From contig CAVYXJ010000013.1 of assembly GCA_963772455.1 (NCBI GenBank), positions 1 to 64,000 of the forward strand: a DNA stretch of 64,000 nt, read 5' to 3'. The notes below the pieces were generated by a model, which was not told the DNA's origin, made no database searches, and saw nothing but the letters and a program-made list of their open reading frames with translations. Origin of the DNA: Candidatus Bathyarchaeota archaeon. GTDB taxonomy: Archaea; Thermoproteota; Bathyarchaeia; Bathyarchaeales; Bathycorpusculaceae. The translations under genes were made by a program, and so were the position numbers. How positions within the stretch are numbered: the stretch's first letter is position 1; every line of letters begins with the position of its first letter. Positions 1-64,000 of this stretch are shown here, in pieces.

Positions 1-1
1 T

Positions 2-343
2 TCTGTTCGTAGGCTTGTTGAGGTTCCTGATTCGACTAATGTTTCTCTTTCTTTCTTTTTGTCTGAGGCTGGTGGGTTTGGGGCTGGTGATGGGTTGGCG
101 GTTGTGGTTTCCAGTGTTGATTGGTCGCAGCAAATATATTTTGCTACACCTTTGACAACAGGTATTGGTCCACTTATCAAGTTATCATCGTCAACCGGTT
201 TCTTTAATTTCACCTTAACCAATGCGTGGTTTAGGCAATTTGATCAGCCTCTTCCAAACAGTTTTTACTTAGATATTTTAAATATTGATAGGGATGGAAT
301 TCAAAACATTGGATACGTTGATAAGATCTTTGTTAAATATTAG
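2..343 (+). CDS. 3' end of a hypothetical (probably secreted/surface) protein, truncated by the window edge
   Basis: The frame is open from position 2 to TAG at 341-343. The product is beta-rich and no family was recognised. Confidence 0.5.
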   Translation, partial: SVRRLVEVPDSTNVSLSFFLSEAGGFGAGDGLAVVVSSVDWSQQIYFATPLTTGIGPLIKLSSSTGFFNFTLTNAWFRQFDQPLPNSFYLDILNIDRDGIQNIGYVDKIFVKY

Positions 344-375
344 AGAATTATTTTTTTCTTTAAGAGAAACTGCCT

Positions 376-1284
376 ATGAATAATGATAAGATCTTTAACT
401 TAAAGTTACTTTTAGTTATTAACAGATTCCTTAAGCATTTTTTTACAAATGGTCGTATATCTGGTTGGTCTCCGTATCAAGAACTATCACTTAAAAGTGA
501 AGCAGAGGGAAGGGCCATAAGACGTCAATGGCTTATAGAACAAGGCAGACGAAGCTATAATTTTATGTTAAAACAATCGCTTTCAATAAAAGGATTAAGT
601 GTACTTGATGTTGGCTGCGGTGATGGTTATAAAACATGGTATTATGCCATGCAAGAACCAACCCAATTGGTTGGGGCGGATATTGACCTATACAGAATAA
701 AATTAGGTCACAATTTTAAACTTGACAGAACTATCTTAGGACCGGAATTTGCAGGCGCAAGTTTATCTTCATTACCTTTTCAAAAAGAGATTTTCGATAT
801 TTGCCTCATGGACGATGTCATGGAGCATACTCAAGATCCTGACAAAAGTTTGAAAGAAGTTAGACGAGTTGTTAAAAACTATGGTTTAGTTTACATTACG
901 TTTACATCATTTAACGCGGCTCAGGGGGGACACATGTCGGACTGGATCCAAATTCCTTGGGTGCACTTCTTTTTTTCAGAGAAAGTTTTGTCAAGAGCGC
1001 TACTTAGAATATATAACGCTAACCCAAATCCCTATATTCTTCGTCAATTCCGCGGATTAAGAGAGCAAACTCCTGGCTTCGTTTTTGCAGATCTAAACAA
1101 AATGACTGCCAGAAAATTTTGTAAAATAGCTAAAACTCAAGGCTTTGAAGTCGAGTATCTTGCTTTTAGCTCTTTTTTAGAAAATCCACTTCTGAATTTC
1201 ATATTAAATAGAATTTTACATTATGCAATTTCGGACTATTTTTCGAGGCGGGTAATTTGTATTCTGAGAAAGATTCCGAGTTGA
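376..1284 (+). CDS. Class I SAM-dependent methyltransferase
   Basis: Motif I VLDVGCGDG, LPF..FD motif, DVMEH, and GGH..IPWVH typical of glycan-cluster methyltransferases. Confidence 0.85.
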   Translation: MNNDKIFNLKLLLVINRFLKHFFTNGRISGWSPYQELSLKSEAEGRAIRRQWLIEQGRRSYNFMLKQSLSIKGLSVLDVGCGDGYKTWYYAMQEPTQLVGADIDLYRIKLGHNFKLDRTILGPEFAGASLSSLPFQKEIFDICLMDDVMEHTQDPDKSLKEVRRVVKNYGLVYITFTSFNAAQGGHMSDWIQIPWVHFFFSEKVLSRALLRIYNANPNPYILRQFRGLREQTPGFVFADLNKMTARKFCKIAKTQGFEVEYLAFSSFLENPLLNFILNRILHYAISDYFSRRVICILRKIPS

Positions 1285-1379
1285 TAGTAATTTAGCTATT
1301 ACATTAAAAAACCAAAATGCACATTAACCAAACGACGTTAAATTATAATCTTAAAGTTTGAAGATGGAGAATAAACATT

Positions 1380-2123
1380 TTGAGTGAATGGCGATCTTTT
1401 TATGAGAGGGAAGGGTCTGCCATAAATAGGTATGCAGCTGAGGGACCATGGACCAGAAATTATCATTTAAAAAGAATGAAACTTGTAACAGATTTGCTTA
1501 AATCCAATTTAATCAATTGTAATTCCTTTTCAGATATTGGTTGTGGAACTGGTGAATACATAGGTGTAGCTGGAAAGCAGGTAGTTGAAAACGTTGGAAT
1601 GGACATTTCATCTACTTGCCTCCAAAGAGCTAAGATATTCAAGAGCAAACATTCTCATTTAGTATTGTCATCATTAGGTAACGATTATCTCCCATTCCAA
1701 GATTCATCCTTTGACTTTGTCCTTTGTTCGGAAGTCCTCGAACATCTTGAGGTTATGGATAAAGCGATAAACGAATTATTTCGAATTTCAAGAAAAATAA
1801 TCTTAATTACTCTTCCAGTAAGAGGTATTCTTAGAAAATCTTTTGGTTCATTTCCTAAAATTGAAAAGAAACTAAATTCAGTTGACCAGAAAGTTGGGCA
1901 CATTAACATTTTAGAATTAAACAATTTATGTAACAAGATCAATCGGAAGAATTGGGATATTAATCCGATAACATCATGGAATTATTGCGAGCCCATGGAA
2001 AGCCTAAAACTACCTCTTCTTTTCTCCTCAGTAATTAATTCAGTTCAGAGTTTATTCGATTCGATTTTCCCCTATGGTGGGAATGCTGCAATAATTTTTT
2101 GCGAAAGGAAGAACAATGATTAA
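1380..2123 (+). CDS. Class I SAM-dependent methyltransferase (Methyltransf_11-like)
   Basis: DIGCGTG, GMDIS and LPFQDSSFDFVLCSEVLEHL motifs. Confidence 0.85.
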   Translation: MSEWRSFYEREGSAINRYAAEGPWTRNYHLKRMKLVTDLLKSNLINCNSFSDIGCGTGEYIGVAGKQVVENVGMDISSTCLQRAKIFKSKHSHLVLSSLGNDYLPFQDSSFDFVLCSEVLEHLEVMDKAINELFRISRKIILITLPVRGILRKSFGSFPKIEKKLNSVDQKVGHINILELNNLCNKINRKNWDINPITSWNYCEPMESLKLPLLFSSVINSVQSLFDSIFPYGGNAAIIFCERKNND

Positions 2124-3381
2124 AAATTTAATGGATACCGCTAATTTTCAATTATATCCAGAGAATAAATGTAAAGAGAGAATCTCTCCGTCAATACTGT
2201 CCTTCATCAACGTTCAAGATGTGGAAAATGTCATTAAAAAGACATTAAAGGCTTGTTCATTGCCCGAAAAACATGATTCTTGTATTCTATTAAAGCCAAA
2301 TTGTAACAACGAAATGAATGCTATGATGGGTGGAACAACAGACCTAAGAATAATTAATTCGGTTCTAAAATACCTCAAAAACTACAAATACAATAATATT
2401 ATCATAGGCGATGGTCCCAACTGTGGTTGTTTTCATGATGGGATAGATGTATTCAAACGTCTCAAAATAGATCTAATAGCCAAAAAGTATAATGTTAAAT
2501 TAGTGAACTTTAATCAAGAAGAAAAAGTAGAAATTGAACTTGACGGAAGAAAAGCAGAAATTGCGAAGATTTGCTTAGAACGAGACTTTATGATAAATAT
2601 TCCAAAAATTAAAACCCACAGTGAATTTGTTTTTACATGCTGCACAAAAAATCTGATGGGCTGTCTTTCAGGTTTTGACAAAAGAAAAGCACATTATAGC
2701 ATGGTAACAAATCTTCTAAAGCTCAATGAAGTTATTCACCCAGATTACCATATTGTTGATGGATTGATAGCTATGGAAGACAAAGGGCCCAACGCTGGTA
2801 CTCCGAAAAAGTTAGGTATGATTGTTGCTGGAAAAAATCCATTCCAACTTGATGCGTATTGTTGTCAAATCATTAATCAGGACTGGAGACAAGTTCCCTA
2901 CTTAGTACAAGCTGCAAAAAAAGGGTTATTTTCGAAATCTCAAAATATAACTGTTCCAAAAGACGTGATAATACAAGATTTCAAAATAGCTCCAATGAGT
3001 GCAACTAATGCTTTTGTCAATATTCTATATGGTAACACATTTGTTATGGCAAGGTATAGTAAAATGTTGGATCCCTTCTTTTCAATGAATTTTACAAATG
3101 ACTTACTTTTTAAATTAGGTATCAAACAAGAAAGATATCTTAAAAACGATGACCGAATAGAATCTTTTAAAATAAATCAAAAAAAATGTACCCACTGTAA
3201 GAAATGTTCCGAGTATTGTCCCTTAGGTCTTGATGTGGAAAAAATATCTGAGATAAGTGACTGCATCAAATGTGCTTATTGTTATATTGTTTGTCCCAAC
3301 AAGGCAATTTCAATTGAAGGCTCTCAAGGTTTTTTAAAACCATATCTCAAAAAAATTAGCAAATTCCGAGGTTGCTATTAG
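2116..3381 (+). CDS. DUF362 family protein with C-terminal 2x[4Fe-4S] ferredoxin domain
   Basis: LLKPN, INIPKIKTH, KNLMG and IVDGLIAME..GP..G motifs. C-terminal CTHCKKCSEYCP and CIKCAYCYIVCP. Confidence 0.85.
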   Translation: MIKNLMDTANFQLYPENKCKERISPSILSFINVQDVENVIKKTLKACSLPEKHDSCILLKPNCNNEMNAMMGGTTDLRIINSVLKYLKNYKYNNIIIGDGPNCGCFHDGIDVFKRLKIDLIAKKYNVKLVNFNQEEKVEIELDGRKAEIAKICLERDFMINIPKIKTHSEFVFTCCTKNLMGCLSGFDKRKAHYSMVTNLLKLNEVIHPDYHIVDGLIAMEDKGPNAGTPKKLGMIVAGKNPFQLDAYCCQIINQDWRQVPYLVQAAKKGLFSKSQNITVPKDVIIQDFKIAPMSATNAFVNILYGNTFVMARYSKMLDPFFSMNFTNDLLFKLGIKQERYLKNDDRIESFKINQKKCTHCKKCSEYCPLGLDVEKISEISDCIKCAYCYIVCPNKAISIEGSQGFLKPYLKKISKFRGCY

Positions 3382-3707
3382 ATTAAATCGCGATTTTGAT
3401 ATCCTTCCCACAGTCATTTTCTGTTTGGCTTCGATAAAGAATCACTCTAAACATTCAATATGACCGTCCTTGTGTCTATTTTTTTACGTTGACTCTGGGT
3501 CGACGATTTAATTGCAACTTTTTGGCAACGCTTTTCTGATTGTGCTTCAAATTATCTCAAGCTTAATTGTAAACAGACAAAGTAAACCAATCATGATAGA
3601 TATTTGTGCAAAAAGAACAGTGTTTTTTCTGGTTTAACTCTTCCAAACATGGATTTTTACGTACCCTTGAAAATTACCTCAAAGAATTTTGCTGAATCAT
3701 AAGCTAA

Positions 3708-4758
3708 TTAACGCTCCCACAATAGCTTATCAAGATTCGATTTGAAGAGATCTATGTTCCGGTTGGCAATGTACCACTTCAATGGTTTTCTTAAATCCTT
3801 CTTTGTAACCAACTTTGGGCAAAAATCTCAAGACTTGTTCGGCTTTAGTTAGGTCTGCAGCTCTAGATGCAACACCTTGTGGTTTGCTTTGGTCATATTG
3901 CGTTTTTTTAGGTCTCCATCCTACAATGTCAAAGATCATTTCAGCAACCTGATTTATTGTTATTCGATCGTTTCTTCCAGCATTTACCGGTGACCCGTCT
4001 TCAATTTTTTCTGACGCCAACACAAATGCATCAACTATATCTTGAACATAAGTAAAGTTACGATCTTGCTCTCCTGTACCCCAAATGATGTATGGATCTA
4101 ATTTAGCTAAAGCTTTAGCTATTAAAGCAATTATAGCATGTGTTTCATTCTCCCTGGGTCCATAAGCAGTGAATATTCTGACAGCTGAAGTTTTCACTCC
4201 ATACTCCTTGTAGTAGGCTTTTAGTGCCATTTCACCCATTAACTTAGACCATCCATATTCCAAGTCAGCAAATGCTTTGTCGCGTACAAATGGATCGGCA
4301 TCTTCTTCTTTTAGAAGATAATTTGATCCAGTTTTGTCTTGGAGATAAGAAGGATAAACACAAGCAGAACTGGCAAAACATACTTTTTTAACTCCTGCTT
4401 TGCAAGCCTCTTCAAACACTAGTTGATCCAATATCATATTGGAACAACACTCAGCTGGATGGGAGTCGATGTAACCTCTTCCGCCATGAAGAGCTGCAAG
4501 ATGAAAAACTAAATCAATTCCATCTATCATTCGTCTTGTAAAATTCCGATCCTTAAGATCTCCTTTATTAACAGTTAAGTTTTTATGAGTCCATCTGTTA
4601 GCCTCTTTTTTCACAAAAGGATATTCTAAATTAGAGAGTTTTCCACTCGAGAAGTCATCTGCTACTTTTACCTGCGCGCCATTTCTAATAAGTGTATCAA
4701 CCAAATGACTTCCGATGAAAGAAGCTCCTCCAGTAACGAGTATTGATTTTTCTTTCAT
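3708..4758 (-). CDS. NAD-dependent nucleotide-sugar epimerase/dehydratase (extended SDR; GDP-mannose 3,5-epimerase-like); probable 1-nt frameshift near 3780
   Basis: VTGGASFIGS, ASSACVY and YGWSK motifs. Removing one base after KKTIE restores the C-terminus WYIANRNIDLFKSNLDKLLWER* ending at 3708. Confidence 0.85.
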
Positions 4759-5391
4759 TTAATATCATTCCTCTTTTGTGGTTATCAGGATAAAACTTTA
4801 AAGCAGTTTTTTCAAAAAGGTCTGCTAACTTTAGCAAATGGCAAATGAAATATAAAGTTTTCACTAAACACAATATGTTCATAAAATACGATGCACTAAT
4901 TCCCCCCCAAACTTACTTCTTTCTGATTGAGAGCAATACCCGCGCTTTTTGCAAAAATTTTGAAATTCATCTTGTAGATGAGATGGCACCAGTTAACTAC
5001 CACTGGTTCTGTAGATATTCATTCTCAAAACCCTTTAGCTTGGGGGAAATGTGAGATAAAAAGGCAGTAATTTCGAATATTTCTGTCAAATCTGATGAAG
5101 CCCATTTAAAAACTTACAGTTTATGACTTTTTTAACGTTACAATTGTAGAAGAAGCAATTACATAGCGAAGTGCATTTAAATATACAACCAGTAGCAATT
5201 CATAATAAAATTGTGGCAAGTTTTTAAATTTTGCAGAAAAAAATGTCTATAAAATAATGTGCTTTTTTTTTCACTTCTTTCTTTTGAGTGAGAGACGATC
5301 TAACTATATTTTTTTGGTCAAACTTAAAAAAAAATAATATATTGAATATATTTTGTCATAATATTTTTTTAACAATTCAAAAAAAGAAAAG

Positions 5392-6168
5392 TTATGCTGG
5401 GTAGAATACTCCAGTCATGTAGATGTAGTATAGGTTTGCTGGATGCATTGCAGTTAATAGGTTTGCGTTGGCGTAGAATGTGTAGGTGTTGCCTTCTGTT
5501 ACGGGAACTACTGTTTGTAGTGTCATGGGCCAGTAAGTGGTAGCGTCTGCCTCGCCGTTGGTTCCTGCAAATGTGCTTAGGAGATTGGGGTAAGCATTAA
5601 TGGTTGTTCCAAAGCCTAGAGTTGCAATTGTCTGGTCTCCTTCAGTGGCTGCCATGGCGTTGATATTGAGCATTACATAGCCGTTTGAAGGTGCTGTTAA
5701 GGTGATGTTTGAAACTGTTTTGTATTCTGTGGATAAACTAATTGAACTGTGTGCGTAAGTGTCATTGTAATTGATTACTACTCCTGTTCCAGCTGGTCCT
5801 GTTGGTCCAGTCGCACCAGTGGCGCCTGCTGGTCCTGTTACTCCTGTGTCTCCTTTTATTCCTTGTGCTCCAGTTTCGCCTGTTAGTCCAGATGGTCCTG
5901 TTTGTCCCATTGGTCCTGTTGCTCCGGTTGCGCCTGTGGCGCCCGTAGCTCCTGTTGTTCCAGTTTCTCCCTGTGCTCCAGTTGGTCCTGTGTCTCCTGT
6001 AAGACCTTGCGGACCTGTTAGTCCTGTGTCACCTTTTGGTCCAACTTCGCCCTGCGGTCCAACAACAGTCTGGGTTAAAACTCCAGATGATACAGCGGCT
6101 AAAGTTCCGCTGACAATTAATAAAGAAATAATCAATATAGTCTGGGATAAAGTAATTTTTTTCATCAT
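5392..6168 (-). CDS. Secreted/membrane-anchored collagen-like protein with C-terminal beta domain
   Basis: N-terminal hydrophobic signal, about 30 uninterrupted Gly-X-Y triplets (Thr-rich at Y), then a ~130-aa beta-rich domain. Confidence 0.85.
5791..6060 (-). repeat. Gly-X-Y (collagen) 9-bp-period coding repeat
   Basis: [12 protein letters not shown] ... GAT GAT GAT GAT ... GPT GPA read directly from the translation. Confidence 0.9.
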
Positions 6169-6399
6169 ACTTTTATTCTCCTTGATCTTTAATTTAATTC
6201 AAGTTGCTACCTCATTTTGATAGTTAATATTAAATAGATTTATGAATCCACAATTCAGGCCCAACAAAAATACTGCTTTCTTTTTTCAAAACATAAACTT
6301 TAGTTTTTAGATTAATTTAGAAGAGTGTATTGTTGGTCAGTAATGTTTTTATCAGGAAAGTGTCGAGTATATTTACTGTTAATATTCAATAAATAAATA

Positions 6400-8376
6400 G
6401 TGAACACATTGACCGAACAATACAACCAAGGAGTCATCATCGATACAGCAATAATAATTGACGCCTCCCTCAAAAAACCAATCGACAAAGAACAATTACT
6501 AAAACTCCTACAATCCCACGGCGTCAAAGCAGACGCAATTAATAACCACAAAACCGCTGTCCAAGACGTTATTCCTTCTCTGAGAAGAGCCAAAATAAAC
6601 ATCCCTGAAGCCTTCTTCAAAGACCTTGCCTCAAAATTAGAGCTAAACTTTCTAAATTATACTCAAATAAAAAGAATATACCAAGATGAACAAAAAAGTA
6701 GACTCATTACCGTATTACCCTATCCCATTATAATGAAATACAAAATCATCCCGTTAGAAGTAAAAGGATCAAGCATAGATCTTGCTGTCGACAATCCTTT
6801 AGATGGCAAAGTCTTGGCTACCGTTCAATACTTGTTTGCTGCTTGGAAAATTAATCTATGTGTTGTTTCCACAAGAACAATCGAGTGGGCAATCGACAAC
6901 ATTTACCGTGAAATTCACAAAGACAATGCAATGCTTGATCTCCACAATCGTACCCCTGACCAATCTGCCTACAAAGTTCTCTATCCAAAACAAAAATACT
7001 TTTTAATAGCATTAATTGCAGCCGTCGGCGTTGGCGCTATTATAAGTTCAGCATTAACGTTTATGGTTTTATTCGCAATCATAAGCGTTGGATACTTCAT
7101 CGTTAACCCCATTAAAATCTACGTTTCGTTGCGAGGTTTTCGAGGAGCAAGAAAACCTGCGAAAATAACCAAAGAAGAAATGCAGAAGGTTAAAGACGAT
7201 GACCTTCCAGTATACACTGTTTTAATTCCAGTATTCCATGAATCAAAAATCCTCTCTCAAAACCTAAAAAACATGTATCACTTAAACTATCCCAAAGATA
7301 AGCTTGACATCAAAATCCTTATGGAAGAAAACGACAAAGAAACAATCCACGAAGCCAAGCTTTTGGGGTTATTTGGATCACCCAAAAAAATGGTTGAGGG
7401 AATTCCGCCCGAAGAATATTGCGAGTTCATGAAGTTATTTGATCCAATAATTATTCCTTCTGCAAAAGTAACAACTAAACCAAGAGCCTGCAACTATGGG
7501 CTGCTAAGGGCAAAAGGTGAACTCTGCGTTATTTATGATGCTGAAGACAAACCTGACCCTGATCAGCTGAAAAAAGCCGCCATGATATTTTTGCGGTTGG
7601 GTCCAGAAGTGGTGTGTCTTCAGTCTAAACTTAACTTTTACAATGCTGAAGAAAACATCTTGACAAAGTGGTTTTCAATTGAGTACGCTAACTGGTATGA
7701 GTTTTACCTCCAAGGTTTAGACTGGATTGAAGCACCAATACCTTTGGGCGGTACCAGCAATCATTTCCGGAAAAAAGGTCTTGATGAACTTGGCAGATGG
7801 GATCCATATAATGTTACTGAAGATGCTGATTTAGGTTTGAGACTGGCGCGTCAAAAACAGAAAACTGAACTTATAGACTCTTATACCTATGAAGAAGCCA
7901 CTCTTTCTGTCCAGGCATGGATTCGTCAAAGGTCACGTTGGTACAAGGGACATCTTCAAACTTACCTTGTTCACATGAGGCAACCCAGAAAACTCTACCA
8001 GGATTTGGGGGCAGAAAAATTCGTAAAGTTCCAACTTACATTTGGCACTGGAGTTTTTATTCCAATCATAAACCCTGTGCTTTGGGCTCTTTTGGCGGCA
8101 ACTCTTTTGATGCCTTTATCGTTTGGGTGGCTAATTCCAAGTTACCTGCAACCCATAAGCATCTTCAACCTAGTAATAGGCAATATATCTTACCTGGCAA
8201 TCTACGTTGTGGCTTGCGTTAAACTGAAAAAAACCCGTCTAGCACCTTATGCTTTACTTATGCCAATGTACTGGGTGCTCCACAGCATAGCAAGTTGGAG
8301 AGGTCTAATCCAACTAATAACAAACCCACACTACTGGGACAAAACCAGTCACGGCGTATCAAAAGCGCCAAAATAA
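6400..8376 (+). CDS. Membrane-bound processive GT2 glycosyltransferase with N-terminal GspE/PilB-N (MshEN-like) domain
   Basis: [33 protein letters not shown] (QxxRW) and YWDKTSHG motifs. TM helices flank the catalytic domain. The N-terminal '[22 protein letters not shown]' resembles the GspE N-domain. Confidence 0.85.
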
Positions 8377-8462
8377 ATTAATTTTTTTTGAAAACGTACA
8401 CCCACCCCTTTCAATCGTAGGATACATCTTCATTTTTCTCTTTGCCATCTTATTATTTCGAT

Positions 8463-8692
8463 ATGGAACTAGTGACAAAAAAATAGTTAGAAATTCAGGT
8501 ATTGTCGCCTGGGTATTTACTTTTCTTGGTCTAGTAACTGGGATGATTTGGGCACAGATTGTTTGGGGCAGTTACTGGTCTTGGGATCCCAAAGAAACTT
8601 GGACTCTTGCATTATTTGTGGTTTTGTCCTTAGCGGAAAGAGAAATATGGCGTCGAAGTTTACAACTTAATTCATGGTCTATCTTGTACTAA
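8463..8692 (+). pseudogene. Fragment of cytochrome c biogenesis heme-handling protein (CcsA/CcmC-type WWD domain); not in ORF track
   Basis: After a 1-nt shift in the A-run at ~8477-8483 the frame reads [47 protein letters not shown]..., which contains the WGxxWxWDPKET motif. Confidence 0.65.
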
Positions 8693-8926
8693 GTTGGATA
8701 AACAGCAAGGATATTTTTTACTTACGTTAATGGATGAACTTTTGAAAGCTAAATGATTTGATAAATCTTCATGTACTCTAAAATAGTTTAGCTAAGTTTT
8801 CATTGATGATAAGTCTTAAATCTGCATAGCCTAGAAAATAGCCATAACATGGCAAAAAGAGTTACAGCTATCATCTTTTTACCGCGTCCAAAAACTAATT
8901 AACAAATAACAACTATAGCTCAGAAT

Positions 8927-9547
8927 ATGGGTCATCAAAGCAATAGATCTCTAAAATTAATTCGTCTTTCAGGAATATCAGGCATCATCAGCTCCACTCT
9001 ACCACTCATCATGATTCTTGCATCAACTGTGCTTGAAAAATCTTTTAGCTGGAATAAAAATGCCTTAAGCGACATAGGTGTAAGCCAACTAGCATGGCTA
9101 TTCAATAGTGCTCTTGTTGTTGGCGGTCTGCTTAATCTCTTGTTCGCAATAGGCTTATGGAGCTACATTGGCAAAACCATTGGGTTGAAGATAGGAGTCT
9201 TATTAATCATAATAAGCAGTATTTCTCTAGCTTTGGTTGGTGTATTCACAGAAAACTATTCTAGTATTCACGTATTGGTTGCGTTGGGATATCTGCTCCT
9301 GACTCCACTGGGGTTAATCTGTATAGGTTGGGGAGAAAAGAGTCATCAAATTGGAAAAGTAAGCCTTGGGTTGGGAATTATTGCTTTGTTGGCTATTTTT
9401 GGTTTACCCATAATAACTTTTGTCGCTAACTTGCAGATTGGTTTTGCAGTACCAGAATTCTTAGAGTCTTTAGTGTTATCTATTTGGACATTCTGGGTCT
9501 CGCTAAAGCTTACTCGCCATAAAGTGAACAATGCCTCAAACAAGTGA
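8927..9547 (+). CDS. DUF998 family membrane protein
   Basis: FSWNKNALSDIG, FNSALVVGG, LVGVFTE..H and AVPE motifs. About 6 TM helices. Confidence 0.75.
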   Translation: MGHQSNRSLKLIRLSGISGIISSTLPLIMILASTVLEKSFSWNKNALSDIGVSQLAWLFNSALVVGGLLNLLFAIGLWSYIGKTIGLKIGVLLIIISSISLALVGVFTENYSSIHVLVALGYLLLTPLGLICIGWGEKSHQIGKVSLGLGIIALLAIFGLPIITFVANLQIGFAVPEFLESLVLSIWTFWVSLKLTRHKVNNASNK

Positions 9548-9873
9548 TAAAGATGAATGGACTGTGTTCAAGAAGTAACTGAACATATGCAAGTAAGTTT
9601 CGAGTACATAACTGACATGAAAGATAATATCCTAATTGTTAAAATCTTCAGGAAACGCAAATAAGTTTGGAAGATATCCTACAGGATTGGACGATGAGAA
9701 AATCGAGGTACGATGAAGCTAAAGGTGGGGAAAATAAACGCCGGAGGCTTGTGAATACTTTTTCCGCTATTGAGTCCATATCTAAACTTTAAGTTTTTGG
9801 TGTTCCAGTTCTGGAACGTTTTGTTCCTTGAATAGAACTAAATCACCGTTAGTCTAAAGATTCAAACGGTGTA

Positions 9874-10901
9874 ATGATGGGAAAATGGCTTGAAAAATAT
9901 GCAGGGTCACTAAGATTTTGGATTTTAGTATTAGTATCCGTTTACCTTGGATACGCATTATACTTTGCTGTTTACGGATTACAGTTCAGTTTACAACTAA
10001 CTTCTGACCAATACGTCTACGGTTTAGTCACTAAAAATCCTTGGTGGTGGATACTGCTCTATTATGGCAGTGAAGGCGTAGCTGGTTCAGTCGCAATTGT
10101 GCTTCGCGCAGTAGGCAGCATCTTTGCGTTTTACGCGGCTTTCTTGTGGTGGAGAAAAAAAGACGCTGCGCTCCCAACCATTCGAAAAAACGCCTGCAGA
10201 GCCATGCTTTTCGAAGCAGGATTCTTCCTGGCACTTATTCCCTCGATAATCGCTGCTTTCGCCTACAACATGACAAGCGAATACCTATTCTACTTTGACC
10301 ATACTCCCGAACAGATTTTGCTATTCGGAACAGCAATTCCTTGTTTGGTCATCGTTCTGGCAGTTCCACCCCTGTTACTCAAGTTAAGAGCAAAAATCAA
10401 AACATGAAGAGCCTACACAAGAAATCATCAAATGGAGCGCCCTAACCGGCATCGCCTATCTATTCGTGGTTTTCTGGTTCAACTACACAATGCTTTGGGC
10501 AGCAACAATGGTACCATACCCACGCGCCTACGAAGTCTACGGCTTAGAATTCCTGTTGCAACCAACAAACTTCCTAAGCTTTGCCATCACAGTTTTCGGT
10601 CTTCTCGCATTAGCACTAGCTGCATTGGTGGCGAGCTCTTCCCGCAATCAAAAAACAACCACAAAAAATCAACTTGACCAATGTAGGCATAATAATGGTG
10701 GCTTTTGGTAGCTACTTCCTCTTCAACACACTCTACTACTACCTCACAGGAGGCTACGAAGCACACCCAAGCGTCTGGTACGAAGTAATAGGACCACTTC
10801 ACAATCCAAACCTATGGGGACTAGCATTCATCTTCGTTGGATTGCCACTGATAGTTCAAAACAAACTTAAACAAAGAAACATAAAAGATCAAATCCAATA
10901 A
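9874..10901 (+). CDS. Multi-pass membrane protein, split into three track ORFs by probable sequencing frameshifts (~10404, ~10640)
   Basis: ORFs 9874-10407, 10466-10711 and 10674-10901 are successive hydrophobic segments in shifted frames. Confidence 0.55.
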
Positions 10902-11404
10902 CATCAAAGTCTTTTTCCTCAAAAAAATACAAAGCACAAAGTCTACATCGTCGTTCTAAAAAAGAATAAAAATAAGAAAAGCACACAACAAAAAAACTTC
11001 ACCCCCAATTAAAAACCAAACCTACACAAAAGCAACAACAAAAGAGCAAATTCAAGTCAGTTTGAAAGACAGTAGATGAAACACCGCCTTTTAACGCCTT
11101 TCTAAGACTTCCTGCGACTTTTACAGACGCAACCTGCAGACATCACAAACCCTAAAACAAAAAAGCAACCCAAAAATAAGCCCCCGCCAAAAAAATGCAA
11201 ATACAACTCTTCTTCTTCTCACAAAAAGAAAAAAAACAGAATTATCCGCCTTTCCAACTAGAGAAGGCGCTTACAGCAAAATAGTCATTAATTATATTTG
11301 CTTCTCAAAAAACTCCGAACAAACAATCATAATAAAAATAAAAATTGAGAAAAAATAAACTATGTTTTGGGCAAAAGAAAGAGATAGGGATATTGGAATT
11401 TGTT

Positions 11405-11629
11405 TTAGTACGGATCTTTTTTACCAGTCATATAAGCCCAAGCGCCAACGATTGCAACTGTTAGGACTGCACCTGCAAATCCTGCAACCATGAAGCTAGT
11501 TAAACCGGCTAAAGATGGCAAAACTAGTATCAGCCAAGGGATAAAGTATGTTGCTGTAACCTGTGCAATAACGCCTGCTACGAAACCCAAAACAGCTATT
11601 AAACCGAATATTTTCAATCTGCTATTCAT
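11405..11629 (-). CDS. Small two-TM membrane protein, divergent from the cdv operon
   Basis: 74 aa, two hydrophobic helices, AGGTGA SD upstream of the ATG. Confidence 0.7.
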   Translation of the reverse strand: MNSRLKIFGLIAVLGFVAGVIAQVTATYFIPWLILVLPSLAGLTSFMVAGFAGAVLTVAIVGAWAYMTGKKDPY

Positions 11630-11855
11630 TCAATTCACCTTTTTATTTTAGCAATCAGTTGGCGCTTCATTTTAGTCTAACTTACACGTTTCTGTATAAT
11701 TCCTCAAACACTCCCTTCTTGTTTAACGTTTATAGTTAAAGGATCAACGCAAAATTGCCATGACGTATAGCTGTACATATATACGTGCATATTTCGATCA
11801 TATTAACAACGTATAAGATTATTTTCTGTATCTTGTGCTTGCAGAGGTAATCAAA

Positions 11856-12515
11856 TTGTCAGAAAGATTCGCTAAAAAGTGGGAAAGTAAACGGGAAGAT
11901 GAACCCTTCGCAAACCGCATTAAAGACGCAGTAAAACCACCAGGACCACTAAAACCACGACTCGACTTCGCAGTCAGACGTATAGAGCTTCAAGTACAGA
12001 AGCTTGACCAAGCAACAGATAGATTCGGTCAAAGAGACAAAGCAATCTTCGCAAGAATAGTTGACGCTTACACAAAACATGACAGCGCACGCGCAAATGT
12101 CTTCGCAAACGAGCTAGCAGAAGTTAGAAAAATGTCAAAGTTAATAATGAACGCTAAACTTGCTCTCGAGCAAATCACATTAAGATTACGAACAGTCTCA
12201 GAACTAGGCGACGTTGTTTCAACTCTCGGTCCAGCCGTGGGTGTTCTACGTTCAGTCAAAGCAGGCTTAGTCAGCGTGTTTCCAGAAGCAGAAAGTGAAC
12301 TAGGCGAAATCGGTAACATGCTAAGCGGAATCATGATTGAAGCAGGCCAAGGCAGCGGAATGACACTAAACTTCGACACAGTAAACGAAGATGCATCAAA
12401 GATACTAACTGAAGCAGCAACAGTTGCAGAGCAAAAGATCAAAGACAAGTTCCCAGATCTGCCCCCAGGAATGCCATCATCCCCAGCGTCCCAAGCTGAA
12501 AAAACAACCTTCTAA
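11856..12515 (+). CDS. cdvB: ESCRT-III/Snf7 family protein (CdvB1/2-like paralog)
   Basis: Snf7-like helical core (ANELAEVRK..LALEQITLRLRTV..GD) and C-terminal FPDLP MIM2-like motif. TTG start at 11856 follows a GAGGT SD. Confidence 0.85.
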   Translation: MSERFAKKWESKREDEPFANRIKDAVKPPGPLKPRLDFAVRRIELQVQKLDQATDRFGQRDKAIFARIVDAYTKHDSARANVFANELAEVRKMSKLIMNAKLALEQITLRLRTVSELGDVVSTLGPAVGVLRSVKAGLVSVFPEAESELGEIGNMLSGIMIEAGQGSGMTLNFDTVNEDASKILTEAATVAEQKIKDKFPDLPPGMPSSPASQAEKTTF

Positions 12516-12536
12516 AGATAAGGAGAAAAACACAAA

Positions 12537-13256
12537 ATGTCTAACTCCAATCTTTTTCTTTCTATTGGCAAACCAATAAAGAATGAATATGGAAGAGTAA
12601 TCGGAAAAGTAGCTTCTTTCGCATTAACTCCAAGTGGAAAATTTGACGCCGTATACATCGAATTTGGCGACGGTCAATTCTCAAAACAGCCCATGGAAAG
12701 CCTAAGATTCAATGGCGCTGACATCACATTCATCTCAAAAATCAAGAATCAAGCAGGCACCCTTTGTGACCACATACCCTTAATCTGGCGCAAAGACGAA
12801 GCCCTAAAAGACCTCTTAGACAAAAAGAAAATTACACCTGAAGTCTGCCAAGATCTCCACAACAGCTTCACCAGTGTTTTAACACAACTAAAGAAAGACG
12901 CTCAAATAATCATCGACGAATCCGGAATAGAAATCGAACGATGCACAGAAGAAATATCCTCACTCAGCTACGCAATTGCTAACCTTGAAATTGAACACGA
13001 AATCGGAAAAGTCGATGAAGAAAACTACCGAAGCGCTTTCACACTATTACAAGACACCCTAAGAAGAGCCACCACAGAAAAAACAGACTACGAATTGACA
13101 AAAAGCAAACTCTCAAGCGTACTACTAGGAGACCAATCACAAACTACACAGCAAAGAACAAACAAAATCTACGCTGAACAAGTATCCAACGCATCAAAAC
13201 TTCCAGAGCCTCCAGTTGTTGTTTACGTTAAAGAAATAGGGAAAGCTGGAATTTAA
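12537..13256 (+). CDS. cdvA: Cell division protein CdvA
   Basis: N-terminal PRC-barrel-like IGKPIKNEYGRVIGKV, coiled coil and C-terminal PPVVVYV peptide. Lies between ESCRT-III genes. Confidence 0.85.
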   Translation: MSNSNLFLSIGKPIKNEYGRVIGKVASFALTPSGKFDAVYIEFGDGQFSKQPMESLRFNGADITFISKIKNQAGTLCDHIPLIWRKDEALKDLLDKKKITPEVCQDLHNSFTSVLTQLKKDAQIIIDESGIEIERCTEEISSLSYAIANLEIEHEIGKVDEENYRSAFTLLQDTLRRATTEKTDYELTKSKLSSVLLGDQSQTTQQRTNKIYAEQVSNASKLPEPPVVVYVKEIGKAGI

Positions 13257-13297
13257 TCAAGCTTAAACATTGAACAATAGGTGTGGAGGGCTAAAAA

Positions 13298-14191
13298 ATA
13301 AAAAGCTTAACTAATCAAACCCCTCCCCCTATACGTGAAGTAGCTACAAAATCTATTTTTACTTTAAAAGTCCAGCAAAATAAACTAGAACAAGCAAGTT
13401 TTCGCTTAAAAGAGCGAGATCGAATTCTTTTTGAAACATGCATGTTTGCATTAAAAAAGAATAATAAAGATAAAGCCGCAATGTGCGCTACCGAGATTGC
13501 GGAAGTCCGAAAAATCATAAAGTTTCTCTACAATGTTCAGTTAGCAATTGAACGAGTAGTTATGCGCCTTGAAACAATAAAGGAATTAGGCGATATAGTT
13601 GCCGATTTAAAACCTGCTTTACGATTACTTCAAGGTGTTTCTCAAGAATTATTCCAGGTTCTGCCTGACGTCAGCTCAGAACTAAGTACCGTTAATCAAA
13701 CAATCCAAGATACACTCCACGCCACAAAACTTTCTGGCGATGAGAATGTCATTCCAGTTGGAAAGAAGACAGAGGCAGGCGAAGAAATCCTAAAAGAAGT
13801 CTCCTGCTTCATCGAACAAAAACTATCTGAAACCCTTCCAGAACCACCAATATCTGCTCCAGTGAAAGAGAAAACCCCAATTAAAGAACTCGTTGCTTTA
13901 ACAGCAAGTTCTTCACAGATCTTTTCTCGAAAAACAGTGGAGGAATCTGGGTTTGACCCGGAAAAGACACTGTTTTCATACAAAAAATCTGAAATTAAAG
14001 AATTCTCGCTTAAAGTTGAGAAGCCCTGTTTAGAAGATGTACTTCTTGAATATGTCCGCAAAACAAACGGCGAGATTGATTTAAGCCGTTGTTCGAATGA
14101 ATTAAAGACTTCTAACGAAGAAATTGAGCGTGCCCTAGAAAACTTGGGAACCAAGGGCAAAATAAAAATTGAGTTACGTTCGCCAGAATAA
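13298..14191 (+). CDS. cdvB: ESCRT-III CdvB with C-terminal winged-helix extension; likely start upstream of track ATG (ATA at 13298)
   Basis: Snf7 core, LPEPP motif and C-terminal wH (LLEYVRKTNGEIDLSRCSNEL..IERALENL..KGKIKI). The frame is open from 13295 and encodes the otherwise missing helix 1. Confidence 0.8.
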   Translation: MKSLTNQTPPPIREVATKSIFTLKVQQNKLEQASFRLKERDRILFETCMFALKKNNKDKAAMCATEIAEVRKIIKFLYNVQLAIERVVMRLETIKELGDIVADLKPALRLLQGVSQELFQVLPDVSSELSTVNQTIQDTLHATKLSGDENVIPVGKKTEAGEEILKEVSCFIEQKLSETLPEPPISAPVKEKTPIKELVALTASSSQIFSRKTVEESGFDPEKTLFSYKKSEIKEFSLKVEKPCLEDVLLEYVRKTNGEIDLSRCSNELKTSNEEIERALENLGTKGKIKIELRSPE

Positions 14192-14214
14192 TAGAGAGAA
14201 GGAGAGAAAACAGT

Positions 14215-15408
14215 ATGAGCGCATCAAATGAACTTGAAAGAGGAGCGACAGCTTACGCCCTGGATGCTGTACGTTTAGATAAGCAAGGGCAAAAAGGAAG
14301 AGCCATTACCCTATATCAAAAAGCAATTGAAAGCCTCCTGCAACTTGTGCAGCTTTACCCAGAGTACGGCTTAAACAAAGTTTACGTACAACGGGCAATC
14401 GCTTATCAAGAAAGAATCAAAGCACTCCAAGGAACTGTCTCGTCGAATGAAATGAATCAAGCCGCAAACGATGATGCTTCAGGAGGCGGAGGAGGAGCAA
14501 CGATGGATGGAAACGGAAATGGCAGCAGTAATGGTAAGCCAAACGAGGAACTCGTAATGACAGAGAAACCTAAAGTTAATTGGGCTGAAGTTGTGGGCTT
14601 AGATACAGCTAAAAAAGCAGTAAAAGAAGCCATTGTTTACCCAGTACAACGACCCGATCTATTCCCACTCGGTTGGCCACGAGGCATCCTACTGTTTGGT
14701 CCTCCTGGCTGCGGCAAAACTTTACTAGCAGCAGCAGTTGCAACCGAGATTGATGCAAACTTCTACTCAATTGACGCAGCTTCAATCATGTCAAAGTGGT
14801 TAGGCGAAGCAGAACAGAACGTAGCTAAACTATTCGGTTCTGCACGCAAATCAGCTACTGACGGTAGACCAGCAATAGTATTTGTCGACGAACTGGACTC
14901 GTTAATGGGTAACCATTCTAACGAGGTAGGAGGCGAAATCCGCGTCAAAAACCAGTTCCTCAAAGAAATGGACGGCATCGTTGACAAAGGCAAAGCATTG
15001 CACGTTTACGTAATAGGCGCGACGAACAAACCTTGGGATTTAGATTGGGCTTTCATCAGACGATTCCAAAAACGTATTCTGGTGCCTTTAGCTGACCATG
15101 CCACCAGACTTAACATGCTTAAACTCTACTCGAGTAATCTGCAAATTGAACCGGATGTGGATTTGCGTGAGTTAGCTCGGATCTCAGAGGGCTTCTCAGG
15201 AAGCGACATACGCGATGTCTGCCAATCAGCACAACTCAGCCTTATCGGAGAATTCTTCGAGTCAGGCAAAGCAATGGATAAAGAAGCAAAACCACGTGCC
15301 TTAACAATGGCAGATTTCCAACAAATCTTTGAAGACCGCAAACCAAGCGTCTCACTCGATATGCTGTCACAGTATAACAGATGGTTCGAAGCGTTCAAAG
15401 CACTATAA
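14215..15408 (+). CDS. cdvC: Vps4-like AAA+ ATPase CdvC (MIT + AAA)
   Basis: N-terminal MIT (AVRLDKQG..AITLYQKAI), Walker A GPPGCGKT, pore loop SKWLGE, Walker B FVDELD and ATNKPWDLD..RRF. Confidence 0.92.
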   Translation: MSASNELERGATAYALDAVRLDKQGQKGRAITLYQKAIESLLQLVQLYPEYGLNKVYVQRAIAYQERIKALQGTVSSNEMNQAANDDASGGGGGATMDGNGNGSSNGKPNEELVMTEKPKVNWAEVVGLDTAKKAVKEAIVYPVQRPDLFPLGWPRGILLFGPPGCGKTLLAAAVATEIDANFYSIDAASIMSKWLGEAEQNVAKLFGSARKSATDGRPAIVFVDELDSLMGNHSNEVGGEIRVKNQFLKEMDGIVDKGKALHVYVIGATNKPWDLDWAFIRRFQKRILVPLADHATRLNMLKLYSSNLQIEPDVDLRELARISEGFSGSDIRDVCQSAQLSLIGEFFESGKAMDKEAKPRALTMADFQQIFEDRKPSVSLDMLSQYNRWFEAFKAL

Positions 15409-15617
15409 TATTGGAGGGCAAAAAAACAAAATCAAAAAAATGGGTTGGGTGGAAAGGTTTGGAGAACTATTAATTTTAGCTCCCTCTCCCTTCTCCCCTC
15501 AAACAAATCTCCAAACCCCACAAACCAAAACCAACCCATTTTCAATTTTATTTCTAAGATTTGTTACAACACAATGCAATCACACATCCTTAACTGCCTC
15601 CAAACGGAAACATACAT

Positions 15618-15851
15618 GTGAGTAAAATGACTCTTGACAACCGACTGGAAATAATAGGGTTCTGCGAAAAACCAAAAGACAAAAGCAGAATTATGAACCG
15701 CCTCGGTTTAAACGACGTAACAGCCGAGTCATACTTGACAATACTCATGTCACAATGTATGCTCGAGCAAAATAATGGCAAATACGTAGTAACCAAAAAA
15801 GGACAAGGGTACCTTTCTTCCAGCGTCAGAATCAAAAAAATCAAATCATAA
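15618..15851 (+). CDS. Small winged-helix DNA-binding protein
   Basis: KSRIM..LGLN..YLTIL..KYVVTKKG pattern of small archaeal wHTH proteins. Confidence 0.7.
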   Translation: MSKMTLDNRLEIIGFCEKPKDKSRIMNRLGLNDVTAESYLTILMSQCMLEQNNGKYVVTKKGQGYLSSSVRIKKIKS

Positions 15852-15907
15852 ATTAAGTAAAAATATTTTTCGCAAACGATTTCGATGCAGTATAAGTTTA
15901 CAAAAAA

Positions 15908-16417
15908 TTAAGGACTGCTTTTCATTTCTTCTTTAAAGGTTTCCTCTAACATTTTCTTATTTATACCAATTTCTTCAGCTAGACGTTTGACCTGTTTTAC
16001 ATAAGTGCGGAATAATGATTGAAGAATTTCTGCTTTTTCATTTTCAGTTAACTCTTTTTCCTCAGCCATCAAAAGAGCGAACCATTTTCCTAGATTGGTA
16101 AGTTGATAGGCTTTGATCCAGATGATTCGACCCTCTTTATCGTTTTTTTCCATGGATTCATTCAATACACCAAGGGTTGTCAGAGTCTTTAGGTTTTCAA
16201 TGATGGTTTTGTTTGAATAGTTTAGGGTTTTAACAAGATCTTTTTGGTAGATGTTTTTGGCAATTCCTTGCTTTAGGCTGAATCGAAGTACATCGACACC
16301 TGCTTTGCTGCCGAATATCGCAGATAGTATTTTATCTTTTTTCTCCGTTTTTGGAAGAAATACTACATATGGATGTAATTTTTCGCTCACAAGAGCTCTC
16401 TCTATTGTCTTATCCAA
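15908..16417 (-). CDS. Winged-helix (ArsR-like) transcriptional regulator
   Basis: YQKDL..YSNKTIIENLKTL..GVL..YQLTNLG. Confidence 0.65.
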   Translation of the reverse strand: MDKTIERALVSEKLHPYVVFLPKTEKKDKILSAIFGSKAGVDVLRFSLKQGIAKNIYQKDLVKTLNYSNKTIIENLKTLTTLGVLNESMEKNDKEGRIIWIKAYQLTNLGKWFALLMAEEKELTENEKAEILQSLFRTYVKQVKRLAEEIGINKKMLEETFKEEMKSSP

Positions 16418-16567
16418 CGTTTTTACATTTAAGAATTACCCCAAAAAACAGGTAATATTATTATCAAAAACTTGCCACACCTCCAACTTCTGAGATTAAG
16501 GTGTAATTTTGAAAAACTGTTTTATACTGCAATGCTGTTTGGTGCAATTATTGAGGGGCTATTCCAA

Positions 16568-17539
16568 ATGAACAAAACCATTACTATCTTCATAGTTGTT
16601 CTTACAATTTGTTCTTTATCGTTTACAATGTTTCCAGGCGCACTTAGTCAAGATCAAAAAGGAAGCCTAAAAATTTTGGATTACAGCTATTACATTGACT
16701 CGCTTGGTCTAATAGTAATAGTAGGTCAAGTTCAGAATCAAGGAACTAGTACCGTTACATCTGTTTTCGTAACAGGCTCCATTAGTTCCCAAGATGGTGT
16801 TTATCAATCAAGTTCATATACAATACTCGGGATACCCCCAGCCGAATTAACTTACTTAAATCCACAACAAAAAGCACCATTCTACATGGATTTTTATCCG
16901 CCACAAAATTCTCCAGATGGAACATGGAACTCCATTGACATCGCTAACATTAACTTACAAATTGCTCAAGCAAACGCCACCGCGAATTACCAATACCCTG
17001 ATTTAACAATCACAAGCAAACAATCCTCTATTGGTAGTACATCAGAAGACAAAGGAGTTTTCTGGGTAACCGGAAACATCCAAAATATCGGTACCCAAAC
17101 AGCAAGCAACATTACAGTATTTGGAACATTTTACAACTCAACAGGCGCCACAGTTGCAGTAGGCTATGGCAACACTGTTAATTCGCTGTCGCCCTCTAAT
17201 TCAGCTTCATTTAAACTTGGAGCTTTCGACCTAAATCAAACAGGTATACCTGCATCCAAAAAAATCACAGATTACTCGCTCCTAATACGTGTCCAAGCTC
17301 CAATTCGTCAAGGAACTCCACCTGTGATTGTCCCAACTGCCTCTCCAAACCCCACAATTAACCCTTCAACGACTTCAACTTCAACAAATTCTTCTCCTTC
17401 TCCAACTGTAACACAGTCTGGCTCTGACTCGACTGATTCCCAGGCAATCCCAACATGGATCTATGCTGTCATTATAGTAATAGCAATAGTAGCGATAACT
17501 GCGGGACTGTTAGTTTTTCGTAAACGCAAATCAAAATAA
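16568..17539 (+). CDS. Secreted, C-terminally anchored surface protein with two FxLYD-like domains and Ser/Thr/Pro linker
   Basis: Signal peptide from ATG 16568. Repeats 'VGQVQNQG..L.PQQKAPF' and 'TGNIQNIG..FYNSTG..LSPSNSASF'. S/T/P stalk, then TM and RKRK. Confidence 0.75.
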   Translation: MNKTITIFIVVLTICSLSFTMFPGALSQDQKGSLKILDYSYYIDSLGLIVIVGQVQNQGTSTVTSVFVTGSISSQDGVYQSSSYTILGIPPAELTYLNPQQKAPFYMDFYPPQNSPDGTWNSIDIANINLQIAQANATANYQYPDLTITSKQSSIGSTSEDKGVFWVTGNIQNIGTQTASNITVFGTFYNSTGATVAVGYGNTVNSLSPSNSASFKLGAFDLNQTGIPASKKITDYSLLIRVQAPIRQGTPPVIVPTASPNPTINPSTTSTSTNSSPSPTVTQSGSDSTDSQAIPTWIYAVIIVIAIVAITAGLLVFRKRKSK

Positions 17540-17632
17540 AAAAAACAATGGCTCGAATTTCACGAACTAAACCAAAATCTGGACTCGTGAACTGTGCCAT
17601 TCTTTAAATATTTCTTTCACTAAGGATATTTT

Positions 17633-18487
17633 ATGAGTTTCAGACCTCAAACTGGTTCACGCCGTGGCAGTGGCAAACAACTATCAAAGAGTGCACACGA
17701 CAAAAAAGCAAAAGAAAAGAAACAGCGTTCAGGCGCTAAATACCTGCAGGAAGAAGTCCCACAGTTTTCAGCAGCGGAAGTTGTAGAAAAGACTCTTAAT
17801 GGGCTGGGTAAACTTGGAAACCAAATTTTTGCTCTTTCACCGTTTAGCCAATACTTTGATGATTGGCTTGTAAATGTGCGACAGGTAATTTCAGAGCTTG
17901 AATCCACTCCTACAATAGTTGTCGACGAGCAGTTCGTTAAAGAAAGAACTCAAATTTTCCTAGACATCGAAGCGGCCCTTACAGAAAACAGGTTTCAAGA
18001 ATCAAACTTAACTAATGAAGCAAAAGAATTAGCAGAAAACAACCACCAAATCGCGGAAACTGATAAACAATATGCTGAAGAAACAAGAGAACGCAACAAT
18101 AAAAGAAACTCAGAAGTGCAACAGTTATCCACCAAAATCCGAGAGTTAGAAGACCAATTAGCACGTGAACAAGAAATCAAAATCAGCTTTTATAAATTTA
18201 ATGCAAGGAAGAAAGCTACACAACAAATTGCTCAAACAACACATAATCTCAAAGCTGCCAAAAACGAGTTAGAAGTGACACTGCAGACTTTTACAACTGA
18301 ACAAGAAAAACTCCACGACAATTATGAGAAACATAAACAGGAACTAAATGAGAACTCTGATCGGCTGCACAAGGAACTGGAGAAACTTGAAACAGACACA
18401 TCAATTATCGCTAGACAAACAGCGTGTAACTCGTTAATATGCACAATAAATGCTCTACTAAAAAGAACGCCAGTGTCAACCACTTAA
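17633..18487 (+). CDS. Hypothetical coiled-coil protein with basic N-terminus
   Basis: 284-aa ORF with heptad-rich C-terminal half. Confidence 0.65.
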   Translation: MSFRPQTGSRRGSGKQLSKSAHDKKAKEKKQRSGAKYLQEEVPQFSAAEVVEKTLNGLGKLGNQIFALSPFSQYFDDWLVNVRQVISELESTPTIVVDEQFVKERTQIFLDIEAALTENRFQESNLTNEAKELAENNHQIAETDKQYAEETRERNNKRNSEVQQLSTKIRELEDQLAREQEIKISFYKFNARKKATQQIAQTTHNLKAAKNELEVTLQTFTTEQEKLHDNYEKHKQELNENSDRLHKELEKLETDTSIIARQTACNSLICTINALLKRTPVSTT

Positions 18488-18500
18488 GAATAACAAATTA

Positions 18501-18713
18501 TCAAAGCTGCATTTTGCTTTGAGGAATTGGTCCGGGTCCAACCAGAGTCTTTAACGATTTCAATTCGTCCCTTAAAACGCCAACTTCACTTTCAAGTGCA
18601 ACAGCTTTTGCATCAGCTATTTTTTTGAGTCCTTCGATTTCAACTAAAAGGTTTTTTTTCTCAGCTTCCAAGGTCTTTATTTTTTCGACAGTATTTTTTA
18701 AACTGCTGCTCAT
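18501..18713 (-). CDS. Small coiled-coil protein
   Basis: MSSSLKNTVEKIKTLEAEK... heptads. AAGGGG SD precedes the ATG at 18713. Confidence 0.55.
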   Translation of the reverse strand: MSSSLKNTVEKIKTLEAEKKNLLVEIEGLKKIADAKAVALESEVGVLRDELKSLKTLVGPGPIPQSKMQL

Positions 18714-18896
18714 TTGGTTTCCCCTTCTGGAAGTAGATTGTTCTTTTTGCACTTAAGACTTTTGCAAACAAGAATAAAGACGAAGTTTATCATATATAGA
18801 CAAAAAAATGAGAATACCCACAAACAGATGCAGTTTTATATAGGTATAAGCAAATTAAAGATTGTAATTTAGTTCGTATTGTTGGATTGTGTCTAA

Positions 18897-20246
18897 ATGA
18901 GGAAGACTATCTTCAAAAAGCTCGAAGCTCAGGGATTAATTGCAAATTACAACCGTTTGCGGAAGAATTTGCCGCCTAAGCTTCCTGACCGCGTATTCAT
19001 ATGGGATGAAACCTTCAGGGAAGGCATCAAAGCGCCTACGGTTTACTTAACGTACGTTGAGCAAGTTAGACTTGCAAAATTAATGGATGAAGCAGGCGTT
19101 GCTATTATAAACGTTGGTTTCCCAGCTTTATCCGAAGAAGAAAAACGAACAGTAAAACGAATTGTTAATGAGACTTTTACATATTCCAAGCTTACAGCAT
19201 CAGCCGAAGCAACAAAAAACAGCATTAACGCATGTTTGGAAAGCGGAATAAAAGACATAACAATTGAATCCCCAATCAATGGATTAAATTTGCATTACAA
19301 GTTAAAAATAACTAAGGAACAAGCGCTTCAAAGAATAGTTGAAGGCATAGAATACGCTAAGAAACACGGCACAAACGTAAACTTCGTTCTCGTAGATGCT
19401 ACAAGAACACCGCTTGAAGATATACTGCAAGTTTTCGAATTAGCAGTCAAAGCGGGTGCCAGTAGATTAGGCATAGCTGATAGTGTAGGCTTCATAAGAC
19501 CGCTTTCGATGCGTTACCTAGTTTCACATATCAGAGATGGGTTGCCTGACGCCATCAGAAAGAAAGCACCACTCTCCATTCATTGTCATAACGATTTCGG
19601 TTTATCCTCAGCAAATACACTAGCAGCAATGGAAGAAGGCGTATCATATCTCCATACCTGCATCGCAGGATTTGGCGAACGCGCAGGCATAGCACCCTTC
19701 GAAGAAGTTGTAACTGCAGCTGAACTTCTCTACAACGTCGACACCGGCATAGATATGGGAAAAATCTACAGACTCGCCCAATCAGCCGAAAAAGCATTCG
19801 CACTCCCAATACAATTCCACAAACCCATAATCGGCGAAAACATTTTCACTCACGAAGTTGAAGAAGAAGTCGAAGAAATGATGGCTAATCCACTAGTTTT
19901 CGAGCCTTTCCCACCCGAAATCGTTGGCAGAGAAACAATGATATTCATAGGCAGAAACACCGGTCAAACCCTTATCCAAAAACTACTTGAGAAAGCTGGA
20001 ATTCGCGCATCTCCCAGGCAAATGGATGAGCTCTTCAGACGAATCAAAGGACCGCAAGAAAGCCTCGATAAAGGCGAAGCCCAAATGACTTACTATCAAG
20101 TCAAAAAACTTATGAAAGAACTGCTTAAAGGCTATACGATGGATGAGTTCTGGCGTTTAGTAGAACAAGTAACAAGGCAAAAACCTAAAATGCCAAAAAC
20201 TCCCAAGAAGCAATCTGACGACACAGCTGATCAACTAATACCTTAG
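18897..20246 (+). CDS. Homocitrate/isopropylmalate synthase family (DRE-TIM) protein with divergent active-site motifs
   Basis: DETFREG, IADSVG, IHCHNDFG, GFGERAG and PIQFHKPIIGENIFTHE motifs. Confidence 0.8.
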   Translation: MRKTIFKKLEAQGLIANYNRLRKNLPPKLPDRVFIWDETFREGIKAPTVYLTYVEQVRLAKLMDEAGVAIINVGFPALSEEEKRTVKRIVNETFTYSKLTASAEATKNSINACLESGIKDITIESPINGLNLHYKLKITKEQALQRIVEGIEYAKKHGTNVNFVLVDATRTPLEDILQVFELAVKAGASRLGIADSVGFIRPLSMRYLVSHIRDGLPDAIRKKAPLSIHCHNDFGLSSANTLAAMEEGVSYLHTCIAGFGERAGIAPFEEVVTAAELLYNVDTGIDMGKIYRLAQSAEKAFALPIQFHKPIIGENIFTHEVEEEVEEMMANPLVFEPFPPEIVGRETMIFIGRNTGQTLIQKLLEKAGIRASPRQMDELFRRIKGPQESLDKGEAQMTYYQVKKLMKELLKGYTMDEFWRLVEQVTRQKPKMPKTPKKQSDDTADQLIP

Positions 20247-21254
20247 TTGTTTTCTTATTTCTTTTATTTCTATTTGACTTGGATGTTTTGGATAGTTGTA
20301 GATAGGTCCGCTTGGTTTTTCATTGTAGAAGGGTCGATTGCAATCTGAGCAGCCTGAAGTACGAAACGGCAAACCACTCTCAACTATTGACTCCAAAACT
20401 TCTTTAGATACCCCAAAACTGGTTATCCTACCTTCATTATCAAATTTCATGTCACTGCTTTTTGCTATGCCATTTACAATTATGTATCTGGCAAGTTGAA
20501 CACGTCTGTAAGAGTCAAGTTTTGGAGGGGATTTAGCTTCCAAAGTTGTGCCTCTAACAGGAGTAAACGCGAAAAGCCCTGGCAATACTGTCATGTCAAA
20601 ACAAGTTTGGATTATTTCAGTTGCTTCCTTTTCAGTTTCACCTAAGCCAATAATTACATGTGTGCTAACGTTTCCTCTCCCAAAAAACATAACAGCATTA
20701 CGCATCTGAGTAAACTGATCTTCCCAACTGTAAGTGCTTCCAGCTCCTGACCCTTTTACTTCACTGAACAACGTTTTGGTTGAGGCATCCAACGCGATAC
20801 CCATTCTGTCAACACCACACTTTTTCAGCAATTCAATATTTTGGGTATTAAGCGGTTGGCAAGAAACTGAAACAGGAATCGCAGAGCTCTTTTTAATTTC
20901 TCTAACTATCGCTTCGAGCTGCAAAAAAACATCGGGATAATTTAGTGCTTGGATGCAGATGCGTCTGATTTTTCCCAGTTTTGCCGCTTCTGCGAGTGCA
21001 GCTAACACGTTTAAAGTTGTTAAGATTGGCCATGAGACTCGCGAGAGCAATTCTGAACTGCTTTTACTGCCCCGAGCTTGAGGGCAAAAACTACAGTTAG
21101 CAGTGCATTTGCCCGCTCTATAGGTCATCAAATAAGCTGTTGTTGGCTCAGAGTCTAACTTTCCTTGCAAAAGCTTTAGAACTATGGCTGTTCCTAAAGA
21201 GACTCGAATTTTAGTTGGTAAAAACATTTGAGAGTGAAATTGCTTTTCTGACAA
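20235..21254 (-). CDS. Radical SAM protein, biotin synthase-related; archaeal LipS2-like lipoyl synthase subunit
   Basis: CTANCSFC, LSRVSWP, LFAFTPVRGT and C-terminal TSGCSDCNRP (matches the TxGCPxC(N/D)RP-type motif). Confidence 0.7.
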   Translation of the reverse strand: MSEKQFHSQMFLPTKIRVSLGTAIVLKLLQGKLDSEPTTAYLMTYRAGKCTANCSFCPQARGSKSSSELLSRVSWPILTTLNVLAALAEAAKLGKIRRICIQALNYPDVFLQLEAIVREIKKSSAIPVSVSCQPLNTQNIELLKKCGVDRMGIALDASTKTLFSEVKGSGAGSTYSWEDQFTQMRNAVMFFGRGNVSTHVIIGLGETEKEATEIIQTCFDMTVLPGLFAFTPVRGTTLEAKSPPKLDSYRRVQLARYIIVNGIAKSSDMKFDNEGRITSFGVSKEVLESIVESGLPFRTSGCSDCNRPFYNEKPSGPIYNYPKHPSQIEIKEIRKQLRY

Positions 21255-21303
21255 AGGCTCACCAAATAATCCAGAAAAAAGTAGTGACTTGATACATATT
21301 AGT

Positions 21304-21807
21304 TTAAACTCTTTTTTTAGTCAAACTTATTACACGGCTCACGATTGAAACCAAAAAGAATACTGCGAAAGCGTATTGCACAAAAGAAAAGACTACTTGG
21401 GTTGGCCAGAGCAAAGTTAAAACAATGCCTATGTAAAGAGCGCTTCCAAGATACCTGCCCACGGGGTCGTACAGTTTCTTTGAGTAGAAACTTGTGACAA
21501 TGAATTGAATGAATGATGCGGCGATTAAAAAAAGAAGCCAAATTGAATAATTCCCTAATGAATAAAAAAACGTAAATATGCCAAACATGAGAATAAAGTC
21601 GGTTGACGCATCGAAATAGGCACCAAAATGTGACGTTGCTTTCAATTTTCTTGCTAGGTAGCCGTCCAAGAAGTCTGTTATTGCACAAAAAGTAAGCAAA
21701 CCTAAACATGCGGCTATATTTCCAAGATTGACGAGGTAGATGAAGAAGGGTAGTACTACAATTCTCAGCGAACTTATGATAGTGGGGATAGGGCTTAGTT
21801 TTTTCAT
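21304..21807 (-). CDS. CDP-alcohol phosphatidyltransferase family protein
   Basis: DFLDGYLARKLKATSHFGAYFDASTD signature. Confidence 0.85.
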   Translation of the reverse strand: MKKLSPIPTIISSLRIVVLPFFIYLVNLGNIAACLGLLTFCAITDFLDGYLARKLKATSHFGAYFDASTDFILMFGIFTFFYSLGNYSIWLLFLIAASFIQFIVTSFYSKKLYDPVGRYLGSALYIGIVLTLLWPTQVVFSFVQYAFAVFFLVSIVSRVISLTKKRV

Positions 21808-22084
21808 CTTTGTACTTTTAAAAGTTTAGAATGTGATTTTTGAAGGTTTTGTATTTTCATACTTTGTATGTAGATTGTCGGAACTGAACAAATTGTACTT
21901 AATCAACAAAGAACCCGCAACGCAAAATACTTATGCTATCTATATACAGTTGAGTTCTAAAAAACTTCACAATTTTCTTAACTTCTATGGGGTTTGATTG
22001 GAAAAACTTTATTATCCGACTGTATATTTTTACACTCGGTTGAAAAAAGGTGCATATGACCTTCTAACACTCTGGGTTGGTTTG

Positions 22085-22735
22085 ATGGCAAAATTAACCG
22101 ATTTAGGTTTCTTGAAAAACATGATTTTTGAGGCTATCGTATCAACTTACAATCGGGATGGGTCACCAAACGCTGCACCGATGGGCACAATTATGCAAAA
22201 TCAGCAAACAATCAGCCTCAACATATTCAATACGTCAGAAACCAACCGCAACCTAAAGACAAACAAATGTGCGGTCATCAACTGTACAAATAATATTGAC
22301 ATTTTTTACAAAACAACTTTCAAAGAAACCAACCCAACTGGGAAATTGCCCGTTGAATGGTTTGAGAAATCGAAAACTGTGAACGCTCCTAAACTTCAGT
22401 TATCAGATGCAACTATTGATGTTTCCGTAGCAAGCATGGAGTCGATAGTCGCTGAGAAAACCAATTTCACATGCTCGATAGTGAAAATAAACGTTGAAAA
22501 AATGTACCCACAAATTTACAGTCGAGCTATGGCGTTAACTCTTGAAGCAATCATACATGCCACACGACTGAAAGTATTCGTTAACGATAAGGCGCACGAA
22601 AAGAATGTTAACACTCTCTTGCAAGTAATCGAAAACCATAAAGATGCAATAAATCGCATAGCACCCAACTCGAAATATACAGTCATTATGTCCGATTTAA
22701 CAAAAAAAATCGATTCATGGAGGAACAAACCATGA
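22085..22735 (+). CDS. DUF447 family protein (flavin split-barrel; methanopterin-cluster associated)
   Basis: EAIVSTYNRDGSPNAAPMG and LEAIIHATR motifs. Overlaps the RFAP synthase start. Confidence 0.75.
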   Translation: MAKLTDLGFLKNMIFEAIVSTYNRDGSPNAAPMGTIMQNQQTISLNIFNTSETNRNLKTNKCAVINCTNNIDIFYKTTFKETNPTGKLPVEWFEKSKTVNAPKLQLSDATIDVSVASMESIVAEKTNFTCSIVKINVEKMYPQIYSRAMALTLEAIIHATRLKVFVNDKAHEKNVNTLLQVIENHKDAINRIAPNSKYTVIMSDLTKKIDSWRNKP

Positions 22736-23685
22736 AAGTTCAAATTAAAACTCCTGCTCGACTGCATCTTGGTCTAATCGATATGAATGGTGATTTAGGC
22801 AGAATGTTCGGCGGATTAGGTGTCGGCATAGATCGCCCAAACATTATCATTGAAGCTCAAAATGCTGAGAACTTCTCTGTGACAGGTCAAGAGACAGAAC
22901 TTGCAAATATACTTGCAAGACGTTTCTTCACAAACTACAAAATACAACCAAAAGTACACATTAACGTCGTGCAAGCAATTCCAGCCCATATCGGGTTGGG
23001 TTCAGGCACACAATTCTCCTTAGCAATTGCAACAGCTCTTGCATCACTGTTTGATGTTAACGCAACTATTCCTGAGTTGGCAATAGCTATGGGGCGTGCA
23101 AGAAGAACTGCAGTTGGGACCTCAATATTTGAGTATGGTGGCTTCGTTGTCGATGGAGGAAAAAACCTCAATAATACAAAGTGTCCTCCTTTGATTTACC
23201 GCCAACCGTTCCCCAGCGAGTGGCGTTTTATCGTGGCTGTGCCCAACTTAAAAGAGGGGTTATCAAACTCAGAAGAAAACCATGCCTTCGACAAATTAAC
23301 CAAAATGCCTGCCGAAGATGTAGGGCAAATCTGCCGCCTAATCATGCTAAAACTTCTCCCAGCTATAGCGGAACACGACATAGAAAACTTTGGAAATGCT
23401 CTTACAAAAATCCAAATAGTAACAGGAAATCATTTTGCTCAAGCTCAAGGCGGAACCTACGCAAGCCCCACCGCCGCAGAATTCATAGAGTTCCTCAAAA
23501 AAGCTGGTACCTACGGTGTGGGGCAGAGTTCTTGGGGACCAGCACTCTACGGAGTAGTTAAAAAAGAAGAAGCTAAGGCAGTGCTTTCAAAAGTCAAAAC
23601 TTACCTACGCTCAGGGGTTGGAGGTCAAGCATTTATCGCGAAGGCAAACAACAAGGGCGCAACCATACGAGTAATTGAGGATTAA
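22732..23685 (+). CDS. mptG: Beta-ribofuranosylaminobenzene 5'-phosphate (RFAP) synthase, GHMP family
   Basis: TPARLHLGLID, PAHIGLGSGTQ, GGFVVDGG and GQSSWGP motifs. Confidence 0.88.
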   Translation: MKVQIKTPARLHLGLIDMNGDLGRMFGGLGVGIDRPNIIIEAQNAENFSVTGQETELANILARRFFTNYKIQPKVHINVVQAIPAHIGLGSGTQFSLAIATALASLFDVNATIPELAIAMGRARRTAVGTSIFEYGGFVVDGGKNLNNTKCPPLIYRQPFPSEWRFIVAVPNLKEGLSNSEENHAFDKLTKMPAEDVGQICRLIMLKLLPAIAEHDIENFGNALTKIQIVTGNHFAQAQGGTYASPTAAEFIEFLKKAGTYGVGQSSWGPALYGVVKKEEAKAVLSKVKTYLRSGVGGQAFIAKANNKGATIRVIED

Positions 23686-23688
23686 AAA

Positions 23689-25251
23689 GTGAAAGCACTC
23701 CTAGTTACTGGTCAACTAGCCCAAGACATAGTTGCTAAATACGCTAAAGAAAGCGCCGTAGAAACCAAAACTATTGCACTTAAAATTGCAGTTGCCGCTT
23801 TTTTAACTCCTAAAACCATCATTGAAAAATTAAAAAACCTTAATCTAACAGGTTTTAACGTGATATTGGTTCCTGGGCTCATGCGAGGAGATACAAATTT
23901 AATATCCAAAGCTACGGGCATCCCCACCTTTAAAGGCCCAAGATACGCCGCAGACTTGCCAACTATTTTAAATTCACTTTGCGAAGTACAACTCTCAACC
24001 ACTACACCAGCAGACGATTTGCTAAGAGAAAAACTCCAAAAACAAGCTTTGCAAGAAATAGAAAAAACCGAAAAAAACCGTTTAGAACTGCTCAAGAAAC
24101 CCAGCAGCATGCTCATTGGAAACTTGGCTATAGGCAAAGATTTTCCCATGCGTGTCCTAGCAGAAATTGTTGACGCCGCCTTGATGGATAAAGAAACCAT
24201 CCAGCAGACTGCAAAACGCTTCGTTAAGGCAGGAGCTGACCTGATTGACGTTGGCATGATTGCAGGAGAATCCCAACCAGAAAAAGCCAAGCGCATTGTC
24301 GAGTGGGTTAAGCAGGTTGTTAATGTGCCCGTTAGCATAGATACACTTGACCCCGCTGAGATTAGAGCTGCAGTCCAGGCAGGCGCAGAATTGGTTCTAA
24401 GCGGTGATGCAGGTAACATTCAAGAAATCGCTCCATTCGCATCCAAAGTTGCTGTAGTTGTTATCCCCACTAACCAGCGTCAAGGCTACTTTCCAAAAAA
24501 AGCTCAAGATCGCGTTAACTATCTCGAAGAAATAATTTTTAACGCCAAAAAACTCGGCATAAACCGTTGCCTTGCGGATTTGATCTTGGAACCCACAAAC
24601 ATCTTGGAATCCTTTATTGCTTTCAAAGAGTTTGCTAGTCGAAACCCCGACGTGCCCCTTTTTGTGGGGATCTCAAATGTTACGGAACTTATCGATGCAG
24701 ACTCAGTTGGTGTTAATGCAATTCTTGCTCGTTTATCCTCAGAAGTTGAAGCCAGCATCCTTTTGGCTACCGAGAAAAGCGACAAAGCAAAGGGCACTGT
24801 CGGAGAGGAAGTTACTGCAGCGAAAATGATGTTTTTGGCCAAAAAACGTGGATCAGTCCCAAAAGACCTCGGAATAGACCTCTTAATCCTCAAGGATAAG
24901 CGCTTCCATGAGGAGCCATACGACAAAAAACTCGAAGCAAAAGCTAATGTTGTAAAGGTATCAGAAAAGTTGGAGCCGGTAACATTAGATTCAAAAGGAA
25001 TGTTTAAAATTGCAGTAGACCGTGTGGAACACGTTTTGGTTGCAGTCTATTATGATTCAATCCAGATGGATAAGTCTATTAACGTTGTCAAGGGCAAAAC
25101 CGCAGAAAGCGTATGCGTCAAGATTTTGGAAATGGGTTTGGTGTCAACTCTTGATCATGCGGCTTATTTAGGCAGCGAACTAGCTAAAGCTGAGGTTGCC
25201 CTGAGAACTGGAAAAGAATACATTCAGGATAGTTCTTTGTTTAAGAAATAG
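23689..25251 (+). CDS. Dihydropteroate synthase-like protein (archaeal methanopterin-related family) with C-terminal DUF4346-like domain
   Basis: LLVTGQLA, KGPRYAADL, LAEIVDA, GADLIDVG, SIDTLD, NVTELIDADSVG and HAAYLGSELAKAE motifs. Confidence 0.82.
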   Translation: MKALLVTGQLAQDIVAKYAKESAVETKTIALKIAVAAFLTPKTIIEKLKNLNLTGFNVILVPGLMRGDTNLISKATGIPTFKGPRYAADLPTILNSLCEVQLSTTTPADDLLREKLQKQALQEIEKTEKNRLELLKKPSSMLIGNLAIGKDFPMRVLAEIVDAALMDKETIQQTAKRFVKAGADLIDVGMIAGESQPEKAKRIVEWVKQVVNVPVSIDTLDPAEIRAAVQAGAELVLSGDAGNIQEIAPFASKVAVVVIPTNQRQGYFPKKAQDRVNYLEEIIFNAKKLGINRCLADLILEPTNILESFIAFKEFASRNPDVPLFVGISNVTELIDADSVGVNAILARLSSEVEASILLATEKSDKAKGTVGEEVTAAKMMFLAKKRGSVPKDLGIDLLILKDKRFHEEPYDKKLEAKANVVKVSEKLEPVTLDSKGMFKIAVDRVEHVLVAVYYDSIQMDKSINVVKGKTAESVCVKILEMGLVSTLDHAAYLGSELAKAEVALRTGKEYIQDSSLFKK

Positions 25252-26020
25252 CGCGCTCTTTTAGTTGAGGTGCAGGTGTTCCTTCTTTTGCAGGTATTAA
25301 TCCAGTTTTTCTAAGAGCTCGGATTAATGGTAATCCAACAATTACTGCCAGTATAATTAGTATTAATCGTTCCCATGGGTAGAGGAAGAACACTGCTTGC
25401 CATCGTAGAGCAAGTGATTCGGGTGTCATGAAATTTGTTACATAGACGAATATGTTCTCGTAGAGGATGTTTCCCATCAAGTGTTGCATCATGGTCCCAA
25501 TAAAAGCAAGGATAGCAAAACCTGCGACGGCCAGGGTTGTTGTTTTTTCCACCCATTTGGTTGCCATTAATCCTAAAGGTGAAATGAGAATTATCAACGC
25601 TATTATATGTAGCCACATAAATGGAAATACAACGTTCGAGCCCAATGGAACAAGGGTTAGGGTTAGTGGGTTGGCAATAAAGACTGCTAGCAAGAATATG
25701 TTTAAGGCTACAACTGGTAACCATTTTCTTCTAATTAGGAAGCCCAAGGCAACTGCATTTACAAATCCTGGAAGGAAGTCTAAACCTAGGAACACTGGGG
25801 GTTTTACAGTCATGGCAGTAAAGGTTCCGATGAGAACACTTGCACCTCCCACATATGGTCCTAATATTATTCCATAAATTGGGGCGAGAATATCTGATAG
25901 GGAGAAACTTGCGCCAGGAACTCCTATCATGGGAATAGTTGGTATTGCTCTTAGAACTGCGTATAATGCAGCGAAAATTGCTGTGAGTGCGAGTTGTTTG
26001 GTGGTTATTGCCAGTTTCAT
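25241..26020 (-). CDS. ECF-transporter S-component-like membrane protein
   Basis: LALTAIFAALYAV..GIILGPYVG pattern. About 7 TM helices. Confidence 0.6.
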   Translation of the reverse strand: MKLAITTKQLALTAIFAALYAVLRAIPTIPMIGVPGASFSLSDILAPIYGIILGPYVGGASVLIGTFTAMTVKPPVFLGLDFLPGFVNAVALGFLIRRKWLPVVALNIFLLAVFIANPLTLTLVPLGSNVVFPFMWLHIIALIILISPLGLMATKWVEKTTTLAVAGFAILAFIGTMMQHLMGNILYENIFVYVTNFMTPESLALRWQAVFFLYPWERLILIILAVIVGLPLIRALRKTGLIPAKEGTPAPQLKERAIS

Positions 26021-26292
26021 TTTTTACACCTTAGAAATTTTTTGCATCGCTGTGTAATTTTTTACAACCCACTAATATAAAAAAGTTTCCGCATAAGGTA
26101 AAATTGAGATTTAATTAAAAAGTCCGCTTAAAACAAGTCTTTATTATTAACAAATAAATGTAAAAACTGTACAGCCAAAAAGCATGTTTAAAACATATTT
26201 TTTATTCGCCTTTTTTTAAGCTTATTTTTGTTATAGCGCCTATTTTTAAGGTGTTTTGATTGTTGAGGCAGCCTAATTTGCTGTTGACAAAT

Positions 26293-26300
26293 TTTAAATA
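26293..26300 (+). promoter_or_regulatory. Putative TATA box (TTTAAATA) of the 16-codon microprotein gene
   Basis: TTTAAATA preceded by an A-rich BRE-like stretch, about 25 nt before the GAGGT SD. Confidence 0.45.
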
Positions 26301-26336
26301 CAAATTGAAGTCAAATAATGCTTTGAGGTTAGTAAC

Positions 26337-26387
26337 GTGGCGAAAGCTCCAAAAAAGGACGATAAGAAAGCTAAAAAGAAGAAATAA
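26337..26387 (+). CDS. Putative 16-aa lysine-rich microprotein MAKAPKKDDKKAKKKK (not in ORF track)
   Basis: GAGGT SD at 26325-26329, GTG start, TAA stop, followed by a hairpin and T-tract. Confidence 0.55.
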   Translation: MAKAPKKDDKKAKKKK

Positions 26388-26396
26388 AGCGCTTTG

Positions 26397-26428
26397 AAGT
26401 TAGGTTACAATCCTAACTTTTCTTTTTT
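26397..26428 (+). terminator. Hairpin (AAGTTAGG/CCTAACTT) plus T-rich tract
   Basis: Perfect 8-bp inverted repeat with a 7-nt loop, followed by TTCTTTTTT. Confidence 0.55.
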
Positions 26429-26571
26429 CACCCAAAACCAGTTTTTCTTTATCTATCCAATTAAAATAGACATGAAAACGACATTCCCAATCTATGTCTC
26501 CTTTTAGAAAAAACTCGAAAAGAAGCTTTATCTAATTTAAAGCATGTAACTAGATTCAGTGGTGAATTTAT

Positions 26572-27493
26572 TTGGAAAGCAATCCCTTAAGCACAAGCTT
26601 CGCTGGCTTGAAGCTTTCAAACCCAACAATTCTGGCTTCAGGAATCCTTGGGTACTCCTCCGAATCTTTATGTCGAGTTGCAAAAGGAGGCGCTGGAGCA
26701 GTTGTTACAAAATCTGTTGGTGCAGAACCTCGCGTTGGATATTCAAACCCAACTTTGGTTCAAGCAGAGGCCGGGTTAATTAATGCAATGGGGTTGCCAA
26801 ATCCAGGAATTGAAGTATATTCTCAGGAAATTAAATTTTCTAAAACCATTTTGCGTGTACCACTTATCGTGAGTGTATTTGGTTACTCTGCGGAAGAATA
26901 CGCAAAGGTGGCTAAGAAAGCAGCTGAAGCAGGCGCGGATGCAATAGAACTTAATGTTTCGTGTCCCCATGTAAAGCAAACTGGTGCCGAAATTGGTCAG
27001 AACACAAAATTACTCACGGAAGTTGTTCAGCTGGTTAAGGCGGCAATTAGTAAGCCATTAATTGTAAAACTGTCTCCAAATGTTTCAGATATAACTGTTC
27101 TAGCTCATGCGGCAGTTGAAGCTGGTGCTGATGCATTAACAGTTGTGAATACTCTAAAAGCGATAGCGATCGATTCAGAAACGATGCGACCAATTCTTAG
27201 TAATGTAAAAGGAGGTTTATCGGGTGCTGCTGTCAAACCCGTAGCTCTTGCGCTGCGTTTACGATATCCATGAAGCCTACTCTGATGTACCGATAATCGG
27301 CTGCGGCGGAATATCAGATTGGCGTGATGCAGTGGAGTTTTTCTTGGCAGGTGCCTCAGCTGTGCAGGTTGGCTCAGCGGTTGCGGTTGATATCGAAGTT
27401 TTTCAATCGATAAACAAAGGGATAGAAACATATTTGAGACGTAAACAAATTGGGAGTGTTAAAGAAATTGTCGGCCTTGCACACCACAAATAA
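26572..27493 (+). CDS. pyrD: Dihydroorotate dehydrogenase family 1B catalytic subunit (frameshift near 27255)
   Basis: NPTILASG, VTKS, INAMGLPNPG, ELNVSCPH, VKLSPN and NTL motifs. Continues in the +27248 frame with IIGCGGI..AVQVGSA. Confidence 0.9.
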
Positions 27494-28287
27494 TTCACTA
27501 CGAACAACACAGATTGTTCGGATACAAAATGAAAGTCCAACAGTGAAAACCTTCACATTTGTTGATAAACAATGCGGCAAAGCTAAACCGGGACAATTTT
27601 TAATGCTTTGGATACCTGGCATAGACGAAATTCCACTTAGCATATTGGATGCAAAAAACAACTTAGTTTCTGTTTCAGTCAAAGCGATTGGCGACGCCAC
27701 AAGGCACTTACATGCGATGGAGACAGGTTCAACTGTTGGAATACGCGGACCATTCGGTAACAATTTCACTGAAAGTCGCGGTAGAGTTCTACTTAGTCGG
27801 CGGCGGAACAGGTACGGCACCCTTACTCTTCCTAGCTAAGCAACTTGCGACCAAAACTGAACGCCTCTCATTCGTAGAGGGAGCAAAAACCAAAGACGAA
27901 CTACTATTCGTTAAAGAGATTCGCGAAGTCTGTAACGAAAAAACCTTCATAACTACCACAGAAGACGGTACCGCTGGCCTCCAATGTCTAGTCACAAAGC
28001 CACTTGCCGAGCTTTTAGACACAGAAGAATTTGACATGATTTACACCTGTGGACCAGAAGTTATGGTTAAAAAAATCTTTGAAATGACCGAAAAACGCAA
28101 ACTTCCATTGGAAGCAAGTCTTGAACGTCTAATGCGTTGTGGCATTGGTCTATGTGGAAGCTGCATGATAGGTAAATACCGCGTATGCCGCGACGGACCA
28201 ATCTTTAACGCTGCACAATTGCGTCAAATCCAAGAAGAACTTGGAATTTCAAAACTTGGCTTTGACGGCTCAAGGATACCGATTTGA
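27450..28287 (+). CDS. pyrK: Dihydroorotate dehydrogenase electron-transfer subunit (frameshift near 27790)
   Basis: KPGQFLMLW, GIRGPFGN, GGGTG, YTCGPE and CGIGLCGSC..VCRDGP motifs. Confidence 0.88.
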
Positions 28288-28581
28288 TGCTATCCGACTC
28301 GGATATAGAAGCTCTAATTAACAGAGCTATCTCCTTCTACAATCGCACACACAGCCCAAATGCAATCGCTAAACTAATTTCTTTTTCACCAACTCTTAAT
28401 CTCAATACAGTTTAGCGGCGGATTTTGCACGGGCTGTGGCACAATGGAAATTACAGAAGCTTTCGCTGACCAGACTAAAACCCTTAGTCAAGGCAAAATA
28501 GAGTTAAAACATAATAAAACTAATCAAACAAGCACACACTCTATTCAAACAATTTACACTTTAAAAACGAAAATAACATAA
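28287..28581 (+). CDS. Small hypothetical CxxC protein (not in ORF track; probable frameshift ~28398)
   Basis: ATG overlaps the pyrK stop (TGATG). Reads MLSDSDIEALINRAISFYNRTHSPNAIAKLI.., then after the shift ISIQFSGGFCTGCGTMEITEAF...TLKTKIT*. Confidence 0.45.
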
Positions 28582-28817
28582 GAACTTGTTTTTAATGTTT
28601 GAGTTATCGTTGGCAGTTGAAATCTCCATAGTTAGGTCCCTTCATCGCTTGCAGATGTTACTTTATAAGTCGTGAATTAAAAATTTTGAGAATAAGTTAC
28701 CCATTTTTAGAGAATAAAATCATTGGAAAAATACTAAGGTATTCAGTTTGGATTGTAAGGGTGCTATTGAAAAATACTATTTAGTATAGGAAAAAATATA
28801 GAAAATGGGAAAAGAAG

Positions 28818-29999
28818 TTATTCTTCTTCTGAAGGTAGACCCATTTTGCGCATATAATCTCTGGCGTACCGTGGGTTGTAAGCAAGCAATTCTTTGCTAC
28901 GTAGCAAACGGCGTTCTAGGCGGTCCAAAGCAACACGAAAAGTCGGTTCAATACCCCAGCCTTCACTTGCTGCAAAGAACGTGCCTCGTGTTGTTCGGAA
29001 TTGTAATCGGCAATGGATCATTGGAGTTCCGCGCATTGTTGTGTCTCCGTGACTTTTCATGTAGACAAAAAGTGTACCTAGCTGGAAGGCTTCTTGATAT
29101 TTGTGGGAGAACGAATCGAATTCGTTCATCATGAATCCTTGTTGCGCCTCATCGATTTCAACGTCTTTAACGCCGAATTGAATCGTTAACTTTCGTGCTT
29201 GAGCAGCAACCTGCGATATCGGTTCCAAGAAATCAAGTTTAGTTAAAATTCCGACTAATCGATCGCCAGACACTACGCATAAACAAGATACATCGAACTC
29301 ATGCATTTGCTTTTCAGCATCGCGTAAACTTGTTTTGCCATCCACTGTGATCACAGGGGAAGCCATTATTCCTTTTACGGCAATGCCTAAAGTTTCTATT
29401 TTTTCGCCGACTATATCTCCTATGGTCTGACGACGTTGTGGCCAATAGATATTCTCTAAAATATCTTCAATACTAACCATCCCTACAAGTCGGCCGCCTT
29501 CCATTACTGGAACATGCGAGATGCCATAATCACGCATTAAACCAAAAACTGCTCCGACACTGCGACCTGCTTCAATAGTGTGAGGAGCCCGCGTCATAAC
29601 CTTTTCAACCGCACCGCGACCCCATTCATCACCAACAGCCGCATGAATAACATCTTCATCGGTTACAAATCCCACCAACTTGCTTTTATCAAACAATGGA
29701 AGTTGTCGCATTCCACTTCCAATCATCAATTTTGCCAATTCACCCAAAGGCATATCAGGTGAAACCTGTGGCGCATTCAGCATTAAAGGCCGAACTTTAG
29801 CCATGGTAAAATCGAGTCGCGACCGTAAAATCGCTCGTCGGGTAATCATACCAACGTATTTTCCTTTTTCATCTAACACAGCCAGAGCAGGTGGCATTCC
29901 TTTTTTGAAACCTTCCAGACATTTTGAAAGTGTATCAGTGTCTTTAACAGAATTTAATTTCTTTGAATAAATATCCTTGGCAGTAACAGACATGGACAT
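28818..29999 (-). CDS. Four CBS domains fused to a C-terminal HPF/RaiA-like domain (putative archaeal ribosome hibernation factor)
   Basis: Two CBS pairs. The C-terminal beta-alpha-beta-beta-beta-alpha segment ends FFAASEGWGIEPTFRVALDRLERRLLRSKE, like the HPF terminal helix. Confidence 0.72.
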   Translation of the reverse strand: MSMSVTAKDIYSKKLNSVKDTDTLSKCLEGFKKGMPPALAVLDEKGKYVGMITRRAILRSRLDFTMAKVRPLMLNAPQVSPDMPLGELAKLMIGSGMRQLPLFDKSKLVGFVTDEDVIHAAVGDEWGRGAVEKVMTRAPHTIEAGRSVGAVFGLMRDYGISHVPVMEGGRLVGMVSIEDILENIYWPQRRQTIGDIVGEKIETLGIAVKGIMASPVITVDGKTSLRDAEKQMHEFDVSCLCVVSGDRLVGILTKLDFLEPISQVAAQARKLTIQFGVKDVEIDEAQQGFMMNEFDSFSHKYQEAFQLGTLFVYMKSHGDTTMRGTPMIHCRLQFRTTRGTFFAASEGWGIEPTFRVALDRLERRLLRSKELLAYNPRYARDYMRKMGLPSEEE

Positions 30000-30257
30000 A
30001 AATAATCACTGAAAAGTTTATAGTAAAAAGATGAATTTAAAGGTTGCAAAGCCCCACGCCAGTATAGCAACCAAAACATCCCTTATTTGATAATTAACTA
30101 TCAATCAATTTGTCACCTAAAACAATTGTCAGATTAGTTATCCTCTAAATGTTTAGCTTCTACCTTAACTACGCTTAACCATCAAAATTAAGCAATAGCC
30201 TATATGCTTAATAGACCAGCAAACTGAATTGTCTGAGTTTAAAGGAGAAAAACAGGT

Positions 30258-30971
30258 TTGTTTGCTGTAGGACATATGGCAATTGCCTACCTTTTAGGGA
30301 AAGGCTCATCAAAAGCGCTTCGAATTAATGTTAATGTACCTTTTTTGCTTGTTCTGTCCATACTGCCTGATGTTGATATTATTTTTGATTTTTTGATGGG
30401 ATCAGAATTGCATAGAGGTCCCACCCATTCGGTTGTGGTTGCCCTAATCGCTTTTCTACCCTTCTTTGTCATATACCGAAAAAAGGCAATTCCATATTTC
30501 TTGGGTTTGATTTCCCATCCACTAATAGGTGACTTCCTAACAGGTGGGAGGCTTCAACTTTTTTGGCCTTTTTCAACAGCAGAATATGGTCTTCACGAGT
30601 TGGGCTCATACTACATTAGCATTACCGACCCAGTGAATATAGCATTAGAGCTTAGCCTGTTTGCAGTAGCAACAATTATCTTATTCAAAAGCAGCGACTG
30701 GAAAGTTTTCTTCAAAAGCAACAAAACAAATCTAGTGCTAATTATTCCCATAGCCACAGTTTTACTACCCAGCACCATAGGTTATCCATTTAGTGCACCT
30801 TTGCTATTGACAGAGCCAATTTTAGCATTAGCACACTTATTCTATCTTGTGATCTTCAGTATTGCTATTCTAAAAACGCTCTTTTTCATGTATAGAAAAC
30901 GTTTTGAAAATGTCAAAAAAGAAAAACAGAGCGATGAATATTATTCAAATTCAGAGATCGATAGATCATAA
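30258..30971 (+). CDS. Metal-dependent membrane hydrolase (YdjM-like)
   Basis: GH..., LPDVD, HRGPTHS and SHPLIGD..WP motifs. Confidence 0.8.
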   Translation: MFAVGHMAIAYLLGKGSSKALRINVNVPFLLVLSILPDVDIIFDFLMGSELHRGPTHSVVVALIAFLPFFVIYRKKAIPYFLGLISHPLIGDFLTGGRLQLFWPFSTAEYGLHELGSYYISITDPVNIALELSLFAVATIILFKSSDWKVFFKSNKTNLVLIIPIATVLLPSTIGYPFSAPLLLTEPILALAHLFYLVIFSIAILKTLFFMYRKRFENVKKEKQSDEYYSNSEIDRS

Positions 30972-31143
30972 CATATCGCCAACATTTTTATTGACTTTAC
31001 TTTATCATTTTTGTTTCATGAGAATACTGGTTTTTTCCAACAATATTTATAACGAAAGCACTGCATTCAAACCTTCTAGCTAATGCTTAAATGTAAGGAA
31101 AAAATTTGAACTTGATCAGTTAAAATCTTTTGGTGAATGATCA

Positions 31144-32091
31144 ATGCCGTTAAAAACTTTAAAGACCGATGCGGCAGAGGCGTTAACTTTAGAATGGATT
31201 TTGCAAGCTAAAAATTACAAGTTGACTCTTGACAAGAATCGGTGTGTCGGTTGCCAAATATGTTCAGTGGCTTGTCCTAAAGATGCCATAAAAACCCAAA
31301 AACAACCTAAAATTAAGGGCGAAAAAGCAAAGAAAGCAAAAGTGGACATAGATTTGGCAAAATGTAACTTCTGTGGAATATGTGATGTAACCTGTCCTTA
31401 TGGAGCAATCAAAGTTGAATTAAATGGAGAACATAACCTCTCTATTTTGGCGAAAAACAGCTACCCCCAGCTTGTTCGGGGTATCTCTGTGGATACCCAT
31501 AAATGCGAAAAAGAATGTGTTGAATGCGAAACCGCTTGTCCGCTTTCACTTATAAAACTTAGAAAAGTTGGGTTTGATGGAAAACCGATCCAGGACATGG
31601 CTGTTTTATCTCCAAATGAAAAAAAACGTGTACAAGTCAACCTTGATATTCAAAAGAATTATTGTCCGACCTGCAAGTTATGCGAGGTCAAATGTAATCA
31701 AGGAGCATTAAAAGTCGATAAAACCTTCGAAGGCAAAATCTGTGTAAATCCAGAGAAATGTCCTGAAGGTTGCACAGACTGCTTAGACATTTGCCCAATT
31801 CCAGGCGCCCTAAATTTAAGTGAGGATAAGAAAATTCACGTTAATGAATTATTATGTACCTACTGTGGGGCATGCAAAAACGTTTGTCCGGTCGAGGACG
31901 CTCTAAGTGTTAAACGCACGAAAGTTAAGCACACACCAATCCATTCAGGCACTTGGAATAAAGCTTTAGAACGTATAACCAGCCCTGAGGATGCAATTAA
32001 AGAATTTAAATCGGAGGCTGCCGAGAGCAGACGTAAAGTTGTTGAGAAACGTTTCCTTTCTGAGGCACTTAAATCGGAGGAACCCAAATGA
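31144..32091 (+). CDS. Polyferredoxin (FwdF-like)
   Basis: About six CxxCxxCxxxCP-type clusters. Overlaps the hdrA start (ATGA). Confidence 0.85.
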   Translation: MPLKTLKTDAAEALTLEWILQAKNYKLTLDKNRCVGCQICSVACPKDAIKTQKQPKIKGEKAKKAKVDIDLAKCNFCGICDVTCPYGAIKVELNGEHNLSILAKNSYPQLVRGISVDTHKCEKECVECETACPLSLIKLRKVGFDGKPIQDMAVLSPNEKKRVQVNLDIQKNYCPTCKLCEVKCNQGALKVDKTFEGKICVNPEKCPEGCTDCLDICPIPGALNLSEDKKIHVNELLCTYCGACKNVCPVEDALSVKRTKVKHTPIHSGTWNKALERITSPEDAIKEFKSEAAESRRKVVEKRFLSEALKSEEPK

Positions 32092-34553
32092 GTAATTCAC
32101 ATACCTCATTAAATCAAGCTGACGCTTGTAATTGTACACCTGAACCTTTGCGAGTCGGCGTTTTCGTTTGCCACTGCGGCTTAAACATTGCAGGTACTGT
32201 TGATGTTAAGGCTGTAGCTGAATACGCTAAAACCATTCCTGACGTTGTTTTTGTTAAAGAAAACCGTTATACATGTGCGGACCCTGGGCAAGCAGAAATC
32301 CGTAAAGCTATCAAAGAACAAAACCTAAATCGAGTAGTTATCGCCGCATGTTCACCCAGAATGCACGAACCCACTTTTCGACGTACTGTTTCCGAAGCTG
32401 GTTTGAACCCATTCCTTTATGAAATGGCAAACATTCGAGAATTCGCTTCTTGGTGTCACCAAAGTGATCCTAAAGCAGCCACAGAACGGGCCAAAGACAG
32501 CGTACGTATGGCCGTTGCAAAAGTTCGTTTAATGCAATCGCTCCAAACAATCGAAGTTCCAGTCACTAACAAGGCACTTATAATCGGTGGTGGAATCGCA
32601 GGTATGAACACAGCCTTAGACCTTGCAGAAATGGGCTATAAAGTCTACATGCTTGAAAACTCTCAAAGCATTGGAGGGCACATGGCAGCATTAGATAAAA
32701 CCTTCCCAACCTTAGACTGCAGCATCTGCATTGAAGGACCAAAAATGGTGGATTGCGCACGCCACCCAAACATTACCATCTTTGCCAATTCAGAACTTGT
32801 GAAAGTCGATGGTTACATCGGCAACTTCAAAGTGAAAATACGTAAAAATCCAAGGTATGTCATTACAGAAAAATGTACGGGTTGCGGTGAATGCAAGGAA
32901 GCTTGCCCAATTGAGTACCCAAACGAATGGGACATGAACCTTGGTACACGCAAAGCAATTTCGGTACCTTTTGACCAGACAGTGCCACTTATTTATTCTA
33001 TCAACAAGGATTACTGTATCGAATGCTTCAAATGTACCGAAGCTTGCGGTGAACGTCAAGCAATTGACTTTAATCAGAAGGCTGAAGAAGTAGAATTTGA
33101 TGTTGGAGCAATTATTGTTTCGACAGGTTTTGACATTTACTTACCCTATGACATGCCGCTGCTTGGCTATGGGAAATACCCAAACGTCATCACAAGCATG
33201 GAGTTTGAACGACTCATATTAGCAGCTGGTCCAACAGGCGGTAAAGTCATCCGCCAATCAGACGGCCAAAAACCGCACAAAATAGTTTTTATCCAATGCG
33301 TCGGGAGCAGAGACAAAAGCAAGTACCCGTACTGTTGCAATTTTGGCTGTATGTACACGCTCAAACATGTAGTTCAGCTTAAAGAGAAGTACAAAGAAGA
33401 CATCGAAGTCTACGTTTTCTACATGGATATTCGAAGCCCAGGCAAAGGCTATGAGGAATTCTATGACCGTGCACGAGAAAGAGGAGTAAACTTTATTCGT
33501 GGAAGAGTAAGCCGCATTGACGAAGATCCAAAAACCCATAATCTTACTGTCCATTCAGAAGACTCACTTCTAGGCTCTCCAATCGAAATCGATGCAGACA
33601 TGGTTGTGCTTGCAACTGCCGCCATACCTAAAAAAGGCTCAGAAGAAATAGCACGAATACTCAACTTATCCCGGGGCTCAGACGGGTTCTTCATGGAGGC
33701 TCACCCTAAATTAAAACCAATGGATGCACCAACTGACGGTGTTTTCTATGCAGGAGCATGCGTTGGTTTAAAAGATATTCCTGCTAGCGTATCCCAAGGT
33801 AGCGGTGCGGCAGCAAGAGCAGCCACAGTTATCAGCAAATCCAAATGGAAAATTGAACCAATAATCTCAACCGTAGATGAAACAAAATGCAGAAACAAAA
33901 CCGCCAAATGCGGCGTCTGTCAAGACAAATGCCCATATGGAGCTATTCGCATTGAACCAGGCAAGCCAGCGCAAATAATTACTGCTAGTTGTCACGGCTG
34001 CGGAACATGCGTTGCAGAATGCCCCCAACGTGCCATTACACAAATGCATTTCACAGAAGCCCAAATAATGGCTCAAATCCGAGCTGCACTTGAGGATAAA
34101 CCAGAAGAAAAAATACTTGCTATTCTCTGCAATTGGTGTAGTTATGCAGGCGCAGACCTTGCAGGCATTAGCCGATGTGATTATCCAGCGAGCGTACGAG
34201 CTATCCGTGTTATGTGCAGCGGTAGGGTTGCTCGTGAATTCGTCCTCGAAGCTTTTAGACTTGGTGCAGGCACTGTTTTGATAGGTGCATGTCACTTACC
34301 CTATGACTGCCATTATATCAGTGGAAACTATAAGATGAAAGCCCGAACTGACGCACTCAAAGGTATGCTTACAAAACTTGGAATGAGCCCAGAACGGTTC
34401 CGAGTGGAATATGTTTCAGCGGCAGAAGGTATACATTACGCTGAGGTAATCAAAGAAATAGATGCTGACATGAAGGCGTTGGGCAAAGAAAAAATTGAAG
34501 CAGAAAATTCGAAGCTTAAACCAGTTTTGGAGAACATGCTAAAGCGAAAATAA
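32088..34553 (+). CDS. hdrA: Heterodisulfide reductase subunit A fused to C-terminal MvhD (hydrogenase delta) domain
   Basis: VFVCHCG, ACSP, NIRE, GGGIAG, KTFPTLDC, QCVGSR and ferredoxin motifs. C-terminal CNWCSYAGAD..RVMCSGR..DCHY..GN (MvhD). Confidence 0.92.
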   Translation: MSNSHTSLNQADACNCTPEPLRVGVFVCHCGLNIAGTVDVKAVAEYAKTIPDVVFVKENRYTCADPGQAEIRKAIKEQNLNRVVIAACSPRMHEPTFRRTVSEAGLNPFLYEMANIREFASWCHQSDPKAATERAKDSVRMAVAKVRLMQSLQTIEVPVTNKALIIGGGIAGMNTALDLAEMGYKVYMLENSQSIGGHMAALDKTFPTLDCSICIEGPKMVDCARHPNITIFANSELVKVDGYIGNFKVKIRKNPRYVITEKCTGCGECKEACPIEYPNEWDMNLGTRKAISVPFDQTVPLIYSINKDYCIECFKCTEACGERQAIDFNQKAEEVEFDVGAIIVSTGFDIYLPYDMPLLGYGKYPNVITSMEFERLILAAGPTGGKVIRQSDGQKPHKIVFIQCVGSRDKSKYPYCCNFGCMYTLKHVVQLKEKYKEDIEVYVFYMDIRSPGKGYEEFYDRARERGVNFIRGRVSRIDEDPKTHNLTVHSEDSLLGSPIEIDADMVVLATAAIPKKGSEEIARILNLSRGSDGFFMEAHPKLKPMDAPTDGVFYAGACVGLKDIPASVSQGSGAAARAATVISKSKWKIEPIISTVDETKCRNKTAKCGVCQDKCPYGAIRIEPGKPAQIITASCHGCGTCVAECPQRAITQMHFTEAQIMAQIRAALEDKPEEKILAILCNWCSYAGADLAGISRCDYPASVRAIRVMCSGRVAREFVLEAFRLGAGTVLIGACHLPYDCHYISGNYKMKARTDALKGMLTKLGMSPERFRVEYVSAAEGIHYAEVIKEIDADMKALGKEKIEAENSKLKPVLENMLKRK

Positions 34554-34660
34554 AATTAACTTTTTATTTTTCCAAACTTTTTTTAATTCGAAAAACTGAA
34601 TGGATTAAAAGATTTTTTTAACACTGCTTGCTTCAAATAAATAATGGAGACCATAATACA

Positions 34661-34834
34661 CTAACGTGTTTTTTTGAACCATGCTATTCCAATGATTGCT
34701 ACGGTTATTGATATCAGGGCTGCAATAGGGTTAATGGTTTCTATTGCTGAGTAAGATGTTATCAATAACGTCATCAAAGCAATGGAGAAAACCAGAATTG
34801 CTGTTGTTCCAATGGCTAAGTTTTTGTGACTCAT
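34661..34834 (-). CDS. Small two-TM membrane protein, 57 aa (below track cutoff)
   Basis: MSHKNLAIGTTAILVFSIALMTLLITSYSAIETINPIAALISITVAIIGIAWFKKTR*. Confidence 0.5.
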   Translation of the reverse strand: MSHKNLAIGTTAILVFSIALMTLLITSYSAIETINPIAALISITVAIIGIAWFKKTR

Positions 34835-34973
34835 CCTTTAACAATCCTTTCATGTTATAGTCAAGGGTTGTTTTGATTTAATGCTAAGCTCTGGAACAAT
34901 CTGTTCAGGGATTAGGACAGTGTATTAATGACTAAACTAAAAATAAAAATTATTTATTTTGGTAAAAAAGCGT

Positions 34974-35255
34974 TTAATCTTCTTCTTCGTCAAGTTTTCT
35001 TTCTTTAATTTTTAATGCCTCTTCGTCACCTATAACTTTGAAAGTTTCAGATAGCTCGTGTTTGTGCAGAAATTTCTTAACGATTATGCGGACATATTTT
35101 TTTGCGAGTGCTTCGCCTTCGCCTTTGACAGTTACCGTCTTTGAGTCTGTAGATACGTCTCCACCTGTTTTTTCTTTGAGGAAATCTGCAAGTTTCTCGA
35201 TTAGTTTGCTTTCGTCGCCTTTAAGCTCTGAAGCATCAACTTTCATTTCAACCAT
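34974..35255 (-). CDS. rpl22e: Ribosomal protein eL22 (L22e)-like
   Basis: LADFLKEK..VTV..AKKYVRIIVKKFLHKHELSETFKVI aligns by eye with eL22 'SKRYLKYLTKKYLKK..LRDWLRVV'. Acidic tail; GAGGTGA SD. Confidence 0.7.
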   Translation of the reverse strand: MVEMKVDASELKGDESKLIEKLADFLKEKTGGDVSTDSKTVTVKGEGEALAKKYVRIIVKKFLHKHELSETFKVIGDEEALKIKERKLDEEED

Positions 35256-35381
35256 TTATTGTTCACCTCGATTCTTGTTACGCCAATTAACTGATGATTT
35301 AGCTTACTTTCTCATGGCTACTCTATTGATAAGTTTTCCGCTTGAACTTTTGTCAGTTCGCCCGTCGAGTCCATCTCACTG

Positions 35382-35439
35382 CTTAAGCTCAGACTCTAGT
35401 GCTCATCATCCAAGCATAACTTGAACATCAGAGCTTAAG
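35382..35439 (-). ncRNA. Probable box C/D sRNA
   Basis: The minus strand reads CTTAAGC TC TGATGT (C-like), TCAAGTTATG, CTTG/TGGA (D'-like), ATGATGA (C'), GCACTAGAGT, CTGA (D), GCTTAAG. It has a 7-bp terminal stem, ~10-nt guides and a total length of ~58 nt. Confidence 0.62.
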
Positions 35440-35681
35440 ACTGTTACGCCTGCAAAACCATTTTTTGTAAAATAGACTATTTTTTGCTCAACCAAATCTT
35501 TAGGCATTTTCTAGGTTACAGGTTATTGTTTTTGGTATTATGGTAACATTTAAAAGGGTCTTTAGCATACATCTTTGAACTTCAATGGTTGAATGTACAT
35601 GTGTGAATCGGTAGAACGCCAGTTCAGCAAACATGTGTACGATGGTCGTTGAAAAATCATAATAACAAAGGAGGAAAAGAA

Positions 35682-35807
35682 ATGTTATCACGAGATTGCG
35701 ACGGATGTTCCCAAATGAAACCGTGCAGTAAACGATTCGATATCGCTGAGAAAGGTAATTGTGTTTACTGCCCAGATGGAACAGCTCATTTAATTGACGG
35801 TTCCTAA
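35682..35807 (+). CDS. Putative 41-aa Cys-rich metal-binding microprotein (not in ORF track)
   Basis: GGAGG SD at ~35670. Sequence MLSRDCDGCSQMKPCSKRFDIAEKGNCVYCPDGTAHLIDGS*. Confidence 0.55.
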   Translation: MLSRDCDGCSQMKPCSKRFDIAEKGNCVYCPDGTAHLIDGS

Positions 35808-36146
35808 GAAACAATGAAAAGTTGTTAATTTTAGGCAAATTGTTTTTTCCTATTTTCTTTTTATTTTTTTTATTTGGTTATGCCATTTTAATAATTGAGG
35901 CTTTCTAAATCTTCTTAATTTCGAAGGATTTCCGCGAAATTAGCTTCTTTTTCAGGTATTATGCCCTTTTTTGAAACTTTCAACAGTCTCTTGTAGCCTT
36001 TGGTTTGGTGTTTTCTGTTCTCGAAAAATACACTATGAGGTATTCAAGGTTCAAATTAGCTCTGTTTCTGTTAATAGTATCTTACTCTGTAGATTATGTG
36101 GTAAGTTTAAAAGTTCAAGAAAGCAGTATTCTTGAGAGCCAAAAAC

Positions 36147-37919
36147 ATGGATTACGTTATAATCGCTGACTCTTACGAGAAAATAGAAGCAACCACCAAA
36201 CGCTTAGAAATGACTGATTTGCTTGTTGAATTACTTAAGAAAACACCCAAAGATGTCATCGCTAAAGTTGTTTATTTAACTCAGGGCAAATTGTACCCTG
36301 ACTTTATGGGAATAGAAATGGGCGTGGCGGAGAAACTTGCCGTAAAAGCTCTATCCCGTGCGTCGGGGCAAAGTGAAAGTTTAATTCAAGCTGAGTTACA
36401 GACAAGCGGCGACATCGGTCAAACCTCAGAAAAACAATTAACCAAACGCAAACAATCAACTTTCTTTACAAAAAAACTCACTGTAGAAAGGGTTTATGAA
36501 ACCCTTGACAAACTTGCCACAACCTCTGGCAGCGGAGCGGTAGACACAAAAATGGCACTTCTATGCGGGCTCTTAACTGATGCCTCACCTAAAGAAGCAA
36601 AATGGATCATCCGCACGGTAACAGGCAACTTACGTTTGGGCATAGCTGACATGTCGGTGTTAGATGCTTTGGCGATTGCTTACGGCGGCGGAAAAGAAGC
36701 TCGCGAACTCATCGAACGCGCCTATAACATCTCCTCAGATTTAGGTAGAGTCGCAAATATAGTTGTTGAAAAAGGGGTAGAAGGTATAAAAGAGTTTCAA
36801 GTTATGGTTTTTGAACCAATCCGCCCCATGCTTGCCGAGAGGCTTGGAGCACCCGAGGAAATCTTGGAGAAATTCAGCGGCAAATGCGTTGCTGAGTATA
36901 AGTACGATGGCGAACGAATTCAAGCACACAAGAAAGATGGCAAAGTGGTGTTGTACTCCAGACGTTTAGAGAATATTTCTGAACAATACCCAGATGCTGT
37001 TGATTTAATCAAGGAAAAAATAACGGCAAATGAAGCAATTTTAGAAGCCGAATGTGTTGCGATGGATTTGGAAACAGGTGATATGCGCCCCTTCCAGGAA
37101 CTTATGCACCGCCGACGCAAATATGGCGTGGAAGCAGCCATCAAAGATTATCCGATTTCGCTTTTTGCATTCGACGCGCTGTATGTTGACGGTAAAGACT
37201 TAACCCTTGATTCATTCCCCCATAGGCGTAAAGCGTTGGAAAAAATCATTAAGCAAAACGATCGCATGAAGCCCGCCACCCAGAAACTAGTCGGAAGTCC
37301 TAAAGAACTGGAGGATTTCTTCGAACAAGCCATCGCGGATGGTTGTGAAGGTTTAATGTGCAAATCCGTTGCCAAAGACTCAGTTTACCAGGCGGGAAGT
37401 CGCGGTTGGCTCTGGATAAAACTGAAACGCGACTACCGAAGCGAAATGACTGACACTGTGGATCTAGTTGTCGTTGGGGCATTTCACGGTAGAGGCAAGC
37501 GAGTTGGAGCATACGGTGCTCTGCTTTTAGCCACTTATAACGATGAAAACGACACTTTCGAAACCGTTACTAAATGTGGTACTGGCTTTACCGACAAAGA
37601 CCTATCTACGCTTCATGAAATGCTTCAGAAACATTTGGTTCCACGGAAGAACAGTCGTGTTCAATCTATGTTGGAAGCAGATGTGTGGTTTGAGCCAGCT
37701 GTGGTCCTGGATGTTTTAGGTGCCGAAGTTACCTTGAGCCCTATTCACCTGTGCGCTATGAACTCAATTCGTAAGGGTGCAGGCTTAGCTATCCGTTTCC
37801 CTCGTTTCACGGGCAAATATCGAATTGACAAGGCAGCCGAAGACGCAACAACCTCTAAAGAAATCGTGGAAATATATAGTGCGCAATTGAAAAAAATCGG
37901 TGATTCGCCAAAAAGCTAA
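36147..37919 (+). CDS. lig: ATP-dependent DNA ligase
   Basis: EYKYDGER, EGLMCK, WIKLKRDY and RFPRF motifs. Confidence 0.95.
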   Translation: MDYVIIADSYEKIEATTKRLEMTDLLVELLKKTPKDVIAKVVYLTQGKLYPDFMGIEMGVAEKLAVKALSRASGQSESLIQAELQTSGDIGQTSEKQLTKRKQSTFFTKKLTVERVYETLDKLATTSGSGAVDTKMALLCGLLTDASPKEAKWIIRTVTGNLRLGIADMSVLDALAIAYGGGKEARELIERAYNISSDLGRVANIVVEKGVEGIKEFQVMVFEPIRPMLAERLGAPEEILEKFSGKCVAEYKYDGERIQAHKKDGKVVLYSRRLENISEQYPDAVDLIKEKITANEAILEAECVAMDLETGDMRPFQELMHRRRKYGVEAAIKDYPISLFAFDALYVDGKDLTLDSFPHRRKALEKIIKQNDRMKPATQKLVGSPKELEDFFEQAIADGCEGLMCKSVAKDSVYQAGSRGWLWIKLKRDYRSEMTDTVDLVVVGAFHGRGKRVGAYGALLLATYNDENDTFETVTKCGTGFTDKDLSTLHEMLQKHLVPRKNSRVQSMLEADVWFEPAVVLDVLGAEVTLSPIHLCAMNSIRKGAGLAIRFPRFTGKYRIDKAAEDATTSKEIVEIYSAQLKKIGDSPKS

Positions 37920-37966
37920 AACTGATAAGTACCTATTGCGCCTAAATAGCTGGGAGTGCGTTTGGT

Positions 37967-38584
37967 TTGTCTCAAGATTCAGAAAAATTGAAATCAATTA
38001 TTGCTCTTAAAAAAAGGCTTGAAGAGCAGTTAGAGAAATTAGAGGTTGAAACCAAAGAGGTTCAAGATACTCTTGATACAGTTAATCAGATTCTCCTTGA
38101 AAAAGGCTTCAAACGCGGAGATATAAAAGAAGTTGTTTCCCAATCGTCTATACCTAAAGAAGTTGTTCTGCCAAAGCTTGAACCAGAAGGGCCAAAAAAT
38201 GAACCAGTCAACCAACATTCGGAACCAGAAAGCGTTATACCTTTAAAAACTATGAATGACGAACCCTTGGCGCTCATGTACTTTGAAAAACAATCTATCC
38301 ACGTACTGCCTGACGAATCCAAAAAATTCAGCGTTAATACGCCTCCATTCATTAATTTTCTGGTCGAGAAAGTTTTCGCTAAAATGCAGGAAAAAGATAA
38401 AGAACTTGTCAGGTTAGGGCAATTATCAACTGATAAAATGTTTTCTTATAATATAGTTCGTGAAGGCGACTTAATTCGAGAAATAATAATTAAAAATGCT
38501 GACGATGAGCGTTTAAAAGAGCTTAAATCAAGTATCCGTTGGACTTTTGAGAAAATGTATGAAAAAATAAAGAGTGGCATCTAA
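37967..38584 (+). CDS. Hypothetical protein (N-terminal coiled coil)
   Basis: 205-aa ORF following lig. No family recognised. Confidence 0.65.
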   Translation: MSQDSEKLKSIIALKKRLEEQLEKLEVETKEVQDTLDTVNQILLEKGFKRGDIKEVVSQSSIPKEVVLPKLEPEGPKNEPVNQHSEPESVIPLKTMNDEPLALMYFEKQSIHVLPDESKKFSVNTPPFINFLVEKVFAKMQEKDKELVRLGQLSTDKMFSYNIVREGDLIREIIIKNADDERLKELKSSIRWTFEKMYEKIKSGI

Positions 38585-38586
38585 AA

Positions 38587-38913
38587 CTACATTAAATGTT
38601 TCTGTAGTGTATCGCCAATTTTATTCTTGGGGCATAAACCAACTAGTCTTTCTGCTTCTTTTCCGTCTTTGAAAACTATCATTGTGGGTATGCTGAAAAC
38701 TTGGAATTTTTCTGCTGTGGCAGGATTTTCGTCAACGTCAAGTTTGCCGATTAAAGCTTTGCCACTATACTCTTTTGCGAGTTCCACGATGGTTGGAGCT
38801 AAAGCTCGACATGGTCCACACCAGTTAGCCCAGAAATCAACAAAAAACAATTTGTTTTTTTTGAGTGTTTCTTCAAAATTTGAGTCGGTTACATGAAAAG
38901 GTTCAGTGCTCAT
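38587..38913 (-). CDS. trxA: Thioredoxin
   Basis: VDFWANWCGPC, KLDVDEN and SIPT motifs. Confidence 0.93.
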   Translation of the reverse strand: MSTEPFHVTDSNFEETLKKNKLFFVDFWANWCGPCRALAPTIVELAKEYSGKALIGKLDVDENPATAEKFQVFSIPTMIVFKDGKEAERLVGLCPKNKIGDTLQKHLM

Positions 38914-38983
38914 TTTAACTTACTCCATTAATAACTAATAGAAACTAGTAAATTGTTTGATATAAACCGTTCGTGACTTAAAA

Positions 38984-39415
38984 TCATCTGCAGGACTTCA
39001 TTTTTTCAAGTAAAGCTTTGAATGTATCATACGATTCATTAGGGTTGGAAATGTCAGCTGCGACTTTTTCGAAGGGGCAAACATTTGCTTTATCAAAGTC
39101 AAGAACGTTGTCGATGATTTCTTTCCACGAAAACATTATTTTGTTTTCTTCAAAAATTATCTGAGCTTTTTTGCTTAAAACTTCTGCGTAAACTTGATTT
39201 ATTCCAGCGTAAACACACAACAAAGCTATTGCTTTTCCAGCTACTCGATCAGCCACTGAGGCACCTCTTAGTTGGATTCCAAATTTTTCTATTGCTCCGA
39301 TGAAACCGGAAATTCTGTGAGAATCAGTCTGGAAAATAATTATGCCATTCTTAACTATAGCAAGTGTTAGATTTTTGTTATACAGTTGGTTTTTAGCTAT
39401 TTCAACGTCCTGCAT
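38984..39415 (-). CDS. DUF1893 (TM1506-like) protein
   Basis: VADRVAGKAIALL..VYAEVLS..CPFE. Confidence 0.78.
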   Translation of the reverse strand: MQDVEIAKNQLYNKNLTLAIVKNGIIIFQTDSHRISGFIGAIEKFGIQLRGASVADRVAGKAIALLCVYAGINQVYAEVLSKKAQIIFEENKIMFSWKEIIDNVLDFDKANVCPFEKVAADISNPNESYDTFKALLEKMKSCR

Positions 39416-39544
39416 GATTCTCAACCAATTCAACTCGTGGCAGCTAAAAACACTATTGGTATTAAGTTAAAATGTACAAACCTTTTTTCTGCGAATCGAG
39501 GATTTTTTCACGTTTCAGTTTAAAGACACTTGTCTGGCTGTTTA

Positions 39545-39841
39545 TCAGCTTCTAAATATTCTTGATCCATTAAATATAGAATTTTCATCGTTTAAACCAA
39601 AATAGTCACATAACATTTGTCCTTTTTTTGTGATAGAATATTCTACCTTTGGACCAATTGTTTCTTCATTTATTAAATCTAATTCAATTAGAAAATTGAA
39701 GAAATCTTTTGAAGGAGGTGAGCTAAGTCCTGCTTTGCGCATTATTTGTTGTTGACCCAATGAATCCCCCCGGTCTAAAACCTTGATTATTTTAAGGTAC
39801 ATTTCCATTTTAGATTGTCCCAAGGTATGTGCGCCTTTCAT
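39545..39841 (-). CDS. Small winged-helix protein
   Basis: SKMEMYLKIIKVL..IMRKAGLS..YSITKKG. Confidence 0.65.
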   Translation of the reverse strand: MKGAHTLGQSKMEMYLKIIKVLDRGDSLGQQQIMRKAGLSSPPSKDFFNFLIELDLINEETIGPKVEYSITKKGQMLCDYFGLNDENSIFNGSRIFRS

Positions 39842-40121
39842 TAAAAAAACTGAATGTTTTAACTATTAAGGCTTTCGACTTAAGACAGTTATCACGAGAG
39901 ACGAAAGAAGTTACGTTCTAAAAATTATGAATGTCGATAAGGCTCAAAAGTTGCTTTTTCAAATTTTGATTTAGTAACCCTATAAGTAAAGAATCTTTGT
40001 TTGGGGCGTTTTCATTCTTATGTTGCTTTCTTATTCGTGGCTTTGTCCATCTTAGAGTTTGAAGTTTAAAGAATTATTAAATTCAATCTGAATCGGCAAA
40101 AATTGCAATCAATTGACAAAG

Positions 40122-40469
40122 TCATTTTTTTCCAAGAGATTGTGGATCAATCTGTCTGCGTGTTCCATCTTTATCTATTACATACATGTGAAAGTCATAT
40201 TCATCACAGTAGTTTTTGATTTCAAGATACTTTTCTTTGTTGCCATCGAACATTTCAGGAGTAACCACTTCACAGATGCGCGTTAAACAACCTTTCTTTT
40301 CTGCTTGAACATCTGGAAGATACCCTTTGCCTATGATTGAGGGTTTATCGTAACCTTGTAAATCTGCCTTTACTGTCCAGTTGTCCCGTTTCAATTCTTC
40401 AGCTACAGCCATAACACAAGCGTCATGATTATCTTGATTTTTACTTTTTTTCTCCGACATAGTCATCAC
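40122..40469 (-). CDS. Hypothetical protein, possible PD-(D/E)XK-like fold
   Basis: H..V..VAEELK..W.V.AD...PDVQAEK..ICEV. Confidence 0.5.
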   Translation of the reverse strand: MMTMSEKKSKNQDNHDACVMAVAEELKRDNWTVKADLQGYDKPSIIGKGYLPDVQAEKKGCLTRICEVVTPEMFDGNKEKYLEIKNYCDEYDFHMYVIDKDGTRRQIDPQSLGKK

Positions 40470-40493
40470 TTATTCAAAATTACTTGGGCTAAC

Positions 40494-40805
40494 TTATTGT
40501 TTTTTCCAAGGTCTAATAACGCGGTCATTATCCCAATATGCGCAACACATGCGAACGGTGACGTACATTTCTATTTTCTTATTGTAGCACATTCTCTTGC
40601 TTGAAGCGTCGGCTTTCGAGCCACCTGGTAGTGTAATTAAGTCAGAATTCTCGGCTCGATTCATTTCTTCATTGTTTTTTGGGTTAACTCCACCTTCGTT
40701 ATTCAATTCTTGTGAGACTACAGGTTCATTGTTGTTGGCAATAAATTTGCAGTTAAAACAATTGGTTCCAAGAATTTTTTCTTTAGATAAGCTATTTTTA
40801 CTCAT
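40494..40805 (-). CDS. Small Cys-rich hypothetical protein (true start 40805; the track extension overlaps tRNA-Ile)
   Basis: AGGTG SD. CFNCKF ... CYNKKIEMYVTVRMCCAYW. Confidence 0.55.
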   Translation of the reverse strand: MSKNSLSKEKILGTNCFNCKFIANNNEPVVSQELNNEGGVNPKNNEEMNRAENSDLITLPGGSKADASSKRMCYNKKIEMYVTVRMCCAYWDNDRVIRPWKKQ

Positions 40806-40879
40806 AAAAACACCTAATATTTGAAATATTTTTCTCTTAGTAAAACGTTTTGTAAGACTTCTTCTTTGGAATATTGAAA

Positions 40880-40957
40880 TGGTGGGCCGAGCCGGATTTG
40901 AACTGGCGACCTTTCGATTATCAGTCGAACGCTCAAGCCAAGCTGAGCTACCGGCCC
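40880..40957 (-). tRNA. tRNA-Ile(GAT), CCA encoded
   Basis: GGGCCGG...TTCGA CT GAT AA TCGAA...GTTCAAATC...TCGGCCC A CCA cloverleaf. Confidence 0.95.
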
Positions 40958-41054
40958 ACATTTTTTGAAGCGACACAAGTTTAATATTATGTGGGTTTAT
41001 AAGAATTGTCATAAATCTTTTAATGCTACACCATTACTTTGGTTGTCAGAACAA

Positions 41055-41130
41055 GGGCTCGTAGCCTAGCACGGATTAAGGTGTCAGCCTTCGGAGCTGG
41101 AGATCGTGGGTTCAAATCCCACCGGGCCCG
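41055..41130 (+). tRNA. tRNA-Arg(TCG)
   Basis: GGGCTCG TAGCCTAG...TCAGC CT TCG GA GCTGG...GGTTCAAATCC..CGGGCCC G. Confidence 0.93.
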
Positions 41131-41338
41131 TTTATTTTAATTTTAGCTTTTTTCAATTTGTGTTTATATATTTTTAAACAATAATTGTTTTTTTTATTTG
41201 AAATTTTTGGTTTATTGTTCAAAATATTACTTTTTAAGATTAAAAAGAGTTTTTTAGCGAAGGAATATTGTTGTCATAACAAATCTTAAATCTATCTAAC
41301 TGTCCATAGAAAGAAACAGAAACAAGGAGAGCGGTAGT

Positions 41339-42289
41339 ATGGTAGATATACTCTTAGTCTTGGCAATAATTATTCCCTTAATAGTTGTATTATATGCCTT
41401 AATTTCATCTCTTCGAATCGTTAGACCTACAGAGAAAGGTTTGGTTGAGCGATTTGGCAAATACCACCGTTTTGTTGAGGGGGGCATAACTTTGCTGGTT
41501 CCTTTCGTTGACCGAATAATTAAAGTAAACGTAACTGAACGCATGACTCCAGTCCAACGTCAGGACGTAATTACTAAAGACAAGGTATTCATGGGTGTCG
41601 ATGCAGTGGTTTTCTACAGAATCAAACAAGATGAACCGTCGGTTAAAGCATCACAATATGCAGTTGCTAGTTTTGCGGCTCAAATTGACACCTTAGCTCG
41701 TACAGTGTTGAGAGATATAATCGGTGGCATGGATATGGCAATAGCTAATACATCCCGACCTATCATTAATGCTAGCCTCAAAAACGCATTAGATGAACAA
41801 ACCGAAAAATGGGGCATCGAAATTGTACGCGCAGAAATCAAAGATCTTGAGCCGCCACGAGAACTCATCGTGTCTATGGAGTCAGTTCTAAAAGCAGATA
41901 ACGAAAGACAAGCAGCGGAGAAAACCGCCATCGCCCAGGCTACCTTAGCGAGCGGACAGAAAAACGCGGCAATTCAGGTTGCTGAAGGACAGAAGCAAGC
42001 GGCTATTCTTTCATCTGAAGGCCAGAAAATTGCAACAATTCAAATTGCGGAAGGAGATGCACAAGCAACCAAATTAAGAAATGAGGCTTTAACAACGTAC
42101 TTCAAAGACAGCGCAATCACTTTCAAGCAATTGGAAACTATCACAACATCTTTGCAAAATAACACCAAAATAATTGTTCCTGAAGGAAAAGCAATTTCAC
42201 TTATACTCAATGAGCAAGAGAATCTTTCAAAAGCAACTATCCTTCCTATACCGCCACCACCTGGGCAAAAAACAAGTAGACAGATGTAG
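41339..42289 (+). CDS. SPFH/band 7 (stomatin/QmcA-like) protein
   Basis: N-terminal TM, LVERFGKY, QDVITKD, LRDIIG, WGIEI..EIKDLEPP and AEG repeats. Confidence 0.9.
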   Translation: MVDILLVLAIIIPLIVVLYALISSLRIVRPTEKGLVERFGKYHRFVEGGITLLVPFVDRIIKVNVTERMTPVQRQDVITKDKVFMGVDAVVFYRIKQDEPSVKASQYAVASFAAQIDTLARTVLRDIIGGMDMAIANTSRPIINASLKNALDEQTEKWGIEIVRAEIKDLEPPRELIVSMESVLKADNERQAAEKTAIAQATLASGQKNAAIQVAEGQKQAAILSSEGQKIATIQIAEGDAQATKLRNEALTTYFKDSAITFKQLETITTSLQNNTKIIVPEGKAISLILNEQENLSKATILPIPPPPGQKTSRQM

Positions 42290-42309
42290 AAAAAAATTGA
42301 CTTTGGCTC

Positions 42310-42732
42310 TTATTTAGAGCCTAAACCCACTTTTATGTAGTCTTTTATCATTTGGTCATGTTCAAAAGCTATAGGCTTAGGCAGTTCACTTATGGAAAAA
42401 AGTTTGATTTCTTGGATTTCGCTATCTTGCTTTTTGGTTTCTCCACTCTCAGGTTTCACAAGAAAACAGGTCGGGTAAAATTCGTATTCTACTTCATCTT
42501 TAACGCCTTTTTCAATATATTCGCCAATCTTGCCTGCAATTGTTACGTCGAGTCCTGTTTCTTCTTTAACTTCCCGAACTATCGTTTGTTCGATGGTCTC
42601 GCCAGAGTCCATTCTTCCACCAGGCAATGCCCAGTAGCCTTTGAAAGGAATTGTGTTGCGTTTAATGAGCAATATCTTGTTTCCTGGATAAGGTATTATG
42701 GCGGTTGCTGTTTTACCTGTGTATTTCTTCAT
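42310..42732 (-). CDS. NUDIX hydrolase
   Basis: Nudix box GGRMDSGETIEQTIVREVKEETG and AFEH. Likely start MKKY at 42732. Confidence 0.88.
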   Translation of the reverse strand: MKKYTGKTATAIIPYPGNKILLIKRNTIPFKGYWALPGGRMDSGETIEQTIVREVKEETGLDVTIAGKIGEYIEKGVKDEVEYEFYPTCFLVKPESGETKKQDSEIQEIKLFSISELPKPIAFEHDQMIKDYIKVGLGSK

Positions 42733-42743
42733 TGTATCCCTTT

Positions 42744-43550
42744 CTAAGTTGTTAATTTGTATCTCCAATTGATAACTAATGATGCTACGAAAATTGTTAT
42801 GCCAGAAAAAACGACTATGGGACCTGAGAATGGGACAATAGAAGTTGGACCAAAAAAGAGGCTCCATATTAGAACTCCAGAGAAACATGCAATTGCACCG
42901 AAAACCGCGCTAAGCATTGAGTATCTTCGCATATGGGGGCTTAAGATTTTAGCAGCTATTGCAGGTACAATGACTAGAAATCCAACAAGTAATGTCCCAA
43001 CTATCTGGATTCCGATTGCGACAATTACTGAGACTAGAAAGAGATAAAGTAGGTTTACTCTTGCAACTTTGATGCCTTTTGAAATGGCAAGGTCCTCCGA
43101 AATCATAGCTAAGATCAGTTTGTCATAGATTAATTTCGTGAGAATAATCGCTACGATGCAAACTGCAGCTGCTATGGACATGCTAATTAGGGTTACTTGG
43201 GATATGTCTCCAAAAAGCGCCGCCTCAAGTGCATCTAAATTATCCCCATAAATCAGAATACCAATCGCCAATGCAAGAGTAAACATTGCGCCAACGAGGG
43301 CTTCGAAAGAGATTTTTGTTGTTCTTTGAATTTGCCAAATTATAACTGCTGAAGCAAACAAGAACACGAAGGCACCTAGGGTAGCATCAAAATGTAAGGT
43401 TATTCCAATAGCTAATCCGGGTAGCGCAACATGTGAGAGAGCATCACCAACAAGCGCCATTTTCTCCAAAACCATCAAAGACCCTAAGTAGCCTGCGGCG
43501 ACACCTACGAAAATTGACAATATTAGGCTGTAGAAAGTGGTGTCGAGCAT
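42744..43550 (-). CDS. znuB: Zn/Mn ABC transporter permease
   Basis: GDALSHVALPG, LFGDI and VGTLLV..L.VPA motifs. Confidence 0.85.
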   Translation of the reverse strand: MLDTTFYSLILSIFVGVAAGYLGSLMVLEKMALVGDALSHVALPGLAIGITLHFDATLGAFVFLFASAVIIWQIQRTTKISFEALVGAMFTLALAIGILIYGDNLDALEAALFGDISQVTLISMSIAAAVCIVAIILTKLIYDKLILAMISEDLAISKGIKVARVNLLYLFLVSVIVAIGIQIVGTLLVGFLVIVPAIAAKILSPHMRRYSMLSAVFGAIACFSGVLIWSLFFGPTSIVPFSGPIVVFSGITIFVASLVINWRYKLTT

Positions 43551-43555
43551 TTCAG

Positions 43556-44251
43556 TCAGTTTTCTCCTCTTTCAGTTTCGACGCAGACTGTTTCGCCGTA
43601 AATCTGTCTTTGTATGTCTGGTTTCCCAATTTCCTCTGCGGGTCCGCAGAATGTAACGCATTTATTTATCGCTAGCAAAGCGTCAGCGTATTCCTGAACG
43701 ATGTGTATGTTGTGGGTTATCAAGAAAATAGTTATTTTTTGGTTTTTCTTGATTTCGTTAAGCATCAAGTAAATTGGTTCTTCGCTATCCATGTCAACAC
43801 CTGTTGTTGGCTCATCCAAAAGCAGGATGTTGGGGTTATCATTTAGTGCCCAAGCGATTAAGACTCGTCGAAGTTGCCCACCAGACAAAACGCCTAATCT
43901 CTTATCTAAAATACTGTTATCGTATAATCTTACTTTTTTTAGCGAGTTTTCCACGTCAACTCCATTTCCAATTGAGAGGAATTCTCTAACGGACATGGGA
44001 ATATCGGAAACAGTGACGTATTGAGGGACATATCCGATTTTTACTTTCTCTGTCCATTCGAGTGAACCTGTGTGAGGGATTAGGTTTAGAAGGGCTTTGA
44101 GTAAAACTGTTTTTCCTGCGCCGTTTGGTCCCAGTATGGCTAATGTGGTACCTTTTGTGACGTTAAAATTTATGTGGTCAAGTAAGATTTGGTTTTGAAG
44201 TTTTACCCCAAGATTTGAAACTTTTAGGATATAGTCGTTTTTTTCAGCCAT
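43556..44251 (-). CDS. znuC: Zn/Mn ABC transporter ATP-binding protein
   Basis: GPNGAGKT, IGYVPQ, LSGGQ and LLLDEPTTGVD motifs. Confidence 0.85.
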   Translation of the reverse strand: MAEKNDYILKVSNLGVKLQNQILLDHINFNVTKGTTLAILGPNGAGKTVLLKALLNLIPHTGSLEWTEKVKIGYVPQYVTVSDIPMSVREFLSIGNGVDVENSLKKVRLYDNSILDKRLGVLSGGQLRRVLIAWALNDNPNILLLDEPTTGVDMDSEEPIYLMLNEIKKNQKITIFLITHNIHIVQEYADALLAINKCVTFCGPAEEIGKPDIQRQIYGETVCVETERGEN

Positions 44252-44343
44252 AATTGACCAAAGCTTTCGAGTGCCTTAACGGTTTAAACAATATAACATT
44301 AACATTGTGAGGCGTCCAATAAGTTTTTTGAAACAACCAAACA

Positions 44344-45957
44344 CTAAATCTTCACTCTGCCGTTTAAAGCCTGTTGTTCCTTATCGGAAAGCCAGCCCTC
44401 ATTTTTCAAGAAACTTAATCCGCGTTCAACTTTTTCCATGAATAACCTATTTACTAAAAGGTTGTTTTTTTGGGATAAGTCGTTAAGTTGATTTTCAAAC
44501 ACCTTGTTTTGTTTGGCAAGAGTTTTAACATTGTTGACTAGAGTTGTTGCTGATTTGAAGCGTGGAATGAGGCGATCTTTGATTTTTGATATCCCAAAGG
44601 CTCCTTTCAACTTTCCAGAAAAATCAACTCCGGCAATAATAGAGGGTTCAATGAAAAAGTATCGTCTTGAAGCGCCTGCTTCATAGCAAGATACGTAAAA
44701 CGGAATATAAAACAAAGCCGAACTTTTCAACCCTTGTTCTTTAATGCCTAACTCTTCAAAATTAGATCTTGTGGTCTCGGATAGCTTGATGGTTTTGCTT
44801 AAGCTTTCAAGTAATATTTTCTCTTGTTTAAGGAGTTTGTCGGTTTCCAGTTTGAAGGTAAGCATTTTAGCATCTCGGGTAGCCTTCAGTTCTAGTAGAG
44901 GCAGTCGGGCAAGTTTGATTTCAGTGTCAAGCTCAAAATTTATCTTGGAAATTTCCTGCACTTTTTGTTTGTTTATTTGTGTAACGTTGAAATGTATGTC
45001 CTTTAATTTCTTTTTTAGATCCTTAAGGTCTCTTTGAGTTTGCTTAATTTTTTCTTTCCATCGTTTCTCGTAAAGTGAATGCTTTTTAGTGGCTTGAGAT
45101 TTTGCTTCGTGTTGATATTGCTTGATTTTTCGTTCGTTGATTTCGATGGATTTTTGCGTTTTGGTTTCAAGTTTTTGTAACTTTTTAATTTCTTTGACAA
45201 ATTGTTCAGTTAAATTCTTTATTTTGGCTTTGTGATCTTTGTTTAATTTAGTTATTTTGGGGTTTACGATTTCTTCTTGAGCTCTTATTTTTGCATCTAT
45301 TTCCTCAGTTGCGGCTGATTCTTCATATTTGAGTTCTGTTACATATTGAACTGTTATTTTATTCAATAGCCTTTTGCATTCAGGAAGCAGTTCAACTTCT
45401 TCTCTTAGGCTTGATTGAAGTTTGTAAAACATAGCTACCGAGGAGCAAATGGTGTTTTCATCTAGAGTTGGTGAAAGCTGGCCTGAATTTGCAGGATTCA
45501 ATTCTGATGCTTCTTTGCAGTAATTGCTAAATTCATTTCTAAAATCTACATCCGCAATTAAGCCCTTAAAAACAAATTGTTTTTCTTTTATGGGGATTTG
45601 AAAATAATCACTATGGTCTAACAGGAATGTATGATAATTTTCCCGTGGACTTGAATTGGCTTCCAAACTTTTTATAAAAGCTTTGGTCGATGGAACTTCC
45701 GTGTAAGAAATGTTGTAGCTTGAGTCGCCGAATCCATCAAAAACTAAGTTCACATTGTTTTTTGGATAAAGCCATAATGGATAGCCTAATTTCGATAGGA
45801 AAACCAGTTTTTCTTCAGGTTGCCTCATAAATAATCCGCCGCCTCTGCTTCTTTCGAGCTCTGCGGTGGCGAAAATGGCTGCTGCCTCGACCTCTTGTGT
45901 GGTGTTTTTTGGGTTTGAGAAGGGTAGGCTAAAGCGTTTAGTTGCAGAGGTCAACAT
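44344..45957 (-). CDS. Hypothetical protein with long central coiled coil
   Basis: 537-aa ORF with globular termini (YPLW.., FYIPFY..) and Lys/Glu heptads in the middle. Confidence 0.7.
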   Translation of the reverse strand: MLTSATKRFSLPFSNPKNTTQEVEAAAIFATAELERSRGGGLFMRQPEEKLVFLSKLGYPLWLYPKNNVNLVFDGFGDSSYNISYTEVPSTKAFIKSLEANSSPRENYHTFLLDHSDYFQIPIKEKQFVFKGLIADVDFRNEFSNYCKEASELNPANSGQLSPTLDENTICSSVAMFYKLQSSLREEVELLPECKRLLNKITVQYVTELKYEESAATEEIDAKIRAQEEIVNPKITKLNKDHKAKIKNLTEQFVKEIKKLQKLETKTQKSIEINERKIKQYQHEAKSQATKKHSLYEKRWKEKIKQTQRDLKDLKKKLKDIHFNVTQINKQKVQEISKINFELDTEIKLARLPLLELKATRDAKMLTFKLETDKLLKQEKILLESLSKTIKLSETTRSNFEELGIKEQGLKSSALFYIPFYVSCYEAGASRRYFFIEPSIIAGVDFSGKLKGAFGISKIKDRLIPRFKSATTLVNNVKTLAKQNKVFENQLNDLSQKNNLLVNRLFMEKVERGLSFLKNEGWLSDKEQQALNGRVKI

Positions 45958-46010
45958 TTGTATTGTCAGTGAAGGTATTAAGACGCTGGTTTTTTAAAAC
46001 TTGTTATAGC

Positions 46011-47354
46011 TTAACCAGTAAAGAAGTCTGAAATCTTCTTTTGGAATAGTGCCTTCTTTAGTAGTTCGCTTTGAAGTATCCAGCGTTGCATTGGTATTTC
46101 AAATCTGGCGCTAATGAATTGGAGAGATTCGGCAAGATTCTTGAAAATATAGGGTTTTTGGTGCATTGCATTTCGGACGTTTTCACGAACTTGCCAGACG
46201 CCAATAGGCATAATATAACCTGGTCTTGCTTCTCGGAGAACGATTGCGGTGGCTTGGCGTCGATCTTTTTGGAGTTGTTCGCAGATGGCTAATCGTGCTG
46301 AGTAATAGCAGCCGCCAATCGCTGCGTAAGTTGTTCGTCCGTTATTGCCTTCCCAGTCAGAGAAAATAGCTATGTTTTGGCCAGTTGGGTTCCAGACGGT
46401 TCCTGGATACCAAGCTTCCATGGATTCATAACTCCACTGCCCGGGTATCATTAAAATCTCAAACACATTGTCCATATAGATCGATTCGTAAACTCGGTAT
46501 TCATTGATTTCTGGGAATGTTTTTACTTTTTCTCGGAGGTTCTTGGAGATGATGTCATCTACGGCTGTTATGCTCCATCTTGTTGGAACGAGTCGTCGTT
46601 TCTTTTCCACTCCAAAAGCGCCGACACTGAATGCTTTTTGAATTTTACTTACAATGACTCCTCGATTGTATAAGTCTACTACAGCCTGGGTTGCTCGTAA
46701 ATCCGTGTCATAGTATGCTTTCTCAATTTTGTCATCGTAACGTGCATTACCAACGTGAAGGTCGCGAATGGGGGCTGAAGGACCAAATGGTTGAACATTA
46801 TCATCGAGGTAAATTGATCCCCGAGGTTTTTTTGTAAGATTCAATTCGATGTCAACACAGGTGTCTGCAAGAGCTAATTCCCGTGTTTGATCAAGAATTT
46901 TTCCCCCGTCCATAAATTTCTGGACATTAACTCTGTGTTTTCCTCGAACAAGCAAGCTACGAAATCCCACAATCTCATCCATTGATTTTCCAAACCATTT
47001 CTCAGGCAAATCATAGATTCCGGTATCTTCGTGAACAGGCGGAACAAGTGGTCCTGCGTAAACGTTGGGGTAGCCGATTCTTCCAATAAAAACGCTGGGC
47101 GGTGACATGCCATCGATGTCTTCAGTAGCCATTAAAGGTGCACTTTTGAGGAAATAGTTGACTTTTACCATTATTGGGCATCGAGTTTTTCCGCAAAGAG
47201 CTCTTGCTCCTTTGCAAAGGACACAGAGGCTATCGTTTCTGGTTCGAGTTATGATTTGGCGCTCGTCGATTGCGCTTTTGTTTACTTTTTCTATTATTTC
47301 CAGTAGCCAGTTGTTTGGTTTTGTTGTAGTTTGGGTTTTTTGGGTGACAGTCAT
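46011..47354 (-). CDS. nreA: Nre family archaeal DNA repair protein
   Basis: N-terminal CVLCKG..LCG..CP, SPPSVFIGR.GYP, RRLVPTRWSITAVD, GGCYY and C-terminal PIP box QKKISDFF. Confidence 0.9.
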   Translation of the reverse strand: MTVTQKTQTTTKPNNWLLEIIEKVNKSAIDERQIITRTRNDSLCVLCKGARALCGKTRCPIMVKVNYFLKSAPLMATEDIDGMSPPSVFIGRIGYPNVYAGPLVPPVHEDTGIYDLPEKWFGKSMDEIVGFRSLLVRGKHRVNVQKFMDGGKILDQTRELALADTCVDIELNLTKKPRGSIYLDDNVQPFGPSAPIRDLHVGNARYDDKIEKAYYDTDLRATQAVVDLYNRGVIVSKIQKAFSVGAFGVEKKRRLVPTRWSITAVDDIISKNLREKVKTFPEINEYRVYESIYMDNVFEILMIPGQWSYESMEAWYPGTVWNPTGQNIAIFSDWEGNNGRTTYAAIGGCYYSARLAICEQLQKDRRQATAIVLREARPGYIMPIGVWQVRENVRNAMHQKPYIFKNLAESLQFISARFEIPMQRWILQSELLKKALFQKKISDFFTG

Positions 47355-47451
47355 TATCAGTTAAATTATCTTTACATGGTCTCATATGTTTTTTCTGCAT
47401 GAAAATTGTTAAAATATATGCTTATTCGATGTTTTTGACGATAGTGTATCT

Positions 47452-48120
47452 CTACTTTTCAAAAAGTGTTTTAGTGATTGTTTTAAATATCAAAGTAAGT
47501 TTTTTTGGAAGTTTTGGCTTAACTTCATCAATCTTTCTGAGAACATATGGAACTGGAATACTCGTCAAGTTGGCATCAATGATTTTCAGTTCACCATTGA
47601 TTCTTTTCAAGTTCTCTTCTTTAATATCAAAAACACCGTATCGATAAACAATTCGTCTGAGTCGTGCAAGTTCCCCCTCATTAATTTGGGCTGGAAATCC
47701 ATACTCTTGCAACAAACAATATTTAGTATGCCAAAATATTCTGGCAAACACTTGATGGCGAATACTTTCAGGAATGCGTTTGTAAGTTCTATGGTCGTTT
47801 TCTATGCTTTTTTTTGGACCGATTTTGAGCACTATTTTTTGGTCGGCTGAATGAATGCCAAAGACAATTTTGTGCCATCCAACATCTCTAACATAGAGAT
47901 CAGGAAAATTTCTTGATACTAACTTTTCAAGTTGAGGTTGGGGGATGAATGGAGAACCTGACAGGTGTAAGTAGTGTTCTATTGAATGGTCAATTTGTAT
48001 GGCAGTGTGATGGTAAGACTTGAATTTCAACTTTAGGCACTCAAAAGCATTTAACACTAAAACATGAGCTCGTTGATAATAATAAACATAACAAAAAATT
48101 GTAGGTCTTATTATTTTCAT
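47452..48120 (-). CDS. Minimal protein-kinase-like protein (start uncertain)
   Basis: VGWHKIVF, VLKI, LLQEY, DIKEEN and KIIDA occur in kinase-fold order. Confidence 0.5.
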   Translation of the reverse strand: MKIIRPTIFCYVYYYQRAHVLVLNAFECLKLKFKSYHHTAIQIDHSIEHYLHLSGSPFIPQPQLEKLVSRNFPDLYVRDVGWHKIVFGIHSADQKIVLKIGPKKSIENDHRTYKRIPESIRHQVFARIFWHTKYCLLQEYGFPAQINEGELARLRRIVYRYGVFDIKEENLKRINGELKIIDANLTSIPVPYVLRKIDEVKPKLPKKLTLIFKTITKTLFEK

Positions 48121-48176
48121 TTGGAAACTGGTGGTTATCTTTATTTTGATTTATTGAACGGGTTTGATTTTTTGTT

Positions 48177-48374
48177 CTATACTACGTATTGGGTTGCGTT
48201 TTCTGGAAGATGTGGCTGGATTTGCTCTGTTTTGCTTGGAATAGTGGCATGCTCATTCATCCACTTGGATAGTCCCTTACAGCAGTTTGGGTTGCATGAA
48301 AATTTTTTCTGTTTTCCGTTCCATGACTGGCAGGAGGCACAGGGAATTTCTTTTTGATGTTCCATGGCAATCAC
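48177..48374 (-). CDS. Small Cys-rich hypothetical protein
   Basis: CASC..W..CNPNCC..LSKW. Similar size to archaeal Zn-binding microproteins. Confidence 0.5.
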   Translation of the reverse strand: MIAMEHQKEIPCASCQSWNGKQKKFSCNPNCCKGLSKWMNEHATIPSKTEQIQPHLPENATQYVV

Positions 48375-48479
48375 GTCCTTATTGTTTTAGCGATATTTAC
48401 CATTTATGAAAAAGAACTCTTGAGCAGCTGTTTGAATTCAAAATCAATAAATCGCATAATTACTTAGATATAAGAAGAA

Positions 48480-48557
48480 TGGCGCCCAGGCCGGGATTCG
48501 GACCCGGGTCCTACGGGCGACAGCCGCATATACTGGACCGAACTATACTACCTGGGC
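48480..48557 (-). tRNA. tRNA-Asp(GTC), CCA encoded, T-loop reads TCCGAAT
   Basis: GCCCAGG TAGTATAG...TGCGG CT GTC GC CCGTA...CCGGG TCCGAAT CCCGG CCTGGGC G CCA. Confidence 0.9.
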
Positions 48558-48680
48558 AATTTAGCGCCGCAAGAATACTAATAACTTTAGCTAATTAACC
48601 TTTCTCGGACATTAGTGTTGGTTTAGCGACATTTTTAATACTGTTCAGAAATATTTAATGGGTATATTGTTTGAGGATGA

Positions 48681-50639
48681 GTGAAAAAAGTTAAAACAAA
48701 TGCGGTTTACATGGAAATTCTGGAAAAATTCTGGGTTCCCATAGTGCTGCTTCTGTTAACGACTGGTTCATTTGTTTCAGGTTATGTTGCAGTATTTACC
48801 GCGTTGGTTTTCACTTTTCTGGTTCCAGGTTTAATCGCTCACCGGTTTTTTGGTTTGAAAACTCATGAGATTTGGGCGTTCGTACCCGTTTTCAGTGTTT
48901 TAGTTTCGGTTCAATTTGTTTATTACTTATCGTTGATTTTTGGGTATTCAAGGGAAACAATATTTTTTAGTTTTTTGGCTTTGATTACAATTTACACTTT
49001 GGTTGTTTACAAAAAAGGTGAACCATTTAATCTCCAAAAGTTACTCAAAATAAAACAAGTCAGAAAAACTAGCATTCTTATTTTCACAGTGATTTTCCTT
49101 ATCTCCCTCGCGGTTCTGTCCAGAAGTGTTTGGTATGGAAACCAATATGGCATTGTTATAACAGGTTCAAATTGGCAAGACACTCCTCTGCACTATGAAA
49201 TAATAGAAAGCATAAATAATGGAAATTTTCCTCCCCAAAAGGCAAACTTTGCGGGGTACCCCGAAAATTATCATTATTTTGTTGATTTCCATACTGCTAT
49301 CTTGGAGAAGGTTTTTGGTTATTTGCCGACACTTTTGCCTTTTCTAAATGCTGTGTTCATTGTGGTTTTCTCTCTTGCAATTTATGCTTTGGCAAGAAAT
49401 TATGGGAGAAAAGTTGGGGTAATTGCTGTTGTTTTGGGTGTGTTTGGTTGGGGGCTGAGTTATTTTGGTTTGTTCGGTGCCCTCTTCAATGGCACTTTTA
49501 ATCCTTATATTAATTATATTTATCATTTTGGAGAGACATTTCAAGTTACCCAATCAAACGGGGTTGTTTTAGGTTTCGGGTTGCCGTCAATATTTGACAA
49601 TCTTTTACAGCAACGTCCCTTGCTTGTGGGGTTGCCTGCGTTTGCTTTGGTATTAGCGCTTCTCCGGAACATGGATGATAAAAAACGTATTATTTTAGCA
49701 GGCGTTATAACAGGTTTAACCTATGAATTTCACAATGTTGCGTTTTTCTGCTGCTACATTGCGTTTATAGTGTGTTTGCTTTTGAATTTACGCAAGTTTA
49801 AGATAAACTATCTATATTTTTTGGTGCCATCCGTTTTTGCTTTGCCATTTATCTTGTTTGGTGGTTCCTCGTTTGCTTTACAGTTTAATTTAGATTTCTT
49901 GGCAACTTATGTCAAAAATCCGTTTATTTATTATCCCCTAAATCTTGGTATACCTCTTGCCCTAGCTATTATTTCGTTTATTAGGCGTGGACATGAATAT
50001 CTCAAAGTTACTTTGTTGTTATTGTTCTTGGTTCCTAACCTTTTGTTGTTAACGCCTAACCCGTGGGACATGTACAAGTTCTTTATGTTTGCTTGGATTC
50101 CCATTGCCGTGTTGAGCGGGGTGGTTTTGGCTAAGATATGGGTTCGAAAGTGGCGGATAGTGGTTTTGGGGTTGATTTTGTTATCTGTTATGACGTCTGC
50201 TAGCGTAGTCATCTTCAATGTCGGTACAGATTATACTGCAGTTAATTGGAGTGAATACGATACTGGGCTATGGGTTAGAGATAATACGCCGCAGAAATCA
50301 GTGTTTTTGACTTATTATTCAATTCATGCACCATCCAGTATGATTGGGGGGCAGTTACGCGTCTCGTCTTACGTAAATTGGCCTTATGGTCATGGGGTAC
50401 CGTTAGATCAAGTGTTTCAGCGGGAGCATGACATCGATGCTGCCTACAATGGTACAGAAGCCCAGCTGGCAGTAGTTGTTCGTGAGTACAATGTTTCTTA
50501 TGTTTACGTTGGAGGTGAAGAGTTGACTAATTATCCGGGTTGTGTAACTCGTTTTAATGGTGTTGTATGGCTTACCCAGGTTTACATTAATGGTGATCTA
50601 AGAATTTACCAAGTTGATCGGTCAAGTTTAGGTGGTTGA
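48681..50639 (+). CDS. Large polytopic membrane protein, GT-C (lipid-linked sugar transferase)-like architecture
   Basis: About 13 TMs. Luminal loop NWQDTPLH..FPP..YHYFVDF. C-terminal soluble domain WVRDNTP..YNVSYVYVG.EE. Confidence 0.6.
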   Translation: MKKVKTNAVYMEILEKFWVPIVLLLLTTGSFVSGYVAVFTALVFTFLVPGLIAHRFFGLKTHEIWAFVPVFSVLVSVQFVYYLSLIFGYSRETIFFSFLALITIYTLVVYKKGEPFNLQKLLKIKQVRKTSILIFTVIFLISLAVLSRSVWYGNQYGIVITGSNWQDTPLHYEIIESINNGNFPPQKANFAGYPENYHYFVDFHTAILEKVFGYLPTLLPFLNAVFIVVFSLAIYALARNYGRKVGVIAVVLGVFGWGLSYFGLFGALFNGTFNPYINYIYHFGETFQVTQSNGVVLGFGLPSIFDNLLQQRPLLVGLPAFALVLALLRNMDDKKRIILAGVITGLTYEFHNVAFFCCYIAFIVCLLLNLRKFKINYLYFLVPSVFALPFILFGGSSFALQFNLDFLATYVKNPFIYYPLNLGIPLALAIISFIRRGHEYLKVTLLLLFLVPNLLLLTPNPWDMYKFFMFAWIPIAVLSGVVLAKIWVRKWRIVVLGLILLSVMTSASVVIFNVGTDYTAVNWSEYDTGLWVRDNTPQKSVFLTYYSIHAPSSMIGGQLRVSSYVNWPYGHGVPLDQVFQREHDIDAAYNGTEAQLAVVVREYNVSYVYVGGEELTNYPGCVTRFNGVVWLTQVYINGDLRIYQVDRSSLGG

Positions 50640-50682
50640 GTGCTGGCAAGTTTTAAATACCGAAAAGGAGAAAAAAGTAAAT

Positions 50683-51108
50683 ATGACAATTAAGCTTGCA
50701 AGTCTTGGAATAGTCCATAAAATCTTAATGCTGTTTGTTTTGATTAACATCATCGGTGACATAGGTAACGTCGCTTTTTGGTGGGCAAACTCGGCTTCGC
50801 GTGCAGCATCATTAAACACAGGTTATATAGGAGTAACTGCTGGGATTGGCAATGCTCTTATCGTGGGCACAATAGTCCTGTTGGTTGTTGCAGTAGTGTA
50901 TATTATAGCCTTGTTTGGGTTAATGAAACAGAAGAAGTGGGCGCCCCAGTTAATCATAGTCATATCAGTGGTTAACCGTGCCCTCGCTCTTGTCCTCTAC
51001 TTCATTAGTCCTGCATTCACATTTTGGGCGGTTTGGAGCATTATTCTAATTGCTCTAGCATACTTTGACTGGCGTAAAATAAATACTGCTAAAGCAGTAG
51101 CCCAATAA
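50683..51108 (+). CDS. Four-TM membrane protein
   Basis: AGGAG SD upstream of the ATG at 50683. Hydrophobic helices. Confidence 0.6.
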   Translation: MTIKLASLGIVHKILMLFVLINIIGDIGNVAFWWANSASRAASLNTGYIGVTAGIGNALIVGTIVLLVVAVVYIIALFGLMKQKKWAPQLIIVISVVNRALALVLYFISPAFTFWAVWSIILIALAYFDWRKINTAKAVAQ

Positions 51109-51117
51109 TTTTTTTAT

Positions 51118-51597
51118 TTATTTTTGGTGTCTGGTGCTTTTGCCAGATATGTAATTAATGTCTATTCTGCCCATGGTGACGGCTTCAAGTTTTTCAGGTT
51201 TGATTTTTGAAAGTTTTACTTCGGGGTCAAGCGAGACTTGACGGATAAGGACTTCCATTGCGTGTTTTTTCTCATTTAAATCCGTGATTAAAGAGAATTT
51301 TCCTTTAAAATGAACCGAACTGTAATCATAGTCACATTCTTGGGTAACACCGAAATCAAGAACAGCTTGACCCCAAACTTTTGGGTTAGCTTTTGCATAA
51401 ATGAGTTTTTTGCCTTCAGGAGCGCAATGGAAATAGAGACAGTTACGGGTCTGGTCGTATCCGTGGCTCAAAGCGACAAGATAAGGTTCATCTTCCATGC
51501 AAAAGGCAATCGTTACGTATTTAGTGGCTTTTAGAACTTTTTGCATCTCATTGGAATCGGTGATTTCTCGATCTTTGCGTCTAACATGAAAAGACAT
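51118..51597 (-). CDS. Pyridoxamine 5'-phosphate oxidase-like flavin-binding protein (NimA-like)
   Basis: RRKDREI, PYLVALSHGY, LYFHCAPEGKK, NPKV and YSSV..G motifs. Confidence 0.85.
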   Translation of the reverse strand: MSFHVRRKDREITDSNEMQKVLKATKYVTIAFCMEDEPYLVALSHGYDQTRNCLYFHCAPEGKKLIYAKANPKVWGQAVLDFGVTQECDYDYSSVHFKGKFSLITDLNEKKHAMEVLIRQVSLDPEVKLSKIKPEKLEAVTMGRIDINYISGKSTRHQK

Positions 51598-51624
51598 GCT
51601 TGACTTTAAGCAGAATTAATAATA

Positions 51625-52149
51625 TTAACTTTTTTTGTGACTCATTCTGTGGTAGATATTTGAAAGTTTGGTTTTGAATTTACTCATGATGCTTGGGGTA
51701 AAGATGGAGAGAGAAGCTAGTAGAAAGTTAAGTGGAAAGACAAGGGGGGACTCAAATAGGTTGTCGCCATAGGAGGCGGTGACGTATTGTAGGTATCCCC
51801 ATAGTTGAAACAATGACCAAAAGGTTGTCCATAATAATGCGCCTCCAAGGCGAGCTAAATATTTCTGTTTTCGACTTAGAACTTTTTGATTTAGATTTGT
51901 GTAAAAGATTTCTCCTGCGACTGCTCCTGCGCCGCCGGGGAAAAAAGCGTTAACTAAAATCTTCTCTACAATGTTGCCAGGAACAAATGGAGAGACCCAG
52001 AAAGGCATGAACATACTTAAAATTGGTAGGTGAATGTTGCCTGTTGTAATTCTTATTGTCGCTGGCGTAGCATAAATTAAAACTGCGCTAATCTGCCAAA
52101 CCCAAAACCTTCTATTTCGAAGAGATTTTAAGATGGCATTTCGAAGCAT
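51625..52149 (-). CDS. Hypothetical membrane protein
   Basis: 174 aa, hydrophobic segments, FPGGAGAVAGE. Confidence 0.6.
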   Translation of the reverse strand: MLRNAILKSLRNRRFWVWQISAVLIYATPATIRITTGNIHLPILSMFMPFWVSPFVPGNIVEKILVNAFFPGGAGAVAGEIFYTNLNQKVLSRKQKYLARLGGALLWTTFWSLFQLWGYLQYVTASYGDNLFESPLVFPLNFLLASLSIFTPSIMSKFKTKLSNIYHRMSHKKS

Positions 52150-52333
52150 AGTTCTAAATTAACTGGTAAGTTTAAAAAAGCCTTCTAAACGAAAATGGTT
52201 TCTTGGAAAATATGAGTGTTTATTGTTGGAGTTTAATGAAGATGCATGCAGAAAACGATAGACGAGGAGTCTAAAATAATGGGGTGGTTCCTACAATGGC
52301 AAATCTTGAAGACAGTTATTATTTTTACACTTA

Positions 52334-53467
52334 TTGAGGATAGAGAACGTTCCGATTGCATTAGTTCTGTTATGCAATAGCTTTTTTAATCCACTCTTCA
52401 CCCTTATTTTGCGGTGCATTCAAACGGAAGAAGAAGCAGATATTTGGACTCCAATGGATGGAGACACATTCGTCACTAAAGATGGGTTTATCATGAACAC
52501 GTTTGGGTATGAACACCCCGACGACCGCGTTTTTGCGTTTCTCAAGTACATACCCGCTCAATACAAGCAACTCTTCAATGTGGAGATGCTTTCTCGCACT
52601 TGGAAATTTGGCACAAGCGAACTTACAAACCAATTATTTCGAGCAGAAAAACTCTACACCGCCAAAAACTACCAAACCTTCATCGAAGCCTTCCGCAAAA
52701 CCTTCCCAAGCTACATTTTCTTTGACCAAACACGCGGTAAAGAACTCATAACTGCACCCTTCGAAGTTATTGAACAAGTGTTTGTCCCAAAAGACCGCCT
52801 AGTTTGGCTTCAGAACCTCAAAAACCCTGATAAACTCCAAACTATGTCCCTTCAATTAATCGATCTAATCTCCAAAGAATCAGGCGTACCATGTGGCGAT
52901 TTGGGTATCCATGGTTCTATTGCATTGGAAATGCATGCGCCAGAATCAGACATCGACTTTGTTGTTTATGGCACAAGCAACTTCCGTGCTGTAGAAGATG
53001 CTATACAAAGACTTGTAAACGAAAACAAACTCACCTACATTGCAGGCAACCGCATTGAAGCAGCCCGAAAATTCGTTGGCAAATACAATGGCAAAATCTG
53101 GATGTATAATGCAACAAAAAAACCCGAAGAAATCAAGACCCAATTCGGCGAATTTACCTACACACCCTTAGCTCAGCTTCGTTTCATTGCAACCGTCTGT
53201 GATGACACAGAAACCATGTATCGTCCGGCAATCTATAAAATTAGCAATTATCAACCCCAAGATGACCAATCGGAACTTGATTTAGACAAAATTCCTATGC
53301 AAGTTGTCTCAAACATAGGTTGCTATCGAAACGTTGCACGAGCTGGGCAACAAATTAAGGTTGCAGGAACTCTCGAAAAAGTCCAATCAACATGCAACGA
53401 TAGTGTCTCATATCAGGTCGTTGTTGGAACAGCAACTTCGGAAGAAGAGTACATATGGCCACTTTAG
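52334..53467 (+). CDS. COG1665-type Pol-beta nucleotidyltransferase, paralog 1 (start uncertain)
   Basis: [29 protein letters not shown] and C-terminal OB-like '[10 protein letters not shown]'. Confidence 0.78.
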
Positions 53468-54534
53468 CTCTGCGAGACCGCGACGCAATTCAAACCGAAG
53501 AAGGTTTGATTTTTCGAGTTTTCGGCTACAGCCATCCCAAGGATGGTTATGTTTGCGATGCTGAGTATGCTTCATCTAAAATCTTTCTGTCCAAAGACCC
53601 AAGAGCTCCTCGAACAGGCAGAAGCGAAGTATTTTATAAATTCTACAATGACGAGGGCATGAAGTTAATTACAAAAAAATATCCACAGTATCTCATCAAT
53701 CATCAAATGCTCGGGTTAAAAATCGTCGGTGTACCGCAAACTTGCATAATGGAGGCAAGAAAACCTCCTGAACGTCTTCAGGACCTTCTCAAGGTTGGAC
53801 CAACCGACTCTCTCTTAAGTGCGATGGAACGTGTCCTGGAAATATCTCTTAAACACACGGGGCTAAAAAATTCTGATTTCGGCGTCTTTGGTTCTATGCT
53901 TCATGGTTTCCATCATCCCAAGTTTTCGGATATCGATTTGACAATTTATGGTAAGGCTGAAAACGCCAAAATGCGTGAAACAATGGCGCAGCTATTTTCG
54001 GATGGAAGTTCGCTTTTAAGAAACGAGTTTGAATCCCAAGACGTTATGAAAGGCAAAGATTGGCGTTTCAAAAACTTTGACGTTAAAGATTTCGTTTGGC
54101 ATCAGCGTCGAAAAATGATTTACGGTTTATTCGACGATCGCAAGCATAGCGGAAGAGTTATCAAAGCCGAATTTGAACCCGTTAAATCTTGGAATGAAAT
54201 CCAATCTGAATATGACCCGAATGTCCGCATCGTGCAGAAAGGTTGGGTTAAGTTAAAAGCTCGTGTTACTGCAGATGATGAAGCACCCTTTATCCCATCG
54301 ATCTACATTATTGAACCCTTAGAAGTTCTGGTTGGTCCCAAAGAGGCAATTGAAGTAAAACGGGTTTTTAGTTATATGGAAGAGTTCCGTCAGCAGGTAC
54401 AGAAAGATGAGACTGTAATTGTTGAAGGTAACCTTGAAAAAGTCGAATTGCCGTCGGGAAGTTTCTGGCAGGTAACACTGACTTATTGCCCACGATATTA
54501 CGAACAAGTACTCAAGGTCCAGCATTCTTTATGA
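53455..54534 (+). CDS. COG1665-type Pol-beta nucleotidyltransferase, paralog 2
   Basis: [36 protein letters not shown] and [10 protein letters not shown]. Overlaps the paralog 1 stop. Confidence 0.8.
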
Positions 54535-54935
54535 ATTGTTTAAAATCGTAGAAAAGTAGTTGATGCAGCAGCAATCGCAGTGTGTAATTGCAGCAGCAGC
54601 ATCAGCAGCAGCATCAACAACTTCTAATTCAAACAGGAAATGCCTAATTTTTAGTTCTGAAAGATGCAATAATCGTTGTGCAAAATGTTTGTGTAGCGGC
54701 ATCAGAAGCATTTTCTCCTGTTACCATTTCTTGCTCCATTCAAGTTCTTTAGAGACTTAAAGTCGTAGGTTCTGGTTTAGAAGATAAAACTGTATCATTC
54801 AGGTTTATTTCTGAAAGATAATACCCAACCGAAAATTCCAGAAGTGTCATCATCATTATCATCATTATCTTCTAAGAATGGTTAAGCTTTGAAGAATGAG
54901 CTGTTTCTTTGAAATTATGGCGTTGGAGTTAAGGT

Positions 54936-55979
54936 CTAAATTTTATTTTTAACAATCATGTAGTCGGTGGGTTTGCCACCAATAATCACTCGATAATGAG
55001 TTGCTCCTGTTTTTATGTCCGTGACAAGTTCAACTTTTCCTTGGGCTTCAATTGTGGTAGGTTCTCTTTGATTTGTGGGTACTTGTTCGCAGAACCTGCC
55101 CCGGAACGAAACAATTTCGTCGATTGCCGTTAGTATTGGTCCTTCAACAACTGCAACATCTCTAAGCTTGTAGGTGCAAGGAGTATATAGTGCGTCTGAA
55201 CTGTCAGACACGGTGGCGGTTATTTTTGCGTAACCGATGTTCTTGTAGTATTTGTCTCCATAATGGTCGCTTGTTTCGTTCCAATCCTTCACGAAACGAA
55301 TGAAATAGTCGGTTCCCATGAACATGCCTTGAAATGCTTTTTGGTTTTCAACCTTTTCGAAGTCTTCGAAGCTCATCTGAGTATCCTTCGAACGGAAGTC
55401 AAAAAGTGTCTGGAGTTCCTCTCGACTGTAGGCTTTGAAGCCTGAATCGGAAGCTGTTAGCAGTTCTTTTAGTGCAGTGTAGACTTTGCGACTGTTTTCT
55501 ACTCCGTAAATTAATGGATCTATGTCTGATTTTTCGTTCGTTAACCCTGCCATAATAGATCCAGAGATCCCAATTGCGGTCCAAGGTATTCTTGCTTTTT
55601 CTTTTAATGTTGTTGCCAGCCGCAGAGCCTTATTCTCCAGTGTACTGAGGTTTTTGTTTAACCGCAATGAGGCGAGTTTTTCTGTGGGTTGGAAGTGCTC
55701 AGCGATTTGATCGATTGGGACTTCACACATTGTCTCCCCAAATACAGGGTCAAAAACAATAAGATCAGGATGATTCTCCTGCAGATACTTAAAACGGTCT
55801 CCTAAACTGTACACTTTGCCATAAAGCGCGTTTTTTCCCTGTCTTGTACCCTGTGGCGAGGGAATAAAGCGAGGAAACGCGATGATTTTGTTGGGTGGGT
55901 GAACTAAGCCTTTAACGTCGAAAAACACGTTGCTCTTTGTTTTTATTAAGTCGCCCTCGCGTGCTCTCATACAAATCAA
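54936..55979 (-). CDS. COG1665-type Pol-beta nucleotidyltransferase, paralog 3
   Basis: REGDLIKT..FDVKGLVHP, GISGS..SDIDPLIYG and IEAQGKVELV. Confidence 0.8.
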   Translation of the reverse strand: MICMRAREGDLIKTKSNVFFDVKGLVHPPNKIIAFPRFIPSPQGTRQGKNALYGKVYSLGDRFKYLQENHPDLIVFDPVFGETMCEVPIDQIAEHFQPTEKLASLRLNKNLSTLENKALRLATTLKEKARIPWTAIGISGSIMAGLTNEKSDIDPLIYGVENSRKVYTALKELLTASDSGFKAYSREELQTLFDFRSKDTQMSFEDFEKVENQKAFQGMFMGTDYFIRFVKDWNETSDHYGDKYYKNIGYAKITATVSDSSDALYTPCTYKLRDVAVVEGPILTAIDEIVSFRGRFCEQVPTNQREPTTIEAQGKVELVTDIKTGATHYRVIIGGKPTDYMIVKNKI

Positions 55980-56042
55980 AGGCTTGTAGTTTTCAAAACT
56001 TTAATAAACCTTTTTTAAACCACATAACCAGAGCACATCAAC

Positions 56043-56991
56043 ATGAGTAACTGCGAAAAGGCGCAACACATCTCCAAATGCCTTCAACTGGCAATAATGT
56101 TGGAAGTCAGCAGCCAAAAACCAGGTAACGTAAGCTTCACATCTAGCTTTGAAAAAACAAGGGTGGAGCATTTTTTGGCGTCAGCTGTTGCCGCGGGACC
56201 TACTTTTCAAGAGGCGGCTTACCTTGGGATTTCAGTGGCTGAAAAAAGACTTGATGTTGACAAGGTAGGTTTGGGTGAACTCATAAAGGATTGTGCTGTG
56301 GATGTTGCTGCTTGGCAGAAAGGCGGAAATACAATTCTGGGTACAGTGATGCTGTTTGTTCCTATCGCTGTTGCGGCAGGAATGACGCCGGCAAAAGAAG
56401 AATTCGTTTTTGATTTTTCTAAAATGCGTAAGAACATTGATTTAATTGTGAAATCTACGACTGCGTTGGATTCAGTTCGCCTTTACGAAGCTGTCGACAT
56501 TGCCAATCCCAGCGGACTTGGTGGTGCGCCAGACCTCGATGTAACTGACCCAGCTTCTAAAGAGCGATTGATAAAAGAGAATGTGGTTTTGTTTGAGGTT
56601 TTCAAAATTGCCTCAGCTTACGACGATATTTGCTATGAATGGGTCAACAATTATCCCATTACTTTTGACTTAGCTTATCCATATTTGATGAAGCAGCTTG
56701 AAAGTAAATCTCTCAATACTGCAGTTGTTCACACGTTCCTAAAAATCCTCTCTGAACGGCCAGATACTTTCATCGCGAGAAAAGTAGGTAAGGAAAAAGC
56801 ACTTGAAGTGTCGGCTAGACGCTAAGAATGTGTTGGAGCTTGGCGGATTAGAAACTGCTAAAGGCAAAAAAAGCCTTATGGAACTGGATGAAAAACTGCG
56901 GTTAAAAGGTAATTCATGTAACCCTGGCACAACGGCCGATTTAACGGCGGCTGCATTGGCACTCTGCACCCTTGGCGGGTATAGACCTTAA
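56043..56991 (+). CDS. citG: CitG family triphosphoribosyl-dephospho-CoA synthase homolog (frameshift ~56815)
   Basis: LEVS..KPGNV, NTILG..L..P and PDTFIARK.G motifs. Continues in the 56803 frame with NPGTTADLTAAAL. Confidence 0.85.
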
Positions 56992-57031
56992 ATTCTCTCA
57001 TTGCCACTCTTTGATCTATAGATCTCAAAAA

Positions 57032-58287
57032 TTAGGAAATTTGGATTTTTTTGTCAATTGAGCTGAAGACGTTTTTTTCGATTGTGCGTTTAAGGCTGCA
57101 AATTTTGTCTTCTGACTCTTTGTAAGCATTCTCTTTTACGGTTTCATGAGTTTCTACACTTGTTTTTCTTGCTTTCAGCAAATCAACTTGTTCTTGGAGT
57201 TGTGCAATGGTTTGATTTATCTCATCCATCTTTGAAGAAGCTAACAACTGATCCTTGTTAGTCGCCATCTCTACACATCTTATTTGAAGGTTCGCTAAAG
57301 AATCCTTATTCAAAATCTCATTTATTGATTGTTCAGCTTTGCGAGCCTTGTCTGGTTTCAATTTTAACTTATCCTCAGTCATTAACGCTGTGAGTTTATG
57401 CAAAATTTCCCTAAGCTGTGGATAACCAGTTTTTTCGGACACTAACGCATCAAAGGGCGCTTCCAAAAATTGGTTTATCTTGTTTAGGTCATCAGGAGTT
57501 ATTCCTCCACCGCCGCCTCCAGTGGCTAAAGCTTGCATTTTGATGAATGGCTTTTGTAAATGTCTAAGCGAATGTTTTAGTTCGTTGCTTAATGAGTCAA
57601 TTTCGCAATTGACCATGTTAAGCTTGTCAACAGGACCTTTGCATTTTAGAGTAGTTAATTTTTTCTTCCAAAACTGCAATTTCTTGCTCGATTGGCATTC
57701 GCTCGTTTTTTATTGTTTCTCTGTCACATTGAAGGATTGTCAATTGTTTTTCTACGTTTTGAAGTTCATTGATTTGCTGGAGTGCTTCTTCTAAAGTTTT
57801 GGTTTTAACGTATTCTTTGGTGACGTAGTCGTTTAGAGTTGTGTAGGATTGTTTGGCTCGCTCATAGATGGCTGAGAATTTTCGTCTATCCATTATAAAG
57901 AATGGAGAGATTCTTGGAAACCAATTTTTGATGTCGATTTCTGTTACCAAAATGACTTTTTGGGTTTCCTGGGCATACTTGCTTAAAGTCTCGTAAGAGA
58001 CTTGTTCGGGCGGGTTTAGTTTTTTGAGGCGATCGAGGAACAAGTCGTGCTAGTTTGTTTAGTGCTCTTGCGCGGTTGTAGACTTTCATGTTTCTTTTTT
58101 CTATTTCTTTTGAGCTTGTGTCGAAGAGCATTTTGCTGACTTCAATTACTGCTTGGACTGATGTGTTCATTTCGTCGCGTAGTTTTTTGGCTTGGGCATG
58201 TACGGGCGTTAAGATGCTGCTGGTTTGGGTTTCAAGCCAACGTTTTACTTCGCTTGAGGATGAGAATTGGAGGGTTGTTTCAGTCAA
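57032..58287 (-). CDS. Hypothetical helical/coiled-coil protein split by probable sequencing frameshifts (~58040, ~57660)
   Basis: Track ORFs 57886-58287, 57627-58043 and 57032-57679 abut in shifted frames and read as one protein. Confidence 0.55.
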
Positions 58288-58416
58288 CTCTGCTTCACTG
58301 CCTATTGTTATCGTTGGCTTGTTTATCTATTTTAGCCCAAATTCGCAACTCTTATTTGGGTAGCTACTCTTAAATAGGTAACCAATACATTGAACACACT
58401 ATACGAAGGAATCAAA

Positions 58417-59040
58417 ATGAACACCAAAGCACTCTCACTAATAATAGTCTTCTACTGCCCTGGCGAGCACACTAAACCATACTGGACCAAACATCCCTTT
58501 GCCTGCGCCGTTCGCTCAAGGACTCATTACCAAGTATGGGAAATCCCCATCGTCATCGCGTTCCTAATGGTAAGACCCACATCAGGATTAATCGTCTCAA
58601 TTGTAAATACAGCAGTGTTGATTTGCTAATTGTTTTCCCAGGTGTTCTTACCAACAGGACCAGTCTATAACTTAGTCGCTACCTTGATAGCGATGTTTGT
58701 TGGAATTTATTGCCTAGCGGTTGCGAACGGGGTGCAAAAATGAAACTTCTGCTCTAAAAACCCGGATACAAACATACTTGTCTAAAGTCAAATGGGCAGC
58801 AGTCGCAACAGCTTGGGAATCTCTTCGCAGCGTTGCATTCTGACAGTTGTTCATTACTTTGCCTTCCGCAGGAAGTCTTACCAATCGGTTTTAAAAGCTT
58901 CGGATTTGCCCAAACATCAGCGAATGGCATATTTGCCTTTGCTGCCTTTTCAATGCAACAGTGGCATTGTACACAGTTCCGATTGCTGAATTGCGCAGAG
59001 AGTCAAAAAGTCCTGCCTTAATGATGCGCGAAAGTAGAAA
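58417..59040 (+). pseudogene. Heavily disrupted membrane-protein gene (ECF S-component-like)
   Basis: MNTKALSLIIVF..YQVWEIPIVIAFL..G..VSIVNT.. followed by many frame breaks. Either decayed or poor-quality sequence. Confidence 0.4.
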
Positions 59041-59079
59041 ACTGCCCAATCCCAGACAAAAAGTAATAAATTTAGAATC

Positions 59080-60040
59080 CTAAGGATTCTGCGAAAGTAC
59101 CTTAGGGTTTATTTTTCCTGCTTTAAAGGTTCTTCCAGATTTTGCGTTGTTTATCATGAGCACTGCTGGGGCGAATAATCCGTGGTCTATTTTGTAGAAG
59201 TCTTTGTCGGCTTCGCGGAAAATCTGCAGGAAAGGTTTGCCGTAGTCTTTAGAGGCCATTGAAGGTGCTTGGTTAATGATGTTTTGAAGCGCTGTTTCAT
59301 CGTCAAAGTCCACGGTGAGGTAGACTGTTCCGCCGTAGAGGATGGCGTCGTTTGTTCTTGCCATTGCAACTTCAAAGTCATGACCAACCGGTGGGAATTG
59401 GGCAGTAACCCATTGCGTAACGGATAACTTTTGGGCTTAAACCGAGTGTTCGGAGTTTATGGATTCCTACTTCTACTACTCTGCCCGCGACCTGTGTTAA
59501 GCCCGCGATGCTTGCGGTTGGAGCAACAACAATGATCAAGTTTTGAGCTAAGACACCACTGGCGGTTGTCACTTTTTCAATAAGTGCATCTGAAGGAAGG
59601 GCATTACTTTCTAGGGTTATAACGGCTTTGTCGCTTGTGTCTTTGTAGCCGATTTCCTCGAAAACATCTTTGGGTTTAAGCGCTAAGAGCTCGGATGGGA
59701 CCTGAGCCAATTGCTATTGAGCCGTCTGGTTCTTTAATGCGCCATCCTGCAAACTGCGAGCCCAAGCATGGCAATGGCTGGGAAATCGGAGGAAACAGTG
59801 ACTGAGGGAAAAGTTAAGTCGCCATATGTTTTGAATCCTAACTGAACTTTCCCTGCACCGCCTAAACATAAGTTCAGTTAATAATTTGCCAGCTTGAAAA
59901 CCGCCTGAAGCCTTGACACCTGCGTCGACGATTGTTGCTCCTGTAGAGGATTTAGAAACTGTTACGCCGTAAGATTCTGGGGTTTCGATGAATTTTTGGG
60001 CTTTTTTCCAAGCCATTTGGTTAACGCTTAAAGTTCCCAT
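59080..60040 (-). CDS. mch: Methenyltetrahydromethanopterin cyclohydrolase (multiple frameshifts, probably sequencing errors)
   Basis: LSVN, IVDAGV..GG..AG, APTASIAG..QV..RVVE..HKL, MARTNDAILYGG and FYKID..LFAPA spread over three frames. Confidence 0.88.
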
Positions 60041-60192
60041 GACTTTCACCTTAAAGGTATCTTATTTGATATTTCATTTAATATTAAAGTTAACGCTACA
60101 ATCATGAAGAACGGATTGTAGTCTGAATCAGCATGCTTTTATTGTCGGGGCAACTATGCAAATAGCGAAAAACTAACTGCGAAGGCAAATAG

Positions 60193-61719
60193 ATGGCTGA
60201 ATTAAGAACCCAAGAACAACAATTACTATCCACGTTGGAATCGCTTGGTGGATCAGCAACTGTAGATGATTTAATCCAAGCTTGCGGAATCCAAGATACA
60301 GCCGTTATGCGTAATGCATTGATACTTCAAGAAAAAAACTTTGTTGCTATTCGTGCGAAAATCCAAAATATTATCAAACTAACTCCTGAAGGAGAGAAAT
60401 ATGCCAAAGAAGGCTTACCCGAACGTAACCTAATTTTGGCAACTGCAGCACTAGGAGGAACAGCAGACCTTCAAGAAGCAGCAAAAAAAGCCAACCTAGC
60501 ACCAGAATTCATCCAAATAGCACTCGGATGGACAATTAGAAAAAAATGGGCAACCTACACGCCTAAAAACAATACTCTCCATATCACTGAAACACTTTTG
60601 CACCAAACAACAATTCCAGAAGACTGTGATGAAACATTTTTGAAACATTTAATCACAAAGCACCAAGCTGCCCAAGAAGATCTTAGCCCAGAACTTCAAA
60701 AAGCCACTGAACAACTTAAAAAACGAAAGCTTCTGACAATCGAACCTAAAACCACCCGTACACTTCAAATCACAGTAGAAGGTAAGAAAGCTGTATCTGA
60801 GGCAACGATCACACCTCAAGAAATAACCACTCTAACCCCTGATTTAATAATCACGGGTAAATGGAAAACTGCAAAACTCCAAAAATACAACATTCAAGCG
60901 CCTGTGGCGAAAAATTGGCCAGGAAAAAAACATCCATATCTTCAATTTCTCGATGAAGTCCGTGCGAAACTGGTTCAACTGGGCTTTCAAGAAATGGTGG
61001 GAACTGCGGTTGAAACCAGTTTTTTCAACTTCGATTCGTTGTATGTGCCCCAAGACCATCCAGCACGGGAAGCTAGTGACATTTACTATGTTAATGATCC
61101 AAAATCAGGTGACATAACTGATGAGGTTGTTTTGCAGCAGGTGAAGGAGACTCATGAAAACGGCTGGAAAACAGGCTCTACAGGTTGGGGATACAAATAT
61201 TCTCTACAAGCAGCCCAACGTTTGCTTCTCCGCGGTCACGGCACATGCTTGAGCGCAAGAACCCTTGAAGCTGGAAACTTTGAAGTCCCAAGCAAACACT
61301 TTTCAATTGCACGAGTATATCGACCCGAAATTACTGATAAAACGCATCTCTCAGAATTCAACCAAGTCGAAGGTATAATAATCGATGAAAACCTGAACCT
61401 GAAAGACTTGCTTGGAGTTTTGGGTAAATTTGCAATGGAGATTGCTGGAGCAGACAAAATTCGCTTCAAACCCGACTACTTCCCCTTCACGGAACCCAGC
61501 GTGGAACTCTCAGCTTATAAGGAAGGTTATGGTTGGGTGGAATTTGGTGGCTCAGGAATTTTCCGTCCCGAAGTCACGTTGCCTCTTGGAGTTAAGGAAC
61601 CAGTCATTGCTTGGGGGCTTGGTGTTGATCGCCTCTTTATGATGCGTGCTGGCATTGAGGATATTCGAATGATTTTTAGTCAAGATCTCGATTGGCTTAG
61701 GAAAAAACAGGTGACATAG
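60193..61719 (+). CDS. pheS: Phenylalanyl-tRNA synthetase alpha subunit (archaeal type)
   Basis: GKKHPY, FNFDSLYVPQDHPARE, THLSEFNQVEG, YFPFTEPS and AWGLGVDR motifs. Confidence 0.96.
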   Translation: MAELRTQEQQLLSTLESLGGSATVDDLIQACGIQDTAVMRNALILQEKNFVAIRAKIQNIIKLTPEGEKYAKEGLPERNLILATAALGGTADLQEAAKKANLAPEFIQIALGWTIRKKWATYTPKNNTLHITETLLHQTTIPEDCDETFLKHLITKHQAAQEDLSPELQKATEQLKKRKLLTIEPKTTRTLQITVEGKKAVSEATITPQEITTLTPDLIITGKWKTAKLQKYNIQAPVAKNWPGKKHPYLQFLDEVRAKLVQLGFQEMVGTAVETSFFNFDSLYVPQDHPAREASDIYYVNDPKSGDITDEVVLQQVKETHENGWKTGSTGWGYKYSLQAAQRLLLRGHGTCLSARTLEAGNFEVPSKHFSIARVYRPEITDKTHLSEFNQVEGIIIDENLNLKDLLGVLGKFAMEIAGADKIRFKPDYFPFTEPSVELSAYKEGYGWVEFGGSGIFRPEVTLPLGVKEPVIAWGLGVDRLFMMRAGIEDIRMIFSQDLDWLRKKQVT

Positions 61720-63427
61720 ATGCCTACAATAGACATAGATTACGCTGAGCTGGAACGTTTGCTCAATGTACAGTTGAACGGTGATATGGCAAAACTTGAT
61801 GACATCCTTGCTTACGTTAAAGCAGAAGTGAAAACCTTCAACGAAAAAGAATGCTCGGTTAGTATCGAAATGAAGGATACAGCAAGACCTGACCTTTGGA
61901 GCGTGGAAGGATTAAGCCGCGCATTGCAAGGTTACCTAAATCATGCCAAAGGAATAAAAAAGTATTCTATAGGTAAATCAGCAATAGAAGTCAACGTTAA
62001 TGCCAAACTATTCGGCGTTCGACCATACATCTGCTGCGCAATAATCAAAGACATCCACCTCTCTGACAGCATAATTAAAGGCATAATGCATCTCCAGGAC
62101 AAACTTGACCAAACCAACGGTCGAAGCCGCCAAAAAACATCCATAGGCATATACAACTTGGATCTAATTAAACCGCCAATCGAATACACCGCGGTTAAAC
62201 CAAAAGAAGTAAATTTTGTTCCATTAGGATTCACTGAAAAAATGGGCTTAGATGAAATTCTTGAGCGTCACCCAAAAGGTATCGAGTACGGCCAAATAGT
62301 TAAGAAAAATCTTCTTTATCCTATGTTATTCGACTCTGAAGGCAAAGTCCTCTCTTTCCCACCAATCATTAACTCAAATGATTTAGGCAAAATTACTGAA
62401 GAATCACGCAATTTGCTTGTTGAAGTCACAGGAACCCTGCATAAAACCGTTTTAAACACACTTAACTTGGTTACGTTGGCGTTGATTGACCGCGGAGGAA
62501 AAGCTTACTCAGCAACAATCAATTACCCAGCAAAGTCCGAGTACTCTGAGAAAGTAGTGGTTACTCCTGATTTTAACAATCGTGTCGTATCTTTGAGTGT
62601 TGAATATACGAACAGACTTTTAGGTCTGAAGTTGAGCTGCAAACAAATTTCTGATTTGTTGCTTATCGCTGGTTTAGAGGTTGAGAAGGTTTCGGGTGAT
62701 AGCTTATCGGTTTTGGTTCCATGCTACCGAGTTGATGTAATGCATCAGGTGGACATAATCGAAGACGTCGCTATTGCATACGGCTACAATAACATCGAGC
62801 CTACATGGCGTGAACTGCCGACAACTGGACGCGCAAAATACGACCAACGTTACATCGACGTAGCCCGCGACTTGATGGTTGGATTGGGATACCAAGAAAC
62901 CCTCAACACAACCTTGACTAATCAAGAAAAACTTTTCCAAAAAATGAACATGCATACAATCAAAATAATCGAACTCAACAACCCAAAAATTGTTACTATG
63001 ACCTGCTTGCGCAATTGGCTCCTGCCAAGCCTCATGGAGTTCCTCAGCAACAACACTTCAGTTGAGTTTCCGCAAAAAATCTTTGAACTCGGCAAGGTGA
63101 CATTGCCTGATGAAACCAAGGAAACAAAAACTCGCGACGAAGATTGGCTGTCTGCTATAACCTCGCATCCTCAAGCAAATTTCAGCGAAATTAAATCTGC
63201 CCTCGACTCTTTTATGGCTAATTTTGGGGTGGAATGGCAAATAAAAGAAACTCTTCACCCAAGCTTCATCGAAGGCAGAGTCGGAAAAGTCATCGTTGGC
63301 AGGAACTGAAGTTGGCTTTGTAGGTGAAGTTAACCCTGTTGTGCTTGAAGCATGGAAATTAGAGAACCCAGCAGCCGCCTTCGAAGTTAATTTTAGAAAT
63401 ATCCTGGAAAGTAAATTGAAAAAATAG
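61720..63427 (+). CDS. pheT: Phenylalanyl-tRNA synthetase beta subunit (frameshift ~63300)
   Basis: RPDLWS.EG, SFPPIINS and YRVDVMHQVDIIEDVAIAYGY motifs. After HPSFIEGR the +1 frame gives GFVGEVNP..WKLENPAAAFE to TAG at 63427. Confidence 0.94.
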
Positions 63428-63437
63428 ATGCAGAACG

Positions 63438-64000
63438 CTAGAACCATGAGAGGGTTCCGTTTTTCCGTGCCGTTTTAAGGCACCAACTGTAAGCTAGGTA
63501 ACCGACGGGGAGAATTATGGCACACATAACTCCAAGAATGGCAAGATCAGGTAGAATCGCTTCGATGCCTTGCCCTATCAGCATGGGTCTGATGCATGTG
63601 AAGAAATAGTATTGTGGCACAAAGAAGCTAACTATCTGAAGCGGAAGCGGCATAACAGAGATTGGGAAGAGCACGTTTCCAAATAGGTTGGTTGCTAGGG
63701 TGATAATTGTAGTTACCGGGTCACCTTGCTTGGTTAAGATTAGGACTCCGGCGCCTATCATGCTGAACCCTATGAATGTTCCAATTCCCAATCCCACAAC
63801 GATGATGGTTCCGATTATGTTTATGCTGAGGATTACGCCGAAGGCTAAAACACCTACCGACAAATAGATAATGATAACAAGAGTGCTCCAGATGAAGCCC
63901 CAAAGCGAACTGCCAACAATAAAAGTTACCAATCCAGTGGGTGAAACCAGAACTTCCTCGAGGCTCCATGGGTTAATAGTTCGCTGGACAAGAGTGAGGC
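63438..64000 (-). CDS. ABC-2 type transporter permease (5' part beyond window, frameshifted near edge)
   Basis: Multiple TMs, FGNVLFPISVMP..LQ..P and terminal ARKNGTL. Confidence 0.7.
   Translation of the reverse strand, partial: LTLVQRTINPWSLEEVLVSPTGLVTFIVGSSLWGFIWSTLVIIIYLSVGVLAFGVILSINIIGTIIVVGLGIGTFIGFSMIGAGVLILTKQGDPVTTIITLATNLFGNVLFPISVMPLPLQIVSFFVPQYYFFTCIRPMLIGQGIEAILPDLAILGVMCAIILPVGYLAYSWCLKTARKNGTLSWF

Follow-up and report, generated by a model that had tools for sequence, protein, structure and literature searches.

The window analysed here, a stretch of 64,000 nucleotides from a Candidatus Bathyarchaeota archaeon, carries three paralogous nucleotidyltransferase (NTase) genes, P1, P2 and P3, followed by a citG-like gene and mch. 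The source of the three paralogues is a soil archaeon. About 27-30 kb upstream of them, the DUF447, RFAP synthase and DHPS-like genes form an early methanopterin-synthesis operon (21998..25251). The features are as follows.

21998-22735, + strand: DUF447 gene
22717-23685, + strand: RFAP synthase (MptG); TIGR00144, 220.5 bits vs. a cut-off of 113.5
23689-25251, + strand: DHPS-like gene; TIGR00284, 406.6 bits
25241..26020, - strand: ECF-type transporter S component, convergent with the DHPS-like gene
52454..53467, + strand: NTase paralogue P1, subfamily B (alignment, tree); motif GIHGS..SDID
53455..54534, + strand: NTase paralogue P2, subfamily A (NTP_transf_2 match, structure model, tree); motif GVFGS..SDID
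54936..55979, - strand: NTase paralogue P3, subfamily C (family profile, tree); motif GISGS..SDID
56043..56991, + strand: CitG-like gene; PF01874, 181.8 bits, 2.9e-53
57032..58287, - strand: coiled-coil gene of no known family, between citG and mch; three ORFs
59080..60049, - strand: mch (methenyl-H4MPT cyclohydrolase); three ORFs

This gene content agrees with the initial annotation, which had described three paralogs with Pol-beta signatures and an N-terminal G..HP element (here 52454-55979, motifs intact), the third divergent from citG across about 63 bp, mch some 2 kb further on (2.1 kb beyond citG), and the three early genes within the same window. The ORF listed for P1 spans 52334-53467, its true start being likely M41 at 52454 according to the alignment, and P1 and P2 overlap by 13 nt. 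In the 2.45-Mb genome, the NTase family counts exactly three copies, P1 to P3, and mch is single-copy. The coiled-coil gene probably does not belong to the module.

Several of these genes are interrupted. A single frameshift was found in citG near 56816, where the relatives' contigs are without one base in 4/4 runs; as for mch, cut into three ORFs, the relatives are without one base at each of 59687, 59766 and 59872. Because these single extra bases are missing from the relatives' contigs, the breaks in citG and mch are probably assembly errors. In the coiled-coil gene, relatives are likewise without one base at 57654 and at 58044/58045.

Full-length alignment of the three NTases gives identities of 21-24%; judged from the tree, they are old subfamilies. 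The nearest representative of P1 is 47% identical, subfamily B comprising 9 representatives in a tree of 120 rows; the identity of P2 to Bathyarchaeota relatives reaches 96%, and P3 matches the family profile at 5.6e-123. The C type, to which P3 belongs, is the most widespread subfamily, adjoins citG in relatives and is nearest to the single methanogen copy. At JGI, relatives are named either 'predicted nucleotidyltransferase' or 'Uncharacterized protein conserved in archaea'. The N-terminal G..HP element (H27) is invariant in P1, P2 and P3. Over 117 family sequences, no substitution is seen at G143, G146, S147, D159 or D161 and hardly any at E248; the hG[GS] ... [DE]x[DE] motif and the third acidic residue of the Pol-beta superfamily are thus present, and all three paralogues retain the catalytic residues. 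Against Pfam NTP_transf_2 (curated cut-off 21), P2 reaches 24.0 bits, P1 20.4 and P3 17.2; 111 of the 117 members match it at E<=1. Of 60 Pfam families for these members at E<=1, CitX and MdcG are not among the 25 with the most matches, and none of the three paralogues matches them at E<=0.01.

Three domains make up each paralogue: a small beta-barrel at the N-terminus, the Pol-beta nucleotidyltransferase core and, C-terminally, an OB fold. The P2 structure model (pLDDT 96.1, pTM 0.92) places them at residues 1-113, 114-246 and 260-359, respectively. The OB-like C-terminus suspected earlier is borne out by middling matches of residues 260-359 to MCM-N (Z 7.1, rmsd 2.7, 80 aligned residues) and SSB (Z 7.0, rmsd 3.8, 88 aligned), together with RPA (Z 6.4) and a Foldseek match to SSB (E 9.4e-3).

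Concerning the CitG-like protein, its 181.8 bits against PF01874 far exceed the cut-off of 27 and make it a member of that family, whereas its scores against the NCBIfam CitG/MdcB equivalogs (21.9, 18.6 and 17.5) are far under their cut-offs (272-282), so that it is no orthologue of the bacterial enzymes. The lyase acyl-carrier protein family PF06857 (CitD/MdcC), reported as missing from the window, was found in 0/11 genomes, the window's own among them, with the E. coli control matched.

Among the 301 Thermoproteota genomes sampled, the NTase family was found in 150 and CitG in 141; 138 genomes hold both, 12 the NTase alone and 3 CitG alone. RFAP synthase or Mch occurs in 150 genomes, of which 144 also have the NTase, a distribution that is not independent of the H4MPT and citG genes. 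The NTase and CitG are present without Mch in 77 Thermoproteota, nearly all of them with RFAP synthase. RFAP synthase is missing at E<=1e-20 from 43 of the 150 NTase-bearing genomes, including five of Bathyarchaeia type that possess Mch, CitG and NTases and have neither RFAP synthase nor the DHPS-like gene. The family was not found in four Thermoproteota families (f12, 0/43; f16, 0/17; f18, 0/25; f21, 0/20), from which the methanopterin genes are also missing. Elsewhere, it was found in 91/91 genomes from the phylum to which a Methanobacterium belongs, each time with a single gene, in 91/121 Halobacteriota (65/67 of those with Mcr) and in 0/91 Thermoplasmatota; in one Methanomassiliicoccales genome NTase, CitG and Mch were all not found. 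Two to five NTase paralogues per genome occur, methanogens being single-copy. The association is not universal: the NTase family is missing from some genomes that possess CitG, Mch and RFAP synthase. CitG occurs without it in 28 of 116 CitG-bearing Halobacteriota, and 5/5 small genomes tested among these 28 have strong Mch and RFAP synthase matches. Four of the Thermoplasmatota genomes have RFAP synthase and CitG and no NTase, and one Methanofastidiosum genome has CitG alone. Since related genomes are not independent, all these counts overstate the support.

The comparison of gene neighbourhoods covered 20 regions of 19 genomes, in which the linkage is conserved. A C-type NTase lies beside citG, or within 1 kb of it, in 13 of the 14 regions holding citG. 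Departures near citG are L178, with only a Bp-type NTase there, and L181, with two genes in between. Bp-type NTases adjoin mch in four regions (L173, L180, L181 and L182) and ftr in four (L167, L168, L178 and L183), and family genes also occur beside mtd. A same-genus genome (L164) has the gene order B-A-C-citG-mch. Family genes are further found inside pterin-synthesis clusters (MptA, MptD, MptE, radical-SAM methylase): the L169 cluster encodes a radical-SAM HMPTM, Bp- and C-type NTases, CitG, DUF447, an MptA-type cyclohydrolase, an MptE-like protein, DHNA and a flavoprotein+Fer4, and the L176 cluster resembles it, with RFAP synthase 4 kb off. In relatives, similar ECF S components are encoded between citG and the C-type NTase (L165:9907-10719, L166:10934-11932, L164:12026-12628), and such components also occur inside the module of genomes without RFAP synthase. 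In three methanogens, NTase, citG and mch are unlinked. One protein (P0177) fuses HPPK, a pterin pyrophosphokinase (PF01288, 3e-40), to a C-type NTase, and this fusion recurs in 17 protein clusters (487-557 aa, 97-100% coverage). As a whole, co-occurrence, conserved neighbourhoods and the recurrent fusion uphold the suggested link to CitG and H4MPT genes, and the tie of the NTase family to CitG and the methanopterin genes is, at the level of genome comparison, well supported.

Because the family travels with methanopterin genes across archaea, the three NTases are testable candidates for methanopterin steps. We consider it probable, by analogy, that this uncharacterised archaeal family acts with the CitG-like enzyme to build the side chain of a methanopterin-type pterin by a CitG/CitX-like route. 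The initial annotation had proposed that CitG could ribosylate the ribitol and an NTase cap it with hydroxyglutarate, and the scheme drawn here after CitG/CitX and MdcB/MdcG keeps that outline. First, the CitG-like enzyme would use ATP to attach ribose-5-triphosphate in alpha linkage to the ribitol hydroxyl of a pterin intermediate, with release of adenine. Second, the C-type NTase (P3) would handle the ribosyl-triphosphate like an NTP and couple its alpha-phosphate to the 2-hydroxyglutarate hydroxyl, giving pyrophosphate and the phosphodiester end of methanopterin. The additional subfamilies (A and B in this window, Bp in other genomes) may extend a lineage-specific tail with further groups or serve as partner subunits. 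As to the idea of the initial annotation that three paralogues might yield lineage-specific or extended carriers, the three belong to old subfamilies, and methanogens have one copy each. The commonest arrangement, a C type beside citG, fits a direct hand-over of the CitG product. Extract studies reportedly named PRPP as the ribosyl donor and found hydroxyglutarate addition to be ATP-dependent, which differs from a CitG-type route.

CitG is known to partner with an NTase-fold protein, and the archaeal module resembles CitG+CitX and MdcB+MdcG in encoding a PF01874 protein beside a Pol-beta-fold NTase, the two co-occurring in 138 of the 153 genomes with either. The proposed logic would also be the same, a ribosyl-5-triphosphate followed by a phosphodiester with loss of pyrophosphate. 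The archaeal system differs in the acyl-carrier protein, which was found in none of the 11 genomes, in its CitG-like protein (21.9 vs. an equivalog cut-off of 280) and in its NTases, which have no sequence match to CitX/MdcG and carry the extra barrel and OB fold. Given the methanopterin-gene context, one would expect a small-molecule acceptor in place of a protein serine. A comparable task is performed in F420 synthesis by CofC/CofD, where a 2-hydroxy acid is attached to the cofactor through a phosphodiester, although with other folds and another activation route (guanylylated lactyl phosphate); no homology of the NTases to CofC/CofD was detected.

The 'Orf7' clusters of methylotrophic bacteria also have a citG-like gene adjoining mch, the NTases being added to the cluster in archaea. 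Published descriptions give the order mch-orf5-orf7 in Methylosinus, with orf7 citG-like, and a gene table of Methylomonas shows this order too; they annotate Orf7 as an H4MPT-linked C1 transfer pathway protein, describe the dephospho-H4MPT of methylotrophs as being without the phosphate and hydroxyglutarate, and assign Orf5/OrfY of bacterial 'archaeal-like' clusters to methylofuran synthesis.

All of the co-occurrence, neighbourhood and fusion evidence would apply equally if the CitX-like transfer were wrong in detail and the family acted at another step of methanopterin-type cofactor synthesis or salvage, for example by adenylylating or activating hydroxyglutarate or an intermediate, or by rebuilding the tail on an imported pterin precursor. 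This is a possible though rather unlikely explanation. The five Bathyarchaeia-type genomes, the ECF S components in modules where RFAP synthase is missing and the multiple paralogues per genome are consistent with it; the prevailing position of the C type next to citG, however, suits the hand-over, and Pol-beta NTases usually move a nucleotide-like phosphoryl unit onto a hydroxyl.

It is very improbable that the paralogues are RNA or tRNA nucleotidyltransferases for tailing or modification, with an incidental or regulatory linkage to C1 genes. The core does speak for such a role and against the CitG/CitX-like reading: it is closest to TUT7 (Z 7.0, rmsd 3.4, 92 aligned), Trf4 (Z 6.9), GLD-2 (Z 6.7), TUT1 and Cid1, all within Z 6.4-7.0 over ca. 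90-100 residues and sharing GS...DxD. A cGAS-like receptor (Z 6.9) and MenT1 (Z 6.4) align as well. In addition, 40 of the 117 members weakly match Pfam MTPAP-like_central, and the OB fold, similar to SSB, RPA and MCM-N at Z 6-7.1, is typical of nucleic-acid binders. These Z scores are nonetheless only middling, and the archaeal proteins, 8-20% identical to the non-canonical terminal transferases (TUT7, Trf4/PAPD, GLD-2, Cid1) and cGAS-like enzymes, have another domain order and none of their PAP-associated or RNA-binding modules. The family's absence from the 91 Thermoplasmatota and from whole Thermoproteota families devoid of methanopterin genes, its location in pterin operons and the HPPK fusion point instead to cofactor synthesis. 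The protein or RNA modification offered as an alternative in the initial annotation, compatible with the fold, is disfavoured by this distribution and context.

A CitG/CitX-type phosphoribosyl group on a C1-pathway protein, or a module for another cofactor such as methanofuran or F420, has the CitG/CitX precedent, the Orf5/OrfY case and neighbours such as RimK-type ligases, an F420-ligase-like gene and fwd genes in its favour, but is very improbable in view of the carrier protein missing from all 11 genomes searched, the 77 Mch-less Thermoproteota and the pterin kinase as fusion partner. Methanofuran and F420 are not known to contain a ribosyl-phosphate of the proposed kind. A point against the CitG/CitX-like reading is that the neighbouring RimK-type ligases may serve methanofuran-type cofactors instead.

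Under the CitG/CitX-like reading, the three NTases are candidates for long-missing steps in the synthesis of the one-carbon cofactor methanopterin. A more speculative and doubtful extension is that Bathyarchaeia and their relatives make an undescribed methanopterin derivative whose tail is extended or branched, with subfamilies C, Bp/B and A of the NTases each contributing a different group on the CitG-made ribosyl-triphosphate. Lineages that lost RFAP synthase and the DHPS-like gene and retain Mch, CitG, the NTases and an ECF S component would take up a pterin precursor and remake its tail only. If true, soil and sediment archaea would be linked by a cofactor-salvage economy.

Three nucleotidyltransferase (NTase) genes, coding for 337-359 aa in the ORF listing, are present in the window, and a whole-genome search of its own genome (Bathyarchaeia-type, 2.45 Mb in 24 contigs, 92% complete) found no further copy:

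52454-53467, + strand, NTase P1 (a listed TTG start at 52334 would add 40 residues outside the alignment)
53455-54534, + strand, NTase P2 (13-nt overlap with P1)
54936-55979, - strand, NTase P3

The three proteins can be aligned end to end (21-24% identity, 37 invariant columns), and their invariant columns include both the G-x-x-G-S ... S-D-I-D nucleotidyltransferase motif and the N-terminal G..HP, so that the paralogues and motifs claimed in the initial annotation are all there. Close relatives of P2 carry the name Candidatus Bathyarchaeota. The Pfam NTP_transf_2 match is weak (24.0, 20.4 and 17.2 bits for the three paralogues vs. a cut-off of 21), and no NCBIfam model matched any of them. 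The described gene context was likewise recovered: a CitG-family gene (citG; PF01874, 181.8 bits) lies 63 bp from P3 on the opposite strand, its product scoring far under the NCBIfam CitG and MdcB equivalog cut-offs; mch follows beyond an intervening coiled-coil gene; and DUF447, RFAP synthase and the DHPS-like gene form one operon (21998-25251). An ECF-type S component (25241-26020) adjoins the DHPS-like gene. Elsewhere in the window is a cell-division ESCRT set (12537-15408) that comprises a CdvA-like gene and one for a Vps4-type, MIT-domain AAA ATPase; this set is also found near the NTase-citG module of relatives (L165, L167 and L168). A 258-aa ORF (5392-6168, - strand) carries collagen-like triple-helix repeats (PF01391, 5.4e-15), an unusual feature in an archaeon.

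In the window assembly, citG changes frame near 56816, while the coiled-coil gene and mch are each in three pieces; citG and mch are both single-copy in this genome. Among public runs, the best share of the region's sampled words was 0.11, and the comparison was therefore made with relatives' contigs (85-95% alike for the most part), drawn from four runs that belong to three studies. These have one base fewer than the window at six positions:

56816, 4/4 runs
57654, 2 runs
58044/58045, 3 runs
59687, 4/4 runs
59766, 2 runs
59872, 3 runs

Since all six single-base insertions, within 3.2 kb, coincide with a frame break, they probably stem from indel errors in the assembly and not from gene decay, although citG and mch may be real pseudogenes in this one lineage. 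Between 26572 and 28287, the dihydroorotate dehydrogenase match stops short, covering positions 2-228 of a 291-position profile, a pyrK-like gene seems truncated, and overlapping ORFs lie between the two; these irregularities may be more frameshifts of the same kind.

The distribution of the family was profiled against citG, mch and RFAP synthase in 301 evenly drawn Thermoproteota genomes. NTases were found in 150 and CitG in 141 of them, with both in 138 (12 had NTase without CitG, three the reverse), whereas RFAP synthase (E<=1e-20) was found in 108 and Mch in 78. RFAP synthase or Mch was present in 150 genomes, 144 of which had an NTase; six genomes had an NTase with neither marker, and six had either marker without NTase. 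Four families are devoid of all four markers (f12, 0/43; f16, 0/17; f18, 0/25; f21, 0/20). The linkage with these genes supposed at the outset thus holds as co-occurrence. Since the 77 NTase genomes without Mch keep RFAP synthase in all except six cases, the family goes with the pterin cofactor rather than with the Mch step as such. Five genomes (G109, G216, G228, G057 and G017; 92-97% complete) have strong Mch, CitG and NTases, with neither an RFAP synthase (best 28 bits) nor a DHPS-like TIGR00284 gene found, which suggests that they may import a pterin precursor or use replacement enzymes.

Other phyla were reached through loci carrying the mcrA primer motif. In one genome each of Methanolobus, Methanobacterium and Methanospirillum, NTase, CitG and Mch are all single-copy and unlinked. 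In a Methanomassiliicoccales genome all three were absent, and a Methanofastidiosum genome had CitG, with NTase and Mch absent. About 1.1 kb from the single NTase of Methanobacterium, an ORF (L160:2-385) looks by eye like a 6-pyruvoyl-tetrahydropterin-synthase/QueD-type gene. In the sample of Methanobacterium's phylum, the NTase is present in 91/91 genomes, with one gene per genome. As for Halobacteriota, it occurs in 91/121 genomes, and in 65/67 of those bearing Mcr, with CitG in 116; of the 28 CitG-bearing genomes without the family, 26 are without Mcr. The larger genomes among these 28 may, as a guess, be haloarchaea, which are argued in one paper to use tetrahydrofolate although homologues of methanopterin enzymes are present. 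Five smaller Halobacteriota (G311, G322, G333, G344 and G380; about 1.0-1.6 Mb, without Mcr) have strong Mch and RFAP synthase as well as CitG, and no NTase was found in them at E<=1e-5. Thermoplasmatota have the NTase in 0/91 genomes, RFAP synthase in seven, CitG in seven and both in four. Because these five Halobacteriota and four Thermoplasmatota with RFAP synthase and CitG lack the NTase, the family is either dispensable in some genomes with the early pathway or replaced there by another enzyme.

A FastTree phylogeny of 120 rows, left after fragments and the fusion had been removed from the 150 representatives listed, resolved the following subfamilies:

Subfamily A, P2 in the window, 11 rows, support 100
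Subfamily B, P1 in the window, 9 rows, support 100
Subfamily Bp, within the clade holding B, none in the window, 37 rows, support 92 (clade with B, 91)
Subfamily C, P3 in the window, 59 rows, support 100

The single copies of the three methanogens lie inside a four-row clade (support 100) joined weakly to C (54), and since they join C, this widespread type is probably the ancestral one. C and Bp make up the set of most Thermoproteota with Mch, and C, A and B that of the window's lineage, B sharing a clade with Bp; the subfamilies are old. In relatives, the C and Bp genes overlap by a few bases, which, together with the 13-nt overlap of P1 and P2, suggests that paralogue pairs are co-translated. 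The paralogues could possibly carry out separate steps, serve separate acceptors or form a heteromer.

Gene neighbourhoods were compared in 20 fetched regions (19 genomes, 13 families), with ORFs taken by a simple longest-ORF rule and NTases typed by subfamily HMMs. The Pfam scan covered 150 of the 198 flanking ORFs, the other 48 being all those listed for L170, L177 and L182 and the outer ones of L179, L180, L181 and L183. The C type adjoins citG, or lies at most 1 kb from it, in twelve regions (L164-L169, L171, L172, L174-L176 and L179), and genome-search coordinates also place it beside citG in L170 and L177, both outside the Pfam scan. Bp directly follows mch in L180, L181 and L182, is 1 kb from it in L173, and adjoins ftr in L167, L168, L178 and L183. 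The proposed association with citG and mch is therefore seen as recurrent C-citG and Bp-mch/ftr adjacency. Three regions show the gene order:

L169: radical-SAM HMPTM, DUF22, NTase Bp, unknown, NTase C, CitG, DUF447, GTP cyclohydrolase (GCHY-1), MptE-like kinase, DHNA, flavoprotein with Fer4
L176: NTase Bp, NTase C, CitG, DUF447, MptE-like, flavoprotein with Fer4, DUF1464; RFAP synthase lies 4 kb further
L164 (same genus as the window): B, A, C, citG, mch, ECF S component

In genomes without RFAP synthase from f1, the taxonomic family to which the window belongs, the C type and citG are separated by an ECF S component (L165, L166). Such S components, riboflavin/folate-transporter-like, lie inside the NTase-citG-mch module of relatives at L165:9907-10719, L166:10934-11932 and L164:12026-12628. 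In three other families (f25, f20 and f44), many genomes have citG 5-10 kb from RFAP synthase and the NTase elsewhere.

Searched against 1.84 billion cluster representatives (50% identity), a profile of P1-P3 retrieved 1415 clusters at E<=0.001, of which 417 reached E<=1e-30. The AlphaFold model of P2 (117-sequence alignment) has a pLDDT of 96.1 and a pTM of 0.92. Foldseek gave nothing for the full model against the PDB at E<=0.001, the only weaker matches being OB folds. A wide structural search matched residues 114-246 to the Pol-beta core of TUT7, Trf4, GLD-2, a cGAS-like receptor, Pol X enzymes and MenT1 (middling Z of 6.0-7.0), and residues 260-359 to the OB folds of MCM-N, SSB and RPA (middling Z of 5.8-7.1), in support of the OB-like C-terminus noticed initially. 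The 112 N-terminal residues modelled alone reached a pLDDT of 92.0 and had no clear relative, the best Z being 4.4 to SH3-like small barrels (Lsm, MazF, KOW and Tudor-type). No solved member of the family turned up when PDB sequences were searched with a profile (best match E 0.058, unrelated), and a single-sequence search gave HPPK-DHPS at E 0.29, i.e. chance level. The CitX and MdcG models were unmatched, neither being among the 25 most-matched of 60 Pfam families for 117 members. Because structural matches are middling, solved members are lacking and CitX/MdcG go unmatched, the family, as modelled, forms an undescribed branch apart from others within the Pol-beta superfamily and has its own predicted three-domain build.

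Some clusters fuse the NTase to a pterin enzyme. In P0177 (505 aa), residues 8-134 are a bacterial-type HPPK (PF01288, 3e-40) and residues 166-502 a C-type NTase. The fusion is seen in 17 clusters of 487-557 aa, the sixteen others (P0284-P0299) covering 97-100% of P0177 at 56-79% identity and coming from four sources, on contigs as long as 137 kb. Longer fused forms of P3 (609-2000 aa) were not found, which is weak evidence, and when metagenomes were scanned with the fusion protein, the loci recovered were HPPK-only, none with an NTase nearby. A 773-residue frame (L184:1838-4156, G125:C77) in which an NTase (positions 5-320 of the 341 in the family profile) runs on into an M20-family peptidase domain was set aside as too uncertain, the genome being fragmented (300 contigs) and a lost stop or assembly error being possible.

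Whether at the proposed step or at another one, the NTase family very probably belongs with methanopterin-type cofactor synthesis. We think that the CitG/CitX-like mechanism put forward in the initial annotation would be the most economical reading. CitG/CitX and MdcB/MdcG assemble their own prosthetic group by exactly such a two-step route, with the same logic as here: the ribosyl-triphosphate is made first, then the phosphodiester. A CitG-type enzyme would account for the alpha-linked ribose from ATP, and an NTase acting on the resulting triphosphate for the phosphodiester to hydroxyglutarate. The mechanism is also consistent with the absence of phosphate and hydroxyglutarate from bacterial dephospho-H4MPT, though methylotrophs retain the citG-like orf7 beside mch. 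The NTase-less genomes with the early pathway count against the proposed mechanism, under which the C-type NTase adds hydroxyglutarate. Work with extracts reportedly named PRPP as the ribosyl donor, which also counts against a CitG-type route. The predicted complex of the CitG-like protein and the C-type NTase of a same-genus genome scored 0.00, which speaks neither for nor against. TiaS, the tRNA agmatidine enzyme, which likewise has an OB fold, was also considered; it is absent among the 50 structural matches listed, yet may still be a candidate. An RNA function for the family would sit badly with its fusion to a pterin pyrophosphokinase.

Methanopterin is the one-carbon carrier in methanogenesis, anaerobic methane/alkane oxidation and the archaeal Wood-Ljungdahl pathway. 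The searchable literature (without subscription papers and bioRxiv supplements) yielded no assignment of its late side-chain enzymes, though one may exist, no mention of the labels COG1665 and COG1767, nothing linking methanopterin to CitG or a nucleotidyltransferase, and nothing on function for methanopterin together with triphosphoribosyl; for methanopterin, a 2011 inventory gives an 'estimated 7 unknown proteins'. The CitG-like enzyme and the single-copy NTase make a conserved candidate pair, and since the latter is present in all 91 genomes sampled from Methanobacterium's phylum, the question is directly testable in tractable methanogens; the pair also provides new targets for methane mitigation. 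If true, the mechanism would carry chemistry of the CitG/CitX type beyond the prosthetic groups of proteins, to a free cofactor. Finally, the paralogue expansion and the genomes without early-pathway genes may point to salvage, or to undescribed variants of the cofactor, among uncultured archaea.
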